Shown: positions 1-64,000 of the stretch, piece after piece
Numbering within the stretch: position 1 is the first letter of the stretch
How the letters are laid out: each line of letters opens with the position of its first letter
Assembly: GCA_963848135.1 (NCBI GenBank)
Contig: CAWKCK010000003.1
Span: 186,001-250,000, forward strand
Direction of reading: 5' to 3'
From: an uncultured delta proteobacterium
GTDB taxonomy: Bacteria; Desulfobacterota; Desulfobacteria; Desulfobacterales; SG8-13
DNA length: 64,000 nt
Made by a program: the position numbers and the translations under genes
Notes under the pieces: model-generated
What the model was told of the DNA's origin: nothing
Seen by the model: only the letters and a program-made list of their open reading frames with translations
The model's database searches: none

Positions 1-1525
1 AAAAGATGAGGCTGTATCGGAGAATGTATCCGAAAAAGCTTGGCATCGGTGTTCCAGCCTCTTCCGCTATGGACCGCACCATGAAGTTGGGCGCATTTCC
101 GATGTAGCTGCAGGCTCCGAAAAAGACTGCACCGGCAGAAATCGCTTTTAAATACAGCGCTTTCTCAGTCATTAATAGCGGGACCGCATCAGCTTCCGCC
201 ATCCCGGAGAAAAAACTACCGAGGGCCGTGTTAAAAAAAGTAAGATAGGTGGGGGCATTGTCCAGAAAAGCCGACAGGGTGCCGGTCACCCAGAAATAAT
301 GGGCCGGCTGTTTGACGCCGGCGATCAGAACCGCCAGAGCCCCTTGCGAGCCGGCTTTGAGAATGAGCAGGCACGGAATCATCGTGATGAAAATTCCGAT
401 AAAGAGGTAGGCGACCTCGATGATGGGAAACCAGGTAAAATCGTTATCCTCCCGAATCGTTATTGATGTCGTTACCAACGACAGAATTCCCATGCCAATC
501 AACAGCCCATCTCGCACCCAATCCTGAACCGCACGATGAATGCCGAAGGTTGTGACCTCCCCCCAATCCACAATACCGCTCATCAAAACAGATATGACAA
601 CACCTGCAAGAAATATGAAATTATGGATGCCCACCAACTTCAGGGGTTCTTTAACACCGTCGTCGGGAGCCTTGGCTCCCTCCTTACGATAATAATAGGT
701 ATCTAACAGAAAGTAGATCAATAGAAGCAGAATCGATGCCACCAGCATGTGCGGTAGGATGTTGAACGTCCAGAAAAACGAAACGCCATGCAGAAATCCC
801 AGAAAAAGGGGGGGATCTCCAAGTGGCGTCAACGATCCGCCTATATTGGCAACCAGGAAAATGAAGAATACAACCATGAATGTCCGATTTTTACGATGGG
901 AATTGGCTCGCAGAAACGGCCGGATCAATAGCATGGCCGCCCCAGTGGTGCCCATCCAGGACGCCAACAGGGTACCGATTAACAAAATGGCCGTATTGAG
1001 AACCGGTGTGCCGCGCAATGTACCGCGCAGGAGAATGCCACCCGATACGGTATAGAGCGACCACAGCAGTATGATGAAAGGCACGTAATCAGCCAGAATG
1101 ATATGCAGGATTTCATATACGGCAAGTCCTCGAAAGGCCACAAGAAAGGGAATGCCGAGGGTGGCCGCCCAAAATGCGGAGACCTTGCCGAAGTGGTGGT
1201 GCCAGAAATCAGGGGCCAGCAGGGGAAATAAGGCGATCGACAGCAGCATGCCAGCAAAGGGAATACAGCTCCAGAGGGGCAAGACTTCGCCCAGGTTGTC
1301 ATGACCATGGCCACCGTCATTCACGGAGGAGCCGGTCGCGGTCTCTTCTGTGTGGCCGGAGCCAGAATTGGTGGCCGCATGAGCGGTCGCCGACAGCCAG
1401 CCTCCTTCATCTGTCGTACGGGCAACGGCTACAGCTTCAGCTTCATGCCCGTCAGTACCCGCTGTTGCTAAAGATACCGAGAGGATCATGATGAAAACGG
1501 CCATCACCTGTATCACCAATTTCAT
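1..1525 (-). CDS. Putative Na+/H+ antiporter (IT superfamily, CitMHS_2-like); 3' end runs off the window
   Basis: Not in the ORF track; translated by hand from ATG at 1525 with RBS GGAAGGGAG: MKLVIQVMAVFIMILSVSLATA...LLSIALFPLLAPDFWHHHFGKVSAFWA...GTTGAAMLLIRPFLRAN...VANIGGSLTPLGDPPLFLGFL...FLDNAPTYLTF...YIGNAPNFMVRSIAE. These motifs are typical of this membrane family. Confidence 0.85.
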   Translation of the reverse strand, partial: MKLVIQVMAVFIMILSVSLATAGTDGHEAEAVAVARTTDEGGWLSATAHAATNSGSGHTEETATGSSVNDGGHGHDNLGEVLPLWSCIPFAGMLLSIALFPLLAPDFWHHHFGKVSAFWAATLGIPFLVAFRGLAVYEILHIILADYVPFIILLWSLYTVSGGILLRGTLRGTPVLNTAILLIGTLLASWMGTTGAAMLLIRPFLRANSHRKNRTFMVVFFIFLVANIGGSLTPLGDPPLFLGFLHGVSFFWTFNILPHMLVASILLLLIYFLLDTYYYRKEGAKAPDDGVKEPLKLVGIHNFIFLAGVVISVLMSGIVDWGEVTTFGIHRAVQDWVRDGLLIGMGILSLVTTSITIREDNDFTWFPIIEVAYLFIGIFITMIPCLLILKAGSQGALAVLIAGVKQPAHYFWVTGTLSAFLDNAPTYLTFFNTALGSFFSGMAEADAVPLLMTEKALYLKAISAGAVFFGACSYIGNAPNFMVRSIAEEAGTPMPSFFGYILRYSLIF

Positions 1526-2025
1526 CGCCTGCTCCCTTCCAGCAGTTGGATTCGTGTATTTTTTTGTCAAGTTTATGACCCTGAGGGAAGTGACTCTTTG
1601 CCAATGCCGTTTTGGGTAATATTAATTCGCGACCCGTCAGTCCCCATTGTTTGGAAACGAATGAAATTATCGTATTCGCGCAGTTACCCTGAAACTATAG
1701 ATAGAACACCCCCATGCGTGACCCGCCTGACAGACACAATCGAATGGTGTCAGAAAAGACAAGCCGAACATGCAATTTACCGTGCAGGTCCAAAACGGCC
1801 GGAGTCGAATCTCCTCCTTCTTTTGTAAGTGCCTCCTGTATGCTGTTCAAGAATGGCACCGTTCTCTTCAACGGAATCGGCGCGGCCGATTCCGGCCCCC
1901 AGATTCACCAGATAAACAAAGACATGTCAAGTAAATAAAGATGGTTGCCGCATAAACCATTGCTCGGGTATATATGGGGCAGGGGGCCAACTCGTCGGGC
2001 GTTACTCAAAAAAAGATTCTCTTTA

Positions 2026-2054
2026 TTGACAAACTTAAACTTGTAAATTAGTGT
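2026..2054 (+). promoter_or_regulatory. Putative sigma70 promoter of panC-metK-ahcY
   Basis: TTGACA (2026-2031), 17 bp spacer, TAGTGT (2049-2054), 27 bp upstream of the panC ATG. Confidence 0.5.
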
Positions 2055-2081
2055 AGTTCGTTTAAATTTCGACGGGGTAAC

Positions 2082-2954
2082 ATGGTCAAGATTATTTCAA
2101 CGATTGAAGAAATGCGAAATGCCGCCGACAGTTGGCGGCGGGGAGGCCGCCGGATCGCTTTTGTTCCGACCATGGGTTTTCTGCATGACGGCCACCTGTC
2201 ACTCATGCGAATCGCCCGCAAAGCCGCTGATATTCTGGTAGCCAGCATTTTCGTCAACCCCTCCCAGTTTGGGCCTGGCGAGGATTTTGAGACTTATCCC
2301 AGAAATCTGCAGCGTGACCTCGATCTTTGCGGCAAAGAAAATGTAGATCTGGTCTTTACACCGACAGCTGACGATCTCTATCCGGAAGGATACGAAACCT
2401 ATATAAGACTGGAACGACTTTCAAACCACCTCTGCGGATTGTCCCGACCGGTTTTTTTTACGGGCGTCGCCACTGTGGTTATAAAACTATTCAATATCAT
2501 CCGGCCCCATGTCGCCGTGTTCGGTGAAAAGGACTACCAGCAGTTACTGATCATTAAAAGAATGGCTTTGGATCTGAATACCGGTATCGACATTCTCGGC
2601 GCACCGATTGTCCGGGAGCACGACGGCTTAGCGATGAGTTCGCGCAATGCCTACCTGACCTCCGCCCAGCGTCCGGCCGCGCTGACCTTATTCAGATCTC
2701 TATTGCTGGCCAAAAAGATGGTTGCACAGGGCAAACGGGAAGTCGTTCAAATCCTGGGCGAAGCCAGAAGGCTCATTGATATCCAACCCGAGACCAACAT
2801 CGACTATTTGACAATCTGCGATCCGCTAACACTTGCAGATTTGGAGCGTGTTGACCAACCGGCGCTAATGGCCCTGGCCGTCAGGGTTGGCAAAACCCGC
2901 TTGATCGATAACATGATGCTCACAGCGTCTACCGAGGCCGCCGGCTCCGTATAA
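2082..2954 (+). CDS. panC: Pantoate--beta-alanine ligase
   Basis: FVPTMGFLHDGH, SIFVNPSQF, FGEKDYQQL, DGLAMSSRN and RLIDN motifs. Confidence 0.98.
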   Translation: MVKIISTIEEMRNAADSWRRGGRRIAFVPTMGFLHDGHLSLMRIARKAADILVASIFVNPSQFGPGEDFETYPRNLQRDLDLCGKENVDLVFTPTADDLYPEGYETYIRLERLSNHLCGLSRPVFFTGVATVVIKLFNIIRPHVAVFGEKDYQQLLIIKRMALDLNTGIDILGAPIVREHDGLAMSSRNAYLTSAQRPAALTLFRSLLLAKKMVAQGKREVVQILGEARRLIDIQPETNIDYLTICDPLTLADLERVDQPALMALAVRVGKTRLIDNMMLTASTEAAGSV

Positions 2955-3074
2955 CGCTAAATCCCGGCACAACAGTGCAAACGGCGTTTCGAAAAAATAC
3001 CTGACTGTGTCGGTAATATTTTCAACGTAACAAGTGAAAAGCGACTTGAATTTAGAGACTCGAAAGGACCACGC

Positions 3075-4244
3075 ATGGAAAAAGAACAATTTTTTTTCAC
3101 TTCCGAATCGGTAACCGAAGGGCACCCGGACAAGGTCGCCGACCAGATATCGGACGCCATCCTGGATGCTATCATTGCTAACGATAAAAACTGTCGCGTC
3201 GCATGCGAAACATTGGTGACTACCGGTCTGGCGTTTATCGCCGGTGAAATTACCACCAACACTTACGTGGAGATGCCCCAGATTGTTCGCGATACCATAA
3301 AGGACATCGGTTACCATTCATCTTTGATGGGATTCGACTGGCAGACATGTAGTGTTATCACCAGCATCGATCATCAATCCCTCGATATTGCCCAGGGTGT
3401 CGATGAGGGCAACGGGCTTTATAAAGAACAGGGCGCCGGCGATCAGGGGCTCATGTTTGGATACGCCTGCAACGAAACCCCCGAACTGATGCCCCTGCCG
3501 ATTATGCTGGCCCACCAGATTTGTCACCGACTGGCCGAGGTCAGAAAGAACGGATCGCTTGATTTTCTGAGGCCGGATGGCAAGTCACAGGTAACGGTGG
3601 AATACGAAAACGGTATTCCGAAACGAATTGATGCCGTTGTCCTTGCCGCCCAACACAAACCCGACGTCGAATACGAATATTTACGGGATGCAATTATCAA
3701 AAGCGTCATCAACAAAGTCCTACCACAGGATATGGTCGATGTGGAAACGCGTTATTATATCAACGCCACCGGCCGTTTTGTCGTCGGCGGCCCCATGGGA
3801 GACTGTGGTTTGACCGGCCGTAAAATCATCGTCGACACCTATGGCGGGCAAGGCAGTCACGGCGGCGGCTGTTTTTCCGGCAAGGATCCCTCGAAGGTCG
3901 ACCGCAGCGGATCCTATATGGCCAGACACATCGCGAAAAATATCGTTGCTGCCGGCATGGCCGACAAATGCGAGATTCAAATCGCCTATGCCATCGGTGT
4001 GGCCGAGCCGGTATCCTTGATGGTAGATACCATGGGGACAGGCAAAGTACCCAAAAACCGGATTAAAGAAATCATCGGGAAGTGTTTCGACCTGCGACCG
4101 GCCGCAATCATCGAATATCTCGATCTGCGGCGACCCATATACCGAAAAACGTCCGCATACGGCCACTTCGGCCGCACCGACCCCGAGTTCAATTGGGAGC
4201 ATACCAATATGGCGGATAAAATGCGGGAAATGGCAGATTTATAA
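3075..4244 (+). CDS. metK: S-adenosylmethionine synthetase
   Basis: [43 protein letters not shown]. Confidence 0.99.
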
Positions 4245-4269
4245 CCCCTGTAAGGAGACTTAAACTATA

Positions 4270-5526
4270 ATGGATTACGATGTAAAAGATCTCAAGTTGG
4301 CAAAAGAGGGCGCGCTTCGCATCGAATGGGCCGATCAGAACATGGTGGTACTGGACCGGATTCGGAGACGATTTGAAAAGGATAAACCGTTGAAGGGTGT
4401 GCGCATCGCCGCCTGCCTTCATGTAACCACGGAAACGGCATCGCTGATGCAGACATTGAAAGCCGGTGGTGCCCAGGTGATTTTGTGCGCCTCAAATCCC
4501 TTGAGCACTCAAGATGATACGGCCGCTTCCCTGGTAAAAAATGACCGAATTCCCGTTTTTGCCATTAAGGGCGAGGACAACAAAACGTACTATTCCCATA
4601 TCAATGCCGCTCTGGATTTCAAACCCCATTATACGATGGACGACGGCGCGGACCTGGTTTCCACGCTGCATACCGATCGTTCGGAACTTCTTCCCGCAGT
4701 AAAGGGCGGTACCGAGGAGACCACTACCGGCGTCATTCGACTGCGGAGTATGGCCGCCGAAGGCGTATTGCAGTATCCGATTATTGCCGTCAACGACGCC
4801 CAAACCAAACACCTCTTTGACAATCGGTACGGAACCGGACAAAGCACGATCGATGGAATCATTCGGGCCACCAACCGCCTGCTCGCCGGTTCCAACTTCG
4901 TCGTCTGCGGCTATGGTTGGTGCGGCAGAGGCGTGGCCATGCGCGCCCGCGGCCTGGGCGCCAACGTGATTGTCACCGAGATCAACCCCCTGCGCGCCAT
5001 CGAGGCGGTTATGGACGGTTTCCTGGTCATGCCTATTCGCAAAGCGGCCGCGGTCGGAGATTTTTTCTGCACCCTGACGGGCAACATTGCCGTCATCCGC
5101 AAGGAGCACTTTCAGCTCATGAAAGACGGCGCCATCGTTTCAAACTCGGGACACTTCAACGTTGAGCTTGACCTGGAGGGTCTTCAGTCCATCTCGGAAT
5201 CACAGCGCAGCATCCGCCCCTTCGTGAGAGAATATGTACTTAAAAACGGTCGCCGCATTAATGTGTTGGGCGATGGCCGCTTAATTAACCTTGCTGCGGC
5301 CGAAGGGCATCCCTCGAGTGTCATGGACATGAGTTTCGCCAACCAAGCACTCAGCATCGAATACATGGTCAAAAACAATAGCCGTCTTTCTAAAAATGTT
5401 CATCCGGTGCCGGAAAAAATCGACCAGCAGATAGCGAAGGAAAAGTTGGCCGCGATGGGGGCGAAAATAGATACCCTGACAGCACAGCAGAAAAAATACC
5501 TGTCATCCTGGGAGACGGGGACATAA
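4270..5526 (+). CDS. ahcY: Adenosylhomocysteinase
   Basis: [60 protein letters not shown]. Confidence 0.98.
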
Positions 5527-5579
5527 CAAGCGGAGGAGTTGAACCCATTTCAGGCAGGACGTCCGGCGAGGGAGATCTG

Positions 5580-6434
5580 TTAGGTTCGACCACCGCTCCA
5601 CCTCAGTTTGGCCTTGAGAACATCATAATAATTCTGGTTCGGCTCTGATATCAGGTAGATCGGATAAGGCGATTTGCTGATCACAATCGTGTCCCGGTCA
5701 TCAATGGGGAGGCCCTGCTGACCGTCAAAGGTGAGCATGATGTCTGACGATCTTTCAGCGAGATTGATCGTCACGGTGGCTGTATCTGGGATTATTAACG
5801 GACGGTTTGTCAGGGTAAACGGGCAGATAGGGGTCATAACCACAGCCGGCACCGTGGGATGGATCACCGGTCCGCCGGCGGCCAGTGAGTAGGCGGTTGA
5901 TCCGGTTGGCGTTGCGATGATGAGACCATCAGCCCGGTAAGTTGTCAGGTATCGATCATTTATGCGGGTTTCAATGTGGGCCAGCCGGGCCAGGGCCCCC
6001 TTGTTGATTACGACGTCGTTGAGCACCGTCTCGACCGCGCGTTCCTTCTTTTGGCGGATCACTTTGACGAGCAGCCGCATGCGGGGCTGAGTCGAAATTG
6101 TGTCGTTCAGTATGGTCTCTGCGACTGCATGGAGGCGATCTTCGGCAATCTCTGCCAGGAAACCGACCTCACCGAACTTGACCCCGAGTATCGGTATGTT
6201 CTGATCGCCGATCCAACGCACGGCGCTCAGAAAGGTACCATCCCCGCCAAGCACCAGAATGCAATCCAAATCAGCGGGCGCCCTTTCAGTGTTCTCGCCC
6301 AGCTGGCCAGTATGGGGCGGACGGCTTTCCCTCCGAAGGGTTTCCACCCCTTTGCCGACCAGCCAATGTTCCAGCGCATCCGCTTTCCGGCTGACAGCCG
6401 GATCCGCTTTAACGATGATACCGATCTTTTTCAC
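5580..6434 (-). CDS. nadK: NAD kinase
   Basis: LGGDGTFL, LNDVV, ADGLIIATPTGSTAYSLAAGGP; GTG start. Confidence 0.97.
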   Translation of the reverse strand: MKKIGIIVKADPAVSRKADALEHWLVGKGVETLRRESRPPHTGQLGENTERAPADLDCILVLGGDGTFLSAVRWIGDQNIPILGVKFGEVGFLAEIAEDRLHAVAETILNDTISTQPRMRLLVKVIRQKKERAVETVLNDVVINKGALARLAHIETRINDRYLTTYRADGLIIATPTGSTAYSLAAGGPVIHPTVPAVVMTPICPFTLTNRPLIIPDTATVTINLAERSSDIMLTFDGQQGLPIDDRDTIVISKSPYPIYLISEPNQNYYDVLKAKLRWSGGRT

Positions 6435-6644
6435 ACTGTACGCCTCTCCCTCGGATTTGACGACTCACCAATTAGGCAACTCCAGCACTCATACAGGCAA
6501 GCTCCTAAAACGGCAATATTTTTTTGCCCCAGAAAAAACAAATTCGCGCTTGACTAGATCTGGACATCCGCTCTATAAACACATAATCTCAAGCGGGAGG
6601 GATTGGTTTTTATCGTTATTACACACCAAGAGGAGGAAAGTAAG

Positions 6645-7766
6645 ATGTTTATGAAAAAGACGTTTGCAAAGGCTATCTTGGGCGTATTTCTGGTTTTCAT
6701 ATTGTCAGGAAGCGGCATAGCGGCCGACACCATCAAACTCGGTGTCGCCGGCCCCCACAGCGGTGATCTGGCCTCATACGGTATTCCCACCGTCAGAGCC
6801 GCGGAGCTTGTCGTGAAGAAGATCAACGCCAAAGGCGGCGTCATGGGCAAACAGGTCGAACTGCTTGTCGAAGACGATGTCTGCAAACCCGAAATCGCCA
6901 CCAATACGGCCACCAAGCTGATCTCAGAGAATGCCGATGTGGTTCTGGGGCATATCTGCAGTGGTGCCACCAAGGCAGCCCTTGGAATCTACAAGGATGC
7001 CAAAAAACTCGCCATGTCACCATCGGCCACTAATCCGGGGCTGACCCAGAGCGGAGATTATCCCAATTTCTATCGTACAATTGCCTCTGACGACGCCCAG
7101 GCCCAACTGGAAGTCGACTTTGCACTCGATGTCCTGAAGGTTAAGAATATCGCCGTGCTGCACGACAAAGGAGACTACGGCAAGGGTTTGGCAGAATTCG
7201 CCAAGTTATACCTGGAGAAGGATCCGCGGGCCAAGGTTGTCCTCTATGAGGGAATCACCCCGGGTGCGGTTGACTACTCTGCCGTGGTTCAAAAAATCAA
7301 ACAATCGGGTGCAGAAGCGGTGATTTTCGGCGGCTACCACCCTGAGGCCTCGAAAATTGTCACCCAAATGCGCAAGAAAAAAATGAAAACCCTCTTTATC
7401 TCAGATGACGGCGTCAAAGACGATACCTTCATTAAAGTAGCGGGTAAATATGCCGAAGGCGTTTACGCCACCGGTCCCAAAGACCTGTCCAGCAATGCCA
7501 TGTATCAGGAAGCGATCGAAGAGCACCGCAAAGCCTATGGGGAAGACCCTGGAGCCTTCTTTCCGCAGGCGTATGCGGCCACCCTGGCACTGCTCAATGC
7601 CGTCGATAAAGCCGGCTCAACCGATTACGACGCGCTGCGAAAAGCCCTTCAGACCAATGACGTCGAAACCCCGGTCGGCAAGATCCGTTTTGACGATAAA
7701 GGCGATGCCATCGGTGTCGGCTTTTCCATGTATCAGGTCGAAAACGGCAAATATGTAGAGAAGTAA
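6645..7766 (+). CDS. livK: LIV-type (branched-chain amino acid family) ABC transporter substrate-binding protein
   Basis: Signal peptide, IKLGVAGPHSG, DDVCKP, GHICSG, HDKGDYGKGLA; start after RBS GAGGAGG. Confidence 0.92.
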   Translation: MFMKKTFAKAILGVFLVFILSGSGIAADTIKLGVAGPHSGDLASYGIPTVRAAELVVKKINAKGGVMGKQVELLVEDDVCKPEIATNTATKLISENADVVLGHICSGATKAALGIYKDAKKLAMSPSATNPGLTQSGDYPNFYRTIASDDAQAQLEVDFALDVLKVKNIAVLHDKGDYGKGLAEFAKLYLEKDPRAKVVLYEGITPGAVDYSAVVQKIKQSGAEAVIFGGYHPEASKIVTQMRKKKMKTLFISDDGVKDDTFIKVAGKYAEGVYATGPKDLSSNAMYQEAIEEHRKAYGEDPGAFFPQAYAATLALLNAVDKAGSTDYDALRKALQTNDVETPVGKIRFDDKGDAIGVGFSMYQVENGKYVEK

Positions 7767-7780
7767 ACCGTGATGCAACA

Positions 7781-7822
7781 AAATTGGGGGGACAGGCACA
7801 ACGCCTTCCCCCTGAATTTTTT
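7781..7822 (+). terminator. Intercistronic stem-loop or terminator after livK
   Basis: GGGGGGACAGGC-acaac-GCCTTCCCCC followed by a T-run. Confidence 0.6.
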
Positions 7823-7972
7823 ATCGCGCCAACCATCCGGCACTGCCCGGTTTCAAGTTGAGATTCCACAGAATTATCCCTGGATACCTTCCGCGACCGG
7901 CGGCAGGGACACGAACCCAAGCTGCACAAGGCGCCATGGAAATTTAATAGAACCATCTGAACGAGGAATCAT

Positions 7973-8887
7973 ATGTTCTGGGATTTCGACTACTTCGTGG
8001 AGTTGTTTCTGGCGGGTCTCACGCGTGGAAGCATTTACGCCCTGATAGCACTGGGCTACACCATGGTCTACGGGATCATCCAGTTGATCAATTTCGCCCA
8101 CGGCGAGATATATATGATCGGTGCCTTTACAGCCCTCATCGTCACCGGCGTATTGACACTCATGGGCTGGAATTCAGTGGCCATCTTATTCATTGCCGCA
8201 GCCGTGGCGCTGATCTATTCGGCAGCATACGGATACACGCTCGAAAAAATCGCTTATAAACCCCTGCGGAATGCCCCGCGCCTCTCAGCTCTGATCAGCG
8301 CGATCGGAATGTCGCTTTTCCTGCAAAACTATGTGCTTCTGGCCCAGACATCGGACTTTTTGCCATTTCCGGCGTTGATTCCCGATTTTGAGTGGCTCGA
8401 GCCCTGGGAGCATATTGTTCGATCCTCCCAAGTCGTTATCTATTCAACAACCGCAATCGTCATGGTTCTGCTGACATTTTTGATCAAATTCACCCGCACC
8501 GGAAAAGCCATGCGCGCCGTTTCCCAAGACAAGGAAATGGCCATGCTGGTGGGCATAGACGTCAACCGCGTCATATCGATCACCTTTATCGTCGGATCGA
8601 CCACGGCCGCCATCGGTGGCGTTCTGATTGCCTCCCATATCGGCCAGATCAACTTCTACATCGGCTTCATAGCGGGCATCAAAGCGTTTGTGGCTGCTGT
8701 TCTAGGCGGTATCGGCAGTATCCCGGGAGCGGTTCTCGGCAGTCTGGTTCTGGGGTGGACCGAGAGTTTTTTTACGGGCTACATTTCCAGTGATTACGAG
8801 GATGTCTTCGCCTTTCTGTTCCTGGTATTCATTCTAATTTTTAGGCCCTCGGGCATCCTGGGGCGCTCGGAATCGGAAAAAGTATGA
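7973..8887 (+). CDS. livH: LIV ABC transporter permease
   Basis: YALIALGYTMVYGIIQLINFAHGE, GKAMRA, KAFVAAVLGGIGS. Confidence 0.95.
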   Translation: MFWDFDYFVELFLAGLTRGSIYALIALGYTMVYGIIQLINFAHGEIYMIGAFTALIVTGVLTLMGWNSVAILFIAAAVALIYSAAYGYTLEKIAYKPLRNAPRLSALISAIGMSLFLQNYVLLAQTSDFLPFPALIPDFEWLEPWEHIVRSSQVVIYSTTAIVMVLLTFLIKFTRTGKAMRAVSQDKEMAMLVGIDVNRVISITFIVGSTTAAIGGVLIASHIGQINFYIGFIAGIKAFVAAVLGGIGSIPGAVLGSLVLGWTESFFTGYISSDYEDVFAFLFLVFILIFRPSGILGRSESEKV

Positions 8888-8946
8888 CCGGTATCCGGAC
8901 GAACAGGCTCAAGTGAATACACATCCATGGTGATAGGACGATTAAA

Positions 8947-10161
8947 TTGATTAACTTTGAAGAAATTAAAAAATCGTTTCTGATCTCGCTCTGGTTTGTC
9001 TTTTTGACCTTCCCGATCATGGTCATCCGTGTCAACACCATCTACAACCGGGTGGAATGGCGTTGGGAAAACATGCTGTTTGTCGGCGTCGGCAGCTTCT
9101 TTTTATCCTTTCTCTGGCGTTACTTATTACGGCGCAAAGAGTTGGGGAGCAAAACCAGTCAGGCCGAGGAAACACAAGACCGGATGACTATCAATCAGCG
9201 GATCATGGGCGACCGCAGGGTCTACCTGCCGCTGCTTTTTGCAATCTTTGTTTTCGCTGCTGCCTACCCCTTTGTCTTCAGCATGTATCAGACCAACATT
9301 ATGATCAATGCCCTTATTTACATCATCCTCGGCTTAGGTATCAACATCGTGGTCGGGCTGGCCGGGCTGCTCGACCTGGGGTATGTGGCGTTCTACGCCG
9401 TTGGTGCCTATACCTACGCCCTGCTCAACTACCACTTCGGGCTCGGTTTCTGGTTGGCCCTGCCTATCGGGGCAGCAATGGGTGCCCTTTTCGGGATCCT
9501 TCTCGGCTATCCGGTCCTGCGGCTCAGGGGGGATTATCTAGCCATTGTCACTTTGGGATTCGGGGAAATTATCCGCCTGGTCCTTGAAAACTGGAACGCG
9601 TTTTCTTTCGGTCCCAGCGGCATCGCCAATATTCCACGCCCCAGTTTGCCCGGAATCCAGATGAATTTGGAGCAATCCACTATTTTTATCTATTTTTTGT
9701 TGATTGCCCTCGTGATCTTCACGATTTTTGTCGTCAATCGACTCAAAGACTCGCGAATCGGAAGAGCCTGGATTGCTTTGCGGGAAGACGAAGTCGCCTG
9801 CCAGGCCATGGGGATAGACCGCACCAAAACCAAACTGACCGCTTTCGCTCTGGGTGCGACCTGGGCCGGCATGGCCGGTGTCCTTTTTGCCGCCAAAACC
9901 ACTTTTATCAATCCGGCCAGTTTCACCATCTGGGAGTCGATCAACATTCTGTGCATCGTGGTGCTCGGTGGAATGGGATCGATTGTGGGCGTCATTTTCG
10001 GTGCCTTAGTCCTCATTCTTCTTCCCGAATATCTGAGGGCCTTTTCGGAATACCGGATGCTCCTGTTCGGCTTTATCCTCGTGACCATGATGGTTTTCCG
10101 ACCCGGCGGCATCATCAGTGAAGTACGGCGAACCTACAAATTTAAGGGCCTTAACGAATAG
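8947..10161 (+). CDS. livM: LIV ABC transporter permease
   Basis: GLAGLLDLGYVAFYAVGAY, LRLRGDYLAIVTLGFGEI, GRAWIALREDE; TTG start. Confidence 0.95.
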   Translation: MINFEEIKKSFLISLWFVFLTFPIMVIRVNTIYNRVEWRWENMLFVGVGSFFLSFLWRYLLRRKELGSKTSQAEETQDRMTINQRIMGDRRVYLPLLFAIFVFAAAYPFVFSMYQTNIMINALIYIILGLGINIVVGLAGLLDLGYVAFYAVGAYTYALLNYHFGLGFWLALPIGAAMGALFGILLGYPVLRLRGDYLAIVTLGFGEIIRLVLENWNAFSFGPSGIANIPRPSLPGIQMNLEQSTIFIYFLLIALVIFTIFVVNRLKDSRIGRAWIALREDEVACQAMGIDRTKTKLTAFALGATWAGMAGVLFAAKTTFINPASFTIWESINILCIVVLGGMGSIVGVIFGALVLILLPEYLRAFSEYRMLLFGFILVTMMVFRPGGIISEVRRTYKFKGLNE

Positions 10162-10191
10162 CAACCTTATCTCTCGCAGCGGTATAGATTT

Positions 10192-10980
10192 ATGGACCCA
10201 ATACTGAACGTGAATAACCTGACCATGGACTTCGGCGGACTGCGCGCCCTGGACAACGTGGATCTGGATATACTGGAAGGGGAAATCGTTGCGCTGATTG
10301 GTCCCAATGGCGCCGGTAAAACAACTTTCTTCAACTGCATTACGGGCATCTACCCGCCCACCGATGGCGAGATGACCATTCAACCGTCGGGAAAGACGAA
10401 ATTCCGCCTAAACGGGCTTAAACCCAACAAGGTGACCGAAGCCGGCATGGCCCGAACCTTTCAAAACATCCGGCTGTTTCCGACAATGACGGTCCTTGAA
10501 AACGTAATGGTCGGCCGGCACTGCCGCCTGAAATCGGGTATCGCCGGGGCCGTCTTTCGACCGCCGTCCACCATGCGAGAAGAAAAAAAGGTGGTGGAAG
10601 ACAGTTACCACATTCTGGAGAAAATCGGACTGGAACAGTTTGTCAATGAATACGCCATGAACCTTCCATACGGCGCCCAGCGTCGCCTGGAAATCGCACG
10701 CGCCATGGCGACTGAGCCTTTCATATTGCTGCTTGATGAACCCGCAGCCGGCATGAACCCAAAAGAAACGGAAGCCCTGGACGAACTGATTATAAAAATT
10801 CGTCGCGAGGAAGGAATATCCATCCTGCTGATCGAACACGACATGAAACTGGTGATGAGCCTTTCAGACCGGATATTTGTAGTGGATTACGGCAAGAGGA
10901 TCGCCCATGGAACACCGGAGGAAATCAAGAACAATCCTGCAGTGATCAAGGCCTACCTTGGAGAAGAGATCGATGCTTGA
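10192..10980 (+). CDS. livG: LIV ABC transporter ATP-binding protein
   Basis: GPNGAGKTT, ARTFQNIRLF, LPYGAQRRLEIARA, LLDEPAAG. Confidence 0.95.
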   Translation: MDPILNVNNLTMDFGGLRALDNVDLDILEGEIVALIGPNGAGKTTFFNCITGIYPPTDGEMTIQPSGKTKFRLNGLKPNKVTEAGMARTFQNIRLFPTMTVLENVMVGRHCRLKSGIAGAVFRPPSTMREEKKVVEDSYHILEKIGLEQFVNEYAMNLPYGAQRRLEIARAMATEPFILLLDEPAAGMNPKETEALDELIIKIRREEGISILLIEHDMKLVMSLSDRIFVVDYGKRIAHGTPEEIKNNPAVIKAYLGEEIDA

Positions 10981-11680
10981 ACTCAAAAACATCCATACAT
11001 ATTACGGCAACATTCATGCTTTGAAAGGTATTAGCATCGAGATCTCGGAAGGCGAAATCATCACCCTCATCGGGGCCAACGGAGCGGGAAAAAGTACAAC
11101 GTTGATGTCGATCTGCGGCATCGCACCACCACGATCAGGCGACATCCTATTCATGGGCCAATCGATACAGACCCTCAGGCCCAACCAGGTTGTCAACCTT
11201 GGAATCAGCCAGGTTCCGGAAGGCCGCAGAATATTCCCTTACCTCACGGTGATGGAAAACCTCGACATGGGCGCATTCTTGCGTCCGGACAAGGATAGCG
11301 TCAAAAAGGACACCGAGTATATTTTTTCTCTCTTTCCGATACTGGCCGAACGACGCAACCAAGCCGGCGGCACGCTCAGCGGCGGTGAACAGCAGATGCT
11401 GGCATTGTCACGCGCCCTGATGGCCCGCCCGCGTCTGCTGCTGATGGACGAGCCGTCTCTGGGCCTGGCGCCGATCATTGTTCGGCGAATATTCGACATT
11501 ATAAAAAAGATCAATACCGAAAACAACACCACCATTTTTCTGGTCGAGCAGAATGCCAACTTGGCGCTGAAGGTGGCCGATAGGGGGTATGTAATGGAAA
11601 CCGGCCGTATCACCCTGTCGGACTCATCCGATAACCTGCTGGCAAACAAAGATGTCAGAAAAGCGTATCTGGGCATTTAG
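10973..11680 (+). CDS. livF: LIV ABC transporter ATP-binding protein
   Basis: GANGAGKST, PEGRRIF, LSGGEQQML, DEPSLGLAP; start overlaps the end of livG. Confidence 0.95.
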   Translation: MLELKNIHTYYGNIHALKGISIEISEGEIITLIGANGAGKSTTLMSICGIAPPRSGDILFMGQSIQTLRPNQVVNLGISQVPEGRRIFPYLTVMENLDMGAFLRPDKDSVKKDTEYIFSLFPILAERRNQAGGTLSGGEQQMLALSRALMARPRLLLMDEPSLGLAPIIVRRIFDIIKKINTENNTTIFLVEQNANLALKVADRGYVMETGRITLSDSSDNLLANKDVRKAYLGI

Positions 11681-11816
11681 CAGACAATCTCTCATCGATA
11701 TTTCGCTTCCGGCTGACCGTACCCTTTGAACTGATCCCGGCACTCCCCTTGCACCTATTGTCAGAGCCTAAGAAGAGTAAGCGCATACTTATTGTAATAC
11801 ATTAAAATACGTTTGG

Positions 11817-11845
11817 TTGACACTAGTCTGTGGGTTTGTTAAGAT
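11817..11845 (+). promoter_or_regulatory. Putative sigma70 promoter of the outer-membrane protein gene
   Basis: TTGACA, 17 bp spacer, TAAGAT, with an extended -10 TG. Confidence 0.6.
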
Positions 11846-11971
11846 GGAACCACTCCTTTTGCCAGGATCAGGCATCGGGAGAGCGGGCGCAGCACCAACA
11901 ATCGACTCCCGAAGTTAGTCGGTAAAACGTCCACTCATGAGAGGGAATTCATATTCACTCATGGGGGAATA

Positions 11972-12742
11972 ATGAAGAAAATCGTATCATTCATATGTCT
12001 TTTCTTATTTCTTGGGCAATCCCCGACACTGATAGCCGGTGATTTAGGTTTGAATCTTGGCGAACGGGGATGGCCGCTTCCATCGCAAGGTGAAATTGCG
12101 AATACTCCGCCCGGTTCGACCAGTGTCACTAAAATCGCAAAAGCGCTTGAATATTATCAGGAAGATCGACCGAATGGCCGATTGGTTTTTGAATTCCCAC
12201 GTTTTTTCCCGAATCTTTATGTCATGGCCATCCCAGCAGAATTCGAAGGTGCAGACAACACGAACATCAGATTTAATGTTGATGATAAGATCTTTAGCGC
12301 CGGAAGAAAATTTAATTCTCAAATCACCATCAACGAACTTGACCTGACCCTTTATTACGACATTCCACTTGTCAAGACCTTAACGGCCGACACCCTCAAC
12401 ATTGACCTTGGCCTCAATGTCCGCACAATCGATTTCGATGGAAACATCGAGAACGAGCAGCTTGGTAAGGTTTCGAAAAACTTCATTGTCCCGATTCCGA
12501 TGGTTTTTGGTGCGTTACAATTTCACCCCTTAAATGCGCTGGCTCTGGAAGCTGAAGGTCGGGGGATGGCACTCGGCGCCAACAAAGCATTCAGTATTGT
12601 CGGCCGTATCCGTTGGAACGTTCTGGATCACGTTTTTGCTGCTGGCGGATACCGATACGACAAGTTCGATATAGACTACCAAGGCGTGCTTATCGACGCG
12701 GATATCAGCGGCCCGTTTTTCGAGGCCGGTCTCTCATTTTGA
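11972..12742 (+). CDS. Outer-membrane beta-barrel protein (TIGR04219-like)
   Basis: Signal peptide, PNLYVM, ELDLTLYYDIP, IDLGLNVR, GGYRY, C-terminal GPFFEAGLSF ending in Phe. Confidence 0.75.
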   Translation: MKKIVSFICLFLFLGQSPTLIAGDLGLNLGERGWPLPSQGEIANTPPGSTSVTKIAKALEYYQEDRPNGRLVFEFPRFFPNLYVMAIPAEFEGADNTNIRFNVDDKIFSAGRKFNSQITINELDLTLYYDIPLVKTLTADTLNIDLGLNVRTIDFDGNIENEQLGKVSKNFIVPIPMVFGALQFHPLNALALEAEGRGMALGANKAFSIVGRIRWNVLDHVFAAGGYRYDKFDIDYQGVLIDADISGPFFEAGLSF

Positions 12743-12876
12743 AGGCTGTCCGTCCAACCCGATTCTCAATGGACTAACAAGTCATCCCACACAAAAGACA
12801 CTCCGAACCCTCCTTTATTAATATAAAATACCTATATTATTAACAATAAAATTTAGGCGCATTTTATTAAAAAAAC

Positions 12877-12918
12877 TTGACACGGCAGCATCTCTTTTGT
12901 ATGGTTCACACCATGAAC
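12877..12918 (+). promoter_or_regulatory. sigma70 promoter with overlapping palindromic operator for the MarR gene
   Basis: TTGACA (12877-12882), 17 bp spacer, TATGGT (12900-12905); palindrome GTTCA-cacca-TGAAC at 12904-12918 covers the ATG at 12913. Confidence 0.65.
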
Positions 12919-13392
12919 AATAATTTGTCCAGCCGCATTCAAGATATCACGCCTTTTCAACTGGAGCAATTTCAAGTCCTCGTGAGTCGCCTGTACCAGT
13001 GCTGCCAGGAGCGCATGCAGTATCAGAGTGACAGGTTTGACCTACCTGATGCCGAGTTGCGTTGCCTCCTGCTATTCGGGAACGAGCGCTACCTGACACC
13101 CAAAGGTATCGCCCAGAAAATGAATGTGGTGAAGAGTCGGATTTCGATTATCATTACCGGTCTCATTAAAAAGGGCTTCGTTCAGCGTATAAAGGATCCG
13201 GAAGATTCTCGTGTGCGACTGCTGAGCCTGACTGCCAAAGGCCAAAAAAAACTTAACGATATAAGACAGTTTATGAACGACGTCCATGAACAGGTGCTGC
13301 TTCAGATCCCGCCCGAACAAAGAAAACTCCTGCTCATCAATCTCGATCTGCTCAAGTCGTCCATGGAAGCGGCAAAAGAACTTATGGTGTAA
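12913..13392 (+). CDS. MarR family transcriptional regulator with vicinal cysteines
   Basis: wHTH pattern LTPKGIAQKMNVVKSRISIIITGLIKKGFVQRIKDPEDSRVRLLSLTAKG; YQCCQER near the N-terminus. Confidence 0.9.
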   Translation: MNNNLSSRIQDITPFQLEQFQVLVSRLYQCCQERMQYQSDRFDLPDAELRCLLLFGNERYLTPKGIAQKMNVVKSRISIIITGLIKKGFVQRIKDPEDSRVRLLSLTAKGQKKLNDIRQFMNDVHEQVLLQIPPEQRKLLLINLDLLKSSMEAAKELMV

Positions 13393-13578
13393 GCCGACAC
13401 GATAGAAACCGGTACACAATTATCACCGACGGATCTGCTTCCGGGAAAAATCCTGCGGGAAAAGGTCTTGACTATGCAGATAATGTTCATGCTATATACC
13501 AAATAATAGAAAAAATGACACAATTAATTGTAATTATACCTTTATTTTATATAACACCATAAACAAATGGAGGACACC

Positions 13579-14166
13579 ATGCAACAAGCCGAAAAAATCA
13601 TCCCGCAAAATGATGTCAGCCTGCAACAAATTGAAGAGCAGCTGGCGGTACTCAAAAGCCGTATCGATATTCTCGATAAAAAAGCGACCGAACCCAAAGT
13701 TTCCATGATCGTCTTCAGCGGCGATCTGGACAAGGTCCTGGCGTCATTTGTGGTCGCTACCGGTGCTGTGGCGATGGGAATGGAAGCGGTGATGTTCTTT
13801 ACATTCTGGGGCACTCCGGTTCTTAGGGACAAAAACAAGGCCGTGGGCGGTAAGGATGTCATGAGCAAGATGTTTGGCACAATGCTACCCAAAGGAACCA
13901 GCGAAGTGAAATTATCGAAGATGAATATGGCCGGCATGGGAACGGCCATGATGAAATCATTGATGAAAAAGAAAAACGTTGCTTCGCTTGAACAGATGCT
14001 GGAGATGGCCGAGGAACTGGGCGTGAAGATATTCGTATGTGAAATGTCCATGGATTTGATGGGCTTTAAACGTGAGGAAATGATCGACTATGAAGGGTTA
14101 ACCTTCTGCGGTGTGGCCAAATTTCTGGAAGAAGCAGGCAACAGCCGCATACAACTGTTTATATAA
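13579..14166 (+). CDS. DsrE2/YrkE-like (DsrE/DsrF/DrsH family) sulfur-transfer protein
   Basis: IVFSGDLDK, AMGMEAVMFFTFWG, LSKMNMAGMG, VKIFVCEMSMDLMG with the conserved Cys; RBS GGAGG at 13569-13573. Confidence 0.88.
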   Translation: MQQAEKIIPQNDVSLQQIEEQLAVLKSRIDILDKKATEPKVSMIVFSGDLDKVLASFVVATGAVAMGMEAVMFFTFWGTPVLRDKNKAVGGKDVMSKMFGTMLPKGTSEVKLSKMNMAGMGTAMMKSLMKKKNVASLEQMLEMAEELGVKIFVCEMSMDLMGFKREEMIDYEGLTFCGVAKFLEEAGNSRIQLFI

Positions 14167-14201
14167 ATCGAATTGAAATCAAAAAATCAGGAGGCGTTAT
14201 T

Positions 14202-14444
14202 ATGAGTGAAGTAATCAAGGCTGACAAAGTAATGGATTTAAAAGGATTGCCCTGCCCCATGCCGGTTGTAAAGGTCAGCAAGGGGATTAAGGAAGTCGAA
14301 ATCGGGCAGGTGATAGAGGCCCATTCGACAGATCCCGGTTCATTGACCGATTTCCCGGCATGGGCCCGAACAAGCGGCAATGAAATCCTGAAAACCGAAC
14401 AAGACGGTAAAATTATCAAGTTTTTCATCAAACGCGTCGCCTAA
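14202..14444 (+). CDS. tusA: TusA-family sulfur carrier
   Basis: DLKGLPCPMPVVK (CPxP motif), STDPGSLTDFPAWARTSGN; 80 aa; RBS AGGAGG. Confidence 0.92.
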   Translation: MSEVIKADKVMDLKGLPCPMPVVKVSKGIKEVEIGQVIEAHSTDPGSLTDFPAWARTSGNEILKTEQDGKIIKFFIKRVA

Positions 14445-14519
14445 TATCTGTCGGGGTGACCGGTATCGCCGAAAGGGAGGACCGGTCCCCCATTTCTGGC
14501 TCACAACAAGGAGGCCGCT

Positions 14520-15230
14520 GTGCAAACCGTCATGTATTTTATTCTGGTACCGATGGTCTACATCGCCTTTGCGGTATTTTTTCTGGGAAGCGTCTATCGC
14601 GTCATTTCGATCTGGCAACAGCCCAAATTGCCCTCTACCCAACAAATCTATCCTTCCAAAAACCCGAAATGGCTGTGGGCACTATACGATACATTTCTGT
14701 TCCCCACGGTTCTGCGGCACAAACCGCTGCTTTGGCTGTTTCTGATGTCTTTTCATCTCTGCCTGATCCTCCTGTTCATCGGCCACCTGGAACTGATTGC
14801 GGATATCGGTATCTTCCAGATTGTTCCGCATGAAATATTTTTGGGGAATGGTTTCGTTGGGCTGATAATCGCAGTCTGTCTGCTCTTTTTTCTTTTCCGG
14901 CGCTTTATCTCTCCGGTGAAAGATCTGTCGGTTCCAGAAGATTATTATCTCCTGGTTCTGATCTTCTTGATCGTTATTTTCGGCAGCGAAATGGACTGGG
15001 CGCGAAGCTGGTATGAATACGGAGAGATGACGGTAGAAGATTATCGCACCTATATGTTCAGCCTGCTGATTTTCAAGCCGGAATTGCCTTACAGCACAAC
15101 CTTTTCCGGCCATTCCTTCATGCTTGTTCTGCACGTATTCTTCGCCAATCTGTTTTTAATCGTCTTTCCTTTTAGCCAACTGATGCATTCAATTCTGTCA
15201 CTCCCTATGAACAAACTGAGAAGAGGTTGA
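14520..15230 (+). CDS. NarI/DsrM/HdrE-like membrane diheme cytochrome b
   Basis: About 5 TM helices with two His pairs: SFHLCLILLFIGH and LHVFFANLFLIVFPFSQLMH; GTG start after GGAGG. Confidence 0.85.
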   Translation: MQTVMYFILVPMVYIAFAVFFLGSVYRVISIWQQPKLPSTQQIYPSKNPKWLWALYDTFLFPTVLRHKPLLWLFLMSFHLCLILLFIGHLELIADIGIFQIVPHEIFLGNGFVGLIIAVCLLFFLFRRFISPVKDLSVPEDYYLLVLIFLIVIFGSEMDWARSWYEYGEMTVEDYRTYMFSLLIFKPELPYSTTFSGHSFMLVLHVFFANLFLIVFPFSQLMHSILSLPMNKLRRG

Positions 15231-16513
15231 TTAAAATGGACAGCAAGACCCAAGCGGAACTGCTGAAACTCTTTCGCAGCAAAATCACCCGGACGATGAC
15301 TTATTATCTGGAAACCTGCACCCGCTGCGGAACATGTACCGACGCCTGCCACGCTTATGCATCGACAGGGCATACCAAATACATCGCCGCTTACCGCCAC
15401 GAGATCGTGCGACGATTATACAAAAAATATTTTAAGACCCGCGGAAAATTCTGGCCTTCGGTAGGAGAGGCGAAAGAGCTCAACGACATGGCCATCGAAG
15501 AGCTTTATGAGGCGGCGTATTCCTGCACGGGTTGCCGGCGCTGCATGGTGTATTGCCCTTTCGGTATCGATACCCAAATGCTCATGTCCATTGCCAAGCT
15601 GCTGTTGATCGGTGCCGATGCCGAACCGGAAATACTAACCTTGTTGGCCGATACCTCTGTTGAAAAAGGTAAATCGTTTGAGTTCTACAAAGAAAACTTT
15701 CTTACCGGGATCAAGCATCTGGAAGAGGACGTCGTGGAGAAATGGCGCACGCAAGCCGGCAAATCTGCCATTCCGGTGGATGTGGAAGGGGCCGACCTTC
15801 TCTACGTGGCCTTGGCTGGCGCCCATTCCATTATTCCGGCCGCAGCGATCTTCAATGCTGCCGATGAGAACTGGACCCTGAGTTTTTTTGAAGCGGTCAA
15901 TTTCGGCGCCTTCGTGGGTGACCCGACCAAGACCCAGTTGATCCTCGATCGCATCGTCAACGAAGCCCGCCGACTCAAGGTCAAGGAAGTCTGTGTCTGT
16001 GAATGCGGTACAGCTTTCAGGATCATGAAGCAGCTCGCCGGCAAGCAGCCTTTCAAGGTATCCGCCATCACCGAAGTTCACGCCCGTTACCTGCGTGAGG
16101 GCCGTATCAAAGTCGACAAAACCATGTTCACGGAACCGGTGACCTATCACGACCCCTGCCAGATTGCCCGAAACGCCGGGGTGAGCGATGAGCCCCGCTA
16201 TATTTTGCGGCAGTTGACCAACAATTTCAGGGAAATGACCACAGAGCCCCGTTACAACTGGTGCTGCGGCGGGGGCGGCGGACTGGTGGCCCTGGGTGAG
16301 GAAACGCTCGACTTTCGCATGAAATCGGCCAAGGTCAAAGTCGACCAGGTCAAAGCCTCCGGTGCCGCAATTTTATCTACCGCCTGTGAGAATTGCCACA
16401 CCCAACTCAGCAATCTCAACGACCATTATAAAATGGGTGTTCGCGTGGAATTCCTCTCCTCGATGGTTGCCGACGCGCTGATCGGTGCCGGCAAGGAGGC
16501 CGCGTCATCGTAA
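15227..16513 (+). CDS. DsrK/TmcB/HmcF/HdrD-like CCG-domain iron-sulfur protein
   Basis: Two ferredoxin motifs (CTRCGTCTDAC, CTGCRRCMVYCPFGID), CECG, TYHDPC, NWCCGGGGG and TACENC; overlaps the stop of the cytochrome b gene. Confidence 0.88.
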   Translation: MIKMDSKTQAELLKLFRSKITRTMTYYLETCTRCGTCTDACHAYASTGHTKYIAAYRHEIVRRLYKKYFKTRGKFWPSVGEAKELNDMAIEELYEAAYSCTGCRRCMVYCPFGIDTQMLMSIAKLLLIGADAEPEILTLLADTSVEKGKSFEFYKENFLTGIKHLEEDVVEKWRTQAGKSAIPVDVEGADLLYVALAGAHSIIPAAAIFNAADENWTLSFFEAVNFGAFVGDPTKTQLILDRIVNEARRLKVKEVCVCECGTAFRIMKQLAGKQPFKVSAITEVHARYLREGRIKVDKTMFTEPVTYHDPCQIARNAGVSDEPRYILRQLTNNFREMTTEPRYNWCCGGGGGLVALGEETLDFRMKSAKVKVDQVKASGAAILSTACENCHTQLSNLNDHYKMGVRVEFLSSMVADALIGAGKEAASS

Positions 16514-16634
16514 GAATCTGGTCGTATTTCAACCTGGAAGCATTGGCATTGAATTCTTCAGCAAAGGAGGTGCACACACGTTTTTCAGACTGGCAATCTA
16601 AAGACAAACAAGACATCGTAAAATGGAGGAGATG

Positions 16635-17906
16635 ATGAGAAAGACATTTGCCGTTCTGTTTATTTTTTCAGTTGTACTGGTTCTGGGGCCCGCCGCACAT
16701 GCCACCAACGGCGACAATCTGATCGGTGTCGGTCCGATTTCCCGCGCCATGGGTGGTGCCGGGGTTGCCGCCCCTCAAGATGCAACCAGCGCGATCTTCG
16801 CCAACCCGGCGGCCATGTGTTTTGGACCCTACTGCCCGGGCTCATCCGTCGATTTTGCCGGTACGGTATTTGTACCATCTGTCAAGGGCGATGTGAATTA
16901 CGGCCTGCCCGGATTTTCCGGCAGCGCCGACAGCAAACTGCCGCCCTCCGTGATTCCGGCCATCGCCGTCACAATGCCCATCAACGAAAAGTGGCGCTTC
17001 GGTGCCGGCATGTATGGCGTTTCCGGTTTGGGCGTTGACTACAAAAACACGAATATCGACTTTTCGCTGATGCCACTGCCGTCTCCACCAGCGCCGCCGG
17101 GGGCTTCCTTTTCAGCGGTTTACACCCAACTGCAGGTGCTCAAAATGGCTCCGAACCTGGCCTATTTGATTACCCCGAATTTTTCGGTCGGCGCCTCATT
17201 CGAGATCGTCTGGCAGAGCCTCGACCTGGGAGAGGGTGCTTCCCCGGGTTACACCGTAGGGCTACAGCTGGGCGCCCTCTACCATTGGGACAAATTCAAC
17301 TTCGGCTTCTCATTCACCACCCCGGAAAAGGTCAACCACAAGAACGTATCCAAATTCGGGAATCCCGCCGGCGAATATCAGGATCTGAAGCTGGAAGCCC
17401 CGTGGAGGGTCCAAGGCGGGATTTCCTTCGAACCCAACAGCCAATGGCTCTTCGAAGGTTATGCCCGTTGGCTCGGCTGGAGCAGTGCCGATGGTTACAA
17501 GGATTTTGACTGGGAAGATCAATGGGTCTTCGGCCTGGGAGCCCAATGGAAACCGGCCGAAAAGTGGGCCCTGCGTCTCGGTTACAACTACGGCAAAAGC
17601 CCGGTCAAGGTTCACAACGGGTGGAACCCCAACCCGTTCGATCCGACCAACACCGTCGATGTTCAAGGTACGCCCGTCAACCGTGTCGGCTATGAAACCC
17701 TTCGCATCATCGGGTTTCCAGCAATTGTGGAACACCACATCACCGGCGGTGTCGGTTTTAAAATTACCGACAGCCTCGCCTTGAACCTGTCATTAATGTA
17801 TGCGCCGCAACAAACCATTAAAGAAACATCGGCCTTCAACGCCATTACGCTCGAATCGAAACTGAGCGAATGGAGCACCACCCTGGGTCTCACCTGGTAT
17901 TTCTAA
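16635..17906 (+). CDS. FadL/OmpP1/TodX-family outer-membrane channel
   Basis: Signal peptide AHA|TNG, SRAMGGAGVA, NPA motif (IFANPAAM), GLGVDY, amphipathic strands, terminal WYF. Confidence 0.88.
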   Translation: MRKTFAVLFIFSVVLVLGPAAHATNGDNLIGVGPISRAMGGAGVAAPQDATSAIFANPAAMCFGPYCPGSSVDFAGTVFVPSVKGDVNYGLPGFSGSADSKLPPSVIPAIAVTMPINEKWRFGAGMYGVSGLGVDYKNTNIDFSLMPLPSPPAPPGASFSAVYTQLQVLKMAPNLAYLITPNFSVGASFEIVWQSLDLGEGASPGYTVGLQLGALYHWDKFNFGFSFTTPEKVNHKNVSKFGNPAGEYQDLKLEAPWRVQGGISFEPNSQWLFEGYARWLGWSSADGYKDFDWEDQWVFGLGAQWKPAEKWALRLGYNYGKSPVKVHNGWNPNPFDPTNTVDVQGTPVNRVGYETLRIIGFPAIVEHHITGGVGFKITDSLALNLSLMYAPQQTIKETSAFNAITLESKLSEWSTTLGLTWYF

Positions 17907-17912
17907 AAGCAA

Positions 17913-17941
17913 ACGGGGGAATGGAAAATCCATTCCCCCGT
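17913..17941. terminator. Perfect 13-bp stem-loop between the convergent FadL and pomB genes
   Basis: ACGGGGGAATGGA-aaa-TCCATTCCCCCGT. Confidence 0.75.
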
Positions 17942-18038
17942 CTCAAAGCATCCTGCCGCCAGAATTAAATCAAGTGTAAATCGAACAGCAGAAATTCCTT
18001 TCCAGGAACTCCGACCAAAACGACCGGCCGCTTGGGTC

Positions 18039-18860
18039 TTATTCCGATATCGTAAAAAAAGCCTTGTTATCAATCAAATTTGGGCCGGCATTTCCTGGGG
18101 CATGCGATGTCTCCGGTTCAGGGGCCCGCAAGACGATTTCGACCCGGCGGTTGCGCTTGCGGCCTTCGGTGGTATCATTCGATTCCATTGGACGGTATTT
18201 ACCGAAGCCCATGGTCGAAACGCGGTCTGGCGTTATCGCCGACTTTGCCAATAAAAATTCGGCCACCGTGGCCGCACGGGCAATTGATAGCTTCAAATTG
18301 GACCCGTAAGGGCCGCTATTGAGAGGAACATTGTCCGTGTGACCGGCAATGATGATGTCACCACCATTGGTTTCGGCAAGCACGCTGCCAATTTTTAACA
18401 GCAACGGCACCATCTGTTCCTTGATTTCCGCTTTGCCCGAATCGAAGGCCGTTTCGCCCATTAATCGGATAGCCACTTCTTTCTCACCCACCTCCACCTG
18501 AATCAGTTCTTTCATCTCCTGGAACTGGGTCTCGATTTCCTTTTTGAGCTGCACCCCAACCTTTTTTTGGATGTTAACGAATTCTTCGCGCGGTTTGCTT
18601 GGAATCAGTTCCTGGTCAAAATCCTTGGCGATCATCTTGACCCCCTTGGGGACCTGAAACGCCCTGACCTTGTGCTGGACACCAAAGGCTTTGGCCAACG
18701 AACCTGAGACCTCCTTGTATTTGGCTTTATCCATCTCCGAAAAGGATAGCAACAATACGAAAAAGCACAGGAGCAGACTCATGAGATCGCCGAAAGTGAC
18801 GACCCATGCCGGGGCACCCTCCTCTACAACGGCGTTTTGTATGTCGAGGGGCGCACTCAT
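18039..18860 (-). CDS. motB: Flagellar stator B subunit, PomB-like
   Basis: PAWVVTFGDLMSLLLCFFVLLLSFSEMD with the conserved Asp; OmpA-like domain GHTDN...NLKLSIARA...NRRVEI. Confidence 0.93.
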   Translation of the reverse strand: MSAPLDIQNAVVEEGAPAWVVTFGDLMSLLLCFFVLLLSFSEMDKAKYKEVSGSLAKAFGVQHKVRAFQVPKGVKMIAKDFDQELIPSKPREEFVNIQKKVGVQLKKEIETQFQEMKELIQVEVGEKEVAIRLMGETAFDSGKAEIKEQMVPLLLKIGSVLAETNGGDIIIAGHTDNVPLNSGPYGSNLKLSIARAATVAEFLLAKSAITPDRVSTMGFGKYRPMESNDTTEGRKRNRRVEIVLRAPEPETSHAPGNAGPNLIDNKAFFTISE

Positions 18861-19642
18861 TTTTTGGCCTTCTTGTTGGACTTGTCCGGGCTCCCTTTCT
18901 GGCGGTCCTTGGGTGCGAGATAGATTCTCAAGGCCTCCTCGAGAACCATGGGGGACATGCCCTGGGCGATGCCGATGGCACCTTCCCGGACAATCTGGCG
19001 GTTTTCCTGTTCCTGTTGGCTGCGAAGAGCAAGTTTGTCGGCAATCGGCAAGCAGACGAGGTTGGCCACCAGGGCACCATAGAGGGTCGTCAGAAGAGCG
19101 ATGGCCATTGCGGGCCCGATACTGGAGGGGTCGGACATGCTGGCCAACATTTGCACCAGGCCGATCAATGTCCCGATCATCCCGAAGGCCGGTGCCGAGC
19201 TGCCCATACCCCGAAAGACGTTCTGCCCGATCATGTGGCGCTGGATCGTCTGGCGGATATCCTTGTCAAGCATATCTGAAATCAGTTTTTCATCTAACCC
19301 GTCGGACAAATAGCGAACGGCCTTGGCAGAAAAAGCATCCCCGGCCTTCTGATTCTCAAGCGCGATCAAACCTTCCTTTTTGGCAATCTTGGAAAATTCC
19401 ACCAACTTGGTTATGAGCTCTTCCGGCGAATCGAGCTTGACCATAAATGCCTTCATGACCACCTTCACCGAATTGATCACATCTTTCATCGAGAATTTGA
19501 TGAAACAGGTGGCCAGTGTACCGCCGATGACAATCAGCACACCGGGGATGTTAATGAAGATGAGGGCCGATCCACCGACGGCAACGGCCAGAATGACCAG
19601 GATCGTCCCGCCAAATAGTCCGATGATTGTCGCTATGTCCAT
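18857..19642 (-). CDS. motA: Flagellar stator A subunit, PomA-like
   Basis: MDIATIIG, KKEGLIALE, APAFGMIGTLIGLVQML, IGPAMAIALLTTLYG. Confidence 0.93.
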   Translation of the reverse strand: MDIATIIGLFGGTILVILAVAVGGSALIFINIPGVLIVIGGTLATCFIKFSMKDVINSVKVVMKAFMVKLDSPEELITKLVEFSKIAKKEGLIALENQKAGDAFSAKAVRYLSDGLDEKLISDMLDKDIRQTIQRHMIGQNVFRGMGSSAPAFGMIGTLIGLVQMLASMSDPSSIGPAMAIALLTTLYGALVANLVCLPIADKLALRSQQEQENRQIVREGAIGIAQGMSPMVLEEALRIYLAPKDRQKGSPDKSNKKAKK

Positions 19643-19707
19643 GAAATTCCTCTTGTTGCCTGCAGATCGCTAACCCTGAGAGGGTCATCCATTCGGTTCA
19701 ATAAACA

Positions 19708-19734
19708 GTATCGGTATTTCTTTGGAAAACTTAA
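19708..19734 (-). promoter_or_regulatory. sigma28 (FliA)-type promoter of motAB
   Basis: Minus strand TTAAGTTT-N11-ACCGATAC, against the consensus TAAAGTTT-N11-GCCGATAA; about 65 bp upstream of motA. Confidence 0.7.
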
Positions 19735-19781
19735 ACTCAAAACGCACCGAAAAAAACACTGCCAGGACCGTTGCAATTTAC

Positions 19782-19940
19782 CTAACTGGCTATTATTTCT
19801 CTGAATATATTTTTAAATGTCTTGTCGACGTCCGGTATGGGTTGCAGGATGTCCGGAAAAATCTTCTTAATCTGCTTCACATCCAGGACCCATCCAAAAC
19901 CCAGGGTATCGAAAAAGACAATCCCTTCCGGATTCATCAT
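19782..19940 (-). CDS. Putative 52-aa small protein (below the ORF-track cutoff)
   Basis: RBS AAAGGGAG, 8 nt spacer, then MMNPEGIVFFDTLGFGWVLDVKQIKKIFPDILQPIPDVDKTFKNIFREIIAS*. Confidence 0.55.
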   Translation of the reverse strand: MMNPEGIVFFDTLGFGWVLDVKQIKKIFPDILQPIPDVDKTFKNIFREIIAS

Positions 19941-20216
19941 CAGTATCACTCCCTTTGGTTATTTTCCCCTCTATTCATTTGAGTTGACAATTGATGCAAT
20001 GATGCAGAGGTTGCGAATTCTGTCGTATGAGTGTGTCGCACAACGACAAGTCTACCCTGGATATCGTCATCATATCGAATTTCCTTGAGTAAATTTTAAA
20101 CCGAACCGTCGAATGCAAGCAATGGCAGGAATTAACTCAATTCAAATGATCAAGGCACGTTCTGATATATGTCTTATATGGTATGTGAGGCTGGAAGGTA
20201 AAAATCATGATCATTT

Positions 20217-21551
20217 TCAAACGATGGTTTTTTGGAGCTTTTGCAGGTGAGGAGAGATCTCGACCGGATAAACTTTGCTGGCCGCCAGATCTTTGTAAGT
20301 ACCTGATAAACAGGAAAAGTTTTCCTTGAATGCCAGGCGAATATCTTCAAGAGATGGATGGGACCGAACCATATGGCCTGATTCCATGACGAGCTCAAGC
20401 AGTGCCGACCCTGTGCTGAAGGCTTCGTTACGTAAACCGATCGTGTCTTGCCGGTAAAATCCGTTCGCATTGCGACAACGAAAAACCTGTTTTTCACCAC
20501 CAAGGGTTTCTTTGCCCGAGCTCAATTTACGGACATTGCGCCGGCCGTAGCGGACCATCTTATATACGATATCCGCAGAAGGTGCATCTGCCGACACGCC
20601 AAGGTTGGTCCCGACACCAAAGGCATCAATCTTCGCTCCACCCTTCAAGGCCGCGTCAATTTTAAACTCATCGAAACCACCGCTGGCAAATATCTTAATT
20701 TCTTTGAGACCGGCTTCGTCCAGCATGTGACGCACCTGCTGGCTCAACCGATTCATATCGCCACTGTCGAGGCGTACCCCCTGGAGGGTGTGACCGTCTT
20801 TTTTCATCTGCAGTGCAACCTTGACCGCCTCGGATGCCCCCTTCAAGGTATCGAATGTGTCGATCAAAAATACCGAGTTATCTGGAAATGCAGCGGCGTA
20901 AGCCGAGAACGCGTCGAAATCGCCCCCCAGCGCCTGAACATAAGAATGCGCCATGGTCCCTGATATGGGGATGCCGTATTCTTTTCCCGCCAGGACATTG
21001 CTCGTACCGGAGAAACCGGCGATAAAGGTGCTCCGGGCAACTTTCATACCAGCATCATGCCCCTGCGTCCGCCGCAGGGAAAAATCAATCAGCTGGCGTC
21101 CTGAGGCACTGTGAATACAGCGGGCGGCTTTGGAGGCAATCAGGGTCTGAAACCCGATGGTATTGAGTAAAAATGTCTCGACGATTTGGGCCTCGATCAG
21201 CGGTGCCGTGATTTCAAGGATCGGCTCATTTGCAAAGAATATCGTCCCTTCCGGCAGAGCAAACACGTCCCCGCTAAAATGTAGCTTTTTAAGATAGGAT
21301 AGAAAATCGGCACTGAAAAGACCAGTCTGGTTTAAAAAAGCGATGTCTTCTTTCCCGAATCGCAGTGCTTCCAACTCACAAAGAGCGTCCTGAAGGCCGG
21401 TGGCAACGAAGTAATTGCGCTGCGATGGATAATTCCTGATAAAAAGGGAAAATGTGGCCGGATCAAAAAGCCGACGATCGAAGTAACCGGCGGCCATGGT
21501 CAGCTCGTAGAGATCTGTGAAAAGGGGACCAAGTCGATGGTTGACGGTCAT
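20217..21551 (-). CDS. pncB: Nicotinate phosphoribosyltransferase
   Basis: LFTDLYELTM, DFSLRR, GTSNV, GTMAHS, LIDTFD, GVRLDSGD, FGVGT. Confidence 0.96.
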   Translation of the reverse strand: MTVNHRLGPLFTDLYELTMAAGYFDRRLFDPATFSLFIRNYPSQRNYFVATGLQDALCELEALRFGKEDIAFLNQTGLFSADFLSYLKKLHFSGDVFALPEGTIFFANEPILEITAPLIEAQIVETFLLNTIGFQTLIASKAARCIHSASGRQLIDFSLRRTQGHDAGMKVARSTFIAGFSGTSNVLAGKEYGIPISGTMAHSYVQALGGDFDAFSAYAAAFPDNSVFLIDTFDTLKGASEAVKVALQMKKDGHTLQGVRLDSGDMNRLSQQVRHMLDEAGLKEIKIFASGGFDEFKIDAALKGGAKIDAFGVGTNLGVSADAPSADIVYKMVRYGRRNVRKLSSGKETLGGEKQVFRCRNANGFYRQDTIGLRNEAFSTGSALLELVMESGHMVRSHPSLEDIRLAFKENFSCLSGTYKDLAASKVYPVEISPHLQKLQKTIV

Positions 21552-21672
21552 GATACCTGTCGCTGCCGCGGAAAACAAATTAAGACTACTCTCATTGCGT
21601 CTATTCGATAAAACGCCCTGAGGATTGAATCCAAGATGCAGGTTGACTGTAAACGCTTAATCCAGGCCCGAA

Positions 21673-22194
21673 TCAAACGATATGGGCGCCGTAGAGTTGT
21701 GCCATCCGTTTGAGGCCAAAATCGTGAAATGTCTGATCGAAATCGGCCACCCCGTTGACAGCGACCGTTATACTGTAGTCTCGGTTGGCCAATCCGCCAA
21801 CCGTGTCCATCACACATATGGAAGTACAAACACCCACTACTTCGACAGCTTTCACCTTCCGATCAACCAGGATTTTATCCAGATGGGTTCCATAGAATCC
21901 ACTATATCGTTTCTTGTTCACGATCACGTCATCGGGTCCCGGTACCAGCTCCGGAATAACTTCGCTGCCCCAGGTACCGGCAACACAATGCCGTGGAAAT
22001 TTTTCAAACTCGGCGTCATTCTCGTCGTGGGCATCTTGAAGAAAAATAACCGTATCTTTCCGGCGACGGTAGTTCTCTATTTTTTGGCGAACGAACGGTA
22101 TGATATCGCGTGCGGTCTTACCACAGAATAGGGCGCCTTTTTCATCGATAAAATCATTGAGCATATCGACAACGATGAGGGCCTTGATGGTCAT
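21673..22194 (-). CDS. pncA: Nicotinamidase / isochorismatase-family cysteine hydrolase
   Basis: VVDMLNDF, DAH, HCVAGTWG, KKRYSGF, GVCTSICV; adjacent to pncB. Confidence 0.88.
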   Translation of the reverse strand: MTIKALIVVDMLNDFIDEKGALFCGKTARDIIPFVRQKIENYRRRKDTVIFLQDAHDENDAEFEKFPRHCVAGTWGSEVIPELVPGPDDVIVNKKRYSGFYGTHLDKILVDRKVKAVEVVGVCTSICVMDTVGGLANRDYSITVAVNGVADFDQTFHDFGLKRMAQLYGAHIV

Positions 22195-22335
22195 TATCGC
22201 CTCCTCAATTCAGCCTATCGTGTAAGTTCAATGAGGATAGTAACCATCAATCAGACAAATGCCAACGCAGGCAACGGTAAATCCCTCCTTCATATTTTTA
22301 CGGTATTGACCAGAGGCAAGAGGCACACCTTAGTT

Positions 22336-22483
22336 TAGTGTCCGTCCATAAATGGCCCTTTTTCCCCTGTGCGGCGTTCTCCGCGGGTCTTGATCCTCAA
22401 CGTAGCCATGCTACGCCTGCGGTCAAAACTCTTGTGCGGCCTTGCCCAGAGAAGAAATTGCTCATTTATGAATCGGACACTTA
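22336..22483. repeat. MITE/REP-like element of about 148 bp with imperfect terminal inverted repeats
   Basis: Left end TAGTGTCCGTCCATAAATG; right end CATTTATGAATCGGACACTTA; central CGTAGC-cat-GCTACG hairpin; partial copies at 40612 and 56990. Confidence 0.7.
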
Positions 22484-22669
22484 CAAATTTGCCCATCGAT
22501 TATCTCAACAATCATGGATGGGCATTAGTTTAAGTCGCTGGGCAAAAAGATCATCACGGGGGCAATCAGGATCAAGGCGGTAAACGTGTGCGGTTAACCC
22601 ATGCCATTCACCGGGACCGGGAGTTGCCGCCATACTCGCAATCGGAGAACGCAAGGTGGCAGGCAGTGG

Positions 22670-25600
22670 TCATATCGTCGCTCTTGCCCCGAGATTCCCG
22701 TATCGGTGATAAGCGTCGCAGATACTTTGGTTGACAAAATAATTGAGCAGTTCAATTCGACCGTCCATCAGCACTGGCGAGCGGGCGATATAGTAACCGG
22801 TTTGCACCGCCGCTTTGAGTACATCGGCAGGAACCCTACCGGGATCGGCATAGCGGATGCGCTGAACCCTGGGGATTGATTCGATGACGTCCCGGTCGGT
22901 TTGTACCTCTATCGCCAAGTTACCGGCCAGTTTTGATCCGTCTTCCGAACTCAGGAAGGCAACCGCCGGATGATTTAACGCCGGTTCGATGCTGACCATC
23001 AACTCGCAGCCGGAAATACGAACTGCTGCCACGCGCGCCAGCACATCGAACAGACTGTCATCAGAATGGATCCTTACCATCACTTTGCCGACCGGTAGAT
23101 AGCGCAGAATGTTATCCTGGCCACGCAAATGGAAGTAGTCGTTTTCCTGCGAAAATTCAACCACGACATGATAAAGGTAGCTTTTGATGGCCCTGACGGT
23201 CTTCCAGATATCGGCGGTTGACTCCTGAAATGCCCCCCAGTCGGCTTTACGCTGCCAGTCCTGGGCCAGCCGCAGCAAGGCATGATCCTTTTTTATGACA
23301 TCGATCCGAGGGTAACCAATCTCTTCAAACGACATGAATTGGGATACGTAGTTTGGCGAACCCGCTTTTATCCCAGGCCCTATGGCCGATTTTCCCATAC
23401 CGCCGAAAGGTTGCCGCAGAGTTACCGCTCCCGTCGTTCCCCGGTTAATGTAAAGATTACCGGCCTTGATACGTTTCCTTCCAGAAGTCCTGCTCACGGC
23501 GATCCAGGCTTTCCAGACCGGATGTCAAACCATATCCGGTGGCATTGGCCAGATCGATGGCCTGTTCGAGGGACTCGACCGGCATAACGCCCAATACCGG
23601 ACCAAATAGTTCGGTCGTGTGGGTGAAAGATCCGGGTACGACGTTCCATTTGATTCCCGGTGTCCACAGGTAGGGATTGCCGTCGAGATTGCGCGGTTTG
23701 AGAGCCCAGGATTCACCCGGTTCGAGTTGCTCGATGCCCCGCTTGAGCGCTCCGGCCGGTGGTTGTATCAGAGGGCCCATCTTGTTCTGAAAATCCCAGA
23801 CCGACCCGACATCGATACTCTCGGCAGCGTCTATGAGCTGCCGTTTAAAATGTTCATCCTCAAATACTTCTTTTTCCAGAATCAACAGGGAGGTGGCGGA
23901 ACACTTTTGTCCGCAGTTACTGAAGGCGGAATGGATAACATTCTTTATGGCTTGGTCACGGTCGGATACGGCCGTGACGATGGTGGCATTTTTCCCCCCG
24001 GTTTCCGCCGACAGGAAAAGAGCTGGTTTTTCGGACAACATGGTTAGGCCCGTATCGGTGCCACCCGTAAGAATGACGAAATCCACATCGGGATGGGTCA
24101 CCAGTTTGCGGCCGGCCTGACCACCGGAACAGGGTAAAAACTGCAGGGTATTTTTGGATACGCCCGCGCGCCAGAAACACTGGCACAGCATCCAGGCAAC
24201 CAGAACCGCATCCGAAGACGGTTTGAAAATAACGGTGTTGCCAGCGGCCAATCCGGCGACAATGCCGCCACATGGAATGGCAATCGGGAAATTCCATGGC
24301 GATACAACGCACCCGACGCCCTTGCCACGGGCAGCAATATGATCCGGCTCGATAAAATTTATTGCCGAAAAGGGATAGTATTCAGCAAAATCGATCGCCT
24401 CGGACACCTCAACGTCGGCCTCGGTGAACACCTTACCGGTGTTTGCTGCGGCCGCTCCGATCAGATCGCCCCGCGACTGCCGCAATTGTCGTGCCACCCT
24501 GGAAAGAACCGCATGACGCTCTCTGAGGGTCTTTCGACGCCACCCGTCCGGATCCTCACTTGCAATCGACACGGCCCGCGCCACATCATCGTTATTTGCC
24601 AAGGCGTAACGTGCAACGATAACGTGATCGTGATATTGCGATGAATCGATGCAATCACGAATCTGGCGATCATTGAAAAGGTGCTGGTCATCGATGACAA
24701 TGGGGATCTCTATCGGCGCATCGGAATTGCTCTTCATCCATTGAGTACGAATCGAATCGGCCCATTGGCGGTTGGCTGCCAGAGACCAGTCTGTATCCGG
24801 CTCGTTGACAAAACCATTGTCGTAGTATGTGCCTATATTGTTCCGAAATTCTTCTTTTATACGGTTTTGGGTCCGATGGGGGCGGGTACCGGCTTGATCG
24901 ATCAATCGGCAGGATTCCAGAAACTTTTCTTTTAAAAACGCCCATTCTTTGGAGTCGGGGGACAGTTTGGGCGCATAGCGCAAAAAATTTTCCGGCGCCG
25001 TATTTTCATCCAATCGCCGCACCAAATAGGCAATCGCATTGATAAATTCTTCCTTTGTAGCCACAGGGGCATATAATAGAACATCACCGGCTTTTTCAGA
25101 CAATGCCCGACGAACGTGATCGGCCATTCCTTCCAGCATTTCGAAATAGAAGTCGTCAGAAACGCGATTATGGTGCCCCAATTCATAGGCAAAAGCCAAT
25201 TCGAAGAGGTTGTGGGAGGCGATACCCAGGTTGACGGCCCGGATTCTTTCCGGATCCATTCCATAGGCCACCATGCGCTTATAATTGGCATCGACGTCCA
25301 GTTTATTATCATAGGGAGCCAGTGGCCAGTTGTTGATGGCAGCCTCGAGATGCTCCATTTCCATGTTGGCACCTTTGACAATTCGAAGTTTTATCGGACT
25401 GCCGCCGTCAGCGACTCTTTTTAGAGCCCATTGGGTCAACTGCTTTTGAATGTCATAAGAGTCCGGAAGATACGCCTGCAGTACGATACCGGCTGAGTAT
25501 TTTTTAAACTCGGGCTGGTCTAATGTGCGCTGAAAGGCTTCCTTGGTGATGTGTAAATCCCTGTATTCCTCCATGTCCAAATTGACGAATTTGGGAACCT

Positions 25601-26273
25601 GAGAACCATCGATGCGGGTATAAAAATGAGTGGCGGCGGTCCGATAGAGCAAGGAAAACCGATCGATCAGAATACGGATCGTCTGCTCCCAGGCCAAGGG
25701 GTTGATTTGCGAATAGATGGTGGAAATTTTGACTGAAATGTATTCGATGGCCGGATTCTTTAAATCGGCAGTGTATGTCGCCAAACGACGCCGGGCTTCT
25801 GTCTCACCGAGAAGCGCTTCTCCCAGGTGATTGATATTCATTCGTACGCCCTGCCTGCGGCGCCTCTCCAAATGCTCAAGCATGCTGTCGGGTTCACCGG
25901 CGATGATGGCGCGACTGCTGTTCTGGCGCATTTTGTCGATCATTTTGGGTACCGTAAAGGTCGGAAAACGCCGCCCGAGCCCCAAAAACATCTGTACGAG
26001 AAGATGGTCCACTTTGGTAAAAAAATCGGGCACACCGAACTGACGCAAGATACTGTTGACCTGATCCGCAACGCGCGCCGGGTTGTGCGAACGGAAGCTC
26101 TGGTCGATCAGTTTTGTTAAAATGACCTTATCCAAAGGGTGGGTCAACAATCGTAACATCTGCTCCTGGATACCCTTTTCTTCATGGGTCAACAGTTCGT
26201 TGGCGCGGTTCTGCCAATCCGCCGCCAATAGACATGCCGATTCAACAATCTGATCCCGCTCTTTTGCTTGCAT
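22670..26273 (-). pseudogene. putA: Bifunctional proline dehydrogenase / P5C dehydrogenase, split by one extra base (real frameshift or sequencing error)
   Basis: PRODH motifs (NLDMEEY, GIVLQAYL, RIVKGAN, IASHNLF, AYLVRRLDEN) and ALDH motifs (PWNFP, ETGGKN, GQKCSATS, ELFGP). Frame breaks at ...FWKE/RIKAGNLYINR (23474-23476). Removing one base gives a 1200-aa protein. Confidence 0.93.
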
Positions 26274-26470
26274 TGCCGTCCACATCCTTTCTATCTTTCT
26301 TCTTAACACCATAACCGCCAAAACACAGCAGATAATGAGTAAATCACCGATGCGGCATGTTTCAATCAGAAATTCGGGTAGCTGATGAAATGGGAGTGCA
26401 GGGTGCCGATGCGTGCGTCATTTCAAATGACCGGCGATTTGTATCCGCTGAGACCGTTTGCAATGGGGAT

Positions 26471-27193
26471 CTAGTCGCCCAGATACGCCTCACGAATTTT
26501 GGGGTTGTCGAGCAACTTATCGGCCCGATCTTCCAAGGTGATATTACCGGTTTCAAGAACGTAACCGCGTTCAGCTGTTTGAAGGGCCAGATTGGCGTTC
26601 TGCTCGACCAGCAAGATGGTGGTTTTTTCGTTCTGGTTAATGTCATGGATAATATCGAAGATTTTCCGGACAATGAGCGGTGCCAACCCCAAAGAAGGTT
26701 CATCCATCAACAGCAATTTCGGGCGACTCATCAGGGCACGTCCAATGGCCAACATTTGCTGTTCACCACCGGATAGGATCCCGCCCTGCTGTCTGCGTCG
26801 TTCTTCCAGGATCGGAAATAGCGCAAACACCTGCTTAAGATCTTTTTGAATCTCCGCTTTGTCCGATCGATAGAAGGCGCCCAGCGTGAGATTTTCTTCC
26901 ACCAGCAGACGCGGAAAAATCCGGCGGCCTTCGGGTATCTGGCACAGTCCCAGAGTCGGTAATGCTTCGGCCGTCAATCCTTTTATGGATTGACCGTTGT
27001 AGGTGATATCGCCTTTCTCGATCGGTACGATGCCGCTGATAGCCATCAGGGTCGTGGATTTACCGGCGCCGTTGGCTCCGATCATGGCGACAATTTCGCC
27101 GGGATATACTTTCAGGGAGACACCCTTGAGCGCCTTGATATTTCCATAGTTGCAATAGACGTCTTTCAGTTCAAGAATCGGCTGGGCCACCAT
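26471..27193 (-). CDS. livF: LIV-type ABC ATP-binding protein (second system)
   Basis: GANGAGKST, PEGRRIF, LSGGEQQML. Confidence 0.93.
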   Translation of the reverse strand: MVAQPILELKDVYCNYGNIKALKGVSLKVYPGEIVAMIGANGAGKSTTLMAISGIVPIEKGDITYNGQSIKGLTAEALPTLGLCQIPEGRRIFPRLLVEENLTLGAFYRSDKAEIQKDLKQVFALFPILEERRRQQGGILSGGEQQMLAIGRALMSRPKLLLMDEPSLGLAPLIVRKIFDIIHDINQNEKTTILLVEQNANLALQTAERGYVLETGNITLEDRADKLLDNPKIREAYLGD

Positions 27194-28420
27194 CTAATTC
27201 TCCTTCTCCTCGGACCGGGTGCCCATGCGTTTGGCCGGGATCAAGCCAGCCGGTCTGAAGAGCATCATTAGCACCATGGCCAGGCCCACCACCAGCATAC
27301 GGTAGAGCTCTAAATCACGAAACGCCTCTTGAAAAATGATCAGGACTGCGACACCGAGGATAATCCCTGGAATCGATGCCAGCCCGCCCAACACCACCAT
27401 ACAGAGTACCATGGCCGACTCGAGAAACGAAAAGCTCTCCGGGGCGACAAATCGCATGCGCGCAGCAAAGAAGGCTCCTGCCATCCCGGCAAAAACGGCT
27501 CCCATGGCATATGCCAACAGCTTCAACAGAAAGGTGTTGACACCCATCAATTCGGCGACGGTTTCATCTTCACGAATCGATTCCCAGGCCCGTCCGATTC
27601 TTGAAAAGTTGAGGCGGTAGACCGCGATCACCGTGAACACGGCCAGCGCCAGTGCCACGTAATAAAGATAATATAATTTTTTGAGGTAGAAGTATTCAAA
27701 ACTGAAACCGCCCGCGAAGCTGGGGATGTAAATAGCAGGGGCTTTGACTCCCAGAATACCGTTGGGTCCATTGGTCAGCGACATCCAATTGTTGAGAATC
27801 AACCGGACAATCTCACCAAAGGCCAGGGTCACGATGGCCAGATAATCGCCCCGCATGCGCAAGGTCGGATAACCGATGATACACCCAGCGATAGCGGCAA
27901 AAAGCGCCGCTATTGGAAGGCACATCCAAAATGACAGACCGAGTTGTGTGTTTAATATCGCATAAGTGTAAGCGCCCACACCGTAAAACGCAATGTACCC
28001 CAGATCGAGCATCCCCGCCAACCCAACGACGACATTGAGCCCCAGTCCGAGACAGATATAAATCAGCACCATAATGGCCACATCCTGGGAATAACGGCCG
28101 GTGTAGATGGGATAGGACAGGGCGAAACAGCCGACAATAACCAGCCAGATCCACGTGGGCAGTGTACCGGCATAGGCCGTCAAACGGTCGCGGATCTTGG
28201 CCACCGGGGTGGCAATACCGCTTAAGGACCCGCTCTTTTTAAGTAGATAAACAAACACGCAGATCACAACGGCAGACGCAACGTAGGTCCAGACCTTAAA
28301 CGCCTTGAAAAATGACAGCGTCCCGTCGGGATGGATGCTAAGCAGGGGCCATAGAAGCACGAAAAACCAGATGAGCCCGATAGCCATGAGTTTCCAGATT
28401 TTTTTAAATTCTTGTATCAT
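27194..28420 (-). CDS. livM: LIV-type ABC permease (second system); start approximate
   Basis: GLAGMLDLGYIAFY, LRMRGDYLAIVTLAFGEI, GRAWESIREDE. Confidence 0.92.
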   Translation of the reverse strand: MIQEFKKIWKLMAIGLIWFFVLLWPLLSIHPDGTLSFFKAFKVWTYVASAVVICVFVYLLKKSGSLSGIATPVAKIRDRLTAYAGTLPTWIWLVIVGCFALSYPIYTGRYSQDVAIMVLIYICLGLGLNVVVGLAGMLDLGYIAFYGVGAYTYAILNTQLGLSFWMCLPIAALFAAIAGCIIGYPTLRMRGDYLAIVTLAFGEIVRLILNNWMSLTNGPNGILGVKAPAIYIPSFAGGFSFEYFYLKKLYYLYYVALALAVFTVIAVYRLNFSRIGRAWESIREDETVAELMGVNTFLLKLLAYAMGAVFAGMAGAFFAARMRFVAPESFSFLESAMVLCMVVLGGLASIPGIILGVAVLIIFQEAFRDLELYRMLVVGLAMVLMMLFRPAGLIPAKRMGTRSEEKEN

Positions 28421-29315
28421 CGACATTTTCACCCATGATACCGGTCGGTTTAAAATAGAGCACCGCGATGAGAATGATAAATGCAAACACATCTTTGTAC
28501 TGGCCGGAGATATAGCCGGCGCCGAAGACCTCTACCATGCCGATCACCAATCCGCCCAGCATCGCGCCGGTGATGTTGCCGATACCGCCCAGTACGGCGG
28601 CGGCAAAGGCTTTTATGCCGGGGACAAAGCCCATGTCGTAGCGGACGGATCCGTAATAAAGGCCGACCATGATACCGGCTGCCGCCGCCAGACCGGCTCC
28701 CAGGGCAAAGGTCAGGGCAATGATTCGGTTGGCACTGATCGCCACCAGAGACGACATGACTTTATCCTGAGCCGTCGCCCGCATGGCCATGCCGATCCGG
28801 GTTTTAAACACCAGGATGTTCAATCCAACAAGGAGAATCGCGGTTAAAGCGACAATGAGGATCTGTAAAACATTGACAGTGATCAGTCCGTAGCTGAAGC
28901 CGCCCTCGGCGAATTGCAGCGGATAGGGTTTGTCGAATACCCCCTGGGTCAACATCAGACCGTTTGACAGAAAAATCGACATGCCCAGGGCCGAGACCAG
29001 GGCCGCCAGTCGTGACTGGTGTCGCAACGGTTTGTAAGCCACGCGCTCGACGGCCATTGCCAGAAATGCGCAGTAGGTCATGGTCAACACCAGCGCAAGG
29101 CCCAGGCACATCCACGGATGGGTATCCATAAATCCAATCCCCGCCAGATAACTGAGCAGGATCACACCCATGTAACCACCGGCGGCGAAAAATTCACCGT
29201 GGGCGAAATTAATCAGCTGGATCACGCCGTAGACCATGGTGTATCCGAGCGCGATCAGGGCATATAGCCCTCCTAAAGTCAGACCGTTAATAAGCTGCTG
29301 AATGAAATATTCCAT
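28404..29315 (-). CDS. livH: LIV-type ABC permease (second system)
   Basis: YALIALGYTMVYGVIQLINFAHGE, KAFAAAVLGGIG. Confidence 0.93.
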   Translation of the reverse strand: MEYFIQQLINGLTLGGLYALIALGYTMVYGVIQLINFAHGEFFAAGGYMGVILLSYLAGIGFMDTHPWMCLGLALVLTMTYCAFLAMAVERVAYKPLRHQSRLAALVSALGMSIFLSNGLMLTQGVFDKPYPLQFAEGGFSYGLITVNVLQILIVALTAILLVGLNILVFKTRIGMAMRATAQDKVMSSLVAISANRIIALTFALGAGLAAAAGIMVGLYYGSVRYDMGFVPGIKAFAAAVLGGIGNITGAMLGGLVIGMVEVFGAGYISGQYKDVFAFIILIAVLYFKPTGIMGENVDDTRI

Positions 29316-29368
29316 GGTTTATCGTCGTGTTTTTATAGAATGAGGGAGCGCTGGTTTGTAAATGCCGT

Positions 29369-29400
29369 GGTCACGGTCCGCGCTTTGTCGAACCGTGACC
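29369..29400 (-). other. Intercistronic stem-loop after the second livK
   Basis: GGTCACGG...CCGTGACC inverted repeat. Confidence 0.5.
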
Positions 29401-29416
29401 TTGGGTTAAATTGGAT

Positions 29417-30556
29417 TTACTTCTTATAGTAACCGGTTTCAGGGTTCCAGTACAGTTGGTAATCCCCGTTTTCGATTTTATAAGCGATGTAAGAGGAACC
29501 GGAATCACCTTTTTCGTTGAACTTGACGCGTTTGGAAGCCCCCTGAAAATCCATCTTCAAGATCTCCGCCTTGATTTTGGCCGGGTCGGTGGATTTGGCG
29601 GCTTTAATGGCTCTCAACAATACGATGGCGGCATCATAAGCATAGGTCCCATAGGCGCCGACTTGACCGTATTTGGCGGTAAATTTCTTCTCATAGTTCT
29701 TGTAAGCCGCTGTTGACTTGTCGGTATAACCATAGGTGACATACACCCCTTCAGCTGCATCCTTGGCCACGTTGATGAAATTGGGGTGATACATGGCATC
29801 CTGGGATACAATGATACTCTTGAGCCCCAGGCGTTTGGCCTGGATTGCCATCAAACTTCCGGTGGCATGGTTCTGTAAGCTCATGTAGAGCACATCGGCG
29901 TTGGCGCTTTTGGCATTGGTCAACAGGGCCGAAAAATCTTTGTCTCCCTGGTTGACGTGGTCGTGGGCCAGAACCTTGATACCGCTCTTTTGGGCGGCGG
30001 CATTGACCCCTTCGGCCAACCCCTGGGAATAGGTGGTTTTATCGTCGACGATAAAGATCGTCTTGGCCTTCAGCGCTTCTTGCATGAATTTAACCGCTGC
30101 GGGCGCTTGATCGTCGTCACGGCCGCAGACGCGGAACATGTACGGCAGACCGCGGTCGGTGACTTTTTCATTGGTGGAGGCCGGTGTGAGCATGGGGATA
30201 TTTTCTTCAGCCAATGTCTCGGACGCCGGAATTGTCGAAGAAGAGCAGTAGGCCCCGACGACCCCCACGACCTCCAGGTTGATCAGCTTGTTGGCAGCGG
30301 CAACAGCCTGTTTGGGGTCACAAGCGGTATCCTGCGGAAACAGCTCGATTTTATCGAATCCCGGAATACCGCCTTCTTCCTCAATGACTTCGATAGCGGT
30401 AAGAACACCGTTTTTAATGTCGTTTCCATCTGCCGCATACGGTCCGGTCAGAGGACCCATCATACCAAGTTTCAGGGTCTCGGCGGATGCAGTCGACATT
30501 ACAAACGGGACCAGTAGCAGTCCGATAATTGCCATCATCACAAATCTTTTTTTCAT
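29417..30556 (-). CDS. livK: LIV-type ABC substrate-binding protein (second system; possibly proline)
   Basis: Signal peptide, GPLTG, DTACDPKQA, GAYCSS, FRVCGRDD; RBS AAGGAGG; co-oriented with putA. Confidence 0.9.
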   Translation of the reverse strand: MKKRFVMMAIIGLLLVPFVMSTASAETLKLGMMGPLTGPYAADGNDIKNGVLTAIEVIEEEGGIPGFDKIELFPQDTACDPKQAVAAANKLINLEVVGVVGAYCSSSTIPASETLAEENIPMLTPASTNEKVTDRGLPYMFRVCGRDDDQAPAAVKFMQEALKAKTIFIVDDKTTYSQGLAEGVNAAAQKSGIKVLAHDHVNQGDKDFSALLTNAKSANADVLYMSLQNHATGSLMAIQAKRLGLKSIIVSQDAMYHPNFINVAKDAAEGVYVTYGYTDKSTAAYKNYEKKFTAKYGQVGAYGTYAYDAAIVLLRAIKAAKSTDPAKIKAEILKMDFQGASKRVKFNEKGDSGSSYIAYKIENGDYQLYWNPETGYYKK

Positions 30557-30578
30557 GGTTTACCTCCTTGGTTGTAAG

Positions 30579-31346
30579 TTACTTTTTTGCTGGTTGTCCT
30601 AAATAGGCTTCGATCACTTTGGGATCGCTCTGAATTTCGGTTGGCGTTCCTTCAGCGATTTTTACCCCGTGATCCACACAGACAATGCGCTGGCAGACGC
30701 CCATGACCACCTTCATGTCGTGTTCCACCAACAGCACATCGATTCCGAGTTCGGAAATTCTTCCAATGTCTTGCATGAGTTCTGCGGTTTCGGCTGGGTT
30801 CATGCCAGCCGCCGGTTCGTCCAGGAGCAACAGTTTGGGCTGAGACGCCAGGGCACGGGCAATTTCCAGTCGGCGCTGCAGACCATATGGGAGATTCTGG
30901 GCAACGGTATCCGCAAACTGGCCGACACCCATAAATTCCAATGCCTCAAAAGCTTTGTCACGGATCGTTTGCTCTTCGTTTTTTTGCGAATGGCTGCGCA
31001 GCACCGCCCCGACGACCCCAATTTTGGAACGACAGTGCCGCGCCACCATGGCGTTTTCAACGGCCGTCATGTTAGAAAACAGGCGAATATTTTGAAAAGT
31101 TCGGGCGATGCCCAGATCAAAAATCTGGTGGGGCGGTTTGCCGATGATGTTTTGGTCCCTGAATTGCACCCCGCCTTCGGTTGTTTTATACACTCCGGTC
31201 AAAACGTTGAAAACCGTCGTTTTACCGGCGCCATTGGGGCCGATCAAACCGACAATCTCGCCGGATTCAACTGTAAAACTTAATTCTGACAGCGCCACCA
31301 ATCCGCCGAATTTGACTGTGATTTTCTGAATGTCTAAATGAACCAT
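30579..31346 (-). CDS. livG: LIV-type ABC ATP-binding protein (second system)
   Basis: GPNGAGKTT, ARTFQNIRLF, LPYGLQRRLEIARA. Confidence 0.93.
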   Translation of the reverse strand: MVHLDIQKITVKFGGLVALSELSFTVESGEIVGLIGPNGAGKTTVFNVLTGVYKTTEGGVQFRDQNIIGKPPHQIFDLGIARTFQNIRLFSNMTAVENAMVARHCRSKIGVVGAVLRSHSQKNEEQTIRDKAFEALEFMGVGQFADTVAQNLPYGLQRRLEIARALASQPKLLLLDEPAAGMNPAETAELMQDIGRISELGIDVLLVEHDMKVVMGVCQRIVCVDHGVKIAEGTPTEIQSDPKVIEAYLGQPAKK

Positions 31347-31417
31347 CGATAGCACTTACCAAATGGGCATATTCTAAGTCGTTGATATTATCTGCATCGT
31401 TTAGCTTTACGACATTT

Positions 31418-32146
31418 TTACTGAACTACCTGATGCTGATGCATGTATTCATAAAAACGACGTACGTGCTGTTGGGCCAGTTTTCGGGCAGTTTCGGGCC
31501 GGCGGTGTTTGACCGCATCGACAATCGCTTTAAGATCCTGGTAGTTTTCTTTTATTTCACGGTCCTTCATACTCAAATAGCGATCGTAATATCGGTAAAT
31601 GTTGTTGTGGATGGTTTGAAGCACCGATATATAAACCAAATTACCGGTAATGGATGCAAATGCCAGGTGCAGATCCTTGTCTGCTTTTAAAAAATCCTCC
31701 AGCTTCAACGGGCCCTGTTCTGCAGAGGTTCTGGCTTTATTGAGCAACCGCTCCAGATTTCGGAGATTCTGACCGCTGGCCGTCCGGGCGGCTATTGCCA
31801 CGACTTCACCTTCTACACCTTCCCGGAAATCGGCCAGGTGGGTCAGGGATATTTTCTGCGATCGAATCAGCAGATCCAAGCTTTCCGTGACTTGATCAGT
31901 AGAGACAGACCTGACCACCGAACCGCCGCCCACCCCGAGTTTGATTTCGATAAGACCTTTCTGCTCCAGAACCCGCAGGGCCTCGCGAAGAGTGCTTCGA
32001 CTTGTTTGCAGGAGGTCCTTGAGTTCGCGTTCCGCGGGTAGCTTGTCGCCAGTCTTCAGTCGTCCGTCGATGATGGCTTCCTGTATCTGGTCGACAACAT
32101 CACGAAAGATCCGGTTTTGTCTGGTAGCTCGAAACAACGGTTCCAT
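31418..32146 (-). CDS. GntR/FadR-family transcriptional regulator
   Basis: GDKLPAEREL...SRSTLREALRVLEQKGLI HTH plus FCD domain (DKDLH...GN). Confidence 0.93.
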   Translation of the reverse strand: MEPLFRATRQNRIFRDVVDQIQEAIIDGRLKTGDKLPAERELKDLLQTSRSTLREALRVLEQKGLIEIKLGVGGGSVVRSVSTDQVTESLDLLIRSQKISLTHLADFREGVEGEVVAIAARTASGQNLRNLERLLNKARTSAEQGPLKLEDFLKADKDLHLAFASITGNLVYISVLQTIHNNIYRYYDRYLSMKDREIKENYQDLKAIVDAVKHRRPETARKLAQQHVRRFYEYMHQHQVVQ

Positions 32147-32275
32147 TTAAGGCTTGAGGTTCGTAAAAACGCTCATTCAAACGTCTTCAGATTGAGGGGC
32201 TGCCTGTTCTTGAAGCAGCAGAGAAGGCTGCCGCACATCTATAACAAACAGAGCAGCTATAAAGTAGCTGACAAA

Positions 32276-32312
32276 TGGTCCGACCAATACCAACCGATTG
32301 CAGAGCTGTCAA
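32276..32312 (-). promoter_or_regulatory. FadR-type operator next to the putative promoter of the gntR-liv-putA unit
   Basis: Palindrome TGGTC-C-GACCA at 32276-32286; minus-strand TTGACA at 32307-32312; the -10 is weak. Confidence 0.7.
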
Positions 32313-32327
32313 GTAAAATGCGGACGA

Positions 32328-33356
32328 TCAACCGGTTGACTGTCTATGGCGACTCTTTTTGGTTTCTTTCACCGTAGAGCCTAAATATATGGCTGTCAGC
32401 GCAATAAAGGCACCGATAACTCCGTAAAAATCTGTCTGACGGTTAAAAAATAAGATGTCCCAGGTGAATGAGAGCGAGGGCTGCAGCAGGATCAGCAAAC
32501 CGGCGAGGGAAGATCGGATACGCGGCAGGCCGGTGGTGATAAGAAGCCAACCGCAAACCTGGCACAACAAACCGTATGCACCAAGGCTGAGAAGACTCTG
32601 TAAGTCAGGGATCATGAACGATTCGTTTCTTTGCCAAGCCACAAGTCCAAGCAGGAAACCGCTGACCAGAGAGATGACGGCCAGATTTACCATCGGCGAC
32701 GGGGATTCTGGCATTGACTGTAGCTTACGCAATACGAGAAGATAAGCTGCATAGCACACGGCGGCGGCCAGCCCCATAAATACACCCCATCGGTATACCT
32801 TTCCGAGCTGTTGCCAATGAATTCCGGCCAACAGGAATAAACCTAAAAAAGCCAACGGGATAGCCATCATCGTTCGGGCGCTCATCCTTTCACCCAGCAC
32901 CACAACACCGAAAAACGCGAGCAGGAAAACCTGAAAATTCGCCAAAATCGTTGCCAGTCCCGGTCCGATATAGTGAATGCTTTTGTGCCAAAAAAATAGG
33001 TCGAGGGCAAAAATTAGACCTGAGACAACGGCCACCAAGAAAGCGAATCCACCTTTCCAGAGGGACTCCCCGCGAATTATCAGAATGATGAACAGTACCG
33101 CTCCACCAATCAATGTTCGATATACCCCGGATATTGTGGGACTCACATGCGCCAGTTTAACAAAAACCGCCGAAAAGCTGATCAGAACAGCACCAGCGGT
33201 AACCATAAGGGCGCCGGACGTCGCGGGGCTTTTCAAGAACCATGCATTTTTAAAAATGGAATGAATTTTGACTAGATTGGCCAAATTGTTATTTCCAAAA
33301 CCTGTCGGTTTAAGTTTCTCAATCGGATCGACATGGAATGAAAAATATAGAAGCAA
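32328..33356 (-). CDS. EamA/DMT-family transporter (true start probably near 33236)
   Basis: About 10 TM helices, ISFSAVFVKLA, FWHKSIHYIGPGLATILANFQ, LLLQP. Confidence 0.9.
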   Translation of the reverse strand: MLLYFSFHVDPIEKLKPTGFGNNNLANLVKIHSIFKNAWFLKSPATSGALMVTAGAVLISFSAVFVKLAHVSPTISGVYRTLIGGAVLFIILIIRGESLWKGGFAFLVAVVSGLIFALDLFFWHKSIHYIGPGLATILANFQVFLLAFFGVVVLGERMSARTMMAIPLAFLGLFLLAGIHWQQLGKVYRWGVFMGLAAAVCYAAYLLVLRKLQSMPESPSPMVNLAVISLVSGFLLGLVAWQRNESFMIPDLQSLLSLGAYGLLCQVCGWLLITTGLPRIRSSLAGLLILLQPSLSFTWDILFFNRQTDFYGVIGAFIALTAIYLGSTVKETKKSRHRQSTG

Positions 33357-33444
33357 GATAAATCTTTAGCGGAAGACAATATCCGGATCGTCGCTTCTGT
33401 CCCTGCAGTGGTTTATGACCATGCGGGTTTCATCGTCTCTTGAC

Positions 33445-34617
33445 CTACACCAAGCCTGTTTCGCTCAAGGGCTTTCGCTCCAATATCCGTTCCGGTCCAA
33501 ACCTGGACAGATTTAGTGTTACCTCTTTGCTCAGGATTAACTCGGCAATGTACCGGCCGACAGCCGGCCCCTGTTGCAGTCCGTGTCCCGAGAACCCGTT
33601 AGCAAGATAGAGTCCTTTCAACTCGGGCCACTCACCGAGGATCGCATTGCCGTCAAGGGTGTTGACCGCGTATAAACCGGCCCAACCCCGCACAAGCTTG
33701 AGGGTCTCGAAGGTCGGTACGAATGCGGCCAGTTCCGGCCAGAGACATTCCAGAAAACGTTTGTCATCCCAGGTAAAGTCAAATCCGGCCGGATCCTCAT
33801 CCATGGATTTTCCCAGCAAGATCATCCCCCCGGTTTCTGATCGAAAATAGAGACCCGTCGGCAGTACCGTCAGCGGTAGCGGGTGAGCGGGTTTGAATTT
33901 CGTATCCAGTACAAACACCTGGCGTTTCACCGGCTGCACAGGCAGATCGATTCCGGCGCTGCGCGCAATATCGGCCGCCCAGGCTCCGGCGCTATTGACC
34001 ACATAGCGTGCACTCAAGCAGGTGCCTGATTTCAACCGGACGCCAGCAACCTGACCCCGAATCGTTTTAATGGCCACCACTTCGTCGTGCAAGTAGAGCG
34101 CGCCCAGGTCACGCGATTTGGATTTGTATCCCATGAGCACGGCGTGGGCATCGAAATGGCCGTCTTCCGGTCCGAAGGTCCCGCCGGCAAAACCATCGAC
34201 CACGTACAAGGGGTAGCGGTCCTTGATGTTCGCCGGTGACAACCGCTCCACCGTGCCTCCCAGCGCGCGTTGTAGCCCAAGGGATGCGTCGACGGCAGTC
34301 TCTTCCTCTGAAGAGAATAGAAAGAGGTTGCCTTCCCTTCGAAAAGACACACTCGGGGAGTTGTCGCCAATCGCCATTTCTTCTGAAAAACCTTCCAACA
34401 CCTCGAAGGCATATTGGGAAATTTCGATATTCTCCCTGAGGCTGAACTGGATTCGGATATTGCTCAACGACAGAGTGGTGGACGCCCGGGTATAGGCCGG
34501 GTCCATTTCGACCACCGCAACTTTCAAGCGGTTGTCGTATTTCATCAAATTATAGGCAGTGGTGCTTCCCATGATACCGCCACCGATAATTATCACATCA
34601 TAAATATTTGGCTGCAT
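33445..34617 (-). CDS. FAD-dependent oxidoreductase (DAO / sarcosine-oxidase-beta / FOXRED1-like)
   Basis: IIGGGIMG, ASTTLS..IRIQFS, VNSAGAWA, WAGLY, NGFSGHGLQQGPAVG. Confidence 0.88.
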   Translation of the reverse strand: MQPNIYDVIIIGGGIMGSTTAYNLMKYDNRLKVAVVEMDPAYTRASTTLSLSNIRIQFSLRENIEISQYAFEVLEGFSEEMAIGDNSPSVSFRREGNLFLFSSEEETAVDASLGLQRALGGTVERLSPANIKDRYPLYVVDGFAGGTFGPEDGHFDAHAVLMGYKSKSRDLGALYLHDEVVAIKTIRGQVAGVRLKSGTCLSARYVVNSAGAWAADIARSAGIDLPVQPVKRQVFVLDTKFKPAHPLPLTVLPTGLYFRSETGGMILLGKSMDEDPAGFDFTWDDKRFLECLWPELAAFVPTFETLKLVRGWAGLYAVNTLDGNAILGEWPELKGLYLANGFSGHGLQQGPAVGRYIAELILSKEVTLNLSRFGPERILERKPLSETGLV

Positions 34618-34890
34618 AGGAATCCGATCCTATTCACTAAGGTGTACGCCTTGCAAATGAACGAATGCGGCCCGTGAAAAATACAGGCTAACCCGAACAT
34701 TTCAAAATGAGTCAATTCATCCCTGCAAGAAGCTGCCAAACCGCCGACCTGCCCCGCGTTGACATTGGCGACATAATCCCATAAATAATGCACATGACTC
34801 ACCAAAGCCCTTCTGGCAACCGTTAGCCATCGAAACCGATATCGACCCCTGCGGGGGCAGTGCTTTACACCTCAAGGACAACCCTATCCA

Positions 34891-35382
34891 ATGAAAGATA
34901 TACTTAAGTTCTTGTCTGAAAACAGTATCGACTACAAACGTTTCGACCATCCACCGGTCTATACCGTGGCCGATGTCCATCGCCTGACACCTGATCTGCC
35001 GGGTGCCAAAACAAAAAATCTCTTTTTTCGCGACAGTAAAAGCGACCGTCACTTCCTCGTGGTGGTGCCGGGTGACGGTCGCATAGATATGAAGGCCTTG
35101 CCCGCCGTGCTTGAAAGCGGGCGCGTCCGGTTCGGATCCCCCGAACACCTGAAAAATTATTTGGGCATCGAGCCGGGATCGGTGTCGCTGCTGGCGATTG
35201 TCAATGATCCCCAGCATGCCGTCGAGGTCGTTATCGATGAAATCCTTTGGGAATCGAAAGCCTTTCAATTCCACCCATTGATCAACACCAGCACCCTGGT
35301 TGTTTCAAAAAATGGTATCCAGCGTTTTTTGTCGGCAACCGGTCATGAACCACGGATCGCATCAGTGCCCATTCAGTGTTGA
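34891..35382 (+). CDS. YbaK/ProXp-family free-standing prolyl-tRNA editing protein (PrdX/YeaK-like)
   Basis: HPPVYTV, KTKNLFFRD, LGIEPGSVS, FHPLINTST. Confidence 0.88.
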   Translation: MKDILKFLSENSIDYKRFDHPPVYTVADVHRLTPDLPGAKTKNLFFRDSKSDRHFLVVVPGDGRIDMKALPAVLESGRVRFGSPEHLKNYLGIEPGSVSLLAIVNDPQHAVEVVIDEILWESKAFQFHPLINTSTLVVSKNGIQRFLSATGHEPRIASVPIQC

Positions 35383-35506
35383 CGATTCCTGGATGCCCCA
35401 TTAAAAGAGGGCCCGGAATCTACTCGGTGCCCAGCGGAGGATAGGAAAGACACTTTGTCTTGTGATCAATTCAAAAAGCGAAAAAAGGCCCCCTTAGGGT
35501 TGGTCT

Positions 35507-35893
35507 CTATTGACCGGCAAAGGCCACACACTTTATCTCCACAACGGCCCCTTTGGGTAAGGCACTGACTTCCACCACGGCCCGGGCGGGGCGGTGATCG
35601 ACGAAAACATCCTCGTATATCTGATTGAACTCGGCAAACTTGCTCATATCGGTGAGGTAGACGTCGACGGCGGCGATCTGCTCGAGGGTGCAGCCGCCGG
35701 CCACTACAATTTGTATGAGATTCTCAAGGGCCTGACGGGCCTGGGCGGACAGATCTTCCGCTACCAATTCACCGGTTTGTGGATTCATACCGAGTTGACC
35801 GCTGACAAACCGCCAGGGGCCTGCAGCAATGGCTTGGGAGTAAGGCCCGATCGCCGCCGGCGCTGTATCGGTTTTAATTGATTTCAATGTCAT
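35507..35893 (-). CDS. ridA: RidA-family enamine/imine deaminase
   Basis: APAAIGPYSQA, VSGQL, FAEFNQIY, PARAVVEVSALPKG..VEI; RBS AAGGAGGAG. Confidence 0.9.
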   Translation of the reverse strand: MTLKSIKTDTAPAAIGPYSQAIAAGPWRFVSGQLGMNPQTGELVAEDLSAQARQALENLIQIVVAGGCTLEQIAAVDVYLTDMSKFAEFNQIYEDVFVDHRPARAVVEVSALPKGAVVEIKCVAFAGQ

Positions 35894-36148
35894 AGACTCC
35901 TCCTTTCGAGAGCTCACCAACCATTTCATGGCAACAAAGGGCCGACACCGGAACTGGTCAATGCATTTGGCGGCGCAGGATGTTTACAATAAATGGAACA
36001 GCGAAGCCTGTCGGCCAGGACCCGTCACTGACCTGCGCGACGTTAATTTTCCGGAGCTTACGTATTTTTTTGGTGTTGAACAAGAAAAAACGTTCTTGAC
36101 TCCGTTTAGTGCATTTCTTAGTTTTAATATACTTTTCAGGAGACCAAT

Positions 36149-36757
36149 ATGAAACGCCGATATATCGTCGGAATTTGCGGCGCATCGGGTGTTATTTACG
36201 GGGTGACATTGGTAAACCAGCTTTTGCGCTTGCCGGTAGATCTCCACGTCATCCTTTCCGCTGACGGCAAAAAAGTGATGGGACACGAACTGAACTTTGC
36301 AGGCAACCTGTCCGAATGCCTCAAGGAAACCAGCGGCCATGCGCCGCATCCCGATGCCTGCCTTCACGAACACGATGTGGCAGATTTTTTTGCTGCCCCA
36401 GCCAGCGGCTCCTTCAGACACAATGGTATGATCGTGGCGCCATGCACCGTTAAGACCCTGGCCGCCGTGGCTGCCGGTATCGCCGACAACCTGCTCACGC
36501 GCGCAGCCGACATCTGCTTAAAGGAGAGACGGCCATTGATTCTCGCACCGCGGGAAACACCCTTTAGTGCCATCCACCTCGAGAATATGCTGAAATTGAC
36601 CCGGGCGGGCGCAACAATTCTGCCGGCGGCACCGGCATTCTATTCTGGTCCCCGAACCATCCAGGATCTGGTTGACTTCATCGTTGCCAGGCTTCTGGAT
36701 CAATTGGGCATCGAGCACCGCTTGACCACGGAATGGGGACATGAAACGCTGGTATAA
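36149..36757 (+). CDS. ubiX: Flavin prenyltransferase
   Basis: GICGASG, ASGS, APCT, NLLTRAADICLKERR, RETP, PAFY. Confidence 0.95.
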   Translation: MKRRYIVGICGASGVIYGVTLVNQLLRLPVDLHVILSADGKKVMGHELNFAGNLSECLKETSGHAPHPDACLHEHDVADFFAAPASGSFRHNGMIVAPCTVKTLAAVAAGIADNLLTRAADICLKERRPLILAPRETPFSAIHLENMLKLTRAGATILPAAPAFYSGPRTIQDLVDFIVARLLDQLGIEHRLTTEWGHETLV

Positions 36758-38534
36758 AAATCTGTCCGAATTTATCCAGGCTCTCGACAGCGCCGGTGAG
36801 TTGAAAACCGTAAACGCGCCCGTTTCCTGGCATCTGGAAATCAGCAAATACACCGATACAGAATCCAAGAGCGCGCGCGGCGGCAAGGCCCTCTTGTTCA
36901 AAAATGTAGAGGGCTCGCCATTTCCGGCAACCACCAATCTTTTCGGAAGCCCACGGAGAATTTGCATGGCGCTCGGTGTCGATAACCTCGACAGCCTGGG
37001 AGACCGCATCCGCCAGTTGATTGAAATGTCTCCCCCTGAAAGCATCAGGGATGTGTTGGGTCTGTTGCCTACGGCCTTTTCGGTGACGCGCTTTTTTCCG
37101 CGCCGCACACGCACCAAACGCGCACCTTGTCAAGAAGTCGTCCACACGGGCGATTCCGTCGACCTGACCCGCCTTCCGGTTCTTCACTGCTGGCCGCAGG
37201 ACGCCGGTCGATTCATCACTCTGCCACTGGTTATTACCCGCAGCTTGCAGAGCGGCCGTCGTAACGTGGGCATGTACCGACTGCAAGTGTACGATAGAAA
37301 CACGACCGGCATGCACTGGCACATCCACAAGGATGGGTCCCATTTCTACAACGAATACTGCCGCGCCGGACGGCGGATGCCGGTATCGGTGGCCATCGGC
37401 GCCGATCCGGCGACAATCTATGCCGCCACGGCACCACTGCCGCGCAATGTGGACGAAATGATTCTGGCCGGTTTCATCCGTAAGCAACCAGTGGCCATGA
37501 CCCGCTGCGTGACCAATGATCTGGAGGTTCCTGCCGAGGCCGAGTTCGTACTCGAAGGATACGTCGAGCCGGGTGAGTTGCGCCGGGAGGGACCATTCGG
37601 AGATCACACCGGCTATTACTCCCTGGCCGACGACTACCCGGTTTTTCACGTTACGGCCATGACCCACCGCCGCGCGCCGATATATTGCGCAACGCTGGTC
37701 GGACGTCCGCCCATGGAGGACTGCTATCTGGCCAAAGCCACCGAACGCATGTTTCTGCCGCTCCTCCAGGCCGCGTTCCCGGAAATTATCGACTACTGGC
37801 TCCCGTGGGAAGGCGTATTTCACAACATCGTCGTCGTTTCGATCGACAAGGAATTTGCCGGCCATGCCCATAAGGTCATGCATGGTCTCTGGGGACAGGG
37901 CCAGATGAGTTTCTGCAAGGCCATTCTGATTGTCGACCGGGATATCGATCTGAAGAATCCCCAAGCCATCATGCGGCGGCTGTTGGACAATTTCGACGGC
38001 TCTACGGACATCACGCTTACCCGAGGAGTTCTGGATGTGCTCGACCATTCATCCGCTACGCCAAATTTCGGCAGCAAGATCGGAATCGATCTCACCGCGC
38101 GATTTCCCGGAGAGCCACCGCGCCGACCCTCAGCCGGCCCTCACCGGAATGGCCGGCTTAAAGACCAATTGAATCTGGGTAAAATTCAGGATCATGTCAG
38201 CGGCATCAAACAGGTTCGGACCGTTTCGGACCAGAGCAGCCAACGCAATGGGATCATCTGTCTCAATATGGAACGGGACACAACGACGAAGGGTACCGAC
38301 CTGATCGAAATCCTGTTCAGCATTCCGGACTTGTTGCCGTTCAGTATGATCGTCCTCTATGACACCGAAGTCGATCTTTCGGATAACTCGCTATTGTTGT
38401 GGAAGATATTCAACAATGTTGATCCAGGACGTGATCTTCATATTCGAGAACAGGGACTGGTCATTGATGCACGCAAAAAAGGTCCCAAAGACGGCCACGA
38501 ACGGGAATGGCCGGACGAATTGACTTTCGACTAA
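36741..38534 (+). CDS. ubiD: UbiD-family decarboxylase (menaquinone futalosine pathway, MqnL-like)
   Basis: NVGMYRLQ, MHWHIHKDG, EGPFGDHTGYYS, GRPPMED, WGQGQMSF; paired with ubiX. Confidence 0.9.
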   Translation: MKRWYKNLSEFIQALDSAGELKTVNAPVSWHLEISKYTDTESKSARGGKALLFKNVEGSPFPATTNLFGSPRRICMALGVDNLDSLGDRIRQLIEMSPPESIRDVLGLLPTAFSVTRFFPRRTRTKRAPCQEVVHTGDSVDLTRLPVLHCWPQDAGRFITLPLVITRSLQSGRRNVGMYRLQVYDRNTTGMHWHIHKDGSHFYNEYCRAGRRMPVSVAIGADPATIYAATAPLPRNVDEMILAGFIRKQPVAMTRCVTNDLEVPAEAEFVLEGYVEPGELRREGPFGDHTGYYSLADDYPVFHVTAMTHRRAPIYCATLVGRPPMEDCYLAKATERMFLPLLQAAFPEIIDYWLPWEGVFHNIVVVSIDKEFAGHAHKVMHGLWGQGQMSFCKAILIVDRDIDLKNPQAIMRRLLDNFDGSTDITLTRGVLDVLDHSSATPNFGSKIGIDLTARFPGEPPRRPSAGPHRNGRLKDQLNLGKIQDHVSGIKQVRTVSDQSSQRNGIICLNMERDTTTKGTDLIEILFSIPDLLPFSMIVLYDTEVDLSDNSLLLWKIFNNVDPGRDLHIREQGLVIDARKKGPKDGHEREWPDELTFD

Positions 38535-38559
38535 CTTATAAAAGAACAAAGGAGAGTAT

Positions 38560-39708
38560 ATGGAAGTAAAAACTTTTTCAGCAGACGACCTTTTTCAATG
38601 GCTAACGACGAATGAAGACTTTTTACTCTTGGATGTCCGCAACGACACCGAATTTGGACGTTTCAAAGTCGAGGGACCCTACCCGATCGACATGATCAAT
38701 GTACCTTACATGGAATTTATCGAGCACGAGGATGAGAGCGTGGCCCGGGTTCCGGGTGGCAAGAAAATACGCATCGTTTGCGCCAAAGAAGGCTCGGCAA
38801 AATACGTCGGTGAAATACTCGTAAATCATGGTTACAAGAATGTGGCATCCATGCTATCCGGCATAAAGGCCTGGGGAAATTTGTTAGATCCGATTCGTCT
38901 TAATGATGGGGAAGATTACGAATTGTACCAGTTCCGCCGGCCAGGTAAAGCCTCGTGCAGCTATGGCCTGGTGTTCGGAAAAGAGATGATGGTTTTCGAC
39001 CCGGCCAAAAACGTGGCGGCCTACCAGGCGTTTGCCGAAGCCCGCGGACTGGCGATCACCCGGACGTTTGAAACCCATCGCCAGGCGGATTATATATCGG
39101 GCAGCGCCCAGCTTATGACGGCGACAGGGGCCAAGATAATGGCGCCCGAACCTGATTTCAGAGAAGCCCGTTTCCTATATTCGACGGTCGGTGATGGCGA
39201 GGTGTTCACATTTAGCGGTGGTGGCCCCGAAGTCAAAGTGATCCATACGCCGGGGCATACGCCGGGCAGCACGTCTTATCTGATAGACGGTCGATTTCTC
39301 ATCTCCGGTGACACGGTGTTCATCGTTTCGATCGGTCGCCCGGATCTGGGCGGTATGGTAGAGGAGTGGTCAAAAATGCTCTACCATACCATGACACGCA
39401 AAATCATACCGATGGATGACGAAATCCATGTTCTTCCGGGCCATTACATGGACTGGAGTGAAGCCGATGATCGACTGGCATTCAGCGCCCCGCTGGGAAA
39501 GATAAAATCCACCAACGCGGATATATACGGCATTGATAACGAAAAAGATTTCATCGATTTCATCAAGGAAAACATGCGGCCCCAACCGGAAGAATACGCT
39601 ACGATCCGCGAGATAAATGCCGGTCTCAAGCAGGCCGACGAAGAAGAACAGGATGTTCTCGACCTGGGTAAAAACGAGTGCGCCGCCAGCGCCCAGCCGT
39701 CTCACTGA
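38560..39708 (+). CDS. Rhodanese--MBL-fold fusion (YrkH / persulfide dioxygenase-like)
   Basis: N-terminal rhodanese (LLDVRN...IVCAKEGSA) and MBL core (ETHRQADYISG, HTPGHTPGS, SGDTVF..GRPDLGG, LPGH); ends GKNECA. Confidence 0.85.
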   Translation: MEVKTFSADDLFQWLTTNEDFLLLDVRNDTEFGRFKVEGPYPIDMINVPYMEFIEHEDESVARVPGGKKIRIVCAKEGSAKYVGEILVNHGYKNVASMLSGIKAWGNLLDPIRLNDGEDYELYQFRRPGKASCSYGLVFGKEMMVFDPAKNVAAYQAFAEARGLAITRTFETHRQADYISGSAQLMTATGAKIMAPEPDFREARFLYSTVGDGEVFTFSGGGPEVKVIHTPGHTPGSTSYLIDGRFLISGDTVFIVSIGRPDLGGMVEEWSKMLYHTMTRKIIPMDDEIHVLPGHYMDWSEADDRLAFSAPLGKIKSTNADIYGIDNEKDFIDFIKENMRPQPEEYATIREINAGLKQADEEEQDVLDLGKNECAASAQPSH

Positions 39709-40073
39709 TGTGCTGAACAGGTATGCGCCAATCGGTCGAAACCGGCGGCAGGCCATAGTTTGAGGTCATCGGATCGAATTGTCTGGGGGGAATATTCTCT
39801 TACATCCTTTACCGGAGCGAAAAGTGGTGTCAGCAGCGAAAGCGCGCACTGTCTGATTGCACGAGGCCGCGTTGGGAATGATCAGCGTCAACGCCTGCAT
39901 TCATGTTAACGTCACAGAAGCCACGCATAGTTTTAGTGGCTATTTTAACTATAGAATCCGGTCTTTCCATACACTGCCTTATGTATGCGTTTGCGCGCTT
40001 AAGTCGCTGATTACCCTTTCCACTGCAAGATTAACGATACTTCCCATTTCCTCAAATATGCTGACCCGCCGGT

Positions 40074-40484
40074 TCACATGAGACCGCGGATAATGCTCAG
40101 AAGGGGCTGTTCAAGGCTCCGCCATTTTGGATGCATGGCCTTGTCGTCGAGCCAGGTGAATTCGACCGCATCGAAGCGTTCGGGTATCACCTTTTCATCT
40201 TGCGGCCCGTATGTGGAAAGAGGATAGTACTCAACGAAAACCATACGATTGGGTTTAATATCGAAGGCTTTGGCCACACTGGTGGCGATGTGACTGACAC
40301 AGCTTTTCACGGACATGCGGCTTTCGGGAATGTCGGATGCCACCACAATAAATGGTCGCAGGTATGCCAGCCCATCGGCTCCCGTTTTCCCTAATCGTAT
40401 TATTCTCAGGCGGCATTTGCCGCTTCCTAAACGGAGCTGACCGCCAAATCCCTCCCAAACAAACACATCGTCATGGATAAGCAT
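40074..40484 (-). CDS. Hypothetical protein
   Basis: 136-aa ORF with RBS AAGGA, protein-like composition, co-oriented with the VWA and AAA genes. Confidence 0.7.
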   Translation of the reverse strand: MLIHDDVFVWEGFGGQLRLGSGKCRLRIIRLGKTGADGLAYLRPFIVVASDIPESRMSVKSCVSHIATSVAKAFDIKPNRMVFVEYYPLSTYGPQDEKVIPERFDAVEFTWLDDKAMHPKWRSLEQPLLSIIRGLM

Positions 40485-40611
40485 AATCGTTCCTTAATGG
40501 GGCCTACGCCCAAAGGGTTTTTTATTCGCGGTGCCATCCACACGGGATTGATGGCCCGACAGCGAGTCCACTACCTTGGGGCCGAGCCAGGCGGCACTAA
40601 GGTTCCCGGCA

Positions 40612-40655
40612 GCGGAGAACAACGCACCGTCGAAGAACGGCCATTTATGGACGGA
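40612..40655 (-). repeat. Partial inverted copy of the 22336 element (left arm)
   Basis: 37/44 identity by manual alignment to the reverse complement of 22341-22384, including an exact GGCCATTTATGGACGGA. Confidence 0.75.
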
Positions 40656-40700
40656 GGAACTGATTAAGAATGCACTTGATGCTTCCTATCCAGTATAAGC

Positions 40701-43502
40701 TTATCGGGTAATCGCCCCATAAATCCGCCACAACTTATCCGGCAGCTCAAGAACGTTGGCAATGACATTGTGATGGATCTCACCGTAAAGGGCGTCCAGT
40801 CTACCGTTATCTTCCGGGTTGATGTTGACAGTAATCGCATGTACATGGATGTGCCGTGATCGCAACTCGGAAATCGCACGGCGTGTATCCTCAATGGCGT
40901 ACTCCTTTTTGTAATCCAGATCGTTGGGATAACCGTCCCCGAGAACGATGAGAAGTCGAACCCGTGACAGAATGGAATCAAACTGCGACGCCGCATGCCG
41001 GATGGCCGCCCCCATACGTGTGTTTCTCTGGGGCATCATGGCATTGATCCGCTGCTGGACCGACTCATTCAGCGGTTCGGCAAAGTCCTTTATATGATAG
41101 TAATCAACGCCCAAGCGGCCGGTCCCGGAAAAACCAGCAATGGCGTATGTATCCCCAACCACTTCCAACGCCTCACTCAGCAAAACGATCGCCTCTTTCT
41201 CCACATCCAACACCCGTTCAGTTGAACCGGTGGCCGCATTGGCCGTGGAACGGGATAAATCGACAAGTAGCAATACCGCCACATCTCTGATTTCTTTAAG
41301 GCGTTTGAGGTACAGGCGCTCAGAGGGCGTTCGTCCGGCCCGTTTGTCCAGTATGAAGTCCAGCAACGCCCTGTAGTCGAACTCGTCGCCTTCAATCCAT
41401 TGCCGACAGAGCTTGAGTCCTTCGGGCTTAAGTAGTTCAAAGGAATAGCGGATGCGATTCACCAGCCCCCTGTGACGGTCAAGGGTGCTTTTGTAAAACT
41501 GATTATCATGCCCGGCAACCCGGCGGTCTCGCACGCACGTATGGCCGTTGAGGTAATCGCCCAAATTGAAATCCCACTCCCTGTACCAGGTCGCAGGGCT
41601 GGATAACTTTCCGTCATCAACCGCGACCGATCCGTTTACGACTTGTAATTCACGCAGGATGCGTTCGGTTAAATTTTCCTCCAGAGGCTGACGGCTCGGG
41701 TGCTTGTGTTCGAATTTTGCGGCTATGGGCGCGATAATTTCCGCCAGATCCTCCGTCTGCAGCACCCCTCTATTCAACTCGAGCATTTTACGGATATCGG
41801 CCCGATAGGCCTTGTAGCCGCTATCCTCCAGTGCTTTTTGGATTAATCCTGCCTTTCGATCCGTCGCCCTGCTGGCAGCAATGACCAGTTCCGGCCGCAA
41901 TCGCCGGTTGAATGGAACCCTCAATCGGCCGCCACCGTTGTCGAGGGGGGCAGTGGAGGCAATTTTTCCACATTCTACGGCCACATCGCGATAGGTCCTC
42001 AAAACCATCTCAGCGGATGCTTCGACCGGAAAGGCCGGGCCCTCAGTTCTCTCTCCGAACTCAGCCATGATGCGTTCCACGAGGTGCCAATGATCATCGC
42101 TGAGACAAACATTTGGATCGATCGCTGAATCCAGGGCAATTGCAGCGTACAGAACTGCCAAAAGTCCGTTGGCGCGACGTCCTTCCTGTTGCATAATCGG
42201 TAGATAGGCCCTTATCAGGCCCGGGTAACGCCGGCTAAGCCAACAGCGAATTCGACCGTGTTCGAAGATTGTGAAAAGATCGGTCGCAAGTCCCGGTATT
42301 GGAAAAAGCTCAAAAAAACGCTCGAGATCCGAGTGGGCTTCGGAAGAATGATCTAATGAAATGGAAGTCCAGTGGCTTTCGAATGCCGGCCAGACGGTTT
42401 GAATGCTTTGCCATCGGTCCCGCAATCGCTCAAAGTCGAAATCAAAGGTGCCGAATTCGTGACAACCAATTTCAAAACGCGACAGGCAACGGTAAAGGTC
42501 GGCGTTTTCGGATCGACGATCGAAAACCGCTATTTCATCCGGCAGGTAAATAAAATGACCATCCGAGCATGTTTCCGTCAAATGGTCGGATGGTTGCGCC
42601 GACGGGCCGACGATGGTCGAAGACGGACGAACCGAAATCGGAAGTCCCGTCCTGGCGCGTAGGTAACGATTGAGCTGCGGCTGCATTTCGTGCAGAGACA
42701 CCGCCACCCGCATATCTGTAAAAGTTTCGCAACCCTTTTGGGAATTTAGAGAAAGGAAACGCCGCGCAGACGGCTTATTATTGACAGAGAGCTTAAGGGC
42801 TTTGGAAACAAAGTCACGTAGCGCACAAGGAGATAACAGCTGAAGCCCCCTGTCCATTCCAGTAATAAAATCTTCGCTGAGATGAACGTCTACTCGCACC
42901 ACTCTTAAAAGCTGTTCAAGCTGCCAGAATCTTTTATGGGGAGCGAAATCTCGTGCGGCTTGGGGCAGTCTTCGTGAAAGATGCTGGCATTGGTTGTAGT
43001 TGAGGTCGACATTGAAGGCCTTTCTGAGAAGCTCGAGAAAGACAGCCGCCGATTTACGGTCTCCGGATTCGATCAATTCAGAAAAAGCTTCCAGCGGCTG
43101 CAAGAGGGTGTAGGTCCCCTTTGATTCCATGGTTTTAACTGCCGCCAAAAACTGATCAAGGATCGAGGAATCGCCGTCGATCAATACAGGAATCAGGTGA
43201 ATGGCCAGCAGTCGACCGACGGTGGTCCCCCTGTTACCGCCGGCTCGAACCAGGTCGCGATAACACGTGAGCATGTCGGTTTTTAAGGCCGCAAAGAGCT
43301 TTAGATACCCAGCGGCTATTGCCCGGCCGAAAGATTCCTCACGGACAATACCCCAGAGAGTCTCATCCACCAGAAGGCCGACATCCTCGACCGAAATTGG
43401 GGGCTCGACGCGCGCCAACACCTCTCGCACGGATGCAGCCAGGGTGGGATCAAGACTGTCCAAAATTTCCAGCAATTCTGCATAAGGCGTGTCAGGTCGC
43501 AT
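40701..43502 (-). CDS. NorD/CbbO-like VWA protein with a long N-terminal extension
   Basis: YREWD, LLVDLSRST (MIDAS), GFSG, NTRMGAAIRHA, LGDGYPND. Confidence 0.88.
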   Translation of the reverse strand: MRPDTPYAELLEILDSLDPTLAASVREVLARVEPPISVEDVGLLVDETLWGIVREESFGRAIAAGYLKLFAALKTDMLTCYRDLVRAGGNRGTTVGRLLAIHLIPVLIDGDSSILDQFLAAVKTMESKGTYTLLQPLEAFSELIESGDRKSAAVFLELLRKAFNVDLNYNQCQHLSRRLPQAARDFAPHKRFWQLEQLLRVVRVDVHLSEDFITGMDRGLQLLSPCALRDFVSKALKLSVNNKPSARRFLSLNSQKGCETFTDMRVAVSLHEMQPQLNRYLRARTGLPISVRPSSTIVGPSAQPSDHLTETCSDGHFIYLPDEIAVFDRRSENADLYRCLSRFEIGCHEFGTFDFDFERLRDRWQSIQTVWPAFESHWTSISLDHSSEAHSDLERFFELFPIPGLATDLFTIFEHGRIRCWLSRRYPGLIRAYLPIMQQEGRRANGLLAVLYAAIALDSAIDPNVCLSDDHWHLVERIMAEFGERTEGPAFPVEASAEMVLRTYRDVAVECGKIASTAPLDNGGGRLRVPFNRRLRPELVIAASRATDRKAGLIQKALEDSGYKAYRADIRKMLELNRGVLQTEDLAEIIAPIAAKFEHKHPSRQPLEENLTERILRELQVVNGSVAVDDGKLSSPATWYREWDFNLGDYLNGHTCVRDRRVAGHDNQFYKSTLDRHRGLVNRIRYSFELLKPEGLKLCRQWIEGDEFDYRALLDFILDKRAGRTPSERLYLKRLKEIRDVAVLLLVDLSRSTANAATGSTERVLDVEKEAIVLLSEALEVVGDTYAIAGFSGTGRLGVDYYHIKDFAEPLNESVQQRINAMMPQRNTRMGAAIRHAASQFDSILSRVRLLIVLGDGYPNDLDYKKEYAIEDTRRAISELRSRHIHVHAITVNINPEDNGRLDALYGEIHHNVIANVLELPDKLWRIYGAITR

Positions 43503-43515
43503 GAAAAAGGGGTGG

Positions 43516-44331
43516 CTAAAAATGGTCGTCGATAAGATCGATTATGGTTTCCTGCAAGCGCTGATCGTCGGTAAGCGGCCGGCAGATGGCCGCTTTGCAG
43601 GCTTCGCGTTCCGGCACACCGCGTCTGATTAACTGGGCCGCATAGATCAGAAGCCGTGTACTGGCACCTTCGGTCAAACCTTGTTCCCGAATGCGGCGGA
43701 TTTTACATGCCAGCGCGACAAGTTGCTGTGCGGTGTCAGGGGCAACGACGCCTTCGCGGGCGACGATTTCGGCTTCTTTTTCGACTTCCGGATAGTCGAA
43801 ATCAATGGCCACAAAACGCTGGCGTGTGCTTTGCTTCAGGTCCTTGAGAACGGACTGATAACCGGGATTGTAGGATATCACCAGCAGAAAGTCTGGATGC
43901 GCCGAAAGCGTTTCACCCCTTTTGTCGATGGTCAAGATTCGACGATTATCACTCAACGGGTGGATGACCACCGTGGTGTCTTTGCGAGCTTCAACAATTT
44001 CATCCAGGTAGCATATAGCTCCGATGCGGACCGCCCGGCTCAAAGGACCGTCCATCCAAACTGTTTCGTCATTTTCGAGCAAGTAACGCCCGATCAAATC
44101 CGATGCAAACAGATCTTCATGGCACGCCACTGTAATCAATGGACGCTTCAGGCGATAAGCCATATACTCAACGAAACGGGTTTTCCCACATCCGGTCGGG
44201 CCTTTGAGCATAACGGGAAGACGCGCATCAAACGCCGCCCGGAACAATTCCTCTTCCGTGTCGGCGACAAGGTAATACGGTTTTTCTTTAATTCGATGAT
44301 AATCGATATCTGCTGGTGATTGAATGGTCAT
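43516..44331 (-). CDS. CbbQ/NirQ/NorQ-family MoxR AAA+ ATPase
   Basis: [63 protein letters not shown]. Confidence 0.93.
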
Positions 44332-44439
44332 TACCTGCCCTTCCCGGAATCGGATCGTCCCTGGCGTCAGGCGATGTGAAAAACACGGGGTAAAATCCCA
44401 ATCGGGCATTGCCTGATCGCGAAAATCTGGATCATTGAA

Positions 44440-44469
44440 TTGACATTACGGTGCGGTGACCAATATAAT
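44440..44469 (+). promoter_or_regulatory. Consensus sigma70 promoter upstream of the TraB gene
   Basis: TTGACA, 18 bp spacer, TATAAT. Confidence 0.7.
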
Positions 44470-44631
44470 GTGTTTTTGGTGCTTATCGTGGTTGGCAAAA
44501 AACCTTCCATTATGCGAACGTTTTTTTCTTCAACGACACATACCGCCATTCCGTAGTGCAGAATTTATTCTTGGAACCCTGTATAAATAGAAACTCCTTA
44601 ATATAATGGAAAACAACAAGAAACAAGCCGT

Positions 44632-45777
44632 ATGATCCAACACCTTGAAATTGGCACTAAAAAAGTGACCCTGGTCGGAACGGCACATGTCTCTGAGGAG
44701 AGTGCGCGTTTGGTTTCCGAAGTTATCTCCCGTGAAAAACCGGATACCGTCTGCGTTGAACTGTGTGAATCCCGTTATCAATCGATCCGGCAGAAGGACA
44801 AATGGCAGAATACGGATATCATCAAAATAATTAGAGAAAAAAAGTCCTTCCTTTTGCTCTCCAATCTCCTACTGGCGTCGCTACAAAAAAAAATAGCCAA
44901 AAAGCTGGACATCCGTCCCGGGCAGGAAATGATACAGGCCATTGAGTCGGCCGATGACATCGGTGCCACGGTCACGCTTGCCGATCGGGACATCCGCATA
45001 ACCCTGTCACGGACATGGCGCATGATGCGATTGCTGGATAAGATAAAACTGCTTTTTCAGCTGATTCTATCCCTGGGCCAAGTAGATGATATCAGCGCCG
45101 AAGACGTCGAAAAAATGAAACAGGAAGATGTGCTGGAGACGATCCTGGCCGATGTTGGCAAATCTCTTCCTGTGGTCAGAGCCATTCTGATCGATGAACG
45201 TGATCAATACCTGACTCATAAAATAAAGAACGCGCCCGGAGAAAAAATTGTTGCCGTGGTCGGGGCCGGCCACGTTCCCGGAATCAGGAAATACTGGGAT
45301 GCTGATATCGATATCGGCCCCCTGGATACCCTACCACCTAAAAGCAGAGTCGCCGGATTTATAAAGTGGTTTTTACCTTTGAGCATTATCGGGTTGATTA
45401 TCACGGGGTTCTTTGTTGGTGGCAAGCGGACTGGAACGGACATGGTGCTCTGGTGGCTTCTGGCTAACGGACTGCTGGCCGGATTGGGTGCCGTAGCGGC
45501 TCTGGCGCATCCGCTCACGATTGCATCCTCGGTTCTGGCTGCACCCCTAACCTCGTTGAACCCGATGATTGCAGCCGGATGGGTATCGGGGATGGTTGAA
45601 GCTTTTTCTCGTAAACCCCGGGTCATTGATTTCGAAAACCTGCAGGAAGACATTCACTCCCTGCGCGGTTTCTGGAAAAACAAGGTTACCCGCGTTCTGC
45701 TGGTTGTGGTTTTCACAAACCTGGGCAGTTCCATTGGCACTTTTGTGGCCATCCCTTTAATGATGAAAGTGCTGTGA
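44632..45777 (+). CDS. TraB/GumN (pheromone-shutdown-like) family protein
   Basis: LVGTAHVS, PDTVCVELC, PGQEM, LIDERD, VAVVGAGHVPG, C-terminal TM helices. Confidence 0.92.
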   Translation: MIQHLEIGTKKVTLVGTAHVSEESARLVSEVISREKPDTVCVELCESRYQSIRQKDKWQNTDIIKIIREKKSFLLLSNLLLASLQKKIAKKLDIRPGQEMIQAIESADDIGATVTLADRDIRITLSRTWRMMRLLDKIKLLFQLILSLGQVDDISAEDVEKMKQEDVLETILADVGKSLPVVRAILIDERDQYLTHKIKNAPGEKIVAVVGAGHVPGIRKYWDADIDIGPLDTLPPKSRVAGFIKWFLPLSIIGLIITGFFVGGKRTGTDMVLWWLLANGLLAGLGAVAALAHPLTIASSVLAAPLTSLNPMIAAGWVSGMVEAFSRKPRVIDFENLQEDIHSLRGFWKNKVTRVLLVVVFTNLGSSIGTFVAIPLMMKVL

Positions 45778-45787
45778 TGATCAGGCT

Positions 45788-46543
45788 ATGCAACGGGGTT
45801 CTCACCTCTTTCTAATTACTTTGTTGGCGCCGTTGATCGCCATGTGGCTGACTACCGGCTGCACCTCTGTCGCTCAGCGCTCCCCCGTTCACAGTACGAC
45901 ACCTTCCGATAGATCACTCAGGGCAATTCACTTCACCATACAGGTCGGGGCCTTCTCTCGTATGGACAATGCTGTTCGATTGACGGAGAAACTCCAACAA
46001 AACGGTCTGAATGCCTACCATTTCCTCGATACATCTGAATTCTACAAGGTCCGCTTCGGTAATTACCGCAGCAAGCAAGACGCACGGACGGTGGCCGAAA
46101 GCCTTCGGGCCAGGAGCCTGATCGAGGTATACTATATTGTGCGCCCCCGCCAAATTCCAGCGACGACGGAATTGAGGAGGCTAATTGTTCGAACCGCCGA
46201 AAAGTATATCGGCGTCCCCTACAAGTGGGGTGGAGAATCAGCTCATGAAGGGTTTGACTGCAGCGGGTTGACCATGACCGTCTATCAGTTGAATGGACTT
46301 GATCTGCCGCGAACATCGCGGCAGCAGTGGACTGCTGGAACCCCGATTGAGCGCAATCAATTGCAGAGGGGAGACCTCGTCTTTTTTGCCACCTCGAGAG
46401 GTCGCCGGGTATCCCATGTCGGGATATATGCCGGTGAGAATAAGTTTATCCACGCACCGCGGCGAGGAAAAACGATTCGGACGACATCCCTTACGAATCC
46501 CTATTATCGCAAGCGCTATTTGGGTGCCCGCCGCTACCTGTAG
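45788..46543 (+). CDS. SPOR + NlpC/P60 peptidoglycan hydrolase (lipoprotein-like)
   Basis: TTGC lipobox-like sequence, IQVGAF...YKVRFG, PYKWGG..GFDCSGL, HVGIY, FIHA. Confidence 0.92.
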   Translation: MQRGSHLFLITLLAPLIAMWLTTGCTSVAQRSPVHSTTPSDRSLRAIHFTIQVGAFSRMDNAVRLTEKLQQNGLNAYHFLDTSEFYKVRFGNYRSKQDARTVAESLRARSLIEVYYIVRPRQIPATTELRRLIVRTAEKYIGVPYKWGGESAHEGFDCSGLTMTVYQLNGLDLPRTSRQQWTAGTPIERNQLQRGDLVFFATSRGRRVSHVGIYAGENKFIHAPRRGKTIRTTSLTNPYYRKRYLGARRYL

Positions 46544-46624
46544 CCATTGAAAAAACTGAATCGTCAGGTGGATCAAATGCGTTGTTCGCTTTTCTCATTG
46601 ACCAGTGTGCAATACTGAGCGAAC

Positions 46625-47428
46625 CTAATTTTTGGGTGGCAATACTCTAACCACTGTCCGCTCCACCGTTTGCCCACCGCGAATATCATAGGTTGCCTTT
46701 ACGGTTTTCAATCGTCCCTGAGCGAAAAGGTTGATGCAGTCCGGGTAAAGCGTCCATTCCAGTTTCAGCCCCTTCGAACGCACCGATTCAAGCGTATCGT
46801 CGTCTTCGATCGGAAATGACAACTGCCCGATAATCGGACCGGTATCTTCACCGTAATCGATGTAATGCACGGTGCACCCGGCCACTTTACAGCCAAAACG
46901 AAAAGTGTCGCCGTATCCATCGGTTCCCGCAAAAGCGGGGAGAAGGGACGGATGAATATTCATTATCTTTGATTGACCGGACAAACCGTTGACCCGGTCA
47001 ATAAAATAGGGCGTCAACGTCCGCATATAACCGGCAAGGACAAGCAGATCAAAGGGGTACGCCTCCATGGCCGCCAGTAAGCGGGCCTCTGCAACCGCTC
47101 TGGTCATCAAAAAGGCTGTCACCAATTTCTGATCCGCGGATGCCGGGAATAGCGTCTGTTTCTGGCGAAGCTCCTCCAGATTAAAATCTTGCGGCAAGTT
47201 AATCTTTGCCGTCTCAGAGCGATATTCGTGGATAATATCTCTATAGTCGACAACAAAAGTGGGAATCCCTCGTTTACGACCTCGCGCCAGCCCACTGGCT
47301 TCAGGGTTGTCAGTCCCGATGAAGGCGACACCCCCGTCAAGACGGCCGTCGTCACAGGCATCTAGTATGGCCTGAAGATTGGTGCCGGAGCCTGAAATCA
47401 AGGCGCCGATTCTGATTTTATCTGCCAT
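46625..47428 (-). CDS. purN: Phosphoribosylglycinamide formyltransferase
   Basis: ISGSGTNLQA, LAGYMR, NIHPSLLP, GCTVH..D.GEDTGPII. Confidence 0.93.
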   Translation of the reverse strand: MADKIRIGALISGSGTNLQAILDACDDGRLDGGVAFIGTDNPEASGLARGRKRGIPTFVVDYRDIIHEYRSETAKINLPQDFNLEELRQKQTLFPASADQKLVTAFLMTRAVAEARLLAAMEAYPFDLLVLAGYMRTLTPYFIDRVNGLSGQSKIMNIHPSLLPAFAGTDGYGDTFRFGCKVAGCTVHYIDYGEDTGPIIGQLSFPIEDDDTLESVRSKGLKLEWTLYPDCINLFAQGRLKTVKATYDIRGGQTVERTVVRVLPPKN

Positions 47429-47677
47429 ATCTGCAAACCTCCATTGCTATGAAATGCACTCGATAAGGGCCACTGTAGATTTTGTTCTGTTGAATGTATG
47501 AATGATTATGGTTATTCGGGTTGGGCAAAGATGCATATCTTACGGCTATTACAATAAAACAAAATACATTTCAAATGCTTACATATTCAAGTGGGTCCTG
47601 AATGACATGTTTCACAGGTTCAATCTGACAGTTTTTATGATTTGATGAAACTCCAGTGCCGATATGATTCGGGATGG

Positions 47678-47706
47678 TTGACATCCGATACAGCCGTCAC
47701 TATAAT
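47678..47706 (+). promoter_or_regulatory. Perfect-consensus sigma70 promoter of trxA
   Basis: TTGACA, 17 bp spacer, TATAAT, 34 bp upstream of the ATG. Confidence 0.85.
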
Positions 47707-47740
47707 CATGAAAATTTTCTCTCAGAAAGGACTTTTCATT

Positions 47741-48067
47741 ATGTCAGATAGTATCATGGAAATCGAGGATGGTAATTTTGAAACTGAGGTTCTGAAGTCC
47801 GACATGCCGGTGCTCGTGGACTTTTGGGCGCCCTGGTGCGGCCCGTGCAAAGCTATTGCTCCGGTGGTTGACGAACTCTCCAACAGCTTCGGCGACAAAG
47901 TTAAGTTCATGAAATGCAACGTCGACAACAGCCCTGTCACCCCCGGGAAATACGGCATCAAGGCTATTCCGACGCTGATACTGTTCAAAGGCGGTGAAGT
48001 TGTTGACCAGATAACCGGGATGGTTGCCAAATCTAAGCTGGAAGATGCCATTAAAAAGGTTTTGTAG
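47741..48067 (+). CDS. trxA: Thioredoxin
   Basis: VDFWAPWCGPCK, IPTL. Confidence 0.98.
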   Translation: MSDSIMEIEDGNFETEVLKSDMPVLVDFWAPWCGPCKAIAPVVDELSNSFGDKVKFMKCNVDNSPVTPGKYGIKAIPTLILFKGGEVVDQITGMVAKSKLEDAIKKVL

Positions 48068-48354
48068 AGAACTCTCAGCCGCAGGAACATCCGTATCAAT
48101 TCGAATATTCGGGCCAGAGGCTACAGGCCGGATTTCCATGGATACCGAAGAATAAAGACGACGCATTATTCCCCCAGTGATGCCTGTGCCGTAATGGGTC
48201 TGGGGGCATAAAACCGGCAGTTTTTGGGTCTTGTCATATAAGAGTTGTAAAAAAACCGTTTCGTTACACGATCGTTTTTTCTACAACCACTTATACCATC
48301 CTTCCGTATGTCGGAATTTATTTTTGAAAAGCAGTAAAATTCAATACAAAACCG

Positions 48355-49056
48355 ATGGTAAAAACAATCGCACCTAAAAAGCTCGTCCTTCTCTGCGTGT
48401 GTTGTCTATTCCTGCTTACTGGCTGTTCAACCTACAATGCTGTGCGGGATTTCTTTGTTAAACCAAAGGACGTGGAACCGGCAGAAGTGCTGGTTCAAAA
48501 GGGGATGGATGAGTTTGAAAGCGGAGATTATAGGGCCGCCCTGGAAAATTTTCAGAAACTCAAAGACTGGTACCCTTTCAGTAAATATGTCACCCTTGCA
48601 GAACTGAAAATTGCGGATTCGCATTATCGCCGCGAAGAGTATGCAGAGGCCATTGTTGCTTACCGGGAATTCGCAGACCTTCATCCCAATAACGAGGCGG
48701 TGCCTTACGTAATCTATCAGATCGGCCGCTGTAATTTTGACCAAATGGATGCTATTGATCGCGATCAAAGTGTCACCAGAAAAGCCCTGGATACTTTTCT
48801 TCAACTTCAACAGCAGTATCCAAGTTCCCTTTACGCGGAAAAGGCTACCGAACATATCAACAAATGCCTTAAAAATCTGGCCGGCAACGAATTTTACATC
48901 GCGATGTTCTACTATAAAAGCAAACGCTACGATGCGGCTTTGCAAAGATTTAAGGCCATCTTGATCAAGTACCCAGATGTCGGGGTTAACCGAATCGCCC
49001 TACAGTATATTACCAAGTGTGAAACCTCCCTGGCAAAATTATCCCAGACAGAATAA
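48355..49056 (+). CDS. bamD: Outer-membrane assembly lipoprotein BamD
   Basis: LTGC lipobox, TPR pattern YPFSKY...FADLHP...DRDQS...EFYIAMFY. Confidence 0.93.
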   Translation: MVKTIAPKKLVLLCVCCLFLLTGCSTYNAVRDFFVKPKDVEPAEVLVQKGMDEFESGDYRAALENFQKLKDWYPFSKYVTLAELKIADSHYRREEYAEAIVAYREFADLHPNNEAVPYVIYQIGRCNFDQMDAIDRDQSVTRKALDTFLQLQQQYPSSLYAEKATEHINKCLKNLAGNEFYIAMFYYKSKRYDAALQRFKAILIKYPDVGVNRIALQYITKCETSLAKLSQTE

Positions 49057-49201
49057 AAACACTTTACACAGCTGAGTTATTGCGGTAGTTATGCGGTTTT
49101 GGTTTTCTCTGATAGGAGAGCCGCACCGATAGGCGACTCTTTCCGTTAACTTGTGGGGCCGAAAGGGCGAGGAAAGAGGCAACGATAAGGAGTTTTAGAA
49201 A

Positions 49202-49393
49202 ATGTCAAAAGCTTGCGAAATGTGTGGAAAAAAACCGATGGTGGGCAACAATGTGAGTCATGCTCACAATCTCAATAAGCGCCGCTTTAATCCCAACCTC
49301 CAGCGGGTCAGAGCCAAGATAGACGGGCAAGTGAAAAAGATAGTGGTGTGCACCAACTGCATAAAATCAGGCCACGTCGTCAAGGCGCCTTAA
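49202..49393 (+). CDS. rpmB: 50S ribosomal protein L28 (zinc-ribbon form)
   Basis: [19 protein letters not shown]...RRFNPNLQ...VCTNCIKSG. Confidence 0.97.
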
Positions 49394-49455
49394 ACGATGC
49401 GATAATACCGTTTCAGTTGTGATTGCGCCTTGTCAAACCACCGCCCCGACAGGGT

Positions 49456-51600
49456 TCAACGCATCCGCTTAACCTCCAGTACATGCTTCACTTTCTTGAT
49501 CGATGATAAAATACGGTCCAAGTGATCGGTGTTTTCCACATCGATCGTAAAGAAACTGTTCACGATCTTGTTATCCATCGTTTCGGTTTTAGCGTTCAGA
49601 ATGTTGGCTTCATTCTTGCTGATATTACTAACGACATCAGCCAACAATCCAACACGGTCATGTGACCGGATGCGAATTTTTACCGGATATGTTTCTGATT
49701 TCTCTATGCTCCACTCCACGTCGATTTGACGCTCAGGGCTTATTTTGAGTGCATTTACACAGCTGGTTCGGTGTACGGTAACACCATAACCGCGGGTTAT
49801 GTAACCAACGATAGAATCACCGGGAACCGGCTGGCAGCATTTTCCAAATCGAATCAAGATGTCATCCACACCCTTGACCACCACCCCTCCCTTGGGTTTC
49901 TTTTTCCGCACACGTCCCATTAACTTGTTGAAGATCGAATCCTGACGATCTTCTTCATCGTTTTTTGCGGTGATACGCCGAACCACTTGAAGGGGTGTTA
50001 TTTTTCCGTAACCGACGCTGGCGATCAAGTCGTCAACCGTCTTGAAACCGAAGTGCCCGACAACCTGTTCCATCTCCGGCGACTTCAGTAGTGACGAAAA
50101 GTTGAGCCGGTACTTTCGGAACGCTTTTTCACACATTTCCCGCCCGAGGGTGATACTGCGATCTTTTTCCTGTGTTTTGATCCATTGTCGAATTCGAGAT
50201 CGCGCTTTGACCGTTTTGACGAACTTGAGCCAGTCTTTGCTCGGTTGGTGGTTTTTCTGAGTAACGACTTCCACAACATCACCGGTTTGAAGCTCATACT
50301 GTAGCGGCACCATGCGGTCGTTGACCTTGGCTCCGACACACTGATTGCCAACTTCTGTATGGATCATGAAAGCAAAATCAACAGGGGTCGCGCCCTTGGG
50401 GAGGGTTTTAATTTCACCCCTGGGGGTGAACACATAGACGTCATCCGGAAAAAGGTCTATGCGCACATTTTCCATGAATTCGCCCGGATCCCGGAAATGT
50501 TCCTGGTTCTCGATTAAATCCTGGATCCAAGCGTATACGCGGCCGGCGCTATCATCGGCCTTCTTGCCTTCCTTATAGCTCCAATGGGCCGCAATTCCGG
50601 ACTTGGCGACCTTGTCCATTTCCCCGGTACGAATCTGTACCTCCATTCTCTCCCCGTAGGGACCGAAAACCGTGGTATGAAGCGACTGGTACATATTCGC
50701 TTTAGGTCTGCTGATGTAGTCCTTGAACTTAATATCGATCGGCTTCCAGAGAGAGTGAATCAACCCCAACGTCTCGTAACACTGGGGAATTGTCTCGACG
50801 ATAATCCTGAATGCGATGATGTCATAAACATCTTCAAAGGCAAGGTTCTGAGACATCATCTTATGGTGGATACTGTAGTAGTTTTTATTGCGGCCCAGCA
50901 CTTCACATTTTAGATTGGCCTCGGCCATTTTTTTTAGAATATACTTTTTGACGGTATCTACGTATTTTTCACGCTCCTGTTGATCCTTGGCGACCAAGCT
51001 TTTAATCTTTTCATATTCATCGGGTACCAGGTACTTGAAGGATATGTCTTCCAGTTCTTTCTTGATCCAGTATATACCCAGGCGAGAAGCTATCGGGGCG
51101 TAAATGTCCATGGTTTCCTGGGCGATTGTGGTCTTTTTATTGTCGCTGTGGTGGTACTGCAAAGTTCGCATATTGTGCAGGCGATCGGCCAGCTTGATTA
51201 AAATGACACGGATGTCATCGGCCATGGCCAACAACATTTTACGGATGCTCTCCGCCTGTCGCGCCTGTGAACTGATCAGGCGTAACTTGCCCAGTTTTGT
51301 GACGCCGGATACAATGTGTACGACCTCTTGGCCAAAGAGTTCACGGAGTTCTTCCGGTTGCGCGGCGGTATCCTCGAGAACATCATGCAAGAGTCCCGCT
51401 GAAACGCTGACTTCGTCGAGGTTCATGTCTGCCAGGATCCCGGCGACTTCAAGCGGATGGGACAGGTAAGGCTCACCGGAAAGGCGCACCTGACCTTCAT
51501 GGACACGGGCCGAATATATATACGCCCGTTCAATCAAACTGAGATCGGCTTCCGGAATGTAGCCGGCAACCCGATCGAGGATGTCGGTGATTCGGATCAT
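49456..51600 (-). CDS. spoT: Bifunctional (p)ppGpp synthetase/hydrolase
   Basis: SGEPY..HP, LLHDVLED (intact HD), KLADRLHNMRTL, YQSLHT, EVQIRT, TGS, CC and ACT domains. Confidence 0.97.
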   Translation of the reverse strand: MIRITDILDRVAGYIPEADLSLIERAYIYSARVHEGQVRLSGEPYLSHPLEVAGILADMNLDEVSVSAGLLHDVLEDTAAQPEELRELFGQEVVHIVSGVTKLGKLRLISSQARQAESIRKMLLAMADDIRVILIKLADRLHNMRTLQYHHSDNKKTTIAQETMDIYAPIASRLGIYWIKKELEDISFKYLVPDEYEKIKSLVAKDQQEREKYVDTVKKYILKKMAEANLKCEVLGRNKNYYSIHHKMMSQNLAFEDVYDIIAFRIIVETIPQCYETLGLIHSLWKPIDIKFKDYISRPKANMYQSLHTTVFGPYGERMEVQIRTGEMDKVAKSGIAAHWSYKEGKKADDSAGRVYAWIQDLIENQEHFRDPGEFMENVRIDLFPDDVYVFTPRGEIKTLPKGATPVDFAFMIHTEVGNQCVGAKVNDRMVPLQYELQTGDVVEVVTQKNHQPSKDWLKFVKTVKARSRIRQWIKTQEKDRSITLGREMCEKAFRKYRLNFSSLLKSPEMEQVVGHFGFKTVDDLIASVGYGKITPLQVVRRITAKNDEEDRQDSIFNKLMGRVRKKKPKGGVVVKGVDDILIRFGKCCQPVPGDSIVGYITRGYGVTVHRTSCVNALKISPERQIDVEWSIEKSETYPVKIRIRSHDRVGLLADVVSNISKNEANILNAKTETMDNKIVNSFFTIDVENTDHLDRILSSIKKVKHVLEVKRMR

Positions 51601-51719
51601 ATACGCGGGTAAGAACCAACTGTATCCAGGTAAAATGTTGCTGCCACCGCTTGCGGCAGAACCGGGAACCGCTCCGGCCCCTTATGCAAGTCATATCCTC
51701 CCGCCATGCGAGGTCGTTT

Positions 51720-53258
51720 TCAGTATGCCCTGGCGAAAACAACCCTCCCGGATGACGGTTGTCCACAATGGATACATCCGCCGCGACCCCCATCGTCCTC
51801 AACAGTGTCTGTGAAGGGAATACAGCGGATGGTGACACCGAGTTTTTCTTTGATAACGGTTTCACACTCGGCAGATTCGCACCAGTGCGAAAGAGAGAAT
51901 CCGCCGTGAATTTCGGGTTTTTCTTTGTTCAGCGGTGTAAAGTAATCATGAAATACTGCGGCGTCATCGATCACAGAGGTATGGGCTTTCTGGAAGGTAA
52001 TGGCCCGATCGAACAGGTTGGATTGAATACTGTCAAGCAACACCGTGATCTCAGCAATAAACTGCTCCCGTTTAATGGAAACTTTTTTCCTTTGATCCAG
52101 ATCCCTGCGGCCCACAAACACGGCCTCTTCGGTAATATCGCGCGGGCCGATTTCAACCCGGAGGGGTATTCCTTTCTTAATCCATTCCCAGCCCCTGGCG
52201 CCACCGATGTCCCGATTATCGATTTCCACTCCGATTGGCCGATTCCCGTAAGACTTTCGCCGCAGAGCCTCTGCCAGGCTGTCAACGTAGGGCATCACGG
52301 TCGCGCGATCATCGGGGTTACGAAAGATAGGCAACAACACTACATGTGCAGGCGCAACCATTGGCGGCAGGACGATGCCGTTATCATCCCCGTGAGTCAT
52401 GATTACGCCGCCAATCAAACGGGTTGACGAACCCCATGATGTCGTCCAGGCATACTGTTCCTGTTCGTTGGCATCCTGATATTTTATACCCGAGGCCCGG
52501 GCGAAATTCTGTCCCAAGAAGTGGGACGTACCGGCTTGCAGAGCACGGCGATCCTGCATCATCGCCTCGATACACAAGGTGTCTACGGCACCAGGAAACC
52601 TCTCTGCCGGGGATTTTCGTCCCTTGATGACGGGAATCGCCAAGTATTTTTCGACAAGTTCGGTATAAACATCGAGCATCAACCGGGTCCTGGCCTGGGC
52701 TTCATCCTCGGTGGCGTGGGCGGTGTGTCCTTCCTGCCACAAAAATTCACTGGTCCTCAGGAACATCCGGGTCCGCATTTCCCAGCGAACGACATTGGCC
52801 CACTGATTGATCAGAATCGGTAAATCGCGGTAACTGCTGATCCATTTGGAGAAAGAATCGCCGATGATCGTCTCCGACGTCGGCCTTACAACCAACGGTT
52901 CCGCGAGGGGTCCCGCCGGCACCAGGCCGCCGTCGGGACCTTGCTCAAGCCTATGGTGCGTAACGACGGCACATTCCTTGGCGAATCCCTCAACGTGTTT
53001 GGCCTCGGTCTCGAGAAAGCTCAGAGGAATAAAAAGTGGGAAATAGGCGTTTTTCACTCCGGTGGCCTTGAACATTGCATCCATGGCGCGCATGATGTTT
53101 TCCCACAAGCTGTAACCCCAGGGTTTTATAACCATGCACCCTCTCACGGGTGATTTTTCGGCCAGATCCGAAGCTTTGATGACCTGCTGATACCACTCCG
53201 AATAGTTATCGTCCCGCGTCGGGGTTATGGCTGTCTTCGGTGTTTGCTGTTTTCCCAT
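51720..53258 (-). CDS. proS: Proline--tRNA ligase, eukaryote/archaeal type (no INS editing domain)
   Basis: YSEWYQ, RPTSET, NQWANVVRWEMR.R.FLRTSEFLWQEGHT, QAGTSHFLGQNF, C-terminal Cys cluster and FARAY. Confidence 0.96.
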   Translation of the reverse strand: MGKQQTPKTAITPTRDDNYSEWYQQVIKASDLAEKSPVRGCMVIKPWGYSLWENIMRAMDAMFKATGVKNAYFPLFIPLSFLETEAKHVEGFAKECAVVTHHRLEQGPDGGLVPAGPLAEPLVVRPTSETIIGDSFSKWISSYRDLPILINQWANVVRWEMRTRMFLRTSEFLWQEGHTAHATEDEAQARTRLMLDVYTELVEKYLAIPVIKGRKSPAERFPGAVDTLCIEAMMQDRRALQAGTSHFLGQNFARASGIKYQDANEQEQYAWTTSWGSSTRLIGGVIMTHGDDNGIVLPPMVAPAHVVLLPIFRNPDDRATVMPYVDSLAEALRRKSYGNRPIGVEIDNRDIGGARGWEWIKKGIPLRVEIGPRDITEEAVFVGRRDLDQRKKVSIKREQFIAEITVLLDSIQSNLFDRAITFQKAHTSVIDDAAVFHDYFTPLNKEKPEIHGGFSLSHWCESAECETVIKEKLGVTIRCIPFTDTVEDDGGRGGCIHCGQPSSGRVVFARAY

Positions 53259-53283
53259 ACATATCCTCGTGCAGATAGAGTTT

Positions 53284-54369
53284 TCAATTCTTCGGTTTAT
53301 AATTCTTTTCGTATTTTTCCACTTCAGACAGTAGGACTTCCACCAGTTTATCTTCGGGAAACTTCTTGACGATTTCGCCCTTCCTGAACAATATGCCGAC
53401 CCCGTTGCCGCCGGCGATACCGATATCTGCTTCCCTGGCTTCACCGGGACCGTTGACCACGCATCCCATGATCGCTATTTTGATGGGAACCGATTTGAGC
53501 AAAATCGCTTTTTCAACCTTTTCAGTAATATCGAAAAGGTCGATGTTGCAACGCCCGCAAGTGGGACACGAAATGATTTCCGGACCATGGCGGCGGATGT
53601 CCAATCCTTTCAGAATCTCGAATCCGACCCGAACCTCCTCAACCGGGTCACGTGTCAGGGAGACACGGATCGTGTCACCGATACCTTCCGCAAGCAAGAT
53701 GCCGATACCAAGCGCAGACTTGACGATCCCGGAGTACAGTCCGCCGGCTTCCGTCACGCCGACGTGGAGTGGGAAATCGGTCCGTTCAACCAATAAGCGG
53801 TATGCATCGACAGTGCGAAGAACATCAGAGGCTTTAATGGAGATTTTTATCTGCTCATAACCGAAAGCAGCCACCAGGTCGACATTACGCAGTGCGCTGT
53901 CTACCATTCCTTCCGCGGTAACTCCTCCGTACTTTTTGATCAGGTCTTTCTCGAGAGATCCGGCATTGACCCCGATCCGAATCGGTATGCCGAATTCACG
54001 GGCACTATCCACGACGGCCTTTATTTTTTTACGACTGCCGATATTGCCAGGGTTGATTCGCAAACCGTCCGCCCCCGACCGGATAGCGGCAATCGCCAAC
54101 CGGTGGTCAAAGTGAACGTCGGCGATCAACGGAATCGCGATTTGGGACTTGATGTCCGCAATGGCGGCGGCGGCGGCGGCATCCGGCACTGCCACCCGTA
54201 CAATTTCGCATCCGGCAGCCTGCAGGCGGTGAATCTGGATCACCGTCGCGGCAACATCCTGAGTCCAGGTGCTGGCCATTGACTGGACGGCTATCGGTGC
54301 ATCACCGCCGATTTTAACGCCGCCAATCGATATTTGGCGAGTTTTTTTTCTTGTCTTCACGCAACCCAT
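53284..54369 (-). CDS. ispG: 4-hydroxy-3-methylbut-2-en-1-yl diphosphate synthase
   Basis: IAVQSM, RINPGN, IRIGVNAGSL, GDTIRVSL, SCPTCGR, MGCVVNGPGE. Confidence 0.97.
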   Translation of the reverse strand: MGCVKTRKKTRQISIGGVKIGGDAPIAVQSMASTWTQDVAATVIQIHRLQAAGCEIVRVAVPDAAAAAAIADIKSQIAIPLIADVHFDHRLAIAAIRSGADGLRINPGNIGSRKKIKAVVDSAREFGIPIRIGVNAGSLEKDLIKKYGGVTAEGMVDSALRNVDLVAAFGYEQIKISIKASDVLRTVDAYRLLVERTDFPLHVGVTEAGGLYSGIVKSALGIGILLAEGIGDTIRVSLTRDPVEEVRVGFEILKGLDIRRHGPEIISCPTCGRCNIDLFDITEKVEKAILLKSVPIKIAIMGCVVNGPGEAREADIGIAGGNGVGILFRKGEIVKKFPEDKLVEVLLSEVEKYEKNYKPKN

Positions 54370-54646
54370 TTTCACCGTCCACAGGCGGAATTTGTTACCA
54401 GCCTTCAAAGGAAAACGAAAGCAAAGGCTCGCGAATCCGCCCTCAAAGTAAATTAGCCTAACAAACCGGATTAATTAGTTCAAGGGAAATGGACGGGGAG
54501 ACAGAGCACAATTATAGCGCCATTGTGGCGCTCTTCCAGCCGGCTCGGATTTTATTATTTGAACAGAATCTTGTAATGAATACGCAAATTATTTAGTATC
54601 TGAATTGGCATGAAACTGAACGTGATGAACGGGCAAAGGAGATACA

Positions 54647-55063
54647 ATGAAAAAGTCGAAAAGTGATGACAGCCGCAAGCAACCCGACCCGCTAATAGCA
54701 GAAAACATCCACAAACGCTCCAAGAAAGGGGCCCTCCCGTGTGCTGTGGCCTTCGATATTGCAGCCACCCTCGCTATTGCACCGTCATCGGTGGGAAGAA
54801 CCGCGGATTTGATGAACGTCAGCCTGAGTAAATGCCAACTCGGCCTTTTTGGGTATACGCCGAATAAAAAAATCGTTGCGGCCCACCCCCCGCAACAACC
54901 AGCAGTGGCCGACGCCATTCGCGGGAATCTGGTCAACGACCAGCTTCCTTGTGCCGAGGCCTGGAACATCGCCACCGACTACGGAATCTCAAAGATGGCG
55001 GTGGCAAACGCCTGTGAGGATATGGGTGTTAAGATTAAACCCTGTCAGCTCGGCGCATTTTAA
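54647..55063 (+). CDS. Hypothetical protein with a tandemly duplicated LPC...CQLGxF domain
   Basis: Repeats LPCAVAFDIA...SLSKCQLGLF and LPCAEAWNIA...KIKPCQLGAF; RBS AAAGGAG. Confidence 0.8.
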   Translation: MKKSKSDDSRKQPDPLIAENIHKRSKKGALPCAVAFDIAATLAIAPSSVGRTADLMNVSLSKCQLGLFGYTPNKKIVAAHPPQQPAVADAIRGNLVNDQLPCAEAWNIATDYGISKMAVANACEDMGVKIKPCQLGAF

Positions 55064-55273
55064 AAACCAGTACCGCAGGGCCAAGTGCCCAATAGCCAGC
55101 TCGGCCGACTCGTTCAACGGGTCCAAAAGGTGATATCTTTCGGAAATTTCGGCCCTCAAAGTGAGCGCTTGCCGGAGTTAATCCCTCTTCAGGGAAGATA
55201 TCGTTCTGCTATGTCACTGCGGGGTGATTCGTGTAATGGATGATGCGTATCCGAACATCGACGTCTTGGCGGC

Positions 55274-55909
55274 TTAAAGGATGCCATTGGTACCGACAAA
55301 AGGATTGTTGCGGCGCTCTTCGCCGATTGTGGTCGGCCCCATGTGGCCGGGATAAACGGTCACCGTATCATCCAATGTAAAAAGCTTGGCATGAATGCTC
55401 TTTCTGAGAGTACCGGCATCGCCGCCTGGAAAATCGGTACGTCCCACTGAGCCGGCAAACAAGGTATCTCCGACGAAAACGCAGTTATCCGTATAAAGTG
55501 AAATCCCACCCTGGGTGTGCCCGGGGGTGTGAAGAACCTTCAGCGCGATGGTGCCGACATTAATGGTATCGCCGTCTTCGAGCATTCGGTCGGGTGCGGG
55601 GGAATTCTCCGCCGACAGCCCCCAGGACGCCGCACTGTCGGCAAGGCGGGCAAGCATTGGGGCATCGATACGATGAATCAAGATCCGGGCACCAGTAACA
55701 TTTTTAATTTCCTTGTTGGCACCAACGTGATCGAAATGTCCATGCGTGTTTATGATATATTGTAGCGTCAATTCTTTCCGCGCAATCGCCAGAAGAATTC
55801 TATCCGCTTCACCGCCCGGGTCGATAACAGCGGCTTCGAGAGTGTCTTCACAGCCCAAAATATAACAGTTTGCCTGAATCGGTCCGACGGTCAACGACTC
55901 GATGATCAC
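55274..55909 (-). CDS. MBL-fold metallo-hydrolase (glyoxalase II / YcbL-like)
   Basis: THGHFDHVG, HTPGHT, GDTLFAGSVGRTD, YPGH; GTG start after AGGAGG. Confidence 0.92.
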   Translation of the reverse strand: MIIESLTVGPIQANCYILGCEDTLEAAVIDPGGEADRILLAIARKELTLQYIINTHGHFDHVGANKEIKNVTGARILIHRIDAPMLARLADSAASWGLSAENSPAPDRMLEDGDTINVGTIALKVLHTPGHTQGGISLYTDNCVFVGDTLFAGSVGRTDFPGGDAGTLRKSIHAKLFTLDDTVTVYPGHMGPTTIGEERRNNPFVGTNGIL

Positions 55910-56000
55910 GAGATCCTCCTTAACTTAATTCCGGTTTTGATTTTTTTATCGCACGCTGAAAAAAGGGCCTGATATTTCGGGTAAGCCGGCAGGCTTCAAG

Positions 56001-56453
56001 TCATTCAGGGTGTTGATCGCGGTTGCTGGTCCCGGCCTCGCCGCCATCGCTCTCCCGTTCGATACGAATACTGTCTAGAATCCCGTTTATGAAAGCACCT
56101 GATTCTTCAGTGCCGAACTTTTTACCGATATCGATAGCCTCATTGATGGTCACTTTGAAGGGGATATCGTCGCAAAACAGGATTTCATAAATGGCAATAC
56201 GCAGAATGTTCCGATCGACATATGACATTCGACTTAGCCGCCAATTATGGGAATTCTGCTCGATCAATTGATCAATGGCAATTAGAGAGTCATTGACGCC
56301 CGTAACCAATTGGTGGAAAAACGCTCGCGATTTGGCGCTCGGGGGGTAGTGTTCACAGAAGCGCTGCAGCATTTCCTCCGAGACATCCCCGGTCATGTCC
56401 ATACAAAAAAGAGCCTGCAGGGCAAGCTCTCGGGCTCTTCGGCGAATCCCCAT
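56001..56453 (-). CDS. nusB: Transcription antitermination factor
   Basis: RRRARELALQALF, DRNILR, INEAIDIGKKFG, FINGILD. Confidence 0.97.
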   Translation of the reverse strand: MGIRRRARELALQALFCMDMTGDVSEEMLQRFCEHYPPSAKSRAFFHQLVTGVNDSLIAIDQLIEQNSHNWRLSRMSYVDRNILRIAIYEILFCDDIPFKVTINEAIDIGKKFGTEESGAFINGILDSIRIERESDGGEAGTSNRDQHPE

Positions 56454-56461
56454 TTGCTGGC

Positions 56462-56929
56462 CTACGCAACCGTGGCCATTAAATTGGCCATTTCCACCGC
56501 AGATATTGCGGCATTCCAGCCTTTATTGCCGGATTTGGTTCCCGCCCGTTCGATGGCCTGTTCCACCGAATCGGTCGTGACAACCCCGAAAATGACCGGT
56601 TTTCCGGACTCCAAGCTGACCTGGGCAACCCCTTTGCTAACTTCGGCACATACGTAATCGAAATGCGGTGTGGCGCCACGGATAACTGCGCCAAGGCAAA
56701 TTATGGCATCATAGTTACCGGTCTGTACCACTTTTTGGGCTGCCAACGGAATTTCGAAAGCACCTGGTACTTTGATAACATGAATATCGCTTTCCTTGAC
56801 GCCGGTCCGCAAAAGACCATCCATGGCCCCGCCCAGCAATTTTTCGGTAATGAAGTCATTGAAGCGGCTGACAACAATACCGAAGCGCTTGCCTTTGCCG
56901 ATCAACTGTCCTTCCATTATTTTCACCAT
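56462..56929 (-). CDS. ribH: 6,7-dimethyl-8-ribityllumazine synthase
   Basis: [40 protein letters not shown]. Confidence 0.98.
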
Positions 56930-56989
56930 ATCGATTCCTCCGGCTTTGATATTAACGTGCGTCCATCCACGAAAAATGGATGGCACTAT

Positions 56990-57017
56990 TAAGTGTCCTA
57001 TTCATAAGTGAGAATTT
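56990..57017 (-). repeat. Remnant of the right arm of the 22336 element
   Basis: TAAGTGTCCTATTCATAAGTGAG-AATTT against the reverse complement of 22455-22483, TAAGTGTCCGATTCATAAATGAGCAATTT (2 mismatches, 1 gap). Confidence 0.7.
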
Positions 57018-57046
57018 TTTCGCTGTCACGAAGTAGGCTTCCCCGC

Positions 57047-58288
57047 TTATTGATGCGATAACGAATCTTCGCAGTTTTCGTCTTCCATTTGCAGCAGATG
57101 TCCCATTTTCAGTTTCTTGCATTCCAAATAACAGCGATTGTATTCGTTGGGTTCGACTTCGATGGGAATCTGTTCCTCTATGGTCAGTCCATATCCTTCA
57201 AGACCGATCATTTTCTTTGGATTGTTCGTGAGCAGACGCATCTTTCGGACACCTAAATTAACGAGCATCTGGGCCCCCAGACCATAATCACGCATGTCCG
57301 CCTTGAAGCCCAGTCTCTGATTGGCCTCTACGGTATCCAGACCCTGCTTGCGCTGAAGTTCATAGGCCTTCAGCTTATTGACCAGGCCAATTCCCCGCCC
57401 TTCCTGGCGCAAATAGAGTATGACCCCCATTCCTTCCTTATCGATCATGGCCATGGCCTTGTGCAGTTGGTCGCCGCAGTCGCATCGCATCGAGCCGAAA
57501 ATATCACCGGTCATGCATTCCGAATGAACCCTGACCATAACCGGTTTGCCTGGATCGATTTCACCTTTTACAAGCGCAATGTGTAATAATTGATCGACAT
57601 CGTTTTCAAAAGCGATCATCCTGAATTCTCCCCCGAACATGCTGGGTATCATCGCTTCAGCAGCTCGGTGCACAAAGGCTTCGTTTTTCATGCGGTATTC
57701 GACCAGATCGGCAATTGTACATATACCGATACCGTGCTCTTTGCTGAACTTTTCCAGCGCCGGCATGCGCGCCATGGTTCCGTCTTCATCCATAATCTCG
57801 CAGATCACGCCGGCCGGTTTCAATCCTGCCAAACGCGATAGGTCTACCGACCCCTCGGTCTGGCCAACACGGACCATTACACCACCGTCCCGGGCCCGCA
57901 GTGGAAAGATATGGCCGGGACGAACAAGGTCTCTCGGCTCGGCATCATCGGCCACCGCCGTCAGTATGGTCGTCGCCCGGTCTGCAGCCGATATACCGGT
58001 GGTGACGCCGCAGCGCGCTTCGATCGATACGGTAAAACCCGTCTGGTAGGTCGATGTGTTGTGGTCGACCATCATGGGCAGATCCAGCTTGTTTACCATG
58101 TCGTTGGACATGGCCAGGCAGATCAGGCCGCGTCCGTATTTTGCCATGAAATTAATGGCTTCAGGCGTCACCTCTTCGGCCGCCATGCACAGATCGCCCT
58201 CGTTTTCGCGGTCTTCGTCATCCACAAGAATGACCATCCGACCCGATTTGATTTCTTCAATCGCTTGTTCAATTTCGAGAATTGGCAT
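57047..58288 (-). CDS. ribBA: Bifunctional DHBP synthase / GTP cyclohydrolase II
   Basis: [50 protein letters not shown]. Confidence 0.98.
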
Positions 58289-58385
58289 TTTATTGTTCAC
58301 TCCTTTGTAGATTCCCGCCGACTATAAAACCGTTATCTTGTGTACCGGATACACTTATTTCTTTGGTTTCGGAACAAAACGGTAT

Positions 58386-59042
58386 CTACAAGTATCCTTC
58401 TTTGGATAATATATGGTGATTAATCGAATGACCTCCGTCTGATTTTTCCGTCTTGACGCCGATGACAAAGCGTTCCACGTATTTGCCAATCATATCCGTT
58501 TCAATGTTTACCTCGGCACCGATTTTCTTTATACGGATGGTCGTCATAAAAGCCGTATGCGGTATGATGCTGACATCAAAGAGATCATGGGTGCAGCGAT
58601 TGATGGTCAGGCTGATACCATCCACCGCCACGGATCCCTTTGCGATCGTATATCGCGACAGAGCCGGGCTGACGCCGATGGTGATAAGGGTCACCTTGCC
58701 TTTTGTCTGGCGATCCTTGATGATCCCCACTCCATCAATGTGACCCGATACCAGATGACCATCAATACGGTCGGATAGTCGCAGCGCCCGTTCGAGATTG
58801 ACCCGCTCACCGCTTCGCAACGCACTGAAAGTCGTTCGCGCAAGCGTTTCGGCGGATACGTCGGCTTCGAACCGTTTGCCGGAAAGAGCGACGACAGTCA
58901 AACAGGCGCCATTGACGGCGATACTGTCTCCGATCTTGGTGCCATCCAGCGGCATATCCGCCGCAATGGCCATGCGACGAGCGCCTCCGGATGAGCGGAC
59001 CGCGTTAATCGTTCCCATGCCTTCGATGATGCCGGTGAACAT
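58386..59042 (-). CDS. ribE: Riboflavin synthase
   Basis: MFTGII, GDSIAVNGACLT, GHLVSGH, IIPHT. Confidence 0.97.
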   Translation of the reverse strand: MFTGIIEGMGTINAVRSSGGARRMAIAADMPLDGTKIGDSIAVNGACLTVVALSGKRFEADVSAETLARTTFSALRSGERVNLERALRLSDRIDGHLVSGHIDGVGIIKDRQTKGKVTLITIGVSPALSRYTIAKGSVAVDGISLTINRCTHDLFDVSIIPHTAFMTTIRIKKIGAEVNIETDMIGKYVERFVIGVKTEKSDGGHSINHHILSKEGYL

Positions 59043-59134
59043 ACTGTATCCGGTATTCTGTAGTCGTTAATCCATGCTGGGGGAAATGTATCCCGCAGCT
59101 ACGATAGCATTTTGATCCGCTGGACTGTGGCAAT

Positions 59135-60232
59135 TTAGTTTTGCACGTATCCTTCGACCATTATGTCATCTCCAAAATTGTGCACTTGCACATCTTTGAT
59201 CGACCTGCAATTTTTCATCTCGTCAGCCCCTTTACCCCGGCATATGGGTACACCATCGTCACCCCCCAGGATCTTGGGAGCATAAAAGAAGTGTATCTTG
59301 TCGACGATACCGGCTCTAAAAGCCGAGCCGATGAGTCCACCGCCACCTTCCACCAATATGCTGGTAACACCGATCTCCCCGAGTGCACGCGTTAATCGCC
59401 TCAGGCCGATACGGCCATCGTGCAGAGGCACAGTCAGGAAACGCACGCCCATTTTCGCCAATCGTTCTTTTTTATCTTTTGAAACCAGAGGACCGGTCAC
59501 AATTGTGGTCGCTGCAAGGGAATCAAGATTCAGCACGCGCGCATCTTTTGAAATTGACAGGCGGGTATCTAATATGACCCGTAGAGGATCCTTTCCCTTA
59601 AAACCATTGATACGGGTCGTCAGACTGGGGTTGTCAGCGTTGACTGTACCCACCCCGACCATGATGGCATCGACGGCGTGTCGGAGTCCGTGTACGAATG
59701 AACGCGACGCTTCGCCCGACACCCATTTGGAATCACCGGTTCGCGTGGCGATGCGACCATCAAGTGTTGCTGCACATTTAACGATGACAAAAGGTTTCTT
59801 GGTGCGAACATACTTGATGAAAGCTTCATTTAGTCGCGCGGCGCTGGCTTCACAAACACCGGTCGTCACCTCGACGCCCTTATCAGCCAGAACCGCCAAC
59901 CCTCCGCCTTTGACATCTGGGTTAGGGTCCCGCATGGCAGTGACCACACGCCGAATGCCGGCTGCCAGGATTTTCTTCGTGCACGGTGGTGTTCTGCCAG
60001 TGTGGTTGCAGGGTTCGAGCGTTACGTATAGACTCGCCCCCCGAGCTGAAGCCCCCGCATTATTAATTGCAATGACTTCGGCATGGGGTTTTCCGGCCGC
60101 TTCATGATAGCCTTCACCGATAATTCGACCGTTTTTTACAACAACGGCACCGACCATTGGATTCGGAGACGTAAACCCCTTGCCCCGTTGCGCAAGGTCA
60201 AGCGCCACTTGCATGAACTCTTTGTCATCCAT
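59135..60232 (-). CDS. ribD: Bifunctional riboflavin deaminase/reductase
   Basis: PNPMVG, HAE, LEPCNH.GRTPPC, SKWVSG, VEGGG. Confidence 0.98.
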   Translation of the reverse strand: MDDKEFMQVALDLAQRGKGFTSPNPMVGAVVVKNGRIIGEGYHEAAGKPHAEVIAINNAGASARGASLYVTLEPCNHTGRTPPCTKKILAAGIRRVVTAMRDPNPDVKGGGLAVLADKGVEVTTGVCEASAARLNEAFIKYVRTKKPFVIVKCAATLDGRIATRTGDSKWVSGEASRSFVHGLRHAVDAIMVGVGTVNADNPSLTTRINGFKGKDPLRVILDTRLSISKDARVLNLDSLAATTIVTGPLVSKDKKERLAKMGVRFLTVPLHDGRIGLRRLTRALGEIGVTSILVEGGGGLIGSAFRAGIVDKIHFFYAPKILGGDDGVPICRGKGADEMKNCRSIKDVQVHNFGDDIMVEGYVQN

Positions 60233-60396
60233 CTATTGCAAACTTTGCATCGTACGATGGGCACTGTGCTATATGCACCCCGAAAAGACCAGCGCTGGTC
60301 TTTCCGTTAGTGCGATTTGACATCCCACGGGTTAAATCTGTCCGGCGCCTATTTCGTTGACGTGGATAAAGATCGTCTTAGCCCGGATGTTTTGGA

Positions 60397-60858
60397 CTAT
60401 GAGGACTGCTGGCTAAGCAAATTTTTTAATTCCGAGACGAAGTCATTGACATCTTTGAATTCCCGATAAACCGATGCAAAACGAACATAGGCGACAGCAT
60501 CGAGATCATGCAATTTAGCCATAACCCTCTCTCCCAGGGAGTGTGAGGGGATCTCTTTTTCACCGGTTTCTCTGAGGTCGCGCTCAAACTCATTAATAAA
60601 TTCTTCAATCAGATTCATGCTGATGTTACGCTTTTCACACGCTTTCTGTATGCCTGAGCGTATCTTTTCGCGGGAGAAGATTTCACGACGTCCATCCTTT
60701 TTAATAATCATGATTGGAATTTCTTCAATGTGCTCGTATGTCGTGAACCGTCGCGTGCAAATCAGACATTCTCTTCGTCTGCGGATAACATTGCCGTCCT
60801 TGCTCAATCTGGAATCGATGACCTTGTTGTCGATTTCACCGCAAAACGGGCATTTCAT
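60397..60858 (-). CDS. nrdR: Transcriptional repressor NrdR
   Basis: [35 protein letters not shown]. Confidence 0.98.
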
Positions 60859-61337
60859 GTGGGCCCTCCCTTGTCACTTCGATCGTCATATCTTATGAGT
60901 TCAACCCCGGCTTCTGCTAACATCTCCTGGGATAGTGCATCGGCATAGCCGGATTGATAAAATATTTTTTTTATCCCGGCATTGATGATCATTTTAGCGC
61001 AAATGGCGCAAGGTTGATTGGTGCAATAAAGGATGGCATCTTTAACGGATACACCATGGTATGCCGCCTGGATGATAGCGTTCTGCTCGGCATGGATCCC
61101 GCGGCACAGCTCGTGCCTCTCGCCAGAGGGGATATTCATTGTTTCCCTGAGGCATCCGACCTCCAGGCAATGCCTGATTCCCGTCGGCGCTCCGTTGTAT
61201 CCGGTGGTAAGAATCCGTTTGTCTTTGACGATAATCGCCCCCACGGCCCTTCGGGTGCAGGTTGCACGCTGGCCAACCAGAGTCGTGATATTCATGAAAT
61301 ATGTGTCCCACGAAGGACGCTGCTCGACTTGCAACAT
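60855..61337 (-). CDS. dCMP deaminase family (ComEB-like) protein
   Basis: [26 protein letters not shown]. Confidence 0.92.
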
Positions 61338-61340
61338 AAG

Positions 61341-62603
61341 TTAGAGTGCCCCCAAATCAAACTCGCTGTAAAGTGGAAAGGCCCTGCAAAGTTCACCGGC
61401 CGTGTTTCTGATACGCTGCAGCGCCTCCTCGCGGCCACGGTTTTCCAATGCGTCGGCAATGAGTTCGGCAATGGTGATCATCTCCAATTCCCTCATCCCC
61501 CGGGTCGTCACAGCGGGCGTACCGATACGTATGCCGCTCGTAATCAACGGACTCTGAGGATCGAAGGGAATGGCGTTTTTATTGACGGTGATGCCGGCCT
61601 GCCCAAGAACACCTTCGGCCTCCTTGCCGGTAATAGCGTGATTACGCAAGTCCACCAGCATCATGTGATTGTCGGTCCCATCCGACACGAGAGTCAATCC
61701 TTTCTCCATTAACCTTCCGGCCAGAGCCTTGGCGTTTTTAATGACATTCATTTGGTAATCTGTGAATTCCGCCGTCAAGGCCTCTTTGAATGCCACCGCT
61801 TTGGCGGCAATGACGTGCATCAACGGCCCGCCTTGAATTCCAGGAAAAATCTGCTTGTTTAACTGGTCGCCGTAATCCGAACGCGCCAGGATCAATCCAC
61901 CACGAGGGCCCCGCAGCGTCTTATGCGTTGTAGACGCCACCACGTCGGCGAACGGCACCGGGGAAGGATGCAGGCCTGCGGCCACCAAGCCGGCGATATG
62001 GGCCATATCGACCATCAGGTAGGCACCGACGGCGGATGCAATCTGTCCGAAGCGTTCAAAATCGATTATGCGCGGGTAAGCACTGGCACCGGCCACGATC
62101 ATTTTGGGATGGTGCTCCGCGGCCAGGCGTTCCAATTCGTCATAATCGATGGTTCCGGTCGCCTCTTTTACCCCATAGGAAATAAAATTGAAAAGTCTTC
62201 CGGAAAAACTGACCGGGCTGCCGTGAGTCAGATGTCCCCCATGGGCCAGGTTCATCCCGAGCACGGTATCCCCCGGTTCGAGGAAAGCAAAATATATGGC
62301 CATATTGGCCTGAGAACCCGAGTGAGGTTGGACGTTGGCATAGTCCGCATTAAAAAGCTCTTTGGCCCGCTCGACAGCCAGTTTCTCAGCAATATCAACA
62401 AGTTCACAGCCACCATAGAACCGTTTGTCAGGATACCCTTCCGCGTATTTGTTTGTCAGGACACTCCCCTGAACGGCCATCACCGCCGGGCTGGTGAAAT
62501 TCTCGGAGGCAATCAGTTCAAGGGTCGTTCTCTGTCGGGCCAGTTCCTCGGCAATCGTTCTGGCCATATCAGGATCAATTTCTGCGATGCACTGCAAATC
62601 CAA
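61341..62603 (-). CDS. glyA: Serine hydroxymethyltransferase
   Basis: [38 protein letters not shown] start. Confidence 0.98.
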
Positions 62604-62872
62604 GTCCGAATTCCTTCGTTAGTCGTTTCGGGGCAAAATCCAATCGAACCGAATTGTTCAGATACGCAAATACGAAAGTCCGGTGAACAATGCGAATAAA
62701 ACTGATTAGAGGCCACCGCTCGGAACGGTTATTGCCTCTTTGCAAACGGATATTTCAATAAATCCGGTTTTTTGGGACCCAGACACTTCGCGCCGTAACG
62801 GTTACCGAAAGCCTTGTCGAATAATGGTGGCCTGAGGACCCTCGGTTTGGCCCAAAGGGTGAAATTTTCGAA

Positions 62873-63346
62873 TTAAGTGGCTTTTTGTCCCAATTGGTCG
62901 AACATGGTCAATCGTCTCTGATGCCGGTCCCCCTCGAAAGGGGTATTCAACCAGGCCTCGACCGTTTCCAGAGCCATGGTATCTCCGAGTATCCGGCCGC
63001 CCAGTACAAGGATATTGGCGTCATTGTGTTGACGACTCATACGAGCAGCAAACGGCTCTGTACAAAGTGCCGCGCGCACATTCTGGAACTTGTTGGCCAC
63101 CATTGACATGCCGATACCCGTGCCGCAAAGAAGAATACCGCGCGGATACTTTCCCATTGAAACCTGTGAAGCGACCCGGACACCAAACTCGGGATAATCG
63201 ACGGAGGACTCACTGTAGGCACCGACGTCCTCGACAGGATACCCTTTCCCAGCAAGAAAGGCTTTGACCTTTTCCTTTAGCGGGTATGCCGCATGGTCGC
63301 ATCCGATGATAATGGTGTTCAAGGGGTCGTTTTGGTTGTTTTCCAT
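62873..63346 (-). CDS. rpiB: Ribose-5-phosphate isomerase B
   Basis: GCDHA, DYP, CGTGIGMS..ANK, RQHNDANIL, FEGDRHQRR. Confidence 0.97.
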   Translation of the reverse strand: MENNQNDPLNTIIIGCDHAAYPLKEKVKAFLAGKGYPVEDVGAYSESSVDYPEFGVRVASQVSMGKYPRGILLCGTGIGMSMVANKFQNVRAALCTEPFAARMSRQHNDANILVLGGRILGDTMALETVEAWLNTPFEGDRHQRRLTMFDQLGQKAT

Positions 63347-63446
63347 GGTTGATTCCCGTCTTTGTTTCACGTTTTCAAGGTGGGGAAGCTACTAAACGAA
63401 AAGCGCAGAATCGTTATCAATAGCCAATTCACTGCGTATCCGCAAG

Positions 63447-63478
63447 AAAAAAATTGCCTCCCGATCGGGAGGCAATTT
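63447..63478 (-). terminator. Rho-independent terminator downstream of fabF
   Basis: Perfect palindrome AAATTGCCTCCC-GATC-GGGAGGCAATTT followed by a U-tract on the minus strand. Confidence 0.85.
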
Positions 63479-63544
63479 GGGCGCGCCGTGAAATTTGAAC
63501 GGGTTTACTGAAGGGTGGATAGGAGCGGGTTCCTTTTATTCCAC

Positions 63545-64000
63545 TCAATTGTTTTCATAGGCCTTGAGTAAAAGACAGCCGTTTGTGCCGCCGAAGCCAA
63601 ATGAGTTGGTCATGGCGTATATAATCTTTGCTTTGCGGGCGACATTGGGCACATAATCCAAATCACATTCCGGATCGGGATTCTCATAATTTATTGTCGG
63701 CGGTATGATTCCGTGCTTAATGGTAAGGGCGGTAAAAACAGTTTCGATGCCCCCGGCGCCGCCAAGCAGGTGACCGGTCATCGACTTGGTGGAACTGACC
63801 GGAAGTGACCGGGCCTTTTCCTTGAATACAGTCTTGATGGCACGCGTTTCGTAAAGATCGTTTAACGGTGTCGAGGTGCCGTGCGCATTGATGTAATTTA
63901 CCTGATCGTACGAAATTCCGGCATCGTCAATGGCGGCCTGCATACAACGCGCAGCGCCATTGCCGTCCGGCGGTGGGGCTGATATGTGAAAACCGTCTCC
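63545..64000 (-). CDS. fabF: Beta-ketoacyl-ACP synthase II, C-terminal part (5' end outside the window)
   Basis: [30 protein letters not shown]. Confidence 0.96.

Follow-up and report, generated by a model that had tools for sequence, protein, structure and literature searches.

We identified a strongly conserved operon, found among relatives of sediment sulfate reducers, that probably processes sulfur bound to carrier proteins. It comprises five genes, for a MarR-family regulator, a DsrE2-type carrier, a TusA-family carrier, a NarI-type cytochrome b and a DsrK-like CCG iron-sulfur protein, and is optionally joined by a sixth. In our preferred reading, to which we give an even chance, these genes encode a menaquinone-linked oxidoreductase acting on sulfane sulfur held by TusA and DsrE2, controlled by a thiol-sensing MarR repressor and optionally accompanied by a FadL-family channel. 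The first-pass annotation of the window (the whole 64 kb stretch of DNA analyzed) had arrived at a similar overall picture, of which the stand-alone DsrMK-like pair, syntenic with the carriers and MarR, stood, while the view of FadL as an integral part did not. A search of the full-text literature found no description of such an operon, though key reviews fell outside its coverage.

A conserved five-gene unit

An ORF check of the window recovered all six + strand reading frames where they had been placed before, and with them the co-orientation, the short gaps (174, 35, 75 and 109 nt) and the overlap of the cytochrome b and CCG genes (4 nt, 15227-15230); the earlier family calls are likewise borne out by Pfam scores above the cut-offs (Table 1). 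From their GGAGG boxes, the likely starts are 13579 for dsrE2 and 16632 or 16635 for fadL.

Table 1. Features of the operon region, in positions of the window
Feature	Position	Strand	Details
Promoter-like site TTGACA-17 nt-TATGGT, ahead of marR	12877..12905	+	Top-scoring of region; 10/12 matches
Inverted repeat GTTCACACCATGAAC	12904..12918	.	Exact GTTCA-N5-TGAAC; overlaps -10 box and marR ATG
MarR-family regulator gene	12913..13392 (ORF 12877-13392)	+	159 aa; Pfam MarR 39 bits, cut-off 24.6
Second, degenerate copy of the operator repeat, GTTCATGCTATATAC	13485..13499	.	2 mismatches; 82 nt 5' of dsrE2
DsrE2-type (DrsE_2) sulfur-carrier gene	13567..14166	+	PF13686 175.6 bits, cut-off 25
TusA-family sulfur carrier gene	14202..14444	+	80 aa; PF01206 72.8 bits, cut-off 28.6
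NarI/DsrM/TmcC-type membrane cytochrome b gene	14520..15230	+	236 aa; PF02665 (Nitrate_red_gam) 49.4 bits, cut-off 22.9
DsrK-like CCG iron-sulfur protein gene	15227..16513	+	428 aa; Fer4_8 49.6, CCG 48.2 bits
FadL/TodX-family outer-membrane channel gene	16623..17906	+	PF03349 (Toluene_X) 85.5 bits, cut-off 29.7
Stem-loop, 13-bp stem	17913..17941	.	Between convergent fadL and motB; -24.9 kcal/mol, z -5.67

The gene-neighborhood comparison that the first-pass annotation had suggested found the five core genes to be tightly and widely syntenic. The cytochrome b gene adjoins the CCG orthologue in all 59 related loci, DsrE2 accompanies that orthologue in 54/54 loci and TusA in 54/56, and MarR occurs in 53 of the 54 loci whose upstream sequence is long enough (53 of the 57 with DsrE2); of the four misses, three have less than 330 nt of upstream sequence and one, L036, carries sigma-54 activator genes there. 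The link is kept in five further loci at 56-63% identity, one of them with a different gene order. In L081, another locus of this set, an ArsR-type regulator (HTH_5) takes the place of MarR directly 5' of dsrE2, and in L086, a 52% relative, a gene of the TauE/SafE sulfite-exporter family lies upstream. Of 400 other genomes sampled across the phylum, 22 yielded an orthologue, as did 10 of 15 others from the genus itself. Among the 22 hosts, 16 have a DsrA match, and none above the cut-off was found in the other six, two of which are rated 100% complete; these six hosts also speak against our preferred reading.

Four loci (L016, L025, L061 and L063) continue on the same strand with a rhodanese-metallo-beta-lactamase gene, followed in all but L025 by ATP sulfurylase. 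This sulfur context counts in favor of our preferred reading. Such neighbors would also suit an oxidative direction, likened to that of DsrMKJOP in sulfur oxidizers, in which carrier sulfane sulfur is oxidized or condensed and electrons pass to menaquinone, feeding sulfur oxidation or disproportionation; TusA and DsrE-family proteins are indeed described as feeding oxidative pathways in sulfur oxidizers in two reports (PMC13293266, PMC4175335). We nevertheless consider this direction distinctly unlikely, as the unit encodes no partner that takes sulfur onward to sulfite, the substrate of DsrAB is DsrC rather than TusA, and the six hosts just mentioned gave no DsrA match.

Regulator and probable operator repeat

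The TTG at 12877 was rejected as the start of marR, as it belongs to the -35 hexamer of the top-scoring promoter-like site (such sites being consensus matches only, with 6 found against 4.9 expected); the in-frame ATG at 12913 is backed by orthologues. The inverted repeat over this start is the sole perfect GTTCA-N5-TGAAC in the window, and 19 of 53 related loci carry an exact copy at their marR start as well; in shuffles of the 54 regions (53 loci and the window), the mean count was 0.25 and the highest 2. This repeat is likely the MarR operator. Ahead of dsrE2, where the window has its two-mismatch copy, perfect copies occur at -84 to -103 in three loci (L030, L050 and L065), and half-sites in the spacer before dsrE2 are about 3-fold enriched (1.04 versus 0.34 per locus). 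The recurrence of an operator-like motif upstream, as claimed earlier, thus stood for the exact repeat conserved at the marR start, but the motif had to be redefined, and its second copy in the window is weak when taken alone, with 22 two-mismatch sites in the window against 29 expected. MarR orthologues with 41-96% identity lie directly 5' of dsrE2 in 53 loci; their vicinal Cys30-Cys31 is kept in all 53, and Cys51 in 51. The MarR repressor would sit on GTTCA-N5-TGAAC at its own promoter and ahead of dsrE2, and would probably leave the DNA once these cysteines are modified by sulfane sulfur or oxidized.

The redox pair and the co-encoded carriers

The cytochrome b scores far under the cut-offs of its nearest profiles (TmcC 55 bits; DsrM 34.6 bits, cut-off 300), and its residues H79, H89, H104, H198, H205 and H223 are kept in 59/59 sequences. 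Its partner contains two 4Fe-4S motifs, a CVCECG motif and one full CCG motif, and scores 267 bits against DsrK (cut-off 400), 218 against TmcB (cut-off 735) and 207 against HmcF (cut-off 750). All 16 of its cysteines are invariant among 62-63 orthologues, C260-G261 of the ECG motif does not vary in a set of 48 sequences, DsrK, TmcB and HmcF among them, and P0003 is a natural NarI-CCG fusion. Barbosa et al. 2024 (PMC10861901) regard the ECG cysteine of DsrK as probably essential for catalysis.

Canonical DsrMKJO, TmcDCBA and HmcEF are encoded elsewhere in the genome (DsrK 719, TmcB 849 and HmcF 919 bits), and the window CCG protein is only 28-30% identical to the genome's own DsrK, TmcB and HmcF. 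A phylogeny of the CCG protein, as had been proposed earlier, here a quick tree, places it in a clade of its own (17 rows, SH-aLRT 100), apart from the DsrK (18 rows) and Tmc/Hmc (11 rows) clades. The earlier statement that the pair is not canonical DsrMKJOP is thereby upheld, and sequence comparison places it as a stand-alone fourth paralogue beside DsrMK, TmcCB and HmcEF. The neighboring paralogues are informative with regard to the substrate: two of the three paralogue loci examined (L087 and L089) have the order DsrC-like, cytochrome b, CCG, and the relative P0009 is a CCG-DsrC fusion. Since the window clade has DsrE2-TusA where these have DsrC, the comparison supports the carriers as substrate, and lends some weight to the earlier suggestion that TusA may act in place of DsrC.

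DsrE2 scores 89 bits against its NF047629 (DsrE2) profile, under the cut-off of 210; Cys158 is kept in 57/57 orthologues, and residues 43-199 match the solved chain 3pnx (E 1e-29). TusA carries a C18-P-M-P motif whose Cys18 is kept in 57/57, and has a mean column identity of 84% (46 sequences); the genome gave no other TusA-family match. As the sole TusA, it may serve general sulfur trafficking, which is a point against our preferred reading. It would also suit a housekeeping relay, in which TusA supplies tRNA thiolation, molybdenum cofactor or Fe-S assembly and the enzyme re-reduces disulfide-linked carriers. That a genome rated 98.65% complete has just one TusA-family gene and that the carriers are very highly conserved is in line with such a relay, as is the constitutive and abundant 'DsrE' of Desulfococcus multivorans, possibly not the orthologue (PMC5109826); the patchy spread where universality would be expected, and a dedicated repressor that points to conditional use, make it very unlikely.

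The AF2 model of the CCG protein (pLDDT 90.8) matches the folds of EtfD (best), LutA and HdrB. Not every CCG protein is a disulfide reductase, and a best match to the electron-transfer protein EtfD is a further observation against our preferred reading. One could thus regard the pair as a general EtfD-like electron-transfer module unrelated to sulfur, or the carriers as trafficking selenium, given that the top NCBIfam match of TusA is the YedF selenium-metabolism model. That match reaches 50 bits, under its cut-off of 79, and YedE was not found in the genome; the ECG cysteine and the complete CCG motif are kept, as they are in DsrK, and DsrC-type carriers stand beside the nearest paralogues. 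We therefore hold both ideas to be extremely improbable.

Among known systems, we take the pair to resemble HdrDE of Methanosarcina, a membrane cytochrome b with a CCG subunit and no periplasmic module. HdrDE is a quinone-like-carrier:disulfide oxidoreductase, with a small-molecule heterodisulfide as substrate and methanophenazine as electron carrier, whereas the window unit co-encodes protein carriers and its CCG subunit has only one complete CCG motif. With DsrMK(JOP)/DsrC it shares a NarI-type cytochrome b, a cytoplasmic protein with two 4Fe-4S motifs, one CCG and the ECG cysteine, and a small cysteine-bearing protein as presumed substrate; it differs in lacking DsrJOP, in its separate clade and sub-threshold DsrK and DsrM scores, in its ECG motif (CVCECGT versus GECGH) and in carriers with one conserved cysteine each, where DsrC has two. 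The cytochrome b is nearest TmcC by length and score, and the CCG subunits belong to one superfamily, yet the unit has neither a cytochrome c nor a TmcD gene, unlike TmcABCD and HmcABCDEF, and the true Tmc and Hmc lie elsewhere in the genome.

TusA and DsrE2-group proteins are also paired, with genetic linkage to a Dsr- or Hdr-type system, in Allochromatium vinosum (rhd-tusA-dsrE2) and in Metallosphaera (dsrE3A-dsrE2B-tusA by sHdr), according to PMC4175335. These are sulfur oxidizers with a soluble sHdr or a DsrEFH/DsrC route, whereas the window unit has a membrane DsrMK-like partner, lacks a rhodanese and occurs in lineages mostly with reductive dsrA (16/22). The YTD cluster (YedE-TusA-DsrEFH type II), discussed for sulfur disproportionation and oxidation in PMC12998232 and PMC13293266, likewise joins TusA to a DsrE-family protein in Desulfobacterota. 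The window unit has no DsrF- or DsrH-like genes and a redox enzyme in place of the transporter; consistent with the earlier claim that the unit lacks YedE, a search of the whole genome found no YedE/YeeE-family gene. A further alternative is that the carriers hold thiosulfonate from which the enzyme reductively frees sulfite and sulfide, a cytoplasmic thiosulfate/tetrathionate route. The TauE/SafE gene of L086 would fit this, as would the thiosulfate-carrying DsrE3A and TusA of Metallosphaera cuprina (PMC4175335) and the DsrE-like proteins of the dsrMK operon of Desulfurella amilsii, which are up during thiosulfate reduction (PMC6378623). We judge it highly improbable, given that the unit encodes no anion transporter, that a FadL channel fits hydrophobic solutes rather than anions, and that TusA of cable bacteria is described as unreactive with thiosulfate in PMC13293266.

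The FadL channel and the proposed route of sulfur

FadL is an optional accessory partner of the core operon and not the integral part it was first made: fadL lies directly 3' of the CCG gene in only 27/56 loci, and at E 1e-20 the window query found no FadL in five genomes whose core has none beside it. Its absence from half of the loci is also an observation against our preferred reading. In RNA-library contigs (two runs of one study, which may include DNA), the operon is covered in fragments only; no contig spans from the CCG stop into fadL, and the fadL pieces start at 16552 and 16571. The channel model (pLDDT 78.8) best matches TodX (E 3.8e-23) and FadL (TM 0.69-0.70), and N61 and P62 of its N-P-A hatch are invariant; relative to solved FadL/TodX/TbuX members it shares the fold (TM 0.65-0.70) at only 14-19% sequence identity, and its genomic ties are to sulfur-carrier genes, not to genes for the degradation of fatty acids or aromatics. 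The hairpin said earlier to close the unit is real, with 0/200 shuffles folding equally well, but a T run is lacking on the + strand; read on the - strand, the stem is followed by GTTTGCTTTT, so that it could equally terminate the convergent motB.

The dispensability of FadL bears on whether the same biochemistry serves protection, as a persulfide/polysulfide (sulfane-sulfur) stress response without energy conservation, in which reactive sulfur is sensed by MarR with its paired cysteines, scavenged by the carriers and disposed of as sulfide by the enzyme, and fadL is a neighbor of convenience. The control of the unit by an invariant-cysteine thiol repressor, its presence in hosts both with and without a DsrA match and the ArsR-type regulator of L081 agree with this, and ArsR-family persulfide sensors exist. 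For detoxification, however, a quinone-linked two-subunit membrane enzyme is elaborate, the 75-95% identity of the CCG protein across many genera suggests a core function, and adjacency to FadL is recurrent over the tree (at least 8 changes; divergent arrangement in L083). We regard a purely protective purpose as unlikely.

In our preferred reading, the enzyme would consist of two subunits of the HdrDE/DsrMK type, a di-haem cytochrome b in electron exchange with menaquinone and, on the cytoplasmic side, a CCG iron-sulfur subunit. FadL, where present, would probably pass hydrophobic sulfur (S8 or an organic polysulfane) over the outer membrane; that a FadL homologue might act on sulfur chains has to date been speculation only, for Chlorobaculum CT2230 (bioRxiv 10.1101/172254). 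The two carriers would take up sulfane sulfur, and TusA (Cys18) and DsrE2 (Cys158), not DsrC, would bear the thiol, persulfide or polysulfide substrate, as a persulfide or as a TusA-S(n)-DsrE2 bridge in the role of the DsrC trisulfide. Beside the Desulfurella proteins mentioned above, a DsrE-Npsr-TusA fusion has been proposed for intracellular sulfur reduction (PMC7887784). Most likely, the CCG subunit would use menaquinol to reduce carrier sulfur to sulfide and regenerate the carrier thiols, and, given the hosts without a DsrA match, the role of the operon would not be tied to sulfite reduction.

Gene layout, regulator and candidate operator

ORF calling in the region 12877-17941 of the window returned six ORFs, all on the plus strand, and their Pfam and NCBIfam matches confirmed the six co-oriented genes that had been described there in the first-pass annotation. 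Between the cytochrome b and CCG genes there is a 4-nt overlap, and the remaining intergenic gaps measure 35-174 nt. On the 5' side, the operon is flanked by livGF-type ABC genes and a gene for a TIGR04219 outer-membrane protein, and on the 3' side by the convergent genes motB and motA. The TIGR04219 gene is also found upstream of marR in the closer relatives L001-L003, L005, L014, L017-L019 and L062. The strong hairpin that had been said to close the unit is real (13 bp, -24.9 kcal/mol, z -5.67) and separates fadL from motB, but is without a T run on the plus strand. The start of marR had to be moved: the TTG chosen earlier falls on the -35 box of the highest-scoring promoter-like sequence, while the in-frame ATG at 12913 matches the orthologues.

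This ATG and the -10 box lie under an exact inverted repeat, GTTCA-N5-TGAAC, of which the window has no second perfect copy. The same repeat occurs exactly and in the same position in 19 of 53 related loci, compared with a shuffle mean of 0.25 over all 54 regions. A recurring operator-like motif had been reported before; the exact repeat at the marR start upholds it. The second copy in the window, 82 nt 5' of dsrE2, has 2 mismatches; three loci carry perfect copies, at -84 to -103. Cys30 and Cys31 of MarR are kept in 53/53 sequences and Cys51 in 51/53, and the winged-helix domain, together with the conserved inverted repeat at the gene's own start as its predicted operator, supports assignment to the MarR family. 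A perfect 12-bp palindrome, ACAATTAATTGT, 47 nt 5' of dsrE2, was also considered as an operator and rejected, as it occurs in 0/53 related loci.

Coordinates of features in the window and in compared loci and contigs
Feature	Location	Strand	Description
TIGR04219-family gene	window 11972-12742	+	outer-membrane beta-barrel protein adjoining marR on its upstream side; 113.8 bits, cut-off 105
inverted repeat	window 12904-12918		exact GTTCA-N5-TGAAC
marR	window 12913-13392	+	MarR-family regulator; PF01047, 39 bits, cut-off 24.6
palindrome	window 13519-13530		rejected as operator
dsrE2	window 13567-14166	+	DrsE_2/DsrE2-type protein; PF13686, 175.6 bits, above cut-off
RNA contig	window 14034-14398		spans dsrE2-tusA junction
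tusA	window 14202-14444	+	TusA-family protein; PF01206, 72.8 bits, cut-off 28.6
cytochrome b gene	window 14520-15230	+	NarI-type; PF02665, 49.4 bits, cut-off 22.9
CCG gene	window 15227-16513	+	two 4Fe-4S motifs and CCG domain; Pfam Fer4_8 and CCG matches
fadL	window 16623-17906	+	FadL/TodX-family outer-membrane protein; PF03349, 85.5 bits, cut-off 29.7
hairpin	window 17913-17941		between fadL and motB
4Fe-4S cysteines	CCG protein C31/34/37/41 and C100/103/106/110		invariant, 62-63 orthologues
five-cysteine CCG motif	CCG protein C311/346/347/387/390		invariant, 62-63 orthologues
ArsR-type (HTH_5) regulator	L081:4031-4363		in place of MarR
divergent fadL, then thioredoxin-like gene	L083:10271-12010
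rhodanese-metallo-beta-lactamase gene, with ATP sulfurylase next in L016, L061 and L063	L016:5483-8166, L025:1258-2403, L061:7493-10177, L063:7350-10035	same as CCG	after CCG gene
95-106 aa ORF	L007:6355-6675, L009:7317-7604, L010:1442-1729, L030:7521-7808, L031:7456-7758	same as CCG	after CCG gene
DsrC-like gene	L087:4861-5208, L089:852-1169		immediately 5' of cytochrome b/CCG pair
CCG-family paralogues	C2:79817-80830, C18:824606-825562, C18:786732-787754		one in-frame TGA each

Conservation of the unit across genomes

A species-level scan, in which each species was represented by one genome, identified 71 loci, nearly all in Desulfobacterales-type MAGs; synteny counts were restricted to loci with sufficient flanking sequence. 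Within these, the CCG orthologue is accompanied by cytochrome b in 59/59 loci, by DsrE2 in 54/54 and by TusA in 54/56, and a MarR orthologue (41-96% identity) stands immediately 5' of dsrE2 in 53 of the 57 dsrE2-bearing loci. Three of the four misses have less than 330 nt of upstream sequence, and the fourth, L036, carries sigma-54 activator genes at that place. Five loci further away (56-63% identity) still keep the genes linked, in one of them as DsrE2, cytochrome b, TusA, CCG; an ArsR-type regulator takes the place of MarR in the distant locus L081, and fadL is divergent in the distant locus L083. By 52% identity, the link is reduced to cytochrome b and CCG. The catalytic subunit is 75-95% identical across dozens of species-level genomes, and the operon also occurs in Olavius Delta 1 and Delta 4, symbionts of gutless worms.

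Of 400 further genomes drawn from across the phylum, 22 hold an orthologue (at least 52% identity), the next best matches reaching at most 38%. Orthologues were found in 10/15 other genomes of the genus, in 1/3 genomes from other genera of the family and in 3/12 from other families of the order. DsrA scored over its cut-off in 16 of the 22 host genomes; no such match was obtained in the other six (G138, G286, G328, G276, G399 and G360), two of which are rated 100% complete. The core of the operon is a distinct and widely conserved DsrMK-type module that is linked to TusA and DsrE2 and predicted to be controlled by a MarR protein with a vicinal cysteine pair.

The cytochrome b/CCG pair and its presumed sulfur carriers

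The CCG protein falls under the curated cut-offs of all three models to which it is related, with 267.3 bits for DsrK (NF045796, cut-off 400), 218.5 bits for TmcB (NF045724, cut-off 735) and 206.7 bits for HmcF (NF045711, cut-off 750), and the closest models for the cytochrome b, TmcC (55 bits) and DsrM (35 bits), are both well under theirs. The whole genome of the organism, G000, encodes canonical sets elsewhere, namely DsrMKJO (DsrK 719 bits, DsrM 508 bits), TmcDCBA (TmcB 849 bits) and HmcEF (HmcF 919 bits), and the CCG protein shares 28-30% identity with the DsrK, TmcB and HmcF of that genome. In a quick maximum-likelihood tree of 54 rows, it belongs to a clade of 17 rows (SH-aLRT 100), with the DsrK clade (18 rows) across a branch supported at 99 and the Tmc/Hmc clade (11 rows) also separate. 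The pair is therefore a fourth paralogue and not a stray DsrMK; the reading that the CCG protein is a canonical DsrK or TmcB with partners elsewhere, which the first-pass annotation had left to a phylogeny, fails on this separate clade and on the true sets elsewhere in the genome. The absence of dsrJ, dsrO and dsrP was borne out for the six ORFs and flanks, DsrJ and DsrO adjoining the canonical copy instead, and the operon contains no cytochrome c gene, as had likewise been noted. Among 1.84 billion representative proteins, the orthologues are gathered, in essence, in a single cluster at 50% identity (P0001, 78% identity), and full-length matches outside it follow at 45% and 40%.

None of the 16 cysteines of the CCG protein varies among 62-63 orthologues; they make up two ferredoxin motifs, a CCG motif of five cysteines and a CVCECG motif. 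Residues C260-G261 are invariant in a 48-sequence alignment that includes DsrK, TmcB and HmcF, and the motif reads CECGT. An excerpt of Barbosa et al. 2024 (PMC10861901) describes a conserved (G/T)ECGH motif whose ECG cysteine is probably essential for di-/trisulfide reduction, and C260 is, judged from the alignment, the counterpart of that cysteine. Six histidines of the cytochrome b, available as haem ligands, are kept in 59/59 sequences; four of them would bind haem. The AF2 model of the CCG protein (pLDDT 90.8) matches the folds of EtfD, LutA and HdrB; a sequence search of solved structures gave no DsrK-type entry and only EtfD, over the CCG domain. Three further CCG-family paralogues of G000 each have one in-frame TGA, possibly a selenocysteine codon.

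Cys18 of TusA, in a C-P-M-P motif, is kept in 57/57 sequences, with C18, P19 and P21 invariant; the TusA and YedF equivalog models both score under their cut-offs. This protein is the sole TusA-family match in G000 (98.65% complete). The DsrE2 protein likewise scores under its NCBIfam equivalog (NF047629, 89 bits, cut-off 210), and its residues 43-199 align to the solved chain 3pnx. Its Cys158 is kept in 57/57 sequences and a second cysteine in only 28/57, so that it has one strict cysteine, whereas the membrane form DsrE2A of Allochromatium has two, along with two transmembrane helices. According to an excerpt of PMC12998232, Desulfobacterota have no two-helix DsrE. The operon also differs from the YTD cluster, in which a YedE/YeeE-family transporter gene lies beside tusA: the claim that the unit lacks YedE was borne out and extends to the whole genome, where PF04143 gave zero matches at the same completeness.

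G000 has one DsrC. In 2/3 paralogue loci, at about 36% identity, a DsrC-like gene precedes the cytochrome b/CCG pair, and in the matched protein P0009 the CCG part is followed by a DsrC domain at the C-terminus; another, P0003, is a NarI-CCG fusion. These DsrC-like neighbours and the CCG-DsrC fusion indicate that, in the superfamily, the substrate is known or presumed to be a small carrier encoded next to the enzyme. By this comparison, DsrE2 and TusA would fill the DsrC slot in the clade of the window, which we regard as the strongest comparative support for the idea that TusA is used in place of DsrC. Of the interpretation first put forward, an import, carrier and reduction operon for sulfane sulfur, the TusA/DsrE2-linked DsrMK-type core thus stands on synteny, clade and DsrC-bearing paralogues, while FadL does not hold its place as an integral member.

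FadL, transcription and a possible pathway

FadL follows the CCG gene in 27/56 loci. Its adjacency changes at least eight times on the orthologue tree, four of these changes being forced by well-supported branches, so that it keeps recurring but has frequently been gained or lost. With the FadL query, no match at E 1e-20 was obtained in five genomes that have the core without fadL beside it, in a search that had no positive control; the query returned one match in the window's own genome. FadL is accessory. The FadL model (pLDDT 78.8) has TodX, FadL, TbuX and CymD as top fold matches (TM 0.6-0.7), and within the NPA motif of its hatch, N61 and P62 do not vary and A63 is retained in 90% or more. 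An excerpt of a study on Chlorobaculum (bioRxiv 10.1101/172254) speculates that a FadL homologue carries hydrophobic sulfur chains. In FadL-less loci, the next gene is mostly convergent (TPR protein and DUF2752). Four loci instead have a same-strand rhodanese-metallo-beta-lactamase fusion gene that looks like a persulfide dioxygenase, followed in L016, L061 and L063 by ATP sulfurylase. Five FadL-less loci have a small same-strand ORF with no Pfam match after the CCG gene.

A simple scan found no terminator between the CCG gene and fadL (5 sites in total, against 7.4 in shuffles), and the 121-nt spacer is predicted to be free of stable structure (z +1.58); these predictions fit co-transcription of the two genes as well as separate transcription. 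RNA contigs from two metatranscriptome runs of one study cover fragments of marR, dsrE2, tusA, the CCG gene and fadL. The contig over the dsrE2-tusA junction has 11 differences from the window and hence comes from a relative. None spans the CCG stop and fadL, in cover that is fragmentary and uninformative where it is missing. This evidence is weak, since such libraries can contain DNA.

The substrate, the direction of the reaction and the import step are hypotheses. In the most far-reaching version of the pathway, hydrophobic S8 or a polysulfane would enter through a specialised FadL channel and cross the inner membrane without a transporter, after which TusA and DsrE2 would trap it between them in an intermolecular TusA-S(n)-DsrE2 bridge, the two-protein counterpart of the DsrC trisulfide. 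The fourth, so far unnamed DsrMK-type quinol oxidoreductase would turn this bridge over, and MarR would sense sulfane sulfur by its vicinal cysteine pair and switch the pathway on. That many Desulfobacterales-type sediment bacteria have such a dedicated, inducible and energy-linked route for zero-valent sulfur, bypassing DsrAB and DsrC by way of all these components, we consider rather unlikely as a whole.

We found no published description of a DsrE2-TusA-DsrMK-like operon in the full-text literature, from which several key reviews and all supplements were missing, so that an earlier mention is possible. Related arrangements appear in excerpts of other studies: extra copies of dsrMK alone in Deltaproteobacteria (PMC10504309), a dsrMK operon containing DsrE-like genes in Desulfurella amilsii (PMC6378623) and, in Seep-SRB1, a divergent Tmc without TmcA (PMC10553843), whose Seep-SRB1a/g form, as far as the excerpt describes it, might be the same as the pair in the window.

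The intracellular handling of elemental sulfur, polysulfide and persulfides by sulfate reducers and related organisms is an unsettled question, which, according to excerpts of PMC12998232 and PMC13293266, also lies behind the 'cryptic' sulfur cycle in sediments and the discussion of which markers indicate sulfur disproportionation and oxidation. The operon offers a concrete and testable candidate, in which a compact enzyme, its presumed protein substrates and a regulator are encoded together, and the conserved GTTCA-N5-TGAAC candidate operator provides a handle for an inducer search. The DsrK/TmcB/HmcF family would gain a member with a partner other than DsrC.
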